Source: Paecilomyces variotii
Lineage: Eukaryota
DNA: 64,000 nucleotides
NCBI GenBank assembly: GCA_004022145.1
Contig: RCNU01000005.1
Direction: 5' to 3' (one strand)
Under the pieces are notes generated by a model. That model ran no database searches, had not been told where the DNA came from, and worked only from the letters and a program-made list of their open reading frames with translations. Position numbers and translations under genes: made by a program. Shown here piece after piece: positions 1 to 64,000 of the stretch. Each line of letters begins with the position of its first letter. Positions within the stretch are counted from its first letter, which is position 1.

Positions 1-908
1 TCACGCGCCACGAAGACACTCCCGGAACTTTTCCGCCCAGCTCTGACTAGGAAAGCATTAGACGAGCTTCTCATTGGGCCTCTCGACCTATCATAGTCTG
101 TCGATTTTTATTGGATGTCCCTTTCTTGAGATCACTGATCCTTCAACTTCCTCGCGCTAAGACTGTTTGAAACGGCTACACGCAGATAAATACGACTTGG
201 ACTCTACTGCCTAACTCATCGTCAACATACGCGCCAGCGGAGAAACAGATCTAGGCAAATGTCAGATACATTCTCTTCCAGAGATTGAGGCTACCTCTCA
301 AATTATCAGTTCACTACAAAATGCATACAGCTAGACAATGGATAGTTTCGACAGACAGCAGTGGGGGGCTATCAGAATTGGGTATTTCTAGATTACAGAC
401 AGAGTCGCTTTCATCCGATTTGATGCTTGGGGATGGTCTGTTGACTAGTCGATGGTCTTCATCCCAGGGCACTTCTTACCATGTCTGTCAACGCCGGGAG
501 AGGATTGCGAACCTGTCGCTTATTCAGCTCATCGAATAAGTAAAAGCGGGATGCGGAGATATCGTGGATAGTTTAGGTGGAGCGTCCGGAGAATCACTCC
601 ACATCGAAGGATTCAAGAAGCCCCCTGGAAACAATAATTCTAGTTGTGGCTCGTGACGTCAAAAGAACCGTCCTGCTGGGACATTCCATCCAGTGGAGAT
701 ATCGAGACTGCAAACTATGAAATCTGGGGGTATTCTAGACCGTTTGCCTCTTTTCCCACAGGACGTTCGTGGGTCTCTATATACTCCTCGCATCATCCAC
801 CTTCATTTTCAGTATACTCAGGATGGCCTGGTCTTAGTCGGGTCATCAGAACCATACCTTATATACCTCTCTACAATCCATATATTACGGACAAGATAAG
901 GCCACGTT

Positions 909-2921
909 ATGTCACAGTCATCAATCCGCCATGCGGGACATCATTATACATCCCGGACCCGTCCAGAAGATGCGGGCAAACGAGAGGCTCCTGATGGTGC
1001 TGCTGATGGCACCGCTGATGGTGCTGCCGATGGTGCTGCCGATGGTGCTGGCCCAGGGCCAGATGGAACCGCCACTCATCAAGAGAAGTCAGAAAGACCA
1101 GACGGAAAGATCGAACTTACAGAAGAAGATTGTTGGGACAAGCTAGGTTTTGCTTTCCCAAAGTGGAAGAAATGGCTCATTATCACCATTATCTTTGCGG
1201 TCCAAGTTTCGATGAACTTCAATGCAAGTCTCTATGCCAACGTTGTCACTCCGCTGTCGTCACACTTTTCGATTTCTGAGCAGGCTGCAAGAGTGGGCCA
1301 GATGATATTCCTCGTCGCCTACGCATTTGGAAGCGAACTTTGGGCTCCATGGAGCGAGGAATTTGGACGATGGCCAATTATGCAGATGAGTTTGACTCTC
1401 GTCAATATCTGGCAAGTCCCATGCTCAGTTGCACCGAATTTCGGAACCATTATTGTATGTCGCGGTCTTGGTGGTCTGTCCTCTGCTGGCGGTTCTGTGA
1501 CACTGGGGATGGTCGCGGATATGTGGGAACCTGACGAACAACAATATGCAGTTGCTTATATTGTTCTTTCCTCCGTGGCTGGATCTGCCCTCGCCCCCAT
1601 TATTGGAGGATTTGTAACAAAATACTGCACTTGGCACTGGAACTTTTGGATACAGCTCATCCTTGGAGGCTTCGTTCAATTCCTTCACTTCTGGGTTCCG
1701 GAGACGCGATGCAGCATCCTAGTCACCCGAGAAGCTAAAAGGAGAAGGAAGCACGGCGAAAATGTCTGGAGCGCGGACGAACTCAGAGAGAAGCGCATTG
1801 GAATCAAGGATGTCATGGTCATTTGGGCACGGCCATTTGTGATGTTTGTCCGCGAGCCCATCGTCCTCTGTTTATCACTTCTTAGCGGTTTCAGTGATGC
1901 TCTTATTTTCACCTTTCTTGCATCCTACAAACTAGTCTATGAACAGTGGGGTTTTGGCCCAGTGGATACAGGTCTTGCATTTATCCCGTAAGCTCCGAAT
2001 GATTTCTTGTTTCTTTCGCTCCAGCCTTACTGATAAAAGACGTTTAACTGTTGCAGGATCATGATCGGATATCTCATGGCTTACGCCTCATTTCTTCCCT
2101 GGATTCACCGACATTGCAGAGTCCGCGAAAGGGATCCAGATGCCCTTAAGCCTGAGGCGCGACTTTACTGGCTGCTTTTCAGTGAGCACCGTTACTGTCT
2201 TCCTATTCTCCAATATCTATGAGGACTAATAGTAGCTACCAGCTGCCCCACTTGAACCGATTGGTCTTTTCGGATTTGCCTGGACAAGCTTAGGACCTCC
2301 ACTCACACACTGGATAGCGCCCATGATCTTCTCAACCTTGATCGCAGTTGCTAACGTACGTGCACGTTCCTGTGTTGTTTTCCAGTGTGTTGTTTTGTGT
2401 TATTGCTGATACGTGATCAAGTATGCTATCTATATGGCCACCATAGACTATATGGTTGCTAGCTACGGTCCTTACTCGGCCTCGGCTACTGGAGGTAATG
2501 CGCTCGCCAGAGATCTACTGGCTGGAATAGCGGCTATGTATGCGACTCCGAGTAAGTTCTTTACAATGCGCCGCTGTGCCAGTTCGGAAATTGATATTCG
2601 GTGACAGTGTATTCGAACATTGGACACCGCCTGCACTTGGAGTGGCCCTCTACGATCCTGGCATGCATTGCAATCATCGTGACGATTCCTATCTATATAT
2701 TCTACTGGTGGGGACCTAAAATCCGCGAGCATTCCCGGTTCGCCCAGACTTTGGCTAGTGAACGAAGGTCGCGTGGAACCGAAGCATCCACTTGTGGGTC
2801 CGGAACGTCAGGTCCTGAGGAAGCATACTTTGGCACCAGAAGCAGAAGTGCGAGCCAATGCAGCAGTAGAACTAGGAGGAGGATGGCTTCAGGGGCAGAT
2901 GGGGCCGACGGGGCCGTTTGA
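909..2921 (+). CDS. MFS multidrug transporter (DHA1 family), 5 exons
   Basis: Motifs WAPWSEEFGRWP, WFWIQLILG-like, PETR, PEARLYW and YGPYSASATGGN. Introns 1988-2056, 2182-2242, 2356-2421 and 2552-2607 join ORFs 909.., 2413.. and 2601.. in frame. Confidence 0.92.
987..1046 (+). repeat. 12-nt coding tandem repeat x5 (xxDG units) in the MFS N-terminus
   Basis: gctcctgatggt gctgctgatggc accgctgatggt gctgccgatggt gctgccgatggt. Confidence 0.85.
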
Positions 2922-2948
2922 GCTGCGTGAGAATGAAAGGAAAGAAAG

Positions 2949-2970
2949 AAACAAACAAACAAACAAACAA
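2949..2970 (+). repeat. (AAAC)n microsatellite just downstream of the MFS stop
   Basis: aaacaaacaaacaaacaaacaa. Confidence 0.8.
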
Positions 2971-4737
2971 CCATCCTTCTATCCCTTTATTCATCTCATA
3001 TCTTCATGATTTTCCCTTGGCCCGAGTACCACCGGGCTTACGGAGTACTCCGTGCTCGAATAATAATAATAATATCGTCTTTGTCCTCTGCAGCCTAGTT
3101 AGTATGGTGGGGTATGCATTAAGAGAAAAAATAGAAAGAAAACTACATTCTATGCGCACTATCTAATTCAACGGCCTTAATACACGATCGAAAAGGAAGA
3201 TCATCGGAAATAATAATATAAACTACGGAGTATCTACAAACTTTTTACCTCTTTACTTTTCCTCATACTATCTCAGTCTGAGAGCGCCTAGTAATAAGCA
3301 ACAGCACTTTTATCTTTAGATAATATAATCTAAAAGTATCTTGTAACCAAAAATAATATCACTAGAATCCCAACACAAAAGCGCCCGCTCTGATCCTAAT
3401 AATAATAATGTATGACTTGATACTTCATTTGCTGCGTCTCCGACCGACCCCCTTTTGCGGGTCCCTAGAAGCTTAGACGTCGCTGAAATCAGTTGTAAAA
3501 AGACGCAACAAAACAACTCAGCTTATCCACCTCGACATGTCGTGTCTCTTTACTACTTCATGACCCATACCGTACAGACAATGAATATCAACGGTAAAAG
3601 CAGTGTCATTGAATCTAGACCAAGACATGACGTTGTGCATTAGCTCGACGTCATCTCACAAGTTGTTCCTGACGTCGGAGCGTATCGCCCGAAATGGAAT
3701 AGGTGGATCGGAATTATGGACCGAGCGGGTCTTCCGTCCGATCGATCTCAGATCCGCTGCGAGCCAATCATATTCTGGAATATATAATCCCGATTCTAAA
3801 AGGCGAGGTAATTAATCCTAGACGTTTCCGCCAGTTGTAGTCTCTCTGGAGATGGAGTGTGAGAAGTAATTCTCAGGAAGCATAAAGGATAACTAGTGGC
3901 ATTTGACTCAAGATGTAGAGATATTCCATTTTACACTCGTGGTCTGGGCCGTCTATGTACGTACAATAGATAGGCACTAAAATACTTGAGAACGAGAACC
4001 GGAATAGCGGCTATACATAATTCCGGCTGTCAAAAAAAAAGGCTCTTGATAGAATGCATGGAGGACCCTTCCATCTGACCCATGCTAAATCCGTCGGTGG
4101 AGGTTCTCGCGGGGCCCGGTTAGATTGGAATAATAATAGCGGTAGCTACCCTCATGCTCACCGCTGTTCATTATTATTGAGCACTCAGCGCTGAACACAG
4201 ACCACCAATCGACTGGGATGCAGCACGTATTACTGAATAGATAGTCAGTGGGTCTCACGATGGTCCGTCAGACTCCATATTCGATTAGTCGATAGTAGTC
4301 AAACAAAGCGGAAACACCTCGACAGCGCCAGTCTGTGAAACAGGACACCAGCTTTTCCGCTCCGCTCAGTATATGCCAAACGCCGGACAGAACGGATGAG
4401 GTCTTTCTTTGCAAGATCCATATGTCTAGCCTCAACGGGGTCTTCCTTTGACGGACGGGCGACTAAAAGGTCGACATAAGATCCATTCTTACGACGCCCG
4501 ACGCAGTAGATCCATCGCTGTTCAGCAACATCGACGCCGCTAGAAGCGCTGACGGAAAATGATGCGATATCGCAGGGATTGGAGCTACGGTCTGAACAGT
4601 TTAGCCCACTTTGTGAACGAGCCATTCGGCTTCCACCGCAGATGGCTCATTAGGCGCTGGTCACAGACGTTGAACCGTCGCATATGGTTCAGGCTGAAGC
4701 CAAGTCTGATGTTCATGTATCGAGAACAATAGAGAGG

Positions 4738-7180
4738 CTATCTCTCCCAATCTGCCTGTAGTTGTTTGATCCGATAGTCCGTCGACCATCCAAAATCGGC
4801 CTCGATGCCCCGCAGGAGATCAATGATAATTTGCCTCTCTTCCGGGTTCTCAAGACACTGTCCTGCGACAAACAGTGGCTGCACCATATGGATCCGTACA
4901 GCACCTTCGGGTCGTCCAAGTGCAATTCCGCAAATCTCTCGACAACGATGCTCCACCTCTTTGGTCACTTCACGGAAACCCTGTAGACGATCCCGGGCAG
5001 TGCTAGCACTTGAAACAACATCAGGTGGCCTGTTCAAGAGCAGTGCTATTCGAGCGAAGTGAAAATGCTGCATCGTTGCGGCACAAATTGGAAGGCTATA
5101 GAATATCTCCGGGAACGGCAGACGAGCAGTGTCAGATGGTACAGACATGTCTCTGGGTTGTTCGATCCGCACGCAAGGGCGAAATGTCTCTGGAAGCCCT
5201 TCCACCCATGTCTGAAACTCGAAACACAGTCGTAGCCAGACGGTAGTAGTGGGATATGCTGGTGGAGACGTGGCTATTTGCGGTTCGTCCACACTCGACA
5301 TCATCGACGAGGGTGTCGCCCATTGTGCTAACTGCGACTCCTTGCTTTTCGCCAGAAAATTGATGAGCTTAGAAAGAAGCCAGACCAATCCATTTGCCGC
5401 AATGTCTTCCTTAGTCAATAGGGAATCGTGCTCAGAAGGGCGTGGGACACTGTTGTCTAGTCGAAGAACGCCTTGTTCATCGATAGGTATCCCCGCGCTT
5501 CGCCAAAGTGGCAGGTTCTCTGGATCTAGTTGTGTTTTCGTCCTATTTATATAAGCGGCCAGATAGTCTTCGCGGGCGAATACCCAAAAAGCCGCTCTAG
5601 TAGCCTGCGAAAAGATTGCAGCGTTACACTGCAAGGCGACATGTGACGTCTGGAATGACTCCACCATAGGCTTCAAACCACTCAGATATCTGCGACCATG
5701 GTTACTATACGAGCTGGGGGATATGGAATACTGTCAAGACTCACGTCTCCCATTCCGGTCCTGGTAGATCAAGGAACTCGTAGACCGATAATATCGCTGC
5801 AGTCGGAAGAATTTCGTCAAAGACTTTGGCACCAGTAACCGAGCCATTAACTTTGAAGTCGGATGCGACGGGCATTGCGTTCAGATTCAGGCTCAACCAC
5901 TGACTAATGATCTGAACAGGACTCTCCGCGAGCTCTGAGAATTGAGAGGTCGCAAATGACCCGGGGAGGGACTGTCTCAAGTAGAACAATGCCTGATGAT
6001 AGTAGTTGGCAGCTTTAAAGAACCAATCGACCCTTGGCGCATTTGGATATACTTCCATTGTTGCGGGACTCGTAAACATTCCGCCTCCGACGAGTGATTT
6101 TGCTCCCTTGACCCTGCCCAAATGCTTCGCAGCTGCCGCAGCAACTGCGTACTTCAGCATCGAGCTATTGATGCTTCTGATGGGGACAAATGCGGAGAAA
6201 AGCTTCCCCGCGTCGAAAAGGTCCAACCTGCAGTGGCGTCAGTCAATTGCAAAGCTGGCTAGACCGGGGGGGGATCATCCTTACCAAGGGCCCAGAACCT
6301 CACAAAAGTGCCTGGACAAGAAAGCCATTTCGTGCTCACCCCCAATCATAAGTTCGGACAAAATATCAGAAGGGTCATTTCCGAGTTTCTTCTGGGTTGA
6401 CACTTCGACATTTGTCTGGAGAGCAGGAAACGAAGCTGGGGGTTCAAATGGTGCACTGAGCGAATCTAGAGGGCTGAGAAGAGCGGCACTGTAGGAGCCC
6501 ACTGATGGCCCAATAATGCTCTTTTTATTGAACACAGAAGAGTCTCCTTCATCGTAGTGCGGCAAAGCTACTGTACCATTAAGTTCGCTGGGCAGTTCAG
6601 AGCTCGTGGAACCATCCCCAGCGGTGGGCGCAGTAAGTTCCAGTGCACCTGTACTACCTGAATCCGCAGAATCTGCGGTAGGATCATTGTTGCTTTGGGC
6701 CATTGGTTCGCTTCCAAGAGCGTCCTTCTCTGGGCCATTCTGATGTGCCTGAGACGCATCGACTGCAGATGTCTTTACATGGCGATCTGCATCAGAAGCC
6801 CGTAGCCTCGAGTCCTGTTTTGGACTTGATGCTTTCTCACGGGAGGCCTGATCGCGAAGTCAGTTTTCAGCCTTTGCATCTATTGGGAAGCAACTTACCG
6901 CTGCAGCCATACTGGCCGTGGTTGACCTGGGAGTATTGCTGTGATACGGGGCATATCGCCGACGCACTGTGGCTCCCTCATCTATGAACTTACGTGTCTG
7001 GACATAACCCGGGCATTCGATGCCTGCTGAAGCGCAGCGGCGACAACCCGGACGAGTCTCATCGCACTAAAGATCATTTTAGCTGCTATACTTGATAGCG
7101 GCAGCATCCGAAGGGGGGCAGACCTTCAAGTGGCGCTGTTTACATCGCTCACAAGCTCTGTTTGATGGAACGCCAGGCAT
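4738..7180 (-). CDS. Zn(II)2Cys6 fungal transcription factor
   Basis: Exon 1 (7180-7124) MPGVPSNRACERCKQRHLK splices to CDETRPGCRRCASAGIECPGY, forming a C6 zinc cluster missed by the ORF track. Downstream exons match ORFs 6281..6703, 5741..6226 and 4738..5676 (CAATMQHFHFARIALL, QPLFVAGQCL). Confidence 0.9.
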
Positions 7181-7740
7181 GATCCCTCCTTTGGTCTTCT
7201 TTCTCAACAGATATTCACTCTTCTTTCTTGCGTGGTCAGAAGACAGGACACGTGCCTGTTTGGTCTTGCGTCTTAATAACGATCCAGTGTATGCCCAGCG
7301 ATGCCAAGCTCTTGGTGCAACTGGTGAACGGGATGGACCCTGAACAGGATCCGCAGGCTGCTGCTTGACCAGACGTCAATCCTTGAGATTGTGAAGATTC
7401 TCGAACATATCTAGCCCCTGGAAACCCGCTGATCAGTCAATAGTGCGCTGGCATGGCCACCCGGTAGATTCTTTTAATATCGCGCAGGATGGAGCAGGCA
7501 GGAACTCAGGTCACGTGAGATCCGGCATTCGGGAGAAACTCGGGGCAAATCACCCATCTCGACCGTTGGCGATGAGGCCCCCGCTGCCAGTCTCACCGCC
7601 CGCATGTACTCCGGCAGAATGATTATCTGGTCGCGCCCTTCGAGACGAGGGCCCTTCCCGACCTCATTATCCTCAGGTGCAAGAGTGCAAGAGTGCCGCT
7701 GGGGGCATCGAGCAGGTCCTCTGGGTGTCTGATCCTCATC

Positions 7741-8766
7741 ATGCTCCGCTCAACCTTCTTGGGCTTTGCCGTTCCCCAAAGACCTCCAGATCAGAGGTAT
7801 CAACCGCCACTCAAGCGTAGGAGGCCCGATGATAGCGCTACACCCAGTAGCTCAACGGGGGACTTATCTTCAGAACTGCGGGATGTATCTACACTTCCAT
7901 TTGCCACGGGCTTGATTTCTGAACGGGAGCACAGTCAAATCTATACGGATTGGATCAGTAAGTCTCCCTTGACAAACATTATACTTTCCAGACACGCTAA
8001 TGCATTCGGTAATGTAGAGGCTGGCAAACCTCACAATTTCATCTGCCACGAGTGTCGAAAGCCAGATAATCTACTTTTGTGCAAGACATGCTGCAGGTCA
8101 TATCATACATCCTGTGTACCTGCGTCTCCTGTGCCAGGGAACTTCGAGGATTTTCATTGTCCCTCCTGCAAAGAGAAGCACTGGGATATCTCCCCACCGA
8201 GAATACTCCCAAGCGCACCACCGTCTGACATCTCACGGAGTGTCTCCCCCAGTGTCACCGAAGCTGATAGACGCACAGCATCCATGAGTCACAATCACAG
8301 TGAGCATGGTTCGCCCGCAGGTCGAGTAAGCACTCCTCACCTCCAATTCTCTGCCGACGTGGGCGATCTATGGCCCAATTCGACCATACCCTTCCGTCCC
8401 AATATCGACCCTACGACTCGAGCAAGAGATTTCCTAGCAGAGTACGGTGGACTCCCTTCCAGCCAAGACTACCGACCAGACTTTCTTCTTCAGTTAGGGA
8501 GGATCATCCAGCAGGCTGAATCCAGCGATCAGTCTCTGAAAGAGGCCGAATCGCTGAGGGAAGAAAATGCGAAGCTGAGAAGAGAAAATTCACAGCTCAG
8601 ACTAAATTTGAGCTCGCGCTTATCTTCACGCGATCCTGCTCTCTCTCTTCGACGCAGTCCTTCTGCCACACGGACATATACTTCCTCCAACAATTCGGTT
8701 GCTTCTCTGATTCCTCCTGATGTCTCTGAGCGGTCATGGGACAGGATCATCTCAGATGTGTTTTGA
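7741..8766 (+). CDS. PHD-finger protein with C-terminal coiled coil
   Basis: C4HC3 pattern CHEC..LLLCKTCCRSYHTSC..FHCPSC; coiled coil LKEAESLREENAKLRRENSQLR. First ATG at 7741; probable intron 7958-8017. Confidence 0.8.
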   Translation: MLRSTFLGFAVPQRPPDQRYQPPLKRRRPDDSATPSSSTGDLSSELRDVSTLPFATGLISEREHSQIYTDWISKSPLTNIILSRHANAFGNVEAGKPHNFICHECRKPDNLLLCKTCCRSYHTSCVPASPVPGNFEDFHCPSCKEKHWDISPPRILPSAPPSDISRSVSPSVTEADRRTASMSHNHSEHGSPAGRVSTPHLQFSADVGDLWPNSTIPFRPNIDPTTRARDFLAEYGGLPSSQDYRPDFLLQLGRIIQQAESSDQSLKEAESLREENAKLRRENSQLRLNLSSRLSSRDPALSLRRSPSATRTYTSSNNSVASLIPPDVSERSWDRIISDVF

Positions 8767-10925
8767 AATCAATTCTACGAGACTCGCTCGATTTCATCAA
8801 TCCGACATAAGGCTGGATACTGTTCTCTGTCTCTCAATGCCCATTACAGAGGGCGTGATTCTTCTTTTCGATGCAGTCTCCAGTTACGATGGTCCTAGCC
8901 TACGAAGGCGCTCCAATCACTCTTCCCCGAGCCTGCTTATACCAGGACGAGGACAGCAGAAAGATTCCTTCCCAAGATCTAACAGACTGGGAGAAAAGCC
9001 GCTGGTGATTTTTTTTTCCACAGACCTCTGTCGCGCATCCGGCCTTGTGCAATCTTACCCTCGGTCCCTACTGCGTCAGCCAGCTTGCCGCGGTTACATT
9101 GCGGCACTAACCGTCGGCTTCTGCGAGCGGAGCTGGTCTCCTGCTCTCGACTTTGAAAGAGAGTTTGCTAGCCGATGAATAAGCAGAATACCCCAGATTC
9201 TCTGCAGCAGATACCCCACCGTTGATGCTGTCAAGTTCACTTCGCTGCATCCGAAATTTCCGGGGCTTCGTTATATAAGCGCACAGGAAGTTTGTCGCAG
9301 CATTTGAGAGTTTGAGATCCCATGCGAAAATCTGGGGTTCGCTTATCGGCGTGCCGGTGGAGAGTCTTACCCGATACGGAAATATACTCCGTCACTTCAT
9401 CCGCCATCAACAATCTGTGTTCGAACTTCGAAGTCCCCCGAAATGCAATATGGGATCTTTCCGTGGAAGTCGGCATCCCTATCAGTCCGATCACTAGGAT
9501 CTCAGCGACCGTGTAGCGGTTCACATGTGCCAACGGCGTCGCTTGGGCAAACTACCACTGCATCAACGCGGTATAGATATAGACTATGAATAGATGATGA
9601 TAATAGACCTATGAACTAACGTTACGTCAATGGGATTACAATATCAAAGATCAATCGTGGTGCTTCAATTTGTTTTGACTGTCTCGGTCTTCAATATAAT
9701 GGAGCTTTCCACGAGTACATCAAGTAAGATAAGAACACCCGTGATACCAAATGCGAATTCAAGTCTGAATAGTTACTATGTGTTCTCTGATCATTAGCTA
9801 TACACACTTGAAATTAGGCCTGCCGTTCTCCACGCTACAGTGCAATTGCGCATAGGGTGACGGCTAATTGTTTTTCCTGCGGAATGTAACAATTAGTTCA
9901 CTACTCCGCTTGACAACAAGATGATAGGAAACCCAAATTTCCCACGAATGACAAGCTCGGTTCTACTTACTGCCAGACACCTCTTTGCACAGCAAACGGT
10001 ATAGCCTTGTGTATCGATATATAAGATACACCGTTGAAATACCTATCATGATAGCAGATCTTCTGTGTTCAGCAGCTTCCAGGTATTTATGAAGCTTTCA
10101 GCTTGGGATACATATTATGCTATGTTCGTCTGAAGAAGCAATCGTTTTAGAGGCCATATAGTGGCCTTGAATGAGGTAATATACTTTCAGTAAAGTGGGG
10201 ATCTGAAAACACGATGATCTGAAAAGTACCATCTTCGGCGAATTGCAGGGTATAATCGTTGCTCGATTGGAGCTGACTTTGGACAGGCGAATGCAATAGT
10301 TACCCTGGATATAATCCGGTCTACAATAGACAAAAATGAACATGTGGAAAAGCCAACGGAATTTTTAATTCCTTTCTCTTTGTTTCCTCAACGCTACCCT
10401 GACCCTCGGTCTGTAACGCCATCGTTGGATATGACACTCTTGCGGCTTTATCCTACGGAGTGATTGTCCTAGCAAACTTACTGAGGGTAGTACCTAGTCT
10501 ACCTTGGCGACGCCAAAACATGGCGATCTTCCAGTGGCCAGTACTACTTAACACGGTGCGCTAAACATTTAGTAGGAACAAGCATCCCGACTCGAAAAAG
10601 CCTGCAGCCAATCCACACCCTGTCCGATGCGTTGGCCAACTCAAGATACAAATAAATCCTGGATATCTCAAGCTGACCCCACGTTGTGTTGAGGCGGGGT
10701 TGTCTTCCCGGTGAGCTCTTCCCCATAACTTTGACGGATAGGAATGTCGCCTTCCCCTTGCAGCCGCACATGGCATGATGGGTTATGGGTGATAGCCCAT
10801 CAAAAAGCGATTCGATCGCCACATCCAGGGTATGAAATCCCTATCTAAGTCATCTTATCCTTTCACGTCTGCAGAGACGCTCTTTGGTGTACCCTGCCTT
10901 TGACGCGTTTCGTCCTCTTCCAAAA

Positions 10926-13606
10926 ATGAGGTCGTTCTCTCCCTTGAAGGGCCCTGTTGGAGCACTTGGCGCTGTACTTCTCGCTCTCTTTGCGGACGCG
11001 GAAGACGCTTATACTGGGTCTTTTGATGTCTTGGATTTCGTTGATCCTCTTATCGGGACAGCAAATGGAGGTTAGTGTTTTAGCACAAGATGTAACCGGA
11101 TATAGCTAAAACTGGATAGGACATGTATTCCCTGGCGCAACACTGCCTTTTGGTGAGTGGTCACTACTGTCCTCAACCAAGTATCTTTTACTGAGAATGA
11201 ATAAGGCATGGCCAAGGCAGTTGCAGATACTGTTGGAGAGAACCAGGCAGGCTTTGCATACGATACGAGCATTGTAACTGGCTTCTCTCACATGCATGAT
11301 TCGGGCACGGGTGGTGTGAGTAGCTTCCTTTCGAAGCATTGTAATACACTACTTCATTCATAAATATCTGATTATTCTTAGTCACCTTCTATGGGAAACT
11401 TTCCCATTTTCCCCCAACTAGCATGCCCGGGGGATGACCTCAACAATTGTGAATGGACAAGTCCAGCCAGAGGGGTCCAATGGGTTAAAGATTCTCCTAG
11501 AGCTCGGCCCGGCTCGTTCAATATCTCTCTGGAGAACGGGATCCATGCTGAAATGACGGTTTCCAATCATTCTGCTCTATACAGGTTCACCTTTCCAGCC
11601 AGTAACACCTCTTTCGCTCCCCTCTCCAACGGAACTGCGTCTGCTACGGGTCCTGTCATTCTTGTTGACCTCATTGATCTGCCACGGTCTCGCTCAAAGG
11701 CCCAGGCGTCTGTTGATCCTTCCACCGGGCGACTGACCGGAAATGGTACCTTCAACCCCAGTTTTGGGATAGGAAGCTATAACATGTATTTCTGTGTTGA
11801 TTTCAAGGGTGCTGAAATCCGAGATACTGGGGTATTCATTAACGATAACAGTAGTACGGACACCAAGACTGTCTCTGTAGGTGCAGCCTATACTACAGCA
11901 GGCGCATTTGTACAGTTCTTTGCTCCCGCAGATAATGTGATTGCAGCCCGCGCTGGTGTCAGCTTTATCAGTGTCGAGAAAGCCTGCGCCAACTCTGAGA
12001 ACGAGATTCCAGACTATGATTTCGACGATCTTGTTTCTAGTGCTGAAACTGCATGGAGGCAGAAGCTAGAAGTCATCAGTGTTGACGCTGCAGGCGTCTC
12101 AACAGATCTGCAAGAAACCTTCTGGAGCGGCGCGTATAGATCGATGATTAGCCCACAGGACTACACAGGAGAGAATCCACTTTGGGAAAGTGACGAACCT
12201 TACTATGACAGTTACTACTGGTTAGTTACCTTCCACTAGTAGCCATCCCATATCGACGACTAACAGGTGAACTACAGCATATGGGACTCATTTCGCAGTA
12301 TTCATCCACTCTTAACCCTCCTCGACCCTTTATCTCAGTCACGCATGATCCGCAGTCTAATCGACATATACCGTCATGTAGGGTATTTGCCCGACTGTCG
12401 AATGTCACTCTGCAAGGGGTACACTCAAGGTGGTTCGAATGCAGATGTTGTTATTGCGGACGCTTTCTTAAAGAAGGTAGCTGATATCGACTGGACCACT
12501 GCATATGAGGCAGTTGTGAAAGATGCAGAAGTTGAGCCACCCAATTGGGACGTCGAAGGACGCGGAGGTCTTCAGAGCTGGAAAACTCTCGGATATATCC
12601 CGACTGATGACATTGACCTCCTCGGGACTGGCACCCACACTCGCAGTATCTCACGGACAGTAGAGTATGCATACAATGATTTCTGTATAGCGGAGATGGC
12701 TTCTCGCATGGGTCATCCGGATGACTACACGAAGTATACGCAGCGTTCATCCAACTGGCGCAACATGTTCAAGGCGAACCAGACATCGTCGATCAATGGC
12801 ATCAGTACCAATTTCACGGGCTTCTTGCAGCCTCGCTATCCGAATGGGACTTGGGGGTTCCAGGACCCCATCTTCTGCAGCCCATTGCTTGATTTTACCT
12901 CGTGCTATCTGAATCCGCAAGGCCATGAGACGTACGAAGGCAGTTGCTGGTTATACACCTTGTGAGTACATATGTCTAAGGCGATCACCAAAGGAGTGAA
13001 AGATTCTAACCTCTCTGAAACAGTTACGTCCCACAAGATATGGCATCACTTATTTCCACACTAGGGGGTCGAGATGAATTTCTTTCTCGGTTATCTTTCC
13101 TCCACGACTCCGGCCTGCTCTACGTCGGCGACGAGCAATCCTTTCTCACCGTCTATCAGTTCCACTACGCTGGTCGACCTGGATTATCCGCTAAACAGGC
13201 ACATGCGTATATTCCCTCGTTATTCAACACATCTGTATCTGGTATCCCTGGAAACGATGACAGCGGTGCCATGGGTTCCTTCGTCGTGCTGAGCATGTTG
13301 GGCCTCTGGCCAGTTCCCGGACAAGACGTATACCTCATCAACCCTCCGTTCTTCAAGGAAATCAGCATCAAAAATAGCGCCACCGGAAAGGTTGCTACGG
13401 TTCGAAACGTCAACTTCGATCCCAACTACGAAGCTATTTACATCCAAAGCGTCAAAAGGGATGGTAAACAATGGACGAAGAACTGGATATCACATGACTT
13501 CTTCCTTGAAGGGGGACTGCTGGAGATTGAGCTGGGACGAAAGGAAAGCTCTTGGGGCACGCATGTTGAGGATCTGCCACCGAGCATGTCTCCATATCAA
13601 TTCTGA
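10926..13606 (+). CDS. Secreted alpha-1,2-mannosidase, glycoside hydrolase family 92
   Basis: Signal-like N-terminus; motifs FVDPLIGT, GHVFPGATLPFGMAKA, GFSHMHDSGTGG, WDSFRS, TQGGSNAD, SRTVEYAYND and PGNDDSGAMGS; 5 GT-AG introns. Confidence 0.95.
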
Positions 13607-13888
13607 AATTCTTCAGTGACAAAAAAGAGATGCATCAATAACTAGACACATAAGTACAAACATTATTAATCATATTCCTTGACAGCCGAATATCTTTTCT
13701 GAAAAATACGGAACTCTCGGTCGAGAAAGTAGATCAGTATATCAGTTGTTGCATACCTTTTTGAGGCAGTATCCTTTTATTAGATCTACAGACAGCCACC
13801 ATCCACTAAACCAATCTAAAACAGATATATCATTCCGATTTCATTCTCATATTAACTACTTTCTTAAACACTCTCAACCCTACTTAAT

Positions 13889-14824
13889 CTATTTCCCCAT
13901 CATCTTATCCGCCAATCCCTGCGCAACCAACGAGGCATTCTTCACCGCACTCTTCGCGTTGCCCTCAACGAGCATAAATGTCCCCGCTACGACTTCCATC
14001 TTGTTCCGCTCGATGAATTGCTCCGTACTGAACCTCATCCTATCAACAATGTCCTGCGTCGGCTGGCCGAATTCGCCGGGCGAGCCTTCATACGCGGCGC
14101 GTAAGCTATCCGGATTGAGCTCTGGGAGAGCAACGCCGGTTTTATGACGTAGAAGGAGAAATGTGTAGCGCGATGGATGGGGTTTTCTGGTTAATTCTGT
14201 CAGAATCCTCGTCCCGTAGGTTCCCTTCTTGGTAATGATAGTTTTGTTTAAAGAAAAATGAAGAGAAAAAAAAACATGGAATATGGAACATACCCAAGAG
14301 TGAAATAATGCGCCGGAATCGGAGCCGGACCAACATAAGGAGAAATATCCCTGTCCTTAGAGACATTGACTTGGCCCGTTGGACTAACAGTCACTCGAGT
14401 AGTGAGCCAATGGCGTACTTGACCGAAATACTTATCATTACGGTGCGTGAGGTCCTTTAATTTTATGCATTAGCCAAACACGCCATTTGATATCTCCGTA
14501 AGTAATTAGGGAACCACGAACCGGATCAACCATCAAAAGCGTATAAATAGGCTGCGACTCTTTATCCTCCGGCTAGAACCCAGACAAATTATTAGCCATC
14601 GACCTCAACTCTGCATGACTGATCGGTAAAAAGAAACTCACACTCGGCTCAACGAACAGTGTCGGCTGAGGCTGTGTCGCATCGCGCTCGATCATCTGGC
14701 CAGGCTTCTCGAGCTTCGCGTTGGGCCAGATCACTTTCAAATTACGTGGGACTTTTGTCCCCGGCGCGAGAATGTCGGGGATGATACTCTCTTTTTCGAA
14801 AATGGTTTGGACGTCGGTCGTCAT
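13889..14824 (-). CDS. Phosphatidylethanolamine-binding protein (PEBP/Tfs1-like), 4 exons
   Basis: Spliced product contains YTLLMVDPDL, VRHWL, PYVGPAP and PSRYTFLL, ending GLADKMMGK* (TAG 13891-13889). Confidence 0.88.
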
Positions 14825-15794
14825 TGTTTTGGATGTCTGTCTGTATGTATATACAGAGTGGTGATGGGGATATTCCGTATAACTATGAAAGAAAAATAAA
14901 AATAATTCTTGAGAATAGCCAAGATCAAAAAAGAAAAGTTCTAAGAAATTATGTGTCCTTCAAATCGACCTATCTTGTCTTAACTCTGTACACGATAGTT
15001 AATACTGACATCAGGTATGAAAGGGCTCATGATGTAATCCTGTCGTCGCGGATGAACATCAAGTTCTACTACCCACGCGTAGCTACTACGCCACATCTCG
15101 ATTCTTGATTCTGTATTGGCCATAACTAAGCTGTCAAGTTATTTTAACCTTCCCGAGCCTTACCGGGAGTCTTCGGATAGTGTTACAGTGTGCACCTATG
15201 GTATTCATAACGATAACTTTAGTCGAATAGCTGAGCCAAGCCGGTTTCGCTGCCCTTATTAAGTATGTGTAGGGGCCTGTCTGGAGTCCTCCCAGATGTA
15301 GATTATCTTTATTTTATCAGTAATGACTTCTGGACTTCTGAGAGATTATTCGGACACCAGCAGTGATCTTATTCTCGAGTTCATGATCTCAATCCGTCCG
15401 GGGTTATCGCTTTCATTCACTGAAAACAAGCCTAGCACTAAATTGGCCATCCAGACCCTGTTCAGTTTCACCAATAAAAGAAATGTCAAATGGCTGAGCA
15501 AGCGTCATATGGGGAGATGATAAGTGAAGTAAGAAAATGTGCGAAGGCAAACGTATATATACATCCGGAAAGGCTCCGGAGGCAATTAGAGAAAAGGAGT
15601 GTCTGTGTATATACAGTACAAAGAAACAAACAGATGGATATCATGTCATTTCGAAGAGCATCAATAAGGATACAGTGTCCCTTGCATGAGAAGGCAAATG
15701 TACGCCAAGAAAGTCCCAGAAGCAACATCCGAACTCCCAGAAGAAAAAAAAAAGATCTAGTAATCATATACCACGGTAAGGTAAAGGGGTCATA

Positions 15795-18657
15795 TCACTT
15801 CGACTCTGTGTAAGTCGCATTGCTTGTAGAGGGGGTCCGTCGCCCCCATCCGCTGAAGAAGCCACCGCTCGAAGTAGTTTTGGTTGGTTCTTTGGCAGCA
15901 GCCACGGCTATTGTGGGCACAATGCTGTCTTCTGTACTCGCCCGTGAGACGGAATGATGGGGATTGCTGAACATCTTTCGCAGCGAGTCGAGTTTCGCCT
16001 TCACCTCCTCCAATTCTTGTTTGGCAACGGCTTCTGCCGTCTTTGCGTTGACAAGTTCCAAGAGTAGCGTTTCATCTCCAGCCGGTTTATTGTTTTCCGT
16101 GGAAAGGACGGATTGCAAGCCTAGGCTGCTCGAACGCTTGCTCCAAGTGCCTTTCTGGGAAGTAGTAGTCGTCTTCTGCGAGTTACTCCGGACGAGCTTG
16201 AGCTCCCGTAGGCCACGCGATTGGGCCACGTCTCCAGGCTCACTTTGTGCAGCGCTTGACCGGTCAGGGCTATCGGAGGATTTCCGGCTGCGCAGTTCTA
16301 GGATGACCTTTTCTAGCCTCTGCTTCTCGCGGTACCCGTCCTGTACTCGAGCTCTGGTCTCCCTGAGCTCCTCCTTGACCTTGGTATTCTCGTGTTCGTA
16401 TTCATCCATGCGTCTTCCCAGATCGCTACATCGTGCTGCTTCGAGCTCATACTTCTCCTTCCATCGATTGGCATCGTCACGCAGTTCATGTTTGGTTTGC
16501 GCGATAGACATTCGTCTAGCACCTGTGCAAAGGAACCGCTCTTCTGCCTTTGCAACGATGTCTGCTGGTTGGCTGTCGCCCTCTAGTCCTTTGATATAAC
16601 TGAGCATCGATTTCGCTAACTCCTGGTCTTCCTCACGCTCCTCACGTTCGCGCTGAAGCTCCTGTGCAAGCTCTGCCTGTTCTCGCTGCAAGTCACTCAA
16701 GGCCATTAATAGATCTTCAATCTGACCATGAAGATCCTTGTCTTTGTTCTGCGATATGGCGGATTTCGTCCTCGACTTGTGGCTATCCTGTGACATCTCT
16801 GTAGGTGCTGTGCTTGCGTCAGATGTAGACTCGAAGGAGTTGAGGGTTGATGCCACGCTCTGTTTCGATGGGGACCTCCGGATAGAGCTTGCAGGGCGCG
16901 ACAGGCTGGACGTGCTGGGATTGAGAGCCAGAGATTTGGTAGAGGAACCACCTGACCAAAGTCGGCCTAGGAAGCGAGATGCAGCTGCCTGCATCTGAGG
17001 GAACGAGATTCCAGTCTGCACGCCCTGTGATTGATTGTAGCTGGTCTCCAGAGATTGTAGACTCTCCTTCGACACAAGAGAAGTCAAGGAGACGAAATCG
17101 TTCACCAAATCATCCGCATGGCAAGCGTACCTATTGAGGACAGTCAGTCAAGGACACCGACATCTTCGGACAAGCCACACTTACGTGTCCCAGAGACTCC
17201 TAGATAGCAGGATTTGCATAACATCCTCAAACTCCGTGCAAGCCATGAGCTTCTTTTCGTTCCTTTGCATCAACGACAGTGCAACCCGCATCAAGGTCTC
17301 ACAGGCACCTTCCAGGAGGAGCACGTCGTAGATGCGAAGAAGCATTGGCAAGGGGCAAGTGACAGCGAAAAACGAAAGGAACCACTGCGACACATAGACA
17401 GGCTCGATGTGTAGAGATTCCAAGTGCGCAAACAGAGCAGGTCGATGGCGACAGAGCAGATTCTGGAATTGGTATATTCGGAGATGTAGCCCTGAGAGGT
17501 CTGGCAGGAAACACGAGCGGAGGCCGTAGTGGTCCATGAGTCTAGACGAGAAGTCAGTTTCCTACCACACATGTCGTTTTTCTTCGCCGTTATCGCTTAC
17601 CTGACTAGGACGCAGAAAGCTTCTGCATCCGTCATATGCATCAGCAAGGGACCTACCACAAACCCCAGACCCTGGCAATAACCGATTTTTGTGTCGTAGA
17701 GACTGAAGCATTTGAGGACCCGGGCCAACATCTGCTGGCCCTCACCGTCCGGGTCCCGGAACATGTCAACATTGGGAAAGCTACGCCCAATGTCTTTTCC
17801 GATCAGGCCTTCGTAGGGACTCGTCTCTCCGCATAGTCTTTGGAACTCTTCCTGAAGCTGCATATCCCTCGCGCCAGCAATACTGGGCCAGACCACGCCC
17901 CGCAGAGGAGGAGGCACCCCGCTACGGATTTTGTTCGATGTCAGAGTAGGCAATCTTTGAGCTGTCTGTGGGTAATCTTGCACCAGTGCAGCCCAGAACT
18001 CCAGCTCCGTCATTTGGGGAGTTGGCAATTGTGAGAACCGGACAGACGACCGGGGGTCATTGACCAGTTTCTTGATCTGCTGTACGGACGGAGGCCGGGA
18101 CTTTGCCCGAGAGCGTGCTTTCGACAGACCAGACTTGGGATTTGTCGCCAGAGCATTATTCTCTTGCTCCAGACGCGCGAGTAGCAATGCCGTAGACTAT
18201 AAACGCTCCATCAGTCATCATGCTGAGGCATATTCCCACCAGGAGTACAAACCTCATCTGTCCCCTCATTGCGCGGCTCCAGTTCCTCCGTCTTCTCCAA
18301 TCCCTCCCAATTGACCCCTTCACTGTCCGGTGGAGAGTCTGCCTCGCTGCCACGACTGTTGCGCGACCGTTCTGAGGAGTCTGATACGCGGCGTTCTCTG
18401 CCTTCCACTGTCGTTGGGCTACAATCGATGGTAGGAGTAGTCTGTCCCTCCGCGTTATCTCCCACCGGGCCCTCTTGTTCTCCGCTTTCCTCCACAGGTA
18501 CCTCGGGAATATCAAACGTTTTCCACTCATTGGGCGTCTGGGGGTTCGATTGGATATCTGACTGGATGTCCGACAGCGGCACTGTTACCATCGAGTCTGT
18601 GTTATTCGGAGAACTCTCCGAATTGGTGCGGTACATCCTCGACTCAACGCTCTCCAT
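15795..18657 (-). CDS. TBC-domain Rab GTPase-activating protein (Gyp5-like) with coiled-coil C-terminus
   Basis: GVPPPLRGVVW, IGKDIGRSF (IxxDxxR), GYCQGLGF (YxQ) and SQWFLSFF. Exons correspond to ORFs 18211..18657, 17597..18187, 17181..17537 and 15795..17108. Confidence 0.92.
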
Positions 18658-20737
18658 GATGCCTGGCTCTCTCTGTGACGATTCTGTAGGTTAAAAAGCC
18701 GGTCAGCATGCCCCATGGACGGTCGAAAGAGCGACTCGCGGGAGGAGCCCCGGGGACACGGGAATTTTCGAAGCTGTATAGAGTTCCGATTGTTGACGAT
18801 AAGAGACCCAGCCGACCAAAGGGATTGAAGGTCAACCCATGAAGCGCGGGGAAGGTTCTTGCGAGAGAGAACCGAAGAGTCCAGTTGCCGGTCACGACAA
18901 CATTCCAAAGGAGCGTGGGAGTCAAAAAGAGATCTGGTTCAGGGACCACAGCGGTGGGAGAGAGCGTTTCAGCGACTCCTTTAGCACCGGCCTTGGTGGA
19001 TGCCTCCGACTCCTCCAAGACCATCAACGATCAGGGGGTTTCGCGACGGGGACCGAACCAACTCGCGCCTTTTCCTCTCCTGTCGGCGCCGTCGATCGCG
19101 CTATCCAGTCAGCGTCGCCCAATGGTCGCAGATCCCTCTTCGCGCCCGTTGGTCTTCATGTCTGTTGCGTTCCAGATTGTCTGTCCATCTCCGTTTGCTC
19201 CCTGCTCATATTCGACCGTTGTGCGGTAAGGCAATTCACTAGTCTACTGTCGTTAGCTCAGCCATCCAAGAGTTCGATGGAGGAACCAGACCGGGATCGC
19301 GGTGCCAAAACCCCATAACTAGATCACGGTAATGTGTATCCACGTTCCGCTGGATCGCTCCCGGAGGCTATCCAGAGGATAATCGTGCTGTTAAGGCGAC
19401 AGTTGTCTCCACTCGCTGGGCAGTTCCATGGAAAGCAAAACTGGTCTCAGTTGTGAATGCTGTCGAGGGCGATGATGCATTGCTCATCTCCCAGTTGGGT
19501 CAGGGTCTATTAAACATCTGAACAATAATACAGATATCATTTGCGACGCGTCCAAATAATTGCAATTCCAGACCCGCACATTATTGACGGCGATTCCTTG
19601 TCACATGGCTCGATGTCGAACAATGGCTTCGACTCCTCGTAAGCCGTCCACTTACTAGTCAGTTAGTGTTGGTGTTGTGAAGCGCAAGTTGACCGCTTTC
19701 TCCTTCTCTCTCTCTCTAACTCACTCAACTCGCATTTTAAATTACACCCGGCTGTCTTTGCCCTCATTCTGTCTCAATATAATCATATAATGTCTCGTCC
19801 TCTTTAGGCAGCACGGGACACACGGTGAAGGATCAGCGCGCAAGGCCCTTCTGGAAAACTATCATTACTTGGCATAATGCTATGCGAGTGGAGCTCTTGG
19901 TCGACTAGTCCGCTTGGTCATATCGAAAAATGAAAAACGTGGGACTAGAGCTGTCCGTGATGAGCACACGGCATGATTATTATTATTATCATTATCGTGT
20001 GGGTGGATTTTTATTCCTCTGTCGGGTCTCCCTTCGGCATAAACGCTCATGGGACCTTGTGATAAAAACCCAGCACAGACGCTCCAGCGCTCCGGGGACC
20101 ATAAGGGAGGAAGATAAGTGCTCTCACCGACATAACAATCTACAGACGGAGGCGAATTTGCGGTCCATTAGAGTTGCATCGCGTCTTGTCCGCTCATGCT
20201 CTCCTGAGAAGCTCAGCTCACGTACTTCCTGAGGCTGTCTAGGGCTAGATAGAATTACTGCGAGGAGAAGACCTCGGTTTCATTTTGGAAGTGGGGAAAT
20301 TATTATAGAAGTAATCAATTATCAGTCTCTCTGCGTGTGAGATCGTCATAGTGCACTGTTGATCATAGGTGTTTCGATGTCCAGTCATGGGAAGCCCCCC
20401 AGATCGAGCAAGCGCTGAATCTCAGTTGGACCTCATTTATATATATCTGACACTTTCACTGTCACCTACACTGTTACGCGGTCAGAACATAGTCTCAGAG
20501 GTAGCAGAATGATATGGTCCAATGGACAAATTTTGTATCGTCCTTCGCCCTCTTCTCTACTTACTCGAATGCATTGCCTGGGGAAGAATTGGTAGAATCC
20601 CCCTATTTCAGTTGGTTTGGGAGAGAAGACTATGGTACTGGGCGATAGATATATCACCCCAATACATGACAAACCAGCAGGACCATTGCTACCCCTCCAT
20701 GACCTCGTATCTTTTGCCTGTCTTTCGCGTGCCAAGT

Positions 20738-20794
20738 GATAATAACGATAATAACGATAATAATAACAATAACAATAATAATAGTAACGATGAT
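20738..20794 (+). repeat. Imperfect (AAT/AAC/GAT)n trinucleotide microsatellite upstream of top2
   Basis: gataataacgataataacgataataataacaataacaataataatagtaacgatgat. Confidence 0.85.
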
Positions 20795-21089
20795 GCGGGC
20801 CGTTGTTTTGGTCTTGCCCGATTCGGTCAAGACACGCCCGGAAGAACTTCGCGCCGAATGGCTTTAAGCGCAGCAGCGAGGCAGCCGCGACTTCAGCGCG
20901 TCAACAGAATAATAATATCAACATTGGGCCGTTTCGTGCATCCGGTGCATCAGATCCCAAAGAGCCCTGCTTCTCTCTGCTGGTTGGGATGAGCGCTACT
21001 CGTGCAGTCTAGTGTTCCCTTCTTGCTCCCCCCCCTTTTGTCTGCCCCGTTGAGATTTTTTTCCGTACTCACGGATCCGCTCGTTCACC

Positions 21090-24000
21090 ATGGACGACTC
21101 CATGGTCGATTCCGTCTTTGAGGACGATGGCTCCGGCTCTGACTTCGTCATGGAGGAGAAGCCAGTAAGTGATAGGGCATTAAGGGCGCCTTGCTCGATT
21201 CTCTCTCGTCCGCTCCTAACGATGTGTTGCGCAGAAGCCCAAGGCGAAGACCGCGAAGAAGCCCGCAGCTGCCAAAGCTGCACCCAAGAAATTAACACAG
21301 ACCACCTTGAAGCCAAAAGCGGGCGCCAAGTCTGCGGCATCGAAGAAACGTGCGAAGCCAGATAGCGAGAATGAGCTATCGGATGGCGATGGCGACGGCA
21401 ATGGCGCTGAAGATGATGACCTGCTCTCCAGTACCCCGCCCAGCGCCGCGAAGAAGGCGAAGAAAGCGCCGGCCGCTAAGAAAGCTGCTTCCAAGCCATT
21501 GGCAAATGTCGCGAATGAGTCCTTCGGGGCCGATGGAACTGACGAGGCAAGATCGTCGAAAGAGCAAGGTGCCTCTGAGAAGTACCAGAAGGTTTGTGGC
21601 GACAGGATATGTGTTCTTATCTGGCGCATGATGTACTGACTATTCTGGATAGCTCACGCAACTCGAGCACATCATCAAGCGTCCCGATACCTATATCGGA
21701 TCCGTTGAGCGCACGGTGTCGCACATGTGGGTGTACAATTCGACCTCAGAATCCATGGAATACCGCGAAATATCCTACGTGCCTGGTCTATATAAGATCT
21801 TTGATGAGATTGTCGTAAATGCCGCCGATAACAAGCACAACGACAAGAATATGGATGAGATTCGCATCACGGTAGACCGGGAATCGGGGGAAATCAGTGT
21901 CTGGAACAATGGACGAGGTATCCCCATCGAGATCCATTCGGTATGTGGTTCGTCGTTATCCGTTCAGGGACATTCTTGCTAACAGTTCTCGTAGAAAGAA
22001 GGAATCTATGTTCCCGAACTTATTTTTGGCCACCTTCTCACTTCCTCGAACTACGATGATACCCAACAGAAAGTGACTGGTGGACGAAACGGTTTCGGTG
22101 CGAAACTGTGTAACGTCTTCTCCACGGAATTCTCCATTGAGACTCTGGACTCGCGCCAGAAAAAGAAGTACAAGCAGACTTGGACAGATAATATGTCCAA
22201 GGTAGGAAAGGCCAAGATCACAGAATGTAAGGGCGAAGATTATACCAAGGTCACCTTCAAGCCAGATTATGCAAAATTCGGAATGGAGGGCATGGATGAC
22301 GATTTCGAGTCTCTCGTCAAACGTCGCGTCTACGATTTGGCTGGAACAAGCAAGGTAGCCGTCAAATTAAACGGCTCCAGGATCCCTGTGCGAAATTTCA
22401 AGAAGTACATGGAGATGTACACCAACGCTATCAAGAAGGAGCGTGGGGAAGAACCGACGACAGATAAAAACGAAATCATCACTTGTAGCCCTGACCCACG
22501 CTGGGAGATCGGCTTTACGGTATCGGACGGATCCTTCCAGCAGGTCTCGTTCGTTAATTCCATCGCAACAACATCTGGTGGAACGCACGTGAACTACATT
22601 GCGGACCAAATCTGCACCAAACTCGCGGAACAGGTCAAGAAGAAGAACAAGAATGGAGCAACTCTGAAGACGGCCCAGATCAAGAATCACATCTTCCTCT
22701 TTGTCAATGCGCTCATTGTGAACCCAGCCTTCACGTCGCAAACCAAAGAGCAACTTACGACGAAGCCGAGTCAATTCGGTAGCAAGTGTGTCCTCGAGGA
22801 GGACTTCTACAAGAAGATCTTGAAGACGGAGGTCATGACTAACATTCTCCATTTTGCTGAGAAGAAGGCCGACCAGCTGCTCAAGAAGACCGATGGCAGT
22901 CGCCGTTCTCGTATGAACAACCCCAAGCTCACTGATGCTAACAAGGCCGGAACCAAGGAAGGACACCACTGCACACTGATCCTGACGGAAGGTGATTCTG
23001 CCAAGGGTCTGGCTATGGCCGGTAGAGCTGTCGTCGGGCCTGATCTGTTCGGTGTATTCCCCCTGAGAGGAAAACTGCTCAATGTTCGCGATGCCTCCAT
23101 TGACCAGATTTCCAAGAACGCGGAGATTCAGAATATTAAGAACTTCCTTGGTCTCCAGCACAAAAAGGAATATACCGACACTAGGGGTCTCCGCTATGGT
23201 CATCTCATGATTATGACCGATCAAGATCACGACGGTAGTCACATCAAAGGTCTACTCATCAACTTCCTCCAGGTCCAGTTCCCTAGTCTGCTGAAGATTC
23301 CAGAATTCCTGATTGAGTTCATCACTCCTATCGTTAAGGTCTGGAAGGGTGATCCCAAGAATCCAACCAAGTCCAAATCCTTCTTCACCATGCCTGAATA
23401 CGAGGCGTGGAAGGAAGAGCACAAGCATGAGCGCGGTTGGGAGCATAAGTACTACAAGGGTCTGGGTACCAGCACTACGGAAGATGCTCAGATCTACTTC
23501 CGTGATCTCGACAGGCATCTAAAGGAGTTCCACACCATGCAGGATCACGAAGCCGAACTGATCGATCTGGCCTTCTCGAAGAAGAAGGCCGATGAGAGAA
23601 AGGAATGGCTGCGCCAGTTCAAGCCCGGAACATTCTTGGACCACTCCGCCCCTAAGATCAGCTACACCGACTTCATCAACAAGGAATTGATCCTGTTCAG
23701 TATGGCAGATAACATGCGATCCATTCCTTCTGTTGTGGATGGTCTGAAACCAGGTCAGCGCAAGGTCCTGTACACCTGTTTTAAACGAAACATCCGCAAG
23801 GATATCAAGGTCGTTGAACTGGCTGGTCACGTTTCTGGAATGACTGGATACCAGCACGGTGATGTGTCCCTACAACAGACAATTGTCGGTCTCGCACAGA
23901 CCTTCGTCGGATCCAATAACATTAACTGCCTGGAACCCAGTGGTAACTTTGGTAGTCGTCTTCAAGGTGGTGCCGACTGTGCTAGTGCTCGTTATATCTA

Positions 24001-26500
24001 TACACGCTTGTCCCCGTTTGCCAGGCGGATATTCCACACCGCTGATGAACCACTCCTGACATACAACCTTGACGACGGCAAGAAGATCGAGCCCGAGATC
24101 TACGTGCCTGTCGTGCCGATGATTCTCATCAACGGTGCGGATGGTATCGGTACTGGATGGAGTTCTTCTATCCCTAATTATAGCCCAGAAGACGTGGTAG
24201 AAAATCTGAAGCGGTTGATGGATGGTGAACCTACCAAGCCGATGCAACCATGGTTCCGCGGCTTCACCGGTGAGGTGACTGCTATAGGCTCTGACCGATT
24301 CAAATTCAGCGGTATCATCAAGGAAACTGGCGACAAAGAGGTCGAGATCACTGAACTGCCCATCCGTACGTGGACTCAGGACTTCAAGGACAAACTCGAA
24401 GATATCATCAAGGCAGAGAAGACGCCCTCGTTCATCAAGGATTACAAGGACTACAATACTCACACCAAAGTCCATTTCATCATTCAGATGGATGAAAAAC
24501 ACATGCAGAAGGCAATCAACGAGGGCCTGGAGGAGAAGTTTAAACTATCTAAGACCATTGCCACTACGAACTTGGTTGCCTTCGATCCTGAGGGAAGAAT
24601 TACGAAATACAACACGGTCGATGATATTCTCAAGGAGTTCTACACCGTTCGCATCAAGTATTACGAGAAGCGGAAGGCAAGTACCGAAAGCACCATGCAT
24701 ATTGTCGCACCCGCTGACTTATCTACTAGCAACATCAACTTTCCGAAATGCAAAAGGATCTGGAAAGGCTTAGCAACCAAGCACGCTTCATCCAGATGAT
24801 CATTGATGGAGACCTGGTTATCTCCAAGAAGAAGAAGTCTGATCTGATTGCTGAATTGAAGGCGAAAGGCTTCAAAGCGTTTCCGAAGGTCGTTGATGCT
24901 GTTAAGGCGGGTGAAGATGAGCCCGCTCAGGAAGATGATGAAGATTCTGAGGACGTCGAAATCGGATCCAATGCATATGACTACTTGCTCGGGGTATGTT
25001 GTCTACTACTATCGAGTTTTTTGAATACTGCTAATGACTCCTAAATAGATGGCGCTATGGTCTCTGACCAAGGAACGTGTTGAGAAGCTCCGTCAGCAGA
25101 TCGGAGATAAGGAGATCGAGATCGACACTCTCATCAAGCTCTCAAAGGAAGATATCTGGAAGAAAGACCTCGATGATTTCTTGGCCGAGTGGCGATTCCA
25201 ACTGGAGGAAGAGGATCGCAGGCAGCGTAAGGTCGCCAACATGGGCCGTCGCGCATCTAGCAAGCTCATGACTGGCGGCCGTGCCCCGGCTAAGAAACGC
25301 AAGGCGCTTGGAGATGATCCTGATGATGTTGACTTTGCTGCCCCGAAGTCGAAGAAATCAGCGACGGTCAAGAAAGTCCAGCAACCGAAGGGAGGCCTGT
25401 TGGATTACTTGAGCAAGGCCCCTGCGAAGCCGGAGAGGAAGAGTCCTACGGATGGAGCTGGTGATTCTGACGAAGATGATGACTTTGAGGTAGAGGTGCT
25501 TCCTAAAAAGAGTAGGGCCGCGCCCAAGTCGAAGCCAGAGCCGGCACCAGAGCCAGAGCCAGAGCCAGTGGCTGAGGTCGAGGCAAAGGAACAGGATGAA
25601 GATTCTGACGTAGTGATCCTGCCTAAAAAGAGCAGGGCCGCTCCCAAGTCGAAGCCAAAGCCAAAGCCAAAACCAGAGCCAGAGGCAAAGGATGAAGATG
25701 AAGATTCCGCTGAGGAGGTATCTGCAGTCGAAAAACCCACCAAATCGACGTCGCAGCCAAGTCGAACAGCCCGCAAGCCGGTGAAATACACCGTTCTCGA
25801 CGATTCTGACAGCGACAACGGTGACGATTTGCTAGGTGATGTCAGCAAGATGGTCAAGGGCATCGGCGGCACAGTCGGTGATTCCACTGCCCTCTTTTCC
25901 GAACGATCCAAGCCTGGCAGCAGCTCAGGTCTGAAACCGACTGCTAAGAACTCCAAGCTTAGCCTTAGCAGTGACTTTGACCCAGACGAGACGGACTACA
26001 CGAAGCTCATACCTCAGAACTCTCCTCGCCGATCACTCCTTGTCAAGCCGAAGGATGTGAAAGCATCGGATGAAGATGTTGAGGAAGAGGAGCAGGCTCC
26101 CAAGGCAAAAGCAAAGCCTGCAGCGAAGCCCGCGGCAAAGCCCGCACCCAAGGCTCGCGGTCGTCCCAAGAAAGACGCAGCGAAACCTGTCGCAGCTCCG
26201 GCAGTGAAGCCATCGCCTGCCGCAAAGGCCTATGCATCCAAGCAGGCTAAAGCAAGCAAGAAGAAGCTGGCAGATGACATGTCCGATGATGATATCGACG
26301 CGATGGCAAACGATATTCTGGATTCTCCCGCTGGAGCCAAATCAGATGACTCTGATGCTGCGCCGCCTCGCAAGGCCGCTGGCCGGCCAGCTCGTCGCGC
26401 TGCTACGACAGCTAAGAAGCCAACTTATGTGATTGACGATGACAGCGAGGACGACTTTGGTGGTGATGATTCTGCCGATGACTTTTCGGAAAGCGAGTAG
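21090..26500 (+). CDS. top2: DNA topoisomerase II, 6 exons
   Basis: EIVVNAADN, GGRNGFGAKL (GHKL ATPase), LTEGDSA, PLRGK, MTDQDHDGSHIKGL (TOPRIM) and SARYIYT (catalytic Tyr). Five introns including a GC-AG intron at 24677-24729. Confidence 0.98.
24677..24729 (+). other. Non-canonical GC-AG spliceosomal intron in top2
   Basis: AAG|GCAAGT...GCTGAC...TAG|CAA; removal joins YYEKRK to QHQLSEMQKDLERLSNQARF in frame. Confidence 0.88.
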
Positions 26501-29500
26501 AAGTGGTTTGACGTTGATTCTCTTCTGCACTATTGAGTCTACCCTTTTTCAATGTCGTGTGAACGATGAACTCGCTGCGGCTTTCGCTCTCTCATCATTT
26601 CTTAATTCTGTTATGGTTTATCGGGATGGGGCCGGTGTAGTATCTTATTTTGTTAAGAGTGATTCCATGTTCTGCTGCTAGTATTTCTATTTATTAGATA
26701 CTATGCGAATGCACTTTCTTTACAGTCTAAAAAGCGAGATGCAATACTATGTCGTATCTGAGATAGTAACGAAGACAATCTTGTCGGATATTAACAAGCC
26801 GTCGCGCCATCTTGGAGGATAATTCTCGGGAAGAAAATGAATGTGAGATACACTCTTCTGTACTACACTCTAGTTTAACAACCGGTACCATGTCCTGGGG
26901 TTCCATTGTCAGTCCCGTTCCCCATGCTTATGTATTTGAAATAAATCCATACCTCAATTTATCCGATACCGGAGTCTGAAGATGTCTTAAACTGTGTCTG
27001 GGCGGGCCCCTGTTCCGTGCAACGTCCGTTCCTAATCTAAGTAATATATGACGATGTTATTCGGAAGACGTGTTTCCCAGTTCGATCTCCTCTGGGGTCG
27101 GATCTAGTTTGAAACTTCGTCTCAGGGGTTCAATGCATTTCTGTTGAGTCTCCCTGTCTTGTTAATTAGTGAGGAGTACATGTGAGAATAGTAATAGTGA
27201 TAGCAATAGATTTGGAGGCGGGGTTACGGACCTAGCTCTGTGCAACGCGTGAGGATTTATAAAGAATCCAGAGAGACATCCATGTCGTTACTCGAAGATT
27301 TGAATTCCGAACTGGATCTCTGTTAGATCTGGGATCGTGGGGCCGTAGTATTTATTTGGAATTGTCTGTGTTAGGGGTCAGATAGGGTCTAGAAGAAGGT
27401 GATCTTGCTCTGTTTAGAGAGCAGGGTATTGGATTCCGGATGGTTCTAGCTCTTTTCATATATGGTTAGTTGAGACGGATTTAGATCAATTTGGTGGGAT
27501 ATTCTTGCCTTGGGGTAGTTGACTGGTTAACTTAGTTGACTAACTAGGTAGTTATTGTTGGGAGAAGGGCGGACTAACGATGAGGATGTTCTTCTTGCTG
27601 TTGCTTGTTCCCCTCCAGACATTAGTCCTCCAGATGAGCAGTATGCTTCCTACTCTTCTGAAACAGGGTAGGCAAACTTGATTTCTCTCTGGTCATTCGT
27701 AGTTACCTTGCAAGACGATGATAGAAGTGATGGATCTCGCGTGTTTAGCCTCTCGTGGCGAGCAGTGGGATCCTGTGGCTCAAAGGTGAAGGTGTTTTTC
27801 GGGCTCACATACTACATCACAAGGCGAAATGAGAGCTCAAGTTTCGAGAGCTAAATAATAAAAAGGGTCTACGAGGGAGTCTGCGATATCAGCAACTGCA
27901 AGGTAGGTGATGTTTCATATCGGGATATCGGGAATGCGAAACAGCCAAGCCTTGAAGGCTATTTGTTTCCAGATCTCAGCCGACGTCCAGAAGAAGGAGA
28001 TGATCTCCATACTTACTGTACAGTCACACATATCTAGCCATCTTTCCGTCAGATCTTTGCTGACAAGTAAGCGACTAGGCAGCATCTGATACTGACACTT
28101 CATTATTTGCAGCTCCGTGATCGCTGCTTTAATCCCTAGTCCTTTTTGAGCAGGAGTGATAACTATCCTCTATACAGACCAGTGAAGAAAAGAAAATACA
28201 AGACTTCCACAAAGAAATGGAGCCACTTTAAAAGAGCCTCAACTCAGGGAACAAAATCATGTCGGTTTACCGCATGGAACTATGCAAAGAATTTTCCGGG
28301 ACGTGCTCAACCGAACAAAGGATTAGGTGAATTCCGATCTGGCCGTTCCTTGCAGGATATGCATAAGCTCAAATAAGCGGTCAATCAGAATAACAGCTAC
28401 AGTTCTCGATCTCTTGCATTATGTCTTGAAGCCATTCTGCGCAGGAGATTGGACAGCTTGGTATTGGCGTCTTTACTCTGTTTGTCAGGACGTGAGGTCA
28501 TCGGGTAAGTACCATGCCAGACTAACTTCATGTCTGAACGTGCTTCGAGTCAAAATCTGCAATGAATGTACAGTACTTGGTATGTTGTACACTCTCCTCA
28601 TGGCGTAAGTTGCGGAATATCCTCATCCTTCCGGGTACGACATCAGTTGCGTCTCTACTCTCACTGTCGACTCAAGGTAAGAATTCTACTTTCCTTCCTT
28701 CCTTTCTTTCTTTCTAAGACATGACCCGTTCTGTATTTGTCAACCGCTCAGGGCATCTCAGGGCATCTCAGACATCGGAAGTCGTGGGTGGCAGGACAAC
28801 ATTGCTCCGTGCCACAAAGCTCATGCATCTTTCCGTCCGGCTCTAGCATAAGGATTCCGATACGAGATCCCCAGGCTAGTCAATGACCTCACACGTGGAA
28901 TTTAGGCACCTGGTAAATCATGGAGGCTGCCACACTCTCAATATTGAATGCTTCTAGAGAGGAATAATAGATATGGCACATTATGGGGTGAAAAAAGAAA
29001 AACCCGTTAACGCAGAGATATGCAGATATCCCTTTCCGCGCAGCCTAGATGCTCTTGAGGGTATCTTTCCGCTGGATGGGTCTCCCAAATTGCCGCTTTT
29101 TGTCAATATGAATGAAATAAGCAGTGGATATGGCTTAGCGACCCAGACTTATTCCGAGACCGTGATCAAGGAAAATTTTTCGAAACGTGAAGGCTCCGAG
29201 CTGACCCCAGGTTTCCGTGGCAGCCGATGTGGCTCTTGATCTCTCGGCTTTCTGCAGAATAGAGGCTAAACGGTGAGGCCTCGAAGGTAAGGCTCGACAT
29301 CCTGGCATGGGTACTTCCCTAGCTTCATGGATTCGCAGACCGATACCGGATTAGGTCAAAACGACTACATCTATGGGCAAATGTTTGGCCTTCGACACCA
29401 GTCCCCAGCTTTGGGCAACTCGTTGGGTATTGTACCCCAGGCTGGCAGGTTACAGTGGATTATCTGACCCGGTCTTGACTGGTACTCCGCGGAAGCTGCC

Positions 29501-30222
29501 TTTGATGGGGAATGACATCCCCCTGGCCCGGGGAAACGAGATACCCTCTGCAGGGTACAAGATGTCCTCGCCGGGGAAACGAAACCTCGCTGGAAACTGT
29601 CCCCAACAAGTGGGATATTTGTGTCTCAATCAGAAGATCCAGTCATCTTCACTGGCTCACCGCTGCCTTGTCATGGCTTGTTCCCTCGACGTAGTGCGCG
29701 GAGCCTGAGTGACTCCCGTGCTGCGAGGGCAAACAGATGTCACAGACCAGGCCGTCTTGCTCAAGTGAGGCCAACGTATCCACTCCCAGCATATCTTAGA
29801 CAGAGAGGACTCTGACAAAGAGGTCATTCCATGGGCTCTCCAGGTGAGGGTTGACTATTTCTGTTCCTGCATCACTTCACTTTATTATCGCTTAAAGGGA
29901 TCTAAAACACATCATCTATCAGCAGCGGAGATCTGCATCCATCCTTTACCTTTTCCGTTGTTTCGTGTCTGATTTCAGGATACCCTTCTGATCCGTCTTC
30001 TTCATTATTTGTATTTTTTTGGAACCAGGAGTTTTAAGTATCCCAGTCTTCTCTCCGCCCCGTCCATTTTGGTACATATCCATTTCCGATATCTACGCCT
30101 CTCCGTATCCGATTTCAGCAACTCTACACGCTCATCGAAGAGTCCTGATCAACGTTTCCAGAAGGGGTTTTCAACCCTGCTTCGGCTTCTTCACCAGGTT
30201 GCGAGTTCATACCATTCCAAGC

Positions 30223-31785
30223 ATGGCATCCATAGAGTCCTTGCTCAATCCTCTTCCCGAACTGGGTCGCATTCAGCTGCCCAGTCCTTCTCTGACCAGC
30301 TACACGAGAGACAATCCATCCCCGACGCCACGGTATAAGAAACAGAAGGTTGCCAAAGATGCGCCCATCTTCACGCGAGGCAAGACACGCGGAGTGGTGA
30401 GATACCCTCCTTGCGAAGAGCAAGATGAGGTATTGGCGGAGGAGCATCGTCGCTTCGAGATCCATCCAATGGGACATATTGCGGAATACCCCAGACATAT
30501 CCCATACAACAGCGAGAAGAAATCGTTCCAGGAAAAGACGGGGCGGGAAAGCTTCGAAGGTGGGAGGTTGTTCGTCTGTGATGTTGCATAGCTAAGAAGC
30601 CTAAGCAGTATTTCAGTATACGTTCAGGATCCCGGAGGAAGAAAAGACATGGACGGTCATGTGGGACTACAATATCGGTCTGGTGCGGACGACACATCTT
30701 TTCAAGTGCAATGACTACTCCAAGGTACGCTGTATGCTGTGTCTTGTCTCTGCAGAACTGACACGGAATTCACCAAGACAACACCCGCAAAGATGCTGAA
30801 TGCGAACCCCGGTCTTCGAGACATCTGCCACAGCATTACTGGGGGAGCGCTCGCGGCACAAGGTATTTTCCCCTGTTTTCGATTCTATTTTCTACCTCTT
30901 TAACTCCTCCAAGGCTACTGGATGCCCTTCGAAGCTGCCAAGGCAGTTGCGGCAACCTTCTGCTGGAGAATACGCTATGCCCTAACGCCCCTTTTCGGAC
31001 GCGATTTCCCTTCCCTATGTATACCGCCTGAAGATCGAGAGCGTTTCGGTAGGATGATCATTGATTCTTCCGTCGTGAGAAAGGCGACAGAAGAAGCGAA
31101 CTATTATCGCACGCTGGAGGAACGTTCGACGTATGACTGTATTCCCCGGTTGCCGCCCCCTGGTCCTCCTGGCCCGTCGCAGCAGGAGAGAATTGGCAAG
31201 GTAATTCAACCCAGGTCGACAAGGAGAAGTCGAGAGTCAGATACATATCATGCCGATAGTGATACCTCCCCCGCTGCCCGCTACGGTAACTCGTTCACAC
31301 CAGTCAATAGACCCCAGGGGCAAGGGCAAGGAACCCAGCGCGACAAACTTCCATCTCCGCGGAGATTGCTTGCATCGATGTCGAATATTTCTAGGGTGGA
31401 GGAAGCCAGCGATGAGAGTGAAACCGAAAAGGAGTCAGTTGGTTCCCCTGACAAGTGCAGGACCCGGAAGACGCGGGCGCCTACTGTGATCATGGGCGAC
31501 ACTAACGACAACGACGAAGACTACATCGAGACAGAAGATGAGAGCCTTTCCTCAAGAGCTTCATCTGACAGCGACATCGACATCCACACCCCGAGGGCGC
31601 GGGAACATCCGCGCGCACCATTTATCCGTGAAGTCAACGCGGCTCACGCTCTCCTCACTCTTCATCTACAGGATGCAGCCCTCATCGACGGGCCTGACGA
31701 CTCTGGACATTCGGGGCGTCGTATCAAATCCTACGAGCAGGCCAGGCACGATGCGAGACGCAAGCGACGCCGTGCCTCTGCATAA
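30223..31785 (+). CDS. xbp1: APSES/KilA-N transcription factor, Xbp1-like, 4 exons
   Basis: [12 protein letters not shown] start; spliced domain reads [62 protein letters not shown]. First intron 30560-30608. Confidence 0.88.
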
Positions 31786-32513
31786 GAGCTGGTTCTCTAA
31801 AATTTCTCTCGGGTTTCTATTGATTGCATGGGTTATGGCGCGATTTATAAATTACACACAAGGCTCACAGCACACCGCATACGGAACACAGTACGTTCGG
31901 TTGATCTTATGACTTTGTGATGGATGAGGTTGATATCCTTTGTATCCGGTAAGGAGTATGATTGAGTTCCAAAGAGAGGTTTTAGGGATCTTTTCTTTCC
32001 TGTCTTGCTTGCATCGTGCCTTCCTTTGGGGTCATGTTGGATTTCACTCTGCTTGGTATTTTGATGCTAATCCTGATTCTATTGCATTGCATTGCATATC
32101 GCATTTCAAGGAGCATAGATAACTAGTTGTTTTTACTTGTATTTTATGGTGTGTTTAGCATTAGTGCAATACCGGTATCGTCTCTATGAAGCATTAATTT
32201 TCCTCCTTGTGTCTGTCCGGATTTGAATACTTCTTTGCATCTCGATTATCCAGCAGCCTCCTACTACAAAGAGGCCAGAAAAAGAGCAAAGACACCAGGC
32301 AATCGACTGCAATCTCCAGCGCGACGGCAAGTTCCGCCATTTGAATCAGGTAATAACATCGACTAAGTACTTAGTACTGTATAGCCTAGATCGCGTCCGC
32401 GCTAGGCAATCTGCTTTATCTCGTTTCTTGGCGGGCGTCAAGAAGATAAAATCAATCTGCACTCTTGGTCTTCCCCAGTTCAGTCGCGTGCCTCGCAGAA
32501 GATCGTCATCAAC

Positions 32514-34283
32514 ATGAGGGACATTGCAAGTTCATCAGCTGTGGTATTGGCCCTCGCAGCCGTGACGGCCGCCAATCCAACAGTGTCCAGCCATGGCGCT
32601 GCCCCGACTGGCGCGACGTACGCCTCTGGGTTCGATATGACCACGAGCTGGGCGAATCTGAGTCCGTATCGTGATGCGGCAGGGTTCAATGTATCAAATG
32701 GCGTGCCTCGTGGTTGCGAACTGTCGCAGGTGCATGTGCTGCATCGCCATGCGCAGAGATGGCCGACGCCTTATCCGCTCGACGGCGAAGGCATGGAGGA
32801 CTTTGGGCAGAAGGTGGTCAACTACACCAAAGCTCACCCTCACACCAGCGTCGGGTCTGGTCCCCTGGCGTTCCTGAGCCACTGGAAGTATCTGCTGGGC
32901 GAGGATCTGCTGACGGCTAATGGTGCCTCGACTGAAGCCACATCCGGCGCCAATTTCTGGAATAAGTACGGAAGACTGCTCTACCGCGCCAATACCGTCA
33001 ATTGGGATGAGTCGCTGAATGTCTATCCCAATGGCACGGCGCGACCCAAGCCGGTGTTCAGGACGACTTCGCAGGCGCGCATCCTAGAGAGTGCGAGATG
33101 GTGGTTGAGTAAGTGTTGTCTCTTAACTTTCCCATTGAGATTAACTATTATTACTCCATCCAGGAGTATTTATCGCAGAAAGAAAGCATCCGGTAGATAG
33201 TATCTCTGCTAACAGACGTTGTAGGTGGTTTCTTCAACAACATTGGCGCAAACAGCTCCTACAGCCAGTATGATCTGGTCATTATTCCCGAAGTCGATCC
33301 ATTCAACAACACTCTTGCTTCCTACGACTCGTGTCCAGGAGACATGGGGGAAGGGTATGTTTTGACTTTTTTTTTCTACCAGCATGAACAGGCAGACCAA
33401 AAACTGACTTCCCACCCACAGAGACGCCTCTAGTGAGATCTTTATCCCTAAATCCGCCAAAGACGCAGTGGCTCGTCTATCGCGCTTCCTTCCAGCGGAC
33501 TTCAACCTCACCGCGTTGGACGTGCTTGCGATGCAGAATCTCTGTGTGTACGAGACGACCAGCTTCTCCGGTTCCGCATTCTGCTCGCTCTTCACGGAGC
33601 AGGAATGGCGCGACTACGAGTACATAATCGACCTCCAGTTCTACGGCGACTACGGCTTCGGCTCTCCCACCGGTCGTGCCCAGGGAATTGGCTACGTGCT
33701 GGAACTCGCCGCGCGTCTGCAGGCGAAACTGATCTATTCCAGCGACACGAGCATCAACTACACCTACGACAACAACACGGCCCAGTTCCCGCTCAACCAG
33801 CCGTTCTACATGGACATGTCGCATGACGATATCATCGTCTCCGTCATAACCGCCCTGGGACTCCAGTACTTCAACTACGGCCCCGACGGGCTCCCAGCAA
33901 ACGTGAGCCACGCGCCCGCAAACCGCACATTCAACCTGAACCAAATCACCCCGTTCGGAGCCCGCTTCATGACTGAAGTCTGGACCTGCCCGCAAGCAGC
34001 GTCTCTATCTACACTCGACCCGGTCCTGTACACTAACCCGGACTTCTCCCACGTCAAGAACACAACGGATTATATCCGCTTCGTCCTAAACGGCGCTCCT
34101 GTGCCGCTTGACGGGATCGAAACCTGCAATGGCCCCGAGACCAAGACGGGCTTCTGCGCCGTCAAGGACTTTCTGAAGGCTGTCCCCACGATGAAAAATG
34201 AGGCCATGTACCAGGATGCTTGTTTCGGAAATTATACTTCCGGCCATCAAGTCGAGGATGGACATCCTGAGCGGGATTTGTAA
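32514..34283 (+). CDS. Secreted histidine acid phosphatase / 3-phytase-like
   Basis: Signal peptide; RHAQRWP (RHGxRxP variant) and SHDD proton-donor motif; two introns (33109-33224 and about 33355-33422). Confidence 0.9.
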
Positions 34284-35128
34284 GTCCATATGGCTCATGG
34301 ACGTTAGTATTATATATATACGTACGGTGTCTTAGACGGGACAAGAAGGAAAGCGTTTATAGATGATGGATCCGATGACTAGGTGGGACTTGTATATATT
34401 TTTATCGTAGGGAATAGATCAACAGAGCCAATAGCGAATCATTCCCATCATGCTAACTCCCGAGATGATAGGACGGGATTATCGTACAAGACCTGCTCGA
34501 GTCTCGACCGGATCGATGTTTATACCGTAATGTAATATCTACAGACGCTACAGCGCACGGGTCAAACATAAAAGGACATTTACGAGATCGATATCGATAG
34601 AAGGCATGAGAGGAAAATAAAAATTCTTGAGTGTCAATTTCAAATACAGAGACGTGAGCGCAAATATGAGTACAGAGGAGCGTCATGGTGCCGTCTCGTT
34701 CCGGGCGGAGAGATACGGTGCCACTCAATCAAAAGTCTACCACACGCTGGAAACGAAAAGCGTCGCTGCGTCCAGGCATGTTCTCATGGACCAATAGCCA
34801 ATGGGTCAAGAGCTCTGCAGGACACAGCGGAAAAATGAAGAGAAGAATCAAGAAGGAAAAATGGAAAAATTAAAAAACATGAGTAATCACAGACGCAAAA
34901 GCGCACAACAAAAGAATCATGCTGCTTCGTCATCATACACGAAATGGACAGTCAGCCTACCCCCCGCCTATCCTTCACGTCATTTTTCTCTGAGATCGGA
35001 GATAGTTCCCATACCCGAGTCTGTCATGTCGCCGCATCCTTCGTTGCAGGCATCACCTCGTCTGCTGTCCCGATCACCAGTCCACACTCAGTATAAACTG
35101 GATCTGATGTGGATTCAGCGAAACGTGT

Positions 35129-36572
35129 TTACGCAACCAGAGGCTCTGGCTTGAGCTCAGACTCGGTCGGCACAGCGGACACCGGAGACTCGACGTGCTG
35201 GCCGACAGGCTCCTCCTTGGGCGCCTCGGGGAAATCCGTCTGCTGGACCGTGGACTCGGGGATGGGCTCGGCCTTGACGAGAGCCGGGGCGGGGGCCACC
35301 TTGCTGACTTCGGGGGAGACAGAACGGCGGTTTCCAATGTACTCTTGTGCCTTGGAGCTGTAGGTACCCGCATACTGCTTCACCAAGCCGGTAGCGTGAG
35401 CAGTCTGCTGGCCAGCGATGTCCTTGACCTGGTTGGCCTGAGAGTGGATGACCTTCTGAGCATTCTCAATGTAACCATCGATGATCTCGCGGTTGCTGAT
35501 GTAGATGAGAGGGCCCAGGTAGGCGACAGTCACGCCGATCAAAGACAGGCCCCAGAGAGGAAGGATCTTGATAAGCCAGTAGGAGAAGAATGCAGCGGTG
35601 AAGGCCTGTAGGTCCGTCAGATTCATTGTCTTCATATTTTCTCAACAATAATATGGAGCGTACCGCAACAGTGTGGATGATGTTCTCAACGAACAGAATG
35701 CGCTGGAACTCAATGAGGAAGAAGTCCACGAGCTGTTCGAGATCCTCCAGAACTCCCTCAATCGCCTCCTTAGGGACAGTGTAGTACTTCCGGGGACGGA
35801 AAGAACTGGCGAGTCCTTGGGAGAGGACCAGCTTTCCAGCAAGCTCAAGCGCAGCGGTAACTAGGGGTGGAATCAGTATGCGGGAGGCACCAAAGGACAA
35901 CAGGCAAACTCACATCCCAGAGCCACGTAGAGGAACTTGAATGCCCAGCGAAGAAGGGGGAGGTATCGAGCAGCGAAGATGAAAGTCACAACGCTGGCAA
36001 AGGACACAGCAGTCGCGCGAGGGTGCTCCCACTATATTGGTTGTTATCAGCGCAGGCTCAAATGTCGACAGAAAGCCGGGCAACTCACGCTCAGGAGACT
36101 GTACAGCAACGAGTGGTAGGCTGAAGGCTCGTTAGTATCTCGCCTACTGGAATCGATGGATGCTGCTGCACATACGCGTCAAGGGCTGGCCGGTAGCGGT
36201 GGTGGTCGAAGACTCCACCTTGGAGCTCTTCAGGCCGCGAAAGTCATCTCCGGTGCGGTTGGCTTCGGACTTGATGTTCTGCACAACGGGGCCTATCGCA
36301 GGACTGGTCAGCCAGATTGTTCGAGCCTTCTCGAGATGATCTCATCATTTCCGTACCATCCAAGACCGTATCCTTGACGTCTGTAAGTGGGAGGAAGGTC
36401 AGTCCCCTGGATTTCCAGTATAAACGTTAAGGAGGACAAATGAAGAATACTGTGGAAGAGGAAGAGTGTCAGCGACCAGTTCAGTCAAACTAGATTCAAA
36501 CGATTTCCAACGAACCTCACTTGTTCCATTGGTGACGGGGTAGTGGACGTCACCGGCGTTGGTGGAAGCCAT
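35129..36572 (-). CDS. rtnA: Reticulon-like ER-shaping protein (Rtn1/Cwl1 family)
   Basis: Spliced product MASTNAGDVHYPVTNGT-NVKDTVLDG-PVVQNIK...YHSLLYSLLSWEHPRATAVSF...FFLIEFQRILFVEN...AFFSYWLIKILPLWGLSLI...PLIY has two long hydrophobic hairpins. Confidence 0.92.
36381..36520 (-). other. [D5,6] spliceosomal twin intron (stwintron) in reticulon intron 1
   Basis: GTGAG|GTTCGT...GCTGAC...CACAG|T ATTC...ACTGAC...TTACAG. Excising the 66-nt internal intron (36515-36450) rebuilds a canonical GTGAGT donor for a 74-nt external intron. Confidence 0.85.
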
Positions 36573-37385
36573 TAGGGCGGTTTGTTGTGGGTGCAACAGC
36601 TCTGACAGGGCTCGTGCAGCGCAAATAGGGGTTTCAATTGAGAGTTGTAGCAACACAGAGAGTGTAGCTCAGTGTGAGAAATAAAGATAGTCAACCGTGA
36701 GATTGTGGCCGTAGGGGACGATGATGGAGGGAAGAGCAGGAGAAAAAGGCGATGGGCGGTCGGGACAAGTTTGGTGTTTTGGGGTGTGATGCAATCCTAG
36801 CGAGAGGGTCGTGTGCTTTCCTGTCCTCCTTAGAGCCTCCACTAACTCTCTAGCCACAGCCACCACCGTCAAGACCTAGACCAAGACCAGAATCGATCAG
36901 GATTCTAATCACCGCTGTGCCCAGATTTCCGCTGATCAGGTCTGATCTGATCTGTTGTTTCTAGAACCTATGGTATTATTATGGATTATTACCGCTTGAT
37001 TGTCAGTTATCCCCCCTCTTTCTGCCCGAAACACCAGGCAGATAATATTCATCATCTCTGCGACAAAGTGCGTCTGAGCTCGGCTGATCTCATTGGAACC
37101 CACTGCGATCGAATTACCGGACAGACAGCCGCTCAGATGCATTTCCATGTGATGGAAGCGCTGAACCGCTGATGCGTTCTCGAGACAGTATTCCAAGTAC
37201 GTGGTCTGCACAACCTGGGCAGAAACAATACAGACTCTTTTTCAAGTGATGACGTTTTGTTTCTCTCTATCTAGCGCTACAGATGCAGGGCCATTTTCAG
37301 CACCCAGGAACAGCTCTCACATTCGTCTCCCAATCGTGGTGGGTCTTTTGCTAATGCAGCTGAAAATACATACTTAGTGGAGAGC

Positions 37386-39207
37386 CTAGTAGCTTCGCGG
37401 CAGATTCAGCGCTTTTTCGCCGATAAAATTCAAAATCATTTCCTGGGACGGTCAGCGGTAGAAATTCTTAATTATAGATCAAACAAAGCTAGACTTACTC
37501 TGCTGACAGGCGCGATGCGAGGGACGAAGCATTCGCGGAGATATCGCTCAACATGGTACTCTTGAGCATATCCCATGCCGCCATGGGAAAGGACCTGAAG
37601 GGGGAAAAAAGAAACACGATTTAGCAATGGTCTATGACTTGATCGATCAACAAAAGAATAACACTCACAGCTCTCTCGCAGGCTGTAAAAGCAGACTCAG
37701 CGGCCAGGTATTTAGCGGTGTTGCACGCAACTCCAACTGCTTGCGGTGTGATCGTTTTATCAGTCTTGCTGGAATCGTAAAGGCGGGCTGCGTGATACGT
37801 CGCAAGCTTGGCTGCTTCGAGATTCATGTATGCGGCAGCCAGTGGATGCTGAATGCCCTGGTTCTGCCCGATGGGCCGGCCAAAGACTACACGATCTCTT
37901 GCATAGTTTGCAGCTTTCTCTAGAGCTGCATATCCCAGTCCCAGAGCCTCACCAGCCAAAAGACATCGCTCTGCGTTCATTCCATATAGCACCTGCGAAG
38001 ACATGATGGTCAGAATGCCATGCGGTTTCCCTTCTTCTCTCTAAGATACATACGATCTTGAACCCTTGGCCTTCCTCGCCAATCAGGGTGTCCGCCGGGA
38101 CTCTGTAATTCTCGAAGAAGACCTCGTTTGCATCTACCGCTCTGCCTCCCATCTTCTTGATCTTCTTGAGCTCCAAACCGGGTGCACTCTTGTCGAAATC
38201 AATGAAGAATAACGACAGTCCCTCCGAGGGCTTCTTCACTTCTTCAAGCGGGGTGGTCCTGGCCAGCAGCACCATCCGGCTCGCTACCTGGGCTGATGAT
38301 ATCCAACTGCATGGATAAGTCAGCTCCATTTCCATGTGCAATCGCTTGGGTCCAAGTGTACATCTTTTGCCCTGTGATCTTATAGTAGTCGCCATCTCTC
38401 ACTGCGCGGGTGCGTAGTTTCAATGTCTCCAAGCCAGTGTTAGGTTCTGTACTGTGATTCGTTAGACGGTTTCCAGTATGCCTGGTTATGTCGGACGTAC
38501 ACTCCGAAGCATGTCCGCACTTCTCCTGCAATGAGAGGAGCCAACATCTTCTTCCTCTGTTCGGGCGTCGCAAATCGCGCGACTGGCTAGACATTGCCCT
38601 ACTTTAATATCATCTTCCAGCCCAATGGGAAGACGGACAAACCTGCGTTGCATAGACATTCGCGTGGATCGACTGAGCACCTGCAAGACCCGCGCCGGTC
38701 CTATCCGGATATCAGCTCCCGGCCTGGCCTCTATTGTACAAGCGAACGCAGAGTGACATACTGCGCAATAGTTTGCATCATCATCGTGGCTTCGGAGATC
38801 CCCAGGCCTGCTCCTCCCAGTTCTTCGGGCAGTGCAATACCAATCCAGCCATCCTTTGCAAGAGCCGCATGCAGCTCGTGCGGATATTGTCCCGTTTCAT
38901 CGCGTTCGGCCCAGTATTCCTATAGTTGGTTCCAATTAATCGGACGTCTACCATATAATTGGTCTGGTCAGATGATGTCACTGTTCGACATATAACGTAC
39001 ATCTGGAAATTTCGAGCAGATTTTAGATATTGCGTCGCGCACCATCAATTGCTCTTGTGTGAAGCAACTCGTCTCCATGATCCTACTTGACGGAGATGTT
39101 GAGAATTGCTTTCTGGGGAGCCTTGTTTGCTGCACCGATGCATGTTGACATCTTGGCAATCGAGGTACAAACAGTCTGAATGAACGAGAAAGAGAACGGT
39201 GGGCCAT
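37386..39207 (-). CDS. Acyl-CoA dehydrogenase, probably mitochondrial, many exons
   Basis: Arg/Ser-rich presequence; FGVTEPNTG, ITGQKIWIS, GMNAERCLLAGEALG, RVVFGRPIGQNQGIQH and GGMGYAQEYHVERYLRE; ends LNLPRSY*. Confidence 0.93.
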
Positions 39208-39669
39208 GCTGCGTATATACGATGGAAATATATCTGTCTAATGCTTGGGCTGGGTGTTCTATGATAGAATATACGGGGATCCAACAGGTGATGTTCCAAC
39301 GACCCCATGTTCCCCCCCCATACTTAGATCAGAGTCCAGACGAAGCTCTCTCCGCACTTGATCGGCCGATAGCCGGGATCTCCCCGATGGATGCCTTGAC
39401 AATGGGTGCCTGCGAGGTCAGGCATACATCACGTGGACATCACCTGACCTGGCGACCGCACGCGTTGCCGAATGTTTTGATAGAGCGTCTCGAACCTCCA
39501 TCCATGTAAGCCAGAGACCCCCTCGACGCCCTCATTTTTCCCACACCAATGCTTGGTTCGATATCATACAACACAGATTGGAGGCTTTGAGGCCATTTCG
39601 CGCGCCTCTGTGACTTGCTGGAGTCGTGCATCTACCCTCCCCGTCCGTTAGGTTCGCATTGTTTACATC

Positions 39670-42600
39670 ATGGTTGCCGGTGCAAGGGCACAGAGGCCCG
39701 TGGGCTCAACTGCCTGGGTCGCGGCAGAGAAGGAAAACATCGCGCAGCTGGTGAATCAGGAAATGGAGGAAATTGAGTATCCAGTTCGCCATGAGCTGGA
39801 GTGGCTGAATGAACATATGGCAGAGGTCTTCTCCTCGAATCAATTGTAAGGCTGCCATCTCGCCAGTTCCAGCAAAGCTTCAGCAGCTGACAGCGATCTT
39901 AGCAATGTTACCGAAATCTTTAAGACGCCAGGGAAGATGCGAGGCAAGACTCCACGAACGGCGCGAAAGCGCAACGTGGAGCAGGCCCGTGTGGTGAGTT
40001 CCAGTTGGGTCCCCGCGACCGTACGAAGTCGGTTACTGACATTTCACTTCAGCCCTTGAGCGATATATTTTCCTCTGCGAACCAGCCACCCAGGGCTAGT
40101 CCCTTCAATCAGGCGATTGCTAAATTAGCCGTCAACAAGGATGCGGAGAAATCTTCCCAGCCTCAATACCCTGACCTCAGACAAAATATGAACTCTTTCC
40201 CCAAATACAACACCGATTCAGGTTACCATGGCATGGCAGATGAGGACGAGATGGTTCTCCCAGGCATGCAGCAGGATTCACAGCCATCTACTCAACCTAT
40301 AGATGAGGAGCCAACCTTGATTGCGCACGATGCGCCCAGCCCTGTCGATCGTCGCACTACAGAAGGCTCCTTCCACTCCGCTCAGGAAAATGTTTTGGCG
40401 CGCGGTGAGACCCTGGAGCCAATGAATATAGGCACGTCTACTCCTAAAAAGAAAGTCGAAGTGCAGGTTCCAGAGATGTCGCGGGAATCGACTCCAGTTC
40501 AGAGTTCTGTACGATCGCCCGAAAAGAACGCCGCGCCTTCGGTACACGAATCGCAGCCGGCTGAGAAAGAGAGCAATGACGACATGGAGCTCGACAACCA
40601 GTTTGATGATATCGGTTCACCTTCCGATGGTTCAACTCCGGAACGGCCTTTGATGCGGAAGAGCAGCCTAACATTTGCTTCCCTTCCTGCTAGAGAACCT
40701 CTGATGACAAAGAAGAGCATGGGAGGCGCGAGGATCTCGAGGACGAGTCATGTCGACCTTGCGAAGATGAACACGGCTGGGCGCCCCAGCTACTTTGGCA
40801 GACAGACTGGTCCTGCGCGGAACACGCAAGCAGTACCTGAGCAACGCGATGAGAAGCTCCAGGAGGACAAGATGGATATTGATGATGAGAAAGAGCTTCA
40901 CCCTGAGGATCTGGAGGTCGACACGCAGGCTAGCAAGCTTCACACGAAATCATCTACCCAGAGATTGCACGAAAAGATCAGCATGCTTGGAAAACTACAA
41001 CCGTCGCGTCCGACGAAGTCGATTCCCGCTGTTTCGGCTCTTGCAGGCTCTCAAGTCGCATATCCTGACCTCTCCAACACGAAGCAGGAGCCGTCTACCC
41101 AAAGATCCGGCGTTACCCCGGCTCCTGAGCCTGCCGATGCCGAGGACGACGAATGGATCAAGCCATTGGCGTCTTCGCATAAGACGAAGATTCCAAAGAG
41201 CAACACCGCTGATGTTATGGAGAATGTGGCTGGGCATGAGACCGTCGGAAACATGGAGAAGGCTGAATCTCGGACTGCACAGAAGACTGCTGACTCTCCT
41301 GAAAAGAGCTCTCCTATGGCCGTCCAGTCCAAGCATGGCAAGACTGCGTCTACTTCCGTATTTTCATCGCCCCAGCGGTACGATTTCAAGAACGGCCTTC
41401 ACCAGAAGAGTGCGTCGGCCTCAAATCTGGACGCTGAATCGACAACACCTTCTACTTCTCCCAGGCGCCATGACGGTCCGTTGAGCGCATCCAAATCCAA
41501 ACTCCAATCGATCATGAAGACCGCTAAGGGTCTTTTCACGAGTAGCGCTGGAGTTTCAGCAGCCGCCAAGATGGAGACGCTATCTCCAACTGCCTCGCGC
41601 ACTCGACCTGGCACTCAGCATGGTGCGGTTGAAAAAGACCATTCTCGTCCCGCGTCCCCCAGTCCACCAAGATATGAAGGGCGCAGAACGCGCAGTTCCA
41701 CCGAGAGGGAGGAGAAGAGGAAGCAGAAGGAGCGGGAGGATCGACAACGCGTGGAAGAGGAAACGGAGAAAGCCAGGGAGCAAGAAAGGCAAAAGGTTGC
41801 CCAGCACAAGGCATCCCTAGAAAGGGCAGAGCGGGAGAGACGTGAAGCTTCGGAGCCTGAGCCTGTGAAATCAAGCCCGAAGAAGGCACCTCAACTTCAG
41901 AAGCAAGCCGTACGAGAACCCGAGCCGAGTGCATCTCATGCTCAACAGGCTCCTAGACCCGCTGACCGACGACCGGTGAGACCAACGCGTGAAACTGCAC
42001 CGAAACCAAAACCGCAGCCTGTCTCGATCCGAGTAGGAAGTGCACTTTCCCGCCAGATACCATTGGCATCTGCCTCGTTTGCTTCACAGATACCCGAGCC
42101 GAGTCAGACAGCAACAACACCAGCGGCTGCCTCGAAGCAGCCTGGTCTCAGTAAGAAGGCTAGTAATACTTCGTTGTACACCACCGCCTCGACAGGTAGC
42201 TTCAAGAGCTCGGTATCCTCCCAATCTCAGCGGAAGGCACAGTTGGCTGCAGATCGGAAGAGGGAGCAAGAGGAACGAGAAGCTCGACGCAAAGAAGAGC
42301 AGAAAAGAGAACAGGAACGTAAGCGTGCTGCTCAGCAACAACAGGAGGAGGCACGTCGTCAGGAAATGCGCAATCGAGCCGAGGCTGAACGACGGGAACG
42401 TGAGCAGTCTGTTGCAGACGACCCTAAGAAGAGCGCTCAGAAACAGGCAATTGAGAAGCGTAGATTGGAGAATACTCGCAAACTCGAAAGGCAAGGCAGT
42501 CAGCAGCCGACTGCTGCAAGTGAATTGGTATGTTATCCTTGATCTGGACAGTGCCAACATCTTCTGACAGTTCCTTCTTTCACAGAATTCGATCCTCCAG

Positions 42601-43555
42601 CAAGAGAAGGGTGCATCCCAGGCCTCGCAACGTAGTGATCTTGGTACAAACAGACCAGCGTCCCGCCTTGGCTCTGCTCAACCCTTCGGTCGCTCTATCA
42701 ACCAGCCAGCGCCCAACCCAGCAAAGCCACCCAAGAGGGCACTAGAAGAAGAAGCCCACAGCCGGGCCACTGCACCGAAGCCCAGCACGGCGTATCAGGC
42801 AGAGTCCAAGCGGAGGAAGACGGAGGACGAACATAATCCCCTGCCTCCCGTGCGACCAACCATGGCTCCACCGATTCGCCAGTCAAGTATCCGCAAGGTA
42901 AGTTTCATCTTCGCCCCCAGAAAGAATCAGCACTAACAGCCTGCAGGAGGCTTCCAAGTCACAGATCTTTCCACATGGCTATCCCACGGCTCCCCCGCCT
43001 GCGGCCCATCATCAGGCGTCCTTGTACAAAAACGCTCCTGCTGCTGCTCACGCACAGCATGCAGGCCCTTCAAGGCCCGGACACCCTCTCGATATGAGCA
43101 AGTATACTAGCGGCAAGATACCCTTTGCGGATGCTCCCAACCAAGGCTCCTCTTCTCAAAAGACTCCAGGTCATGGTGTCCAGAAAGCTCCGGCTAGGCC
43201 CTCGCCCAAGTATCCTAGCGGAGAGAGTATCCATTTGCCGGAGATCGCGACTGACAGCGAGGAAGAAGATTCGGATGCAGAGATCATGCCAGTGCCCAAG
43301 TGGGCTCAACCGGATGAGCTGAGGGCCCTCTTGATCGAGCAGGAGGGCAAGGAGGCAGATATGATTTTCGGCCCGATTGCACCATTCTCGCTGGAGGAGA
43401 CGTTCAAGGCTGACAAGAAGATCAAGAAGTTCCGAGACCGTACCAGCAGTGCCAACTGGGCCGGTCCTGATGGACTGACTCAGGAGGAAGTCCGGAAAGA
43501 TCTTGCTGAGCGACAGCGGCTGAGACTGAATGGCGGATGGACATTCGCCCCTTAG
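39670..43555 (+). CDS. INCENP: Inner centromere protein (INCENP; Sli15/Pic1 homolog), chromosomal passenger complex
   Basis: N-terminal helix VRHELEWLNEHMAEVF; long low-complexity and coiled-coil middle; C-terminal Aurora-binding IN-box LPEIATDSEEED..PKWAQ..IFGPI..RTSSANW; 4 introns. Confidence 0.88.
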
Positions 43556-43566
43556 ACCAAGTACAT

Positions 43567-43606
43567 TATTTTTTTGTTGTTCTTTTTTTTTTTTTTTTTT
43601 TTTTTC
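43567..43606 (+). repeat. Poly(T)-rich tract just downstream of INCENP
   Basis: ttattttttttgttgttc followed by a run of more than 20 T. Confidence 0.8.
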
Positions 43607-44737
43607 AATTGCAGAGAGCCAGCATTTTTGCGCGTCCCAGAGGGAAAACTGGGTGTTGGGACTGCTGGGAGCGGCGTTTCCTGATTGCATGCATATACTA
43701 GGGAATTGTGTTGTTCTTTTTTGGCGTTTGTGGCTGGGATCTATATTATTTCATCCGTACCGGTACGCTCGAGGCTTGAGCGTACCGTGTATCTTGGGGT
43801 CTATTTTAGGGTCTAGGATCTTAGATATTGCTTGAGTCTGCCGCTCATACGTTATTAATCCAGACTTTAAAGTCTTTCTAGTCTTTCTAGCTGAACTTTG
43901 TCCTGCGACCTTTTGGTGGCCCATCATGTGAGATTCGTCAATGACATCCAGTTTGGGGGCCAAGTTCCCTTTTCCATCCATTGAACAACCACCAACGCAG
44001 CCATCTTCCCCTCCGTCTCGATTAAGCGAGATAGATCGTCTTGATCCGAAAGCCGGCCTGTCCCGGGAACCCACTCCTATACGGGAGAAACGCATCTATA
44101 CCTCGTATGCGATAGTTCGCACACGAGTTGTGTGCTCCGGCATACATAGCCATGCGCCCCGGGACTGATCATTATGCTAACATTAGCGTTTCATCCATGC
44201 CACCCCGCCTTGCAGGAAAATCTATGCTTGTTATCATGCATGGCGGACAGGTAGCTGCCAGGTGGCCGCGTCAAATCGTCCAGTGGCAGTTGCTGGTTAC
44301 TGGTTACGGCCGCTTGAGATGCCACGACGCGGTTCAGATGTATGCATCCTCCTGACGGTGTCGAGGAGGGGGGAAGCGCCGTATCTATCTATCGAGAAGG
44401 CCACCCAGATCTGGCTTATGTGCTTACGGGAGGATATATCTCTCCGGATGAGGCGTGAAGACGGCCTGTCTTCACCGCTACCGTCATCTTCGGCCTTGTT
44501 TGTTAGTTCATATATTCCATCTTTTTCTGGCATAGACCCCCCTTCTTTTCCATTTTGTACTTTCTACATTGTCTACAGTGCACTTCTTCTCATTGTCTGT
44601 CTTGACAATCTGTCTCCCATCACATATCTCTAATTCTAGACTCCACACGCACTGATGCTCTCCATCTACACCTGTCTGGTCTGTAGATATCTTCGAAGAC
44701 TCGCGGAGGGCGGCTAGTTAGAGAGAGAGAGAGAGAG

Positions 44738-45817
44738 ATGAATCTACCACTTCCGAGCCCATCGTCCCTGAGCCCTGTTGCTCGTTTGATGGAGAGCGGC
44801 GAATGGGACGAGGCTCAGGATGTCCTCCAGCGAATTCTACAGAAGAAAGAGCACGAAGCAGGAGCCAGTCATCCCGAAACGCAGCGTGTGAGGAACATGC
44901 TAGCCTGCGTCTATCGTCGTCAGGGCCGGAAGAATCACGACGCAGACGCTGCAGATACTGCTCGACAGCGCTCGGGCAGCTCAGAAGGGGGCACTGCTTC
45001 CGCCGCGAGATCGAGCAATTCTCCCCTTTCTGCTCGTTCTCCTCCTTCGAATAGTCCTGAGCATCAAAATCAGCAGCACCAGCAGCACCAGCAGCAACGA
45101 CATATACTCCAAACATTGGATGCCGAACGACGAGCTCTCGAACTAACCCTCCGAAGAAGCCTTCGCCATCCAGGCTCTCGTCCTAATCTCGACATGCTGT
45201 CCCGTATGGACTCACTCGCAGATACATACTTCGAACATAACCATCCAGAGACATCCGCGCAGCTCCACCAGACTGTTCTCCGACTTCGTACTTCCACCCT
45301 CGGCCCTGGAAACCCGCTCACCATCGTGGCCATGGACAGTCTAGGCCGCGACTACGCCGCCCAGGGACAATTCAAAGACGCACTCCGCCTACAAGAAGAC
45401 GCAGTAGAGGCCGGCCGCGTGCACCTCGGCCAAGAAGACATCGTCACATTACGCTGCATCGTACATCTAGCAGAGACATACGGCCGGGTAATGGCCGAAG
45501 CGCCAACAATACCACCCAACGCGCGCGCAATCCCGTTTCTCGAAAACGCCGTATCAATCCTCGAGAGGACAGCGGGTTCAGAAAGCTCTGACACCGCGTC
45601 CATACGATATTACCTTGCCGTGGCGTATTCGAGAATCGGGGCACGGATCGGCGACGCAGAGGTGCTTCTAGCGGCTGTTTTGGGATGGAGTCGTCGGAAT
45701 GTCGAGACGGGGAATAATACTGCGATTCAGATCATGCGGAATCTAGTGACGTTGTATCGGCATCTGGGGAAGTTGGATCGAGCTCATGAGGTGGAAATGC
45801 TGTTGAGGGCAAAATGA
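44738..45817 (+). CDS. TPR-repeat (kinesin light chain-like) protein
   Basis: Repeated LGxxHPxTL-type TPR units (GASHPETQRVRNMLACVY, LGPGNPLTIVAMDSLGRDY, LGQEDIVTLRCIVHLAETY). The start may lie further upstream. Confidence 0.8.
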   Translation: MNLPLPSPSSLSPVARLMESGEWDEAQDVLQRILQKKEHEAGASHPETQRVRNMLACVYRRQGRKNHDADAADTARQRSGSSEGGTASAARSSNSPLSARSPPSNSPEHQNQQHQQHQQQRHILQTLDAERRALELTLRRSLRHPGSRPNLDMLSRMDSLADTYFEHNHPETSAQLHQTVLRLRTSTLGPGNPLTIVAMDSLGRDYAAQGQFKDALRLQEDAVEAGRVHLGQEDIVTLRCIVHLAETYGRVMAEAPTIPPNARAIPFLENAVSILERTAGSESSDTASIRYYLAVAYSRIGARIGDAEVLLAAVLGWSRRNVETGNNTAIQIMRNLVTLYRHLGKLDRAHEVEMLLRAK

Positions 45818-46658
45818 ACTACTTCTCTTCTACATGGTACTGAACGCGGGCGACAATTCAGTTTTGAGTCAATAATTGCTATTTAGTTATACCTCAAGAA
45901 GTAAAACTATACAAATGACAGTAAATACTTACTAGTTGGTTGTCTTGGCGCTAATAATATGCAAAACATGAATTAACTGCTTTATTGGAGGCGAGCTAAA
46001 AGGCCCCTATTACCCTATACAAAGGGCACAGAACAATCAACGCCTAGCCACTTATTTCCACCTATTTAGGATCATGTCAGACACGCCGGAAGTAGGAAAT
46101 ACGTAGATATAGTGGCGGAGGCAGTGCTCCAGGCAGGAATTAGCCAGGGTGAAGTCCTATAGTTAGGTCCTAGGGACCCAAAAGATTATATTCCCGTACT
46201 CTAAGCTTCTCTTCCTATCTCGCTTCTGTGGTCTTAAACCCCGACGAGATTTACTCTATTTGTAAGGAGCATTTAGGTGGCGTGGTAAAATCGCAGTACG
46301 ATATTAAGACTAACCGCCAGAGTTCTAAAGGAACACTATAGGATGCGCTATTCAAATGGTAATTTGTAGATTATATAAACCTTTATATATGATCCCCCTT
46401 TTTTTTTATCTGAAAGTATAGATCACTAGATATAAATGAAACTGGATGCCTTAAATAGGTCTGGCTGAAGTTAAGTGAGGAGGTTTTGATATCTATCACT
46501 TGTCATAAGTCTTGATTAAGTACTTAAAGGGGCTATTGTGCAATCCTAGTTCAGCACAGACGTCAGAACAGTTGGTATCAAAAGCCTCCTTTGGCAATTG
46601 AATTCTTGATTAAGGAAACTGTAAGTTATATATCTTGGCTAGTCGATTCAAATCTTGA

Positions 46659-47018
46659 CTAGGCAACGAGCGTAGTAAAATCAAACACCCTTGATCTGGT
46701 GCACACCTTTTTAGAAAACAATAGTAGGCTTTCATTTGCCAGCAGCTCCAGGATTGTGACAGCCGCTTCAAGTTCCTTGAATATCCAATTTCTCATCTCC
46801 ACAGCAACTAGTGAGTCGATCCCATAATCGGACAACGGATGGGAGGCCTGTATCTCTTGTTCTTGTATCATTGAGAGCGACGATATCTTTGAAATAATTG
46901 CACTGGAGACTTCCTGTATTGCTTCAGGCACTGTTTTGGCCTGTCGCAATTTGTCACGGAGTCGGATAGAGGCGTTGGGACCATCAGCAGTAGACTCCAG
47001 GGGGCGAAGTGCATACAT
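46659..47018 (-). pseudogene. Isolated C-terminal acyl-carrier (PP-binding) domain of a reducing type I PKS; PKS relic or stand-alone ACP
   Basis: PLSDYGIDSLVAVEMRNWIFKELEAAVTILELL carries the DSL phosphopantetheine Ser. In-frame stops lie just upstream of the ATG, and no KS/AT/KR domain was recognised in the window. Confidence 0.75.
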
Positions 47019-47500
47019 ACTATCACCAAGTCATTTCTCGGATAACTAACGAACAAGGAAGTGAACCCTGCATGCTACTAGTTACTTACTGCAAATAAAA
47101 CCAGACTGGGCGAAGCAGCAACAGTACCATCAGCGACATGCTTGAGACTCGAATACAAGTTGATGGAATATGTTGAGATACGGGAATTAACGGGCCACTA
47201 GACTGGAACCATAGTAGTTCCCTGTCATCTCGTCAGGATCTAATTAATTAGCCCACCGCCTATAGGAACGTTTCCGATTTCCGTCTCTTTGTTCTTCTGT
47301 GGCAGTCTACTGCCTACTATTATTATACAGAGATGAAAACAATGTCGAATGCTTACACGCGTTGATCCTTGTCCATTCGCTCACCCTTCTCCCTGGGCTG
47401 AGACTGAGATCCCCATTGCGCCTGGATTCAGATTCCATCTCTTGTTCTCATTCTCATCTATTATATCATTCTCGTCTTTGTGCTGCAGACTATAAACTAG

Positions 47501-49084
47501 ATGGCTACGGAGGTTGCAAATGATCCTGCCTCATCCACGCCAGAACAGCCTCCAAGGGATCAAAGAGCTGATGAGGGCGAGGTCTATTCGATCTACCAGG
47601 GCAAGGCCAAGATCTTGATTGTCCTCACGGCGTCCATTGCCGGCTTCTTCTCGCCCCTCTCTGCGAATATCTATCTCCCTGCGCTCAACACGCTGGCCGA
47701 CCAGCTGCATGTGAGCAACACGTTGATCAATCTGACCGTGACAACGTATATGGTACGTGGAGTCCATCTCAGAGAGAGTACCGATGGATGAGCTCATTGT
47801 CGATCAAAATCGCTAACGTCATCCTTTCTTCTTTCTCTTCAGATCTTCCAAGGATTGGCTCCAGCCATCTTTGGGGGTTTCGCAGATAGTGCCGGTCGGA
47901 GGCCCGCGTACATCATCTGTTTTATTGTCTACATCGCCGCCAATATCGGCCTCGCTCTGCAGCGGAACTATGTGGCCCTCATTATCCTCCGCTGCTTGCA
48001 AAGCACAGGGAGCAGCAGCACCGTCGCCCTAGCCAACGCCATTGTGGCCGATGTAGTGACTACTGCGGAACGCGGGGTCTATATCGGATACGCATCTGCT
48101 GGAGGGATCCTTGGGCCATCTCTCGGACCCATTATCGGCGGCTTGCTGACCCAGTTCCTGGGGTGGCCCTCGATCTTCTGGTTCTTGACCATCTTCGCTG
48201 GCGCTTTCTTTGTCCCCCTCCTGCTCTTTCTCCCAGAGACTGCTCGCAGGATTGTAGGCAACGGCTCTCGCCCGCCTCCGCGCTGGAACCAGTCTCTGCT
48301 GCAGCTCTGCTCGCGCCACCGGTCTGGGGAGACGCCAGTGCAGGCACGCGTTCACTTTCCCAACCCGCTCAAAACGCTGGTCATTGTTTTTGACCGGGAA
48401 GTCTTCCTGATCCTGGCCTGCAACAGCCTCATCTTCGGCAGCTATTATGCCGTCTCCACCAGCGTTACCTCGCAGTTCAAGATGATCTACGGGTTCAATG
48501 ACGTCCAGATAGGTCTCTGCTTCATTCCAGTCGGCGTTGGCAGCTTGCTGGCAGCTTACACACAAGGCCGTATGGTGGATTGGAACTACGCGCGGTACGC
48601 CCGCCAGCAAGGCATTACAGTCTCCAAGACGCGTCGTCAGGACCTGACCACCTTCCCTATCGAACGGGCCCGAACAGAGGTCGTATTCCCTCTGATTGTC
48701 CTGGAGGGGCTGGGCATGATCGCCTACGGCTGGGTGCTGCACTACCAGACGAACCTTTCTGGCCCGCTTATCTTGCTCTTCATCATCGGGTACACTTCGT
48801 CAGCAACATTCAACATCCTGAGTGTCCTGATGGTCGATATTTACCAGGAGAGTCCGGCGACGGCGACAGCTGCCAATAACCTGACGCGTTGTTGGCTCGG
48901 AGCAGCCTTCACGGCGTTTATATTGCCAATGATCGATGCCATCGGACGTGGCTGGGCCTTCACCATAATTGGGATTATCTGTTTCCTGTGTGTGCCAGTG
49001 CTTCTGGCAGTATGGCAATGGGGTTATGGCTGGCGGCAACAGCGCCAGCGTCGTGAAGAGGAGAAGCAGTTACTGCGTACATAG
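47501..49084 (+). CDS. MFS drug:H+ antiporter (DHA1, Qdr-like), 2 exons
   Basis: SANIYLPAL, FADSAGRRP, LGPIIGG, LPETAR, FPIERAR and NNLTRC; intron 47753-47842. Confidence 0.93.
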
Positions 49085-49899
49085 GATCTGTCACAGAAAC
49101 CGACCTGAAGCAAGATCGATCTTCTCAACAAAACTCCTGTTCTTTGTATCGAACAGGTATATTTTGAACTTTTATGCTCAACAGTGACTTAAGGTCAATT
49201 CAAACTGCTAGTTAGTCCAGATTCATAGACTAGATCTAATGTTTTATTTCTACCTAAAGCATGACTAACTATATCTTAATCCATCATCAAGTCGACTAAT
49301 AGATCACTTATACAAAACTCTTCAAACCTCATCTTTTGTATCTCAAACAACGAAAGCTTATATCTATAGCCATCTGGTTCTAGTTTAGATAAGCTACTAT
49401 AACTAGTCTACATTTTACATTTAATCGGAGATTTTCAACAGAAAATAAATCTTAAAAGCAATCTAACTTTTGAAAAAAATCAGGTATAACTAATCCTTGT
49501 GTATAACTATAAGAATATAACATCTGTTAGATATCGTATGTACATAATTACCGCTACGCAGCAGCATACATAATACCACCGTGCGCTACAAGGAGCAATT
49601 ATTGCAGGAAAGATCAGCCAATATCTACTCTACTGTAGCCTAATCTTGACGCGGTCAGAATGTAACGATCGGCCGGCCCGGCGGAAAATATATTTATCTT
49701 ACCAACACTGCAGGAAGACCTACGTAAGTAATATAAACATAGTAAACAGGGTATATAGAGTAATAACAATAAGATAAAAAGGCCCAGAAAATTATAGTAA
49801 TTAATGCAAGGTTTAAAAAAATCCTGCAATATAGGGATTCCATGTAATCTGGGACCGGAAAAAAAAAAGAATTTGAAATTCCCGTTTTAATTTTTGAGT

Positions 49900-49970
49900 T
49901 GCATCATCCGTGAATCGAACACGGGCCTCGTCGATGGCAACGACGAATTCTACCACTAGACCAATGATGC
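49900..49970 (-). tRNA. tRNA-Gly (GCC), intronless
   Basis: Reverse complement GCATCATTGGTCTAGTGGTAGAATTCGTCGTTGCCATCGACGAGGCCCGTGTTCGATTCACGGATGATGCA: acceptor stem GCATCAT/ATGATGC, anticodon loop TTGCCAT, TTCGA T-loop. A downstream T10 run (A-run at 49859-49868) could act as the Pol III terminator. Confidence 0.97.
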
Positions 49971-50543
49971 TTGTTGATGTACTACCCGTACATTATAGGG
50001 TATATAAGTGAAATTTATACTGGGTAGGTTCTTTTTTTCGGTCAAGATCTAACTAAACTCTAGCTGCATGGTTATTATTACGGATTGACTATCCTTTCAT
50101 GCCGTTGTGCAGTTTCGGGGGCCGATTTTACCGCAAGTGATAACACCGGAATTGATCCGATCGTATCTTGTCATTGTTCCATGAACTTTACAGATTGCAC
50201 TCTGCGTCGTGGATATATATCTATCTAGGGCAGGCATGCGGAAATGCTCCGTTTTCTATCGGGGAGTTAACTTGCAGGGAAACTCGATGCGTTCGATTGC
50301 GTCTAAATTCAATCCCGTTCTTCAAAGTTTAGCCTCCTCGTGTTCGGCAGATCAAGTAGATCGCGATCATCGTGTTTACGAATACGAGAGATCGCGTCAA
50401 GGATTCAAAATGATACATCATCGGATGAGTTTGTCACGTAACAATATACAGTATTGAAGGCCCTGGCCGAGAGACAAGGCCCGGCTGTACCAGAAATCTT
50501 TCAGTATTCTATGTTATTTTACAACAGGCTCTCGCCCTTAGAC

Positions 50544-53500
50544 CTATTCTACATCAACTTCCGGTTCGACGTCGCTGGGTCCGTCGTCTATGCCTTCGTC
50601 CATCGCATCGGCGTTGAGGTTAGAGGAGTCAGCCGTCACGCCGCGTCTCTCTTTACCCTTCTCATATGAGACGGTCCTCCATCCCGCGGGGACAGATGGG
50701 TCTTTGATGTATTCAGACATGGGGAACTGCAAGAGTGTCAGTAATGGAGATCGATAATACGGGTTCTAAATTCGGGATCCGTACATAATGGTCATTCTTC
50801 TTCATAGTCACGACCCACGGGACGTTGTCGAACGTCACGGCCCGAAGACGGAAATAAGTGTTGTCTGGGATCTTGTTTACTTCTCGCACGAAGCTGTCCA
50901 GATCCCGCGTCTCCACACCGTTGACAGCGGTGATAAAGTTCGTCGGCGCCAGCCCATACTGGTACGAGGGAGATCCACGGCTCTGCAAGGGCATTAGTAT
51001 ACTCGTCACATAAACACAGGAAAAAAAAAATACACATACCCTCGCACTAACGTAGATCTCACTGTGGAGCTTGGAGATCTGTTGCCGAACCGCATGGTGA
51101 GGCTTCTGCAGCACCGCACCGCAGAAAACCACAGCACGGTCCGTCTCAAGCTGCTCAGTGGGCACCGTAGGCACCTTAATGCGCATCTCCTGTCCGTTCC
51201 GGACAATGAGCGCATCAAGGACTTCGTTATCGTACATGATATCAAGCTCCGAGACACGGGTTATTAGGTTGCCGTTCAGGGTCAAGATGATATCACCCTC
51301 CTGCAGAGCATCCGTGGCAGATTTGAACGATGGAGGTGGCACATCCACCTTTCGTACCATGAAGAGCTGATGTCGGGTCGGGTTGGCCTGAGCAACTTTC
51401 TCGATCCATTCATCCGACACGCCCATGATCCGCGCCTGGCTCATCTGCACAACATAGCTCTCCATATTTAGGATCCGCAGCTTAGGGATGTCTCCCTGCT
51501 GAATTTTGCTGACGATAGGCAGAAGCGAAGGAGTGGCCATGCCAAGATGATACTCGACATCCTTGTGGCTATTGGCAGTGCGCTCTCCCAAGTAGTTCAA
51601 CCAGAGAGCCTGCACAACACCATCCTCGCCAATGAGCACACCATTGGTACACTGTCCACTGAGACCAGTATCCACTGTAATAGCGTCAAGATTGATGGCA
51701 CGGTATCTCGGAGCAGATGAATTCGCCGGGATGGCTACAGTGGTGATGTCCGTGACAGTCGTCTTGGCCACTACTATGCGGAAGTTCTGATTGAATCCCA
51801 CAAAAATGGTTTCCTGGCCCTGCTTGATGTTCTCCGTGCTCAGTTTAGCGCTCTTAACGGGAGCCTGGACCAGACTCGGGTCGTATTGCACGATAGTATA
51901 GTTCTGTAGTGGGTGCAAGAAGACGACCCTGCCACTGACAATGATTGAATCCGCAACCGTGATGTTGATATCACATAGATCATACGGAACGATAGCCCTA
52001 GAGACAACTACAAGGCCCTTTTCCGCGTCAACAACAAGACCGAATCCAGTCTTCTTGGCCTGAGGGTAGCCATCGAGCTTGAGAGGCATCGTGCAGGAGA
52101 CCCTGACGAAGCTTCGAACAATGTCAGCTGCAGCAGGCTGACTGATTCCCTCGAGCCTGATGAAGTCGGCTTTTCTGGGGACTGGGGGTGCCGCTGGTAT
52201 CGGATCGGCGAGATCAGAGAAGTCCCATAGACCAGTGTCGTCATTTCGTACGGCCAAGCGCATCCTGGGATGCCAGTGGCGGTCGACGTAGACGATACTA
52301 GTTCCTCTGGTGTGTAGATCCCGGATATGTCTGTAAGAGACAACGACTCTGGCCCGATCTACACCACGTAAGTACCACTCTGCCTGTAATCCAACACGAG
52401 ATACTTACCTGGGATAGTCTTCATGACTTCGATGAACTCCTTTAAATCCCTAGTTGGGCGTTTGTCGATCGTATCTATGATCCAACCGGACACGGTGTTT
52501 TCCAGCTTGAAGGAGCCGGCCGCCTCGCAGATGTACACACCGCGAGTGGCGATGGCGTACAATCTCGCCTGCTGGTAGGAGAGATCATGGAATGTTCCGC
52601 CTGCAACAGAGACGAAGCGGTCGGGAGTGATTGCATGCAAGTCTCCCACCTGACATTCAAGTTCAATATCCTCTCCGCCCCTCTGGACAAGGAGTTTGAT
52701 CGTGTTTCCGACGTTCGAATCCAGGATATCATCCAGTCTCACGAACCGTGTGATGAGTTCCCCGTTGATCTCCAGGAGCACGTCTCCCTCCTCAAGCTTG
52801 CCATCAGCGGGTCCCTCTGGAAGCACAATCTCAGCCACCAGCATGCCCGTCTCCGTTGGAGCTGATGTACGAACAGCAGCCTCCCATTCCGGAGTCAGCC
52901 CTAAACGACGACACTCGTCGAAAGGCTTGATCATGAATTGAGTCTGGATGGTACCACGGGTGACAGGTTCACCCCTACGGATACACTCTAGAGCACGCAG
53001 TGGACGGTCTAGAGGCAGGAAATAGTCCGTCGCCGCCCCGTCAGCACGACCTCCGGCTTGCAGGGCGATTGCATGACCATCGATATTCACCACCGGACTG
53101 CCGGAACTTCCACCACTTGCTGCCGCCGCTGCCTGGATGTAGTTGGTATTAAAGTCACTGTAGCCCTCGCCATACTCGGGAGCGTTCCTGTCAAGACGAC
53201 TGATCACACCGGAGAGAATACTGAGCTTCTCTCCCGCATCGTTACCAACCACACGGATCTCGACACCCACGCGGGCGGCATCCGGTTGCAGTTTCAGCTC
53301 TGTCAACTTCATATATTTGATGGCGGCCGGGTCGAATTTGAGGATACCGAAGTCGTGGACCGGATCGCGGTATATGGGTTTGACGTCACACTATGACAGG
53401 AGATATCAGATCAGAACTTGTACCCAGAGACAGATGCATATAGCAATGACAAAGACAATGGACAAACATACCTCCTCATGATTATCAAAAATGCAATAAC

Positions 53501-53882
53501 CCCAGAAAGGTCCAGCGCAGACAACATGTCTATTGGTCAAAATGTATCCTTTCTCCGCATCGACCACAAAACCCGTTGCCTGACTAGCCATCGACAGGTC
53601 TGTATCAAAGGAGCATGTCTGACAGAAATGGATCGAGACGACACTCTTCACGACGTTCTCTATTGTGGCCTGCCATTCTGGCGAGTCTGCCGGAGCTGGG
53701 ACCAGCGGCAGCGCGGGAGCAGTGTCGGCGTCATCTTCGATGCTGTACACCGTTCCATTGGCCGGTGTTGAATCCCCCGGCGTCAGCGCAGAGGTTTCTG
53801 GTTTCAAGTGTTTCGCAGGGCGATCAGTGCCAGCGACAGGGCTGTGCTTGCGCTTCGAACGCATCTCGCCTGTCCTCTCCAT
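50544..53882 (-). CDS. nma111: HtrA-family serine protease Nma111 (tandem protease + PDZ), 5 exons
   Basis: TNRHVV (His), HDFGIL (Asp) and [12 protein letters not shown] (Ser); PDZ regions; basic NLS-like KRK..AKHLK near the start. An in-frame upstream ATG is present at 54308. Confidence 0.95.
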
Positions 53883-55236
53883 GTCGGATGCGGAAGAGGT
53901 GCAGAAATTGCGCAATGCGCGGACGGCAATATAACCCGGGGTCTTTCGAGCCGGGATTGAAAGAAGGAGAGATCGGATGGAACGGTTTATGTCGAGCAAG
54001 GACGAGGTGGTAGAGGGTCTTCGTCCCAGTTGACTGCAAGCTCCGCTTGTAGCTAGATCCTTATAACAATTCTTCAGGCGGCGAGGAAGCTGACGTCGAG
54101 GTGTGCAGGACCCTGGAGCAGGTACCACGAGACCACGGGAGATCGACAGGAAGCTGGAAGAGCTTGGAGAAATCGAGTTCGGGACAGACAGGCCGGGGGT
54201 CTGCGAGGGAGAAGAGCAACACGGCGCAGGCGCAGGTCGTGCTGGACCGGGAGACGCAGTAGCAACGGAGAAGCCCCTTCTGCACGCCGGAAGCAGGGCG
54301 GAGGACATCCACAAGACCAAAGACGTCGCCTCTCAGCCGGTCAGGAGTGGTGGATGGACAGGCTGGCGATCGGACGGACGAGAGGGCGCGTGGACGAGGA
54401 AGAAGTCATCCGCAGCACAGCTGGAGGTTGTTGCGAAGTTGTGGTGGTTAGCTCTGCTGGCGTCCTGATTGGACGGCCAGCAGGCCCTCGGAGCCATCTC
54501 CCAAGGTGGGCGCTTAAGGTCCTTATGGGGATAATATAAATATTATAATAATAACAGTTAGAAACAGATGATTGTCATTGCTATACTCGAGCACCGTCGG
54601 GGCCTATTCGAGTCTTGGTTCTTTTGCATCAAGGACGGGTGTAGCTAACACAAGCAGTATTACCGCCTCGGACATCTCAGCTATTAATTACTAGCAGATC
54701 GCACTACGCCTCAGAACAGGACCACAGCTGGTATATCGCATTTATATATCCAGACGTCTGAACTGAACAGTACAAAGTAGGCAGAAGCAGTGACTATCAT
54801 ATCATATATAATGCTGAAATCGGTCTATCCCGATTGACCCGTTGACTCCCCACGTATGCTCCCGTCAATTCCTTGTAGCCCATGTTATACAATATTGCGT
54901 ACCCCTTTCTCTCCTTCAAATGCAGTCGCAATCCTTTGCGCCCTTCTCTTGCTAAACCCGGACCCGCTGGCCGTACGTGAGCATCCGGTGCGTAGGATGA
55001 TACTGCAAAAGCAGCACTCCCGGACTTTGAAAGGCTCCAAAGACAGAAGCTGAAACCTTTTCTTCATCGTGGATTTCTCCTCTTTTATTTTATCTTGGTC
55101 TGACAGTGCCCGACGGGGATACTCCCGTGGAACAAGTGTCTTCGTGCACCTTTCACTATACCAGAAGGCCTCTGGTTGCGCACCTGAGGCCAGACCTACA
55201 ACTGAGAGCGCGATAGTCATCCGTTCTCATCGCGCT

Positions 55237-56559
55237 TCACACCACAGATTCGGCCATGGAAGCCGGACTGGGACCCCCGTTACCTTGTGAGAGCCGATAG
55301 CCGTGTTTCTGCTGCTGCTGCTGCTGCTGCTGCTGCGCCGTTGAGGCTCCAGGGAACAGTTCAGCTAGCTGCGCGTACATGTTGTTGAGACTGGGCAAAG
55401 ACGGCGGCGGCGTCATGATGGCCGGTGCCGACGGCAGAACGCCAGCGGCCTTCTTTGCTTTGTCGGTGATCGAGGCCAGGTAGGCCAGATTGGCCTGGAG
55501 ACGGCGCATGCAATCGATATACTCCTGGCTAGGCTTTGTCGCCTGGCCCTTCTGCGCATCGTTCTCCGAACCCTGATTCGGAGACTCCGAATTTTGCGGC
55601 TGGGTCGGCGGCAGGCCTGCTTTGCCTGCCGCTTGCAAACTCACAACCTCCTGGAGGAGGGCGGAGTTGATATCGAGGAGTAGGTGGACTCGAGCTCTAT
55701 CACGCGCAGCAACTTGCGCTTGAGCCGCCGCAGATTGGGGAGACGATGCCGCCGTCGGACTCGGCTGCTGCACCGGTCTCTGCTGACCGGCGAACATGTT
55801 ATTCGGCGTGGAGACGGCAGCCATATTTGGTGGTGTCCCTTGAGCAGTCGACGCCGGCAACCCAGATACCGTCCGCGGCTGGGACGATTGAGAGGGAGTA
55901 GCTGGAACGGTCGACGGGGTATAAGGAGAAGGTGCAGATACCGTAGGGAAATTTGCGTGGGGTCCTGCGGCAGCCAACGACAACGCGCTTCCAGTTAGTT
56001 GATCGTCTCCCAACGCGCACGAGGCGTGAAGTAGTAGTAAGAATAGATGAGATGGACCAGATGGAGCAAAGCAGCACAGCACCCGACGCCAAAACCTCTG
56101 GAGCCGCGCAACTGCATTCCGGCCTAGGGGGAGGGGGCTGCTCAACCGTTGGTCTGTGTTCCCACCTCCCCTCAGGGCGGGCAGTACGTAGTCAAGCGAC
56201 CTCAAGCAGAGATTCTAACGGGTTGGTTGCTGGCGTCAAGCTCCGGGGGAGACAGCTCTGGGGAAATCTTTCGATCTTGGGGACTTACCGGAGATTTGCT
56301 GGGGGATGCCGGCCGGCATCATAGCACCAGCGGGGCCGGTGGTCTGGAGTTGCACAGCGCCAAAAGGATGTTGTTGCGGTTGCTGCTGCATGGGATGGCC
56401 CTGTGGCGCCTTGATCTGGGAGTAGGCGGCGGGATTCGCATAAAAAGGGACCTGGTGACTATTCGGACTCTGGGATGGAACGGGATAGCCCGCCGGAGCA
56501 GACAGCATGGGGTTAGGATGCTGCTGGAAAGCAGGATAGCCAGTGGGGTTGGGATTCAT
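55237..56559 (-). CDS. Q/P-rich protein with SSXT (SS18/Snf11/GIF-like) domain, putative SWI/SNF-associated cofactor
   Basis: RVHLLLDINSALLQEVVSLQAAGK...EYIDCMRRLQANLAYLASITD resembles the SSXT pattern. Exon 1 starts MNPNPTGY; one intron of about 324 nt (56288-55965). Confidence 0.75.
55309..55335 (-). repeat. (CAG)9 polyglutamine tract
   Basis: ctg x9 on the + strand encodes Q9 in the SSXT protein. Confidence 0.9.
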
Positions 56560-57739
56560 GGTCAGCACCAAATTGTACAACCGCTCCTCCTGCTGTTTAC
56601 CCTTCTTGCTCCCCTGTTCCTGGGCTGACAGGCAACCGCTGTGACCCGGGATGGGATATTCTAGCGCCGGTGGGCACAAGATCTCGGTTCTGACAGCAAC
56701 GAACGGCGCCTTTTTTTTTTTTTTCTGATCGCGGGACAATCCAAGGATGGGACTGTCGGGAGCGGGGTGTGGCTTTCGTTTGCAACTCGCTGATGAGGCA
56801 ATAATACTCTAATCCCTAGGAACGTTTTAGGCGGACCCGAGGGATAGCCGTTTAGCGGACGACCCGTTTGTTCGTTGAAGGAACCTAGGAAGACGAGACT
56901 GATTACGGGCCAGTGATTGGCTCTGACACGGGGGGGTATGGTTTGATATTCAGTATTCAGTAAGAAATTATTATCAGACAACGAGAGACTTGCGGGATCG
57001 GGTGACAGAATGAGGTTTGCGGAGAGAAATTTGTTGGCCGGATCGAGTGCGATCAACCTTGGCTGGTCGGGCTAATGCACTGGCTCGGGCCTTGGTGGGG
57101 AGTCAATCCGGCCGCCACATAAGGGGGGTTGATCGTAGCTCCACGGCCGGGCCATGAGAGATGGAGGTTATTATTATTGGCGGCACGAGGGCATCCTGAG
57201 AAGGAGAGAGAGGATGGGGAGACAGAAGAGGGAGAGAAGGAGATAAAAGGAGTGGTATAGGCTGAGGACGGACGAGAGGAAAAAAGAGTTGTGACGATAC
57301 TCTCGTTTCGGTATCAAAACGGTATTCGTCACTCGACAGCCGCGTTGTGCGCGCGGCTGAGCACCAGCGGTACGGTAACTGCCGAAACAGAGACCACAAG
57401 GATGTTACATTGGTACTGTACCTGCAGTTGTGAACAATGGCTTTGTAGTTAATAATAATATGTGGTCTCCTAGTCCGTTACGAGGGAATTGGTTAGATAT
57501 CGATATTTAGTTCGCACAGGGTGAAAGAGCTGCTCAGTAAAAGGGCTGGTCGCGTATTTTCTATAGGTCTGTCAGCGGTGTCGCTTAGTATGGTTCATGC
57601 TCTGAATTTACCATCTACATGAGAAGTATAAACGACCACTGGCATCAGGGACAAGTTACAACACTCAGAATAATAATAGAGACCTCACTAATAATAATAA
57701 TAACGATCTCTAAGAGCTATGCATGCATATCTCAACTCC

Positions 57740-57769
57740 CGGCATCGGGATCGGGATCGGGATCGGAAT
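57740..57769 (+). repeat. (CGGGAT)n hexamer array upstream of the monooxygenase
   Basis: cggcat cgggat cgggat cgggat cggaat. Confidence 0.8.
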
Positions 57770-58089
57770 CAACACGGGGATCGGTCCGAGGGACAACTAT
57801 CGTCTGAACGACATCCATCAAGACGGAGTATTAATTGGATACTGAGTCCTAGAGGTGGCTCCTGTTTGAGTGCTAACAAATTTTTGTTCAACGATCAGCA
57901 GGTGGAAAAGTATTGTTGGGCCGTATATCCGTACATCCAGTCAGCTATATAACTATGTTATAAGTGTTGAGTTTCTTCGATTCCATACATCCATCTTGTA
58001 AGTACTTGGAGACCAAGTACTACTCCTTTGACATTTCGCGCCTCTTTTTACTGTCGCCCTTGACATCATCTCATCCATCGGTATTCTGA

Positions 58090-59554
58090 ATGAGCAATAC
58101 CACCGTGATGAGCCAAGGTCGATCAGCAAGGACCAAAAACTTCGAGGTGGCCATAGTAGGCGGCGGTATCGCCGGCCTAACATTGGCCATCGCGCTCTAC
58201 CATCGCAAAGTACCCATCACGATCTACGAACAGGCACCGCAGTTCGGTGAGATCGGCGCTGGCGTGTCCTTCAGTCCCAATGCCATCCAGGCTATGAAAG
58301 TATGCCACGAGGGCGTCTACCAAGCATTCGAGAACGTCTGCACCACAAACGAGTGGCCGTCAAAACGCAAAGTCTGGTTTGATTTCCTTGACGGCTATGG
58401 TGGCCCGAAGGACGAGAGCAAAACCCAGGAGTCTGCATTCACTATCCGCAGTGAACTCGGCCAGAATGGCGTGCATCGGGCACGATTCCTGGACCAGATC
58501 GTCAAGCTTGTCCCTCAGGACATCTGTCGGTTTGGCAAGAGGCTTGTGGATATTACCGAGAGGCCTAGTAGTAAGAGACTGGTTATGCATTTTGAGGATG
58601 GTACGACTGCTGAGGCGGATGCTGTGATCGGCTGCGATGGTATCAAATCTCGTGTACGGCAGATTATTGTCGGTGCTGACCATCTGTCCGCGCACCCGTC
58701 GTATACTCACAAATACGCGTATCGAGGATTAGCACCGATGAAGGATGCCATTGCTGCAATTGGAGAAGAACGGGCGATGAACTCTTGCCTGCATGTGAGT
58801 AATTAGCCTGGATGACCCCAATGGTTGGATTGGAGAATGAGTTACTGACGGCTACCCCTGTAGATGGGCCCCAACGCTCACATGCTGACATTTCCGGTTG
58901 ACCACGGAAAGACACTCAACATGGTGGCATTCAAGACGAATTCGGAGCCATGGCCCGATGCTCAACGATTGACAAGGCCTGCCAAACGCGAGCGTGCACT
59001 AGAAGACTATGAAGGATTCGGACCGAATGTCATCAAATTGCTGAATCTGACCAAGCCAGATCTCGATGTGGTAAGTATCTGGTGATATCGTAGCCGGGAT
59101 TCCTTGGCTGATGGTTTTACAGTGGGCTATCTTCGATCTGGGGGAGAATCCACCGCCGACCTACTCCAAAGGCCGCCTTTGCATAGTTGGAGACGCTGCA
59201 CACGCCACTTCTCCCCACCATGGTGCTGGCGCCGGATTGTGCATCGAAGATAGCGCAGTGATGGCTGAGCTACTGGGAGATGAGCGCGTCAGCGAGCCTG
59301 GGCATCTTGAAGCAGTCTTTGCTACGTTCACTGCAGAGAGAAAAGAGAGAGGAGAATTCTTGGTGCAAAGTAGTCGCTTCATGGGAGACTGTTATGAATG
59401 GCGAGCTCCAGGGGTCGGCCGTGACTTTGCCAAGATCGAAGCCGAAATCAATAAGAGGAATGGAATACTTAGCAATGTTGATGTTGGAAAGATGTGTGAG
59501 CATGCGCGGTCGGAATTGGGAAAGAGATTGGACCGGAATCTGTCCCATATTTGA
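58090..59554 (+). CDS. FAD-dependent monooxygenase, salicylate-hydroxylase-like, 3 exons
   Basis: GGGIAG, EIGAGV, VIGCDGIKS and GDAAHATSPHHGAGAGLCIED fingerprints; introns 58795-58863 and 59071-59122. Confidence 0.93.
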
Positions 59555-59732
59555 GTCGTTCAATTTGAGTAGTCCTTGGAGGCGTAGGGTACGTAAGGCT
59601 GTAATTATTATAGATATTCGGCGTACTGTACAGGTGTGCGTTCTTCCACAACCTTCCGAAGCTGAAATGGATTCCAATATCGGATACTAAATCGCGGTGT
59701 AGCTCAGTATAAGTGAATGCATCTTGTGCTCT

Positions 59733-62239
59733 TCAGCTAGGGAAGAAGAGATCCAAGTTCGTGATCTGCTGACCGAACCAGGCATCGGCAATGAACTCCG
59801 CGCCGTGCGGATTGAAGCTGGTTAGGTCGAATTGATCCGAGATATCAAAAGCTGGGGGTATCTGAGGTGACTGGATGCTATCGGCCATAGGTACTTCGGG
59901 ACCACCATTGTGGGTTTTGATAGCAGCTTCTGGGGTTACTCCTGTGAAAATTCCTTATGAGTAGATGATTTACCATAACGAAAGAATACATGTTACCTTG
60001 AGTCTCCCTCCTGAATATACGTGACCTTAGAATCTGGAGGACATGGATAGCTTGGGTAGCAGAGTGGATCTGATCCTTGTAGTGCTCCAGTATGGACAGA
60101 CAACGATTCCAACTCGCTTCGAATGAGTTATCACCAACGTCCATATCCACATATGGGCACTGCAGCCCAGCCAGGAGAATTGTGATTGAGGCAAATGTAA
60201 CTGTCCCACTCAGCAAAGTCCTTGCAAACAACTATGACGGAGACTTACAATATACGGAATGCCAACCAGAACTTTTGTAAGCAGTATCAAGATGCTCATA
60301 AATGCTCTCGATGATTTGGTGAGCAGTTACAACACACAAATTGCAACAGCGTCCAATCAATTCTTCATCAAGGGATAGATGTCCCTTTGCTGGTAGCCGA
60401 GTCGAGAAAGAAGGATGTTCACGGCGTCTGGCAAGAAGTAGCAAAGGGCGCAGGGATAATACTCGCACATACAAAAATCTATTCGCCTGAGTAAAGTGGC
60501 CGCGACGTCTTCTTGGAATGGAAACGTACCTGCAGTAGAGTACTTGCTGCTGCAAATTTACGCTGCTGTTTTTATCAGAGATGGTTGGTCTCGTAATCTT
60601 TGTCGTCTTCAAATACTCCGGAATCGAGTCGAACAGATTATCAAGCCGTCGGTTGAAATCCAAAACCCGTGGTAACACTTCCTTGTTGCACGCTTCTGAT
60701 CCAAGGTGTTTGGGATACCCATCCCCTCCATCATCAATGTAAAAGTAGCCAAGGATTTCAGCCAGTATTTCGAACAATGGACAGGACCACACGAACAGAC
60801 CCATTCGAGATGGGACATGTGCTGGCTGGACCCCCTCTTCTCCATTATCAAGCAGATATTCGTCATCGATCAAAGATGGAATAGGTACGTTCCATGACTT
60901 CCCGATCATGGTCGGTCGGCCGAATGACATAGCAAGCAGTCTGCAACGGTATTAACATTTGATCCCGGTTGGCGTCAGGATCATCCCGTACCTATCCAAA
61001 CAGACACACACATGCCAGACTCGTCGCCTCATCTCACGGGACAACTGGGTTTTACTGTCAACATCAAGGTGCAATCCCAAGCTCTGTGCAGCTCGTATGG
61101 CAAGGCCAATGACATTCCAACAACGAGTCGGATACCTAGATGACTGGAGGTAGATTCCCTGCAGAAGCAACAATTGTACCAGTGGTAAAGAGGTTGTGTC
61201 AAGTATTTCGACGACGAGAAGTTTCCTTGATTGTTGGTAAAATTCATCCGCAAGTGAAGACCTCCTCGCCAGGGGCACCAGCGAACTGTACTGGCATCCT
61301 AGTGCGAATACTAGATTCAAGGTAGTGGAGAAAATGGAGTCTTCTCCTACCGAATTCTCTTCCCTTGATTTGGAATGGTCATCAGGAGGCCACCACACAG
61401 ATTCATACTGTGCTTCGAATGAGGGCTGGTGAAGAACTGGAAAAAGCGGGTGAACGAACTCGAAAAAGCATCGGACGAAATCATCTGCATTTTGGCGCTG
61501 AGGATAGATAGCTACAGTTTTGTCCTTCTCCCGGATTACCTCAGGATACGTGGTAAAGGACGGAGATCGAATATGAGATCGCCGTGATTCATCCGCGTAG
61601 GCTCCATCGTTTGACTCAGATCGTGTGGGTTGACTATGAACGCCTGGAGCAACATGTCGTAACAATGCGATTGTCGACGATCCCCCGTACAATGCATCAG
61701 TATCTTCGCCCAATGGGACAGTGGCCAAGGCATCTCTAGTTTGAACATCCTGTTTACCATTTGAAAGAGTGGGAAAGGCTGGCTGAGGTACTATTTCTGG
61801 TATCGCTTGGCTCTCGTTGAAGACTCGACGCTCATTGCGTCTAGATGATGCCAGATATTCGCTATCTTCGGTTTGAGATCACATTTGTTAGTGAAGTACA
61901 ACATATATCTCGTGTATACTTCGCGGGTGAAGCCCTCACTTACGTGCGTTGTCCAGCCGATTGTTACTTTCTCTCTGCTGCAGCTGCTCCGCTGGTTCCG
62001 GGCTGGAGACCCTTGATCATACAATTGAGTAATTTTACAGTGACATTTAAGAAGTTATGACTGCACGATTACCTTCTTGTCAGGGAGGCAGGACGCTTAT
62101 AGACGCATGTCACCGGTCCGCGGCGCTTTCTGCAACGCGTGCAGATAGGACGTTTCCCATCACACCTCGTTTTATCTTCCCGACAGTTGGTGCAAGCGAG
62201 TCGAATCTTTGAGCGCTTTTCTCTGCCTAAAGGAGGCAT
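59733..62239 (-). CDS. Zn(II)2Cys6 transcription factor with Fungal_trans domain
   Basis: Exon 1 MPPLGREKRSKIRLACTNCREDKTRCDGKRPICTRCRKRRGPVTCVY was missed by the ORF track. Also FFEFVHPLFPVLH, AIRAAQSLGLH, EMRRRVWHVCVCLDR and FGRPTMI; ends LDLFFPS*. Confidence 0.9.
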
Positions 62240-62881
62240 GGCGTTCGATCTCGCCTGAGTCTCTTATTATCGTTGCGTGTCCATTATTGGGTAACAGTGA
62301 TTGTCATTTGATGGATTGAATCTACGGATGCATACAGTAAGTTCCTCCCCGAGTCCCCGCGAAGCCGAGAAAGCGGGACCGAGTCGCTAGTCTAGCGCCT
62401 TAAATTGAACTACCTAGGTATGTAGTTAACTTTCTCACCTACAGTATCAATTATTGACTCAAAGGACCTTGAAGCTGTTCTGTAATATGATTGTATTGGT
62501 CAGAATCTTGTCGCATATAGTTACCATGTATATGCGAGTGCCGTACCTTGGTGTTTTACCTCATTAGGAAAATAGGGTTTAGGGCACTGCCAGAAGCGGG
62601 TCCATCGATGGCCAGACTGAGAGCTTCTCCTTGATCTTCGAACCAAGCTCTGCTTCTTGCCACTCTTTGCGAGATACTCTTTTTTTAAGATATCTCCCCT
62701 CTTAACTATATCATTTATATTCAGGACTAGATGGATTATTGAAATCTCTTATCATTCGCCCCCCCACGCTGCGGACGAAGTCCTTTCGTTTACTCCGTAC
62801 TTTCGCCTCTCGGAGGAGGAAGTACGTATAGCATTTAACTCCATTTAATACCATCGAGTGCAGTCCGCATTGAATTATCCC

Positions 62882-64000
62882 ATGATGCTTCCTGGATCTC
62901 TACCGTCTCGATCAATAGTCGATGACAGCGAGGATGTCCCCGTTAACAGGGTACTATCCTTCAATGGGCGACTGAACAAGTACTTCCACCGGGTTACCAA
63001 GAACGAGAGCATTCAGAAGACAACAACAACATCGACCGAGGCCAAGAGCTTAGGCGACGAGAGTAATACTTCCTCTTCGTCGGAATCGCTAAAGCGGAAA
63101 CTCGAACATGAGGATATCCCCAGCTGGCAAGAAGGACGGACTACTCGTTCTCGACCAACAATGTCAAGAGCGTCAGCTACGATAACAACCGCATCGCGCC
63201 TAACACGTTCGCGATCCCAGACATTAGCTAACTCTCCCTCATCCCCATCCTCCTCCTCTTCCTCCAGATCATCGAAGACGACAACAAAGAAGAAACGCCC
63301 CGCCCGCTCTCCCCTCACGACATCTACAATCTCCCCGCCCTCCCTCCTCCGCGACACCATCCCACCGAACCTAATCCTCCTTCTCGTGGGTGTCAACCCA
63401 GGCCTAATGACCGGTACAACCGGCTTCGCCTACGCACACCCCTCAAACCTCTTCTGGAAACTGCTCCACTCCTCCGGTATAACCACGATCCGCCACCCTC
63501 CCAGCGACACATACCGTCTCCCGGAACTATACGAGATCGGAAACACGAATATCGTCGAGCGCCCGACGCGGGACGCGAGCATGCTTACGAAAGCTGAGAT
63601 GGATGCAGGCGTGCCTGTTCTCGAAGCGAAAGTAGCTGCTCAGCGGCCCGAGGCTGTGTGTTTGGTCGGGAAGAGTATCTGGGAGGCGGTGTGGAGGGTG
63701 CGTAAAGGACGGGGGATTAAGAAGGAGGAGTTTAAATATGGCTGGCAGAATGAGAGTGAGAATATGGGCCGTGTTCGCGCCGGGGATGGTGTCGAAGGGT
63801 GGGATGGGGCACCGGTGTTTGTGGCCACGACCACCAGCGGGCTGGCGGCGGGTATGACACTGGCAGAAAAGCAGGCTGTCTGGAATGAGTTGGGAAGATG
63901 GGTCGTTAAGAGGAGGCAGGAGAGGAAAGCTGCTGCTTCGAGCGAGCTTGACAAGGCACTGGACTCTACAGTGGAAGTCACTGAGTGTTCTCCATCTAAC
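62882..64000 (+). CDS. G/U mismatch-specific uracil/thymine DNA glycosylase (TDG/MUG family), 3' end beyond the window
   Basis: Open frame from ATG 62882 to the window end, absent from the ORF track because there is no stop. Motifs LLVGVNPG, YAHPSNLFWKLL, GNTNIVERPT and VFVATTTSG. Confidence 0.9.
   Translation, partial: MMLPGSLPSRSIVDDSEDVPVNRVLSFNGRLNKYFHRVTKNESIQKTTTTSTEAKSLGDESNTSSSSESLKRKLEHEDIPSWQEGRTTRSRPTMSRASATITTASRLTRSRSQTLANSPSSPSSSSSSRSSKTTTKKKRPARSPLTTSTISPPSLLRDTIPPNLILLLVGVNPGLMTGTTGFAYAHPSNLFWKLLHSSGITTIRHPPSDTYRLPELYEIGNTNIVERPTRDASMLTKAEMDAGVPVLEAKVAAQRPEAVCLVGKSIWEAVWRVRKGRGIKKEEFKYGWQNESENMGRVRAGDGVEGWDGAPVFVATTTSGLAAGMTLAEKQAVWNELGRWVVKRRQERKAAASSELDKALDSTVEVTECSPSN

Follow-up and report, generated by a model that had tools for sequence, protein, structure and literature searches.

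A probable Paecilomyces variotii orthologue of the rtnA [D5,6] stwintron, with nested splice signals conserved in orthologous loci

The closest described counterpart of the structure considered here is the [D5,6] stwintron of the Aspergillus nidulans reticulon-like gene rtnA (AN5404), which, according to the main text of Kavalecz et al. (2019, Sci Rep 9:9940; PMC6616335), occupies the first intervening position, in phase 1, of a gene with seven exons and consists of units of 75 and 76 nt. The same account places it in 754 Pezizomycotina orthologues and in almost all sequenced Pezizomycotina, with the internal intron being lost in <3% of species, which instead carry a standard intron at the same position. 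A cDNA of the intermediate lacking the internal intron alone was obtained from A. nidulans, and with experimental confirmation in A. niger, B. cinerea, T. reesei, N. crassa and H. solani and an EST in Tuber, splicing intermediates (cDNA or EST) are reported there for A. nidulans, five further species and Tuber. Other features described in that text include an exon II of 24 nt in Penicillia and in all but the black Aspergilli, an additional [D5,6] stwintron that some classes possess at the second intron position, and exon-II skipping via a 3'-extended secondary stwintron in A. niger and N. crassa. The published screen used the motif GTRWGGTRWGH(25,120)DYTRAY(4,24)HAGH(25,120)DYTRAY(4,24)HAG, with each unit at least 42 nt long and DYTRAY lying 25-120 nt after the donor and 4-24 nt before HAG. 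In contrast, the [D1,2] stwintrons known from Hypoxylaceae and other fungi (PMC9024468, PMC8469720) are split between bases 1 and 2 of the donor rather than between bases 5 and 6; many of these are young, repeated sister elements, whereas the stwintron described below is an ancient, single-locus one.

The window, i.e. the whole 64-kb stretch of DNA analyzed here, is derived from Paecilomyces variotii, which the NCBI taxonomy places in the family Thermoascaceae of the order Eurotiales. Its minus strand contains a reticulon-like gene with seven exons, supported by six RNA joints (Table 1). The last exon boundary (35664/35605) can be moved by one base without affecting the product, and the seven joined exons encode a protein of 338 aa that is identical to the database protein P0001, a hypothetical protein of Paecilomyces variotii in NCBI and reticulon-like in UniRef. 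The Pfam Reticulon model (PF02453) scores 27.2 and 24.5 bits on two of the exon translations, below the gathering cut-off of 31.8 because these are fragments, and in the same Pfam search of exon translations it was not found on the third piece. It is present in 97/97 full-length homologues among the matches listed, the best of which is identical over the query. The gene is the Paecilomyces variotii-type orthologue of rtnA and encodes a reticulon-like ER membrane protein. Comparison of the homologous proteins also reveals that P0003 (P. lecythidis) and P0030 and P0061 (two Thermoascus species) are without the eight residues encoded by exon II (...NGTS|PVVQ..., alignment columns about 155-190), while these residues are kept in the proteins of P. 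variotii and P. variotii No. 5; the missing residues could reflect exon skipping, intronisation or an annotation choice.

Table 1. Features of the reticulon-like gene and its first intervening sequence (positions are those of the window)
Feature	Position	Strand	Evidence
All seven exons	36572-36521, 36380-36357, 36292-36176, 36120-36089, 36031-35914, 35860-35664, 35605-35129	-	six RNA joints
Exon 1, coding part, 52 nt; ATG 36572-36570	36521..36572	-	sequence; X9 contig covers 36521-36702; translation = P0001
First five bases (GTGAG) of the split external donor	36516..36520	-	sequence; RNA joint begins at 36520
Internal intron, 66 nt	36450..36515	-	sequence; homologous 54-71 nt units in orthologue loci
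Internal signals: donor GTTCGT, branch GCTGAC, acceptor CAG	36515-36510, 36473-36468, 36452-36450	-	sequence
T, sixth base of the external donor (GTGAG|T) after internal removal	36449	-	sequence; CAG|TATT block conserved with L030
External intron remainder; branch ACTGAC 36403-36398, acceptor CAG 36383-36381	36381..36448	-	sequence; RNA joint ends at 36381; GACTGACCTT block conserved with L030
Exon II, 24 nt, codes ..VKDTVLD..	36357..36380	-	RNA contigs X9 and X10
Intron 2, 64 nt, donor GTACGG (G at +6), acceptor TAG	36293..36356	-	RNA joint in X9 and X10; sequence
Exons 3-7 and introns 3-6 (55, 57, 53, 58 nt), to the stop codon	35129..36292	-	RNA joints; PF02453

Given that the coding part of exon 1 amounts to 52 nt, the intervening sequence that follows it (36520-36381, minus strand) is in phase 1. 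The exon ends in ...AAT GGA ACA A at 36521 and is followed by an internal unit of 66 nt nested in an external unit of 74 nt (5+69), which together account for 140 nt. Counted by eye, the internal donor is separated from GCTGAC by 36 nt, with a further 15 nt to its CAG, and the corresponding spacings of the external unit are 45 nt to ACTGAC and 14 nt to the CAG, which lies in the context TTACAG ending at 36381. The five other introns of the gene measure 64, 55, 57, 53 and 58 nt, such that the first is more than double the length of each; thus, its 140 nt correspond to approximately two intron units (66+74). Removal of the internal unit alone yields ...NGTSEYSSFVLLNVYTGNPGD followed by TGA, a stop inside ACTGAC (...NPGD*; read by hand). 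Removal of all 140 nt yields ...NGTNVKDTVLDG, which a script translates into the N-terminus of P0001 (...NGT N VKDTVLD G...). The sequence-only reading had proposed exactly this arrangement: upon re-reading of the sequence all its coordinates and lengths proved correct on the minus strand, the premature TGA that it expected on removing only the internal intron is indeed present, and the frame is restored to N-V-K-D-T-V-L-D-G when both introns are out. A search of 36200-36700 recovered no Rfam match at E up to 1, and the 140 nt fold no better than shuffled sequences (z = +1.35); thus, an embedded RNA gene or special structure was rejected as the source of the length of this region.

Of the 24 runs listed, four (X9, X10, X3 and X2) were examined over 35000-36800, all of them as assembled contigs, in which rare forms are lost. 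One contig with six joints was found in X9, which is a transcriptomic library, and one in X10; the joints skip 58, 53, 57, 55, 64 and 140 nt and are all GT..AG on the minus strand. The longest of these is the mature joint 36380|36521, found in one contig of each run, which was one of the two junctions that the sequence-only reading had named as a check, and it establishes that the 140 nt are completely removed from the mRNA. The contigs of the four runs contain, over the same interval, no intermediate joint 36516|36449 and no joint of exon 1 to exon 3; as contigs drop rare forms, the missing intermediate joint neither supports nor weakens a two-step model. X2 and X3, both labelled metatranscriptomic, showed solely unspliced contigs across the gene (13.2 kb long in X2), which are uninformative on splicing and probably represent carried-over DNA, or possibly the material from which the assembly was made. 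X10 also contains a separate contig of 2194 nt, at a depth of about 500, which starts at 36601 and extends upstream past 36800; it may come from a neighbouring transcript or indicate that the 5' leader is longer.

Within the external unit, a proximal CAG (36409-36407), which a scan with a compact pattern (see below) picked as the external acceptor, was rejected: the RNA joint is at 36381, and the branch candidate of this CAG is just 16 nt from the donor, outside the spacing rules given in the main text of PMC6616335. This CAG (36407-36409, minus strand) and an associated TTAAC branch-like element (36431-36427) are unused, and their use would shift the frame.

Comparison with the main text of PMC6616335 shows that the published rtnA and the gene in the window have in common: 1) the gene family, with seven exons and six intervening sequences; 2) the first position and phase 1 of the stwintron; 3) insertion between bases 5 and 6 of the external donor, with each unit having its own branch and acceptor; 4) an exon II of 24 nt, as in Penicillia and in Aspergilli other than the black ones; 5) absence of the whole unit from the mRNA. 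The juxtaposition GTGAG|GT... at the 5' end and CAG|T at the internal acceptor, which would restore GTGAGT, fits GTRWG directly before the internal donor and H after the internal acceptor, and both units fall within the published limits for length, branch and spacing. They differ from their A. nidulans equivalents in size (66+74 nt as against 75+76 nt), and the internal donor GTTCGT lies outside the published screen motif. The donor-disrupted stwintron in an Aspergillus reticulon-like gene to which the sequence-only reading referred thus corresponds to rtnA, and its judgement that the locus is probably a conserved instance rather than a new class agrees with the gene, the position, the phase, the number of exons and the length of exon II, all of which are shared. 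The main text of PMC6616335 makes no mention of Paecilomyces, Byssochlamys or Thermoascaceae, though its supplementary tables may list the species, and our literature search found nothing on stwintrons in Paecilomyces or Byssochlamys.

The strict published motif has 0 matches in the window, with GTTCGT departing from GTRWGH at +3 (T) and +4 (C); when the internal donor is relaxed to GTNNGN, the motif matches 36520-36381. The strict form likewise matches just 3/80 of the orthologue loci described below, and internal donors of the form GTACGT or GTACGC occur in many orthologues. Failure to conform to GTRWGH is therefore the rule and not the exception, and we rejected the strict motif as a criterion of membership, as most orthologues fail it too: it is a screening device and not a definition. 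Elsewhere in the window, a [D5,6]-like motif at 12203-12066 on the minus strand (GTAAG|GTTCGT, units of 77 and 61 nt) was rejected as a chance match, lying antisense to a plus-strand ORF (11382-12239), and further motif matches are seen at 57688-57561, 8034-7764 and 36769-36924 (plus strand), their number being in line with chance.

Conservation was examined by aligning 31 full-length homologues and using this alignment to scan metagenome contigs, which gave 447 pattern matches and 258 relatives, with 80 loci being retained. These were sorted by hand, based on the structure of the protein match and the upstream frames, into 47 cDNA-like and 33 genomic-type loci, with the latter being reduced to 26 upon removal of identical upstream sequences. 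In each locus the region from 600 nt upstream of the first protein match to 100 nt inside it was scanned with a compact pattern: GTNNG|GTNNNN, two units of 42-90 nt, each having YTRAY at a distance of 3-30 nt from the HAG that follows, and an H next to the internal acceptor on its 3' side. Candidates were found in 17/26 dereplicated genomic-type loci, as opposed to 0/26 of the reverse complements of the same regions, 40/5200 Markov-1 resamples and 3/188 other 700-nt tiles of the same loci. None of the 47 cDNA-like loci has a nested donor upstream. Thus, the nested signals are conserved in the orthologous introns, as the sequence-only reading had anticipated. In 14 of the 17 candidates the internal acceptor is followed by T, and among their internal donors GTACGT, from which GTTCGT of the window differs by one base, and GTACGC are common.

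Nine of the 26 loci are without a compact candidate, and seven of these nine have nested donors with longer spacings: in L031, L036, L039 and L040 the nested donor is GTAAG|GTAYGT and the internal intron is long, reaching 194 nt in L040, and the other three are L034, L051 and L079. The remaining two are L073, which has no nested donor, and L077, for which just 147 nt of upstream sequence is present. The closest genomic relative, L030, contains units of 67 and 73 nt, again giving 140 nt, and has an exon II of 24 nt as well as an intron 2; the CAG|TATT junction and the external branch block GACTGACCTT are conserved between it and the window, while most of the surrounding intron has diverged. Two loci, L058 (30-145 and 218-322) and L078 (2022-2148 and 2221-2332), possess a pair of successive [D5,6]-type candidates ahead of the conserved coding region, which fits the additional stwintron that the main text of PMC6616335 describes at the second intron position of some classes. 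In L055 (about 277-324), a cDNA-like contig, a 48-nt segment GTGAGA...TTGCAG is kept directly before the conserved GPVAQ exon; either intron 2 has been retained here or the segment is the external half of a stwintron in second position, both being possibilities only.

One environmental contig of 1692 nt, L013, has the form ...AACAGTAAG|TAACC...TTTTCAG|ATGCC... (L013:1-200), while its relatives L031 (48-400) and L040 (2126-2500) read ...AACAGTAAG|GTACGT...CACAG|TGATTCC...TTTCCAG|ATGCC.... Over its first 102 nt L013 is 98% identical to these genomic relatives, and its protein is ~48% identical to the product of the gene in the window. The internal intron is exactly missing from L013 and the external intron is kept, such that a GTAAGT donor is restored (GTAAG|T). 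It is also without the downstream 57-nt GT..AG intron carried by L031, L036, L039 and L040, which argues that L013 derives from processed RNA. L013 thus looks like the intermediate molecule predicted by the two-step model, captured in a different fungus, and as such it is an independent observation of that intermediate at the level of an assembly, though it may conceivably represent a genome which lost both introns at the DNA level.

In light of the above, we propose, with a probability of about 0.85, that 36520-36381 is the conserved rtnA [D5,6] stwintron and is removed by inside-out, two-step U2 splicing as published. In such a scheme, the 66-nt internal U2 intron (36515-36450) would first be excised via GTTCGT, the A of GCTGAC and its CAG; the joining of GTGAG to T36449 would then create the consensus donor GTGAGT; and a second U2 reaction would remove the 74-nt external intron via the A of ACTGAC and the CAG at 36381, finally joining ...ACAA to ACGTC... 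in frame. The predicted intermediate RNA would read ...ACAAGTGAG|TATTCTTC..., i.e. ACAAGTGAG joined to TATTC.... Orthology, conservation of the nested signals and the single intermediate-like contig L013 suggest that this order is probably the main route in P. variotii.

The alternative that survives best, which we nevertheless consider unlikely, is that the 140 nt constitute one long intron spliced in a single step from GTGAGG (36520), via ACTGAC, to CAG 36381, with the nested signals being relics or coincidences. The mature joint alone is compatible with one step or with two, the unsplit outer donor GTGAGG is off consensus at +6 alone, and G at +6 is tolerated in the same gene, where intron 2 is spliced from GTACGG, which makes one-step use of GTGAGG biochemically plausible. 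However, intron definition would pair GTGAGG first with the proximal branch and CAG 36450, a choice that would bring a premature stop into the product (ATA TTC TTC ATT TGT CCT CCT TAA; hand-read). The internal donor is itself off consensus and fails the strict motif, and <3% of species in PMC6616335, as summarized in its main text, are without an internal intron and have a standard intron instead; against this, the internal signals in the window are all intact and correctly spaced, and GTTCGT is a single base removed from the internal donor seen in several orthologue loci. Likewise, the T after the internal acceptor is the base found in most of the compact orthologue candidates, the CAG|TATT block is shared with L030 while most of the intron around it has diverged, and the 140 nt are more than twice the length of every other intron of the gene.

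It is quite unlikely, though conceivable, that the stwintron is partway to becoming an ordinary intron, with a drifted GTTCGT and an outer donor GTGAGG of the type with G at +6 that is spliced in intron 2 of the gene, in which case part or most of the transcripts could be spliced in one step; or else that the two donors compete and give rise to a non-productive, stop-containing isoform which might tune RtnA output. A chance motif unrelated to splicing is hardly credible: the compact pattern occurs once on the plus strand and three times on the minus strand of the window, compared to 1.86 per strand in Markov-1 resamples of 64 kb, and there are three other matches in the window, one of them antisense to a plus-strand ORF, but at this site the pattern coincides exactly with the stretch that is missing from the RNA contigs, recurs at the homologous site of 17 of the 26 orthologue loci and in none of their reverse complements, and is the structure published in the main text of PMC6616335. 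The exact RNA-defined interval, the double length and the conservation at the orthologous site therefore place the rtnA case above chance.

The window also shares with the exon-skipping layout described for A. niger and N. crassa in the main text of PMC6616335 the succession of a stwintron, an exon II that is short and in frame, and intron 2. One possibility, based on analogy with the N. crassa scheme, is that use of the internal donor with the external acceptor at 36381 might yield GTGAG|A, upon which exon II could be skipped in frame (...NGTS PVVQ...).

The structure, gene, position and phylogenetic spread of this stwintron were already published in 2019, and the copy in the window is a local orthologue, real but ordinary. 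Nevertheless, it shows that such a stwintron can be recognized by a reader from the raw sequence alone, while a screen with the strict published motif would overlook it on account of its internal donor GTTCGT. The locus could also be used as a positive control when nested introns are to be detected by annotation and RNA-seq pipelines for the Eurotiales.
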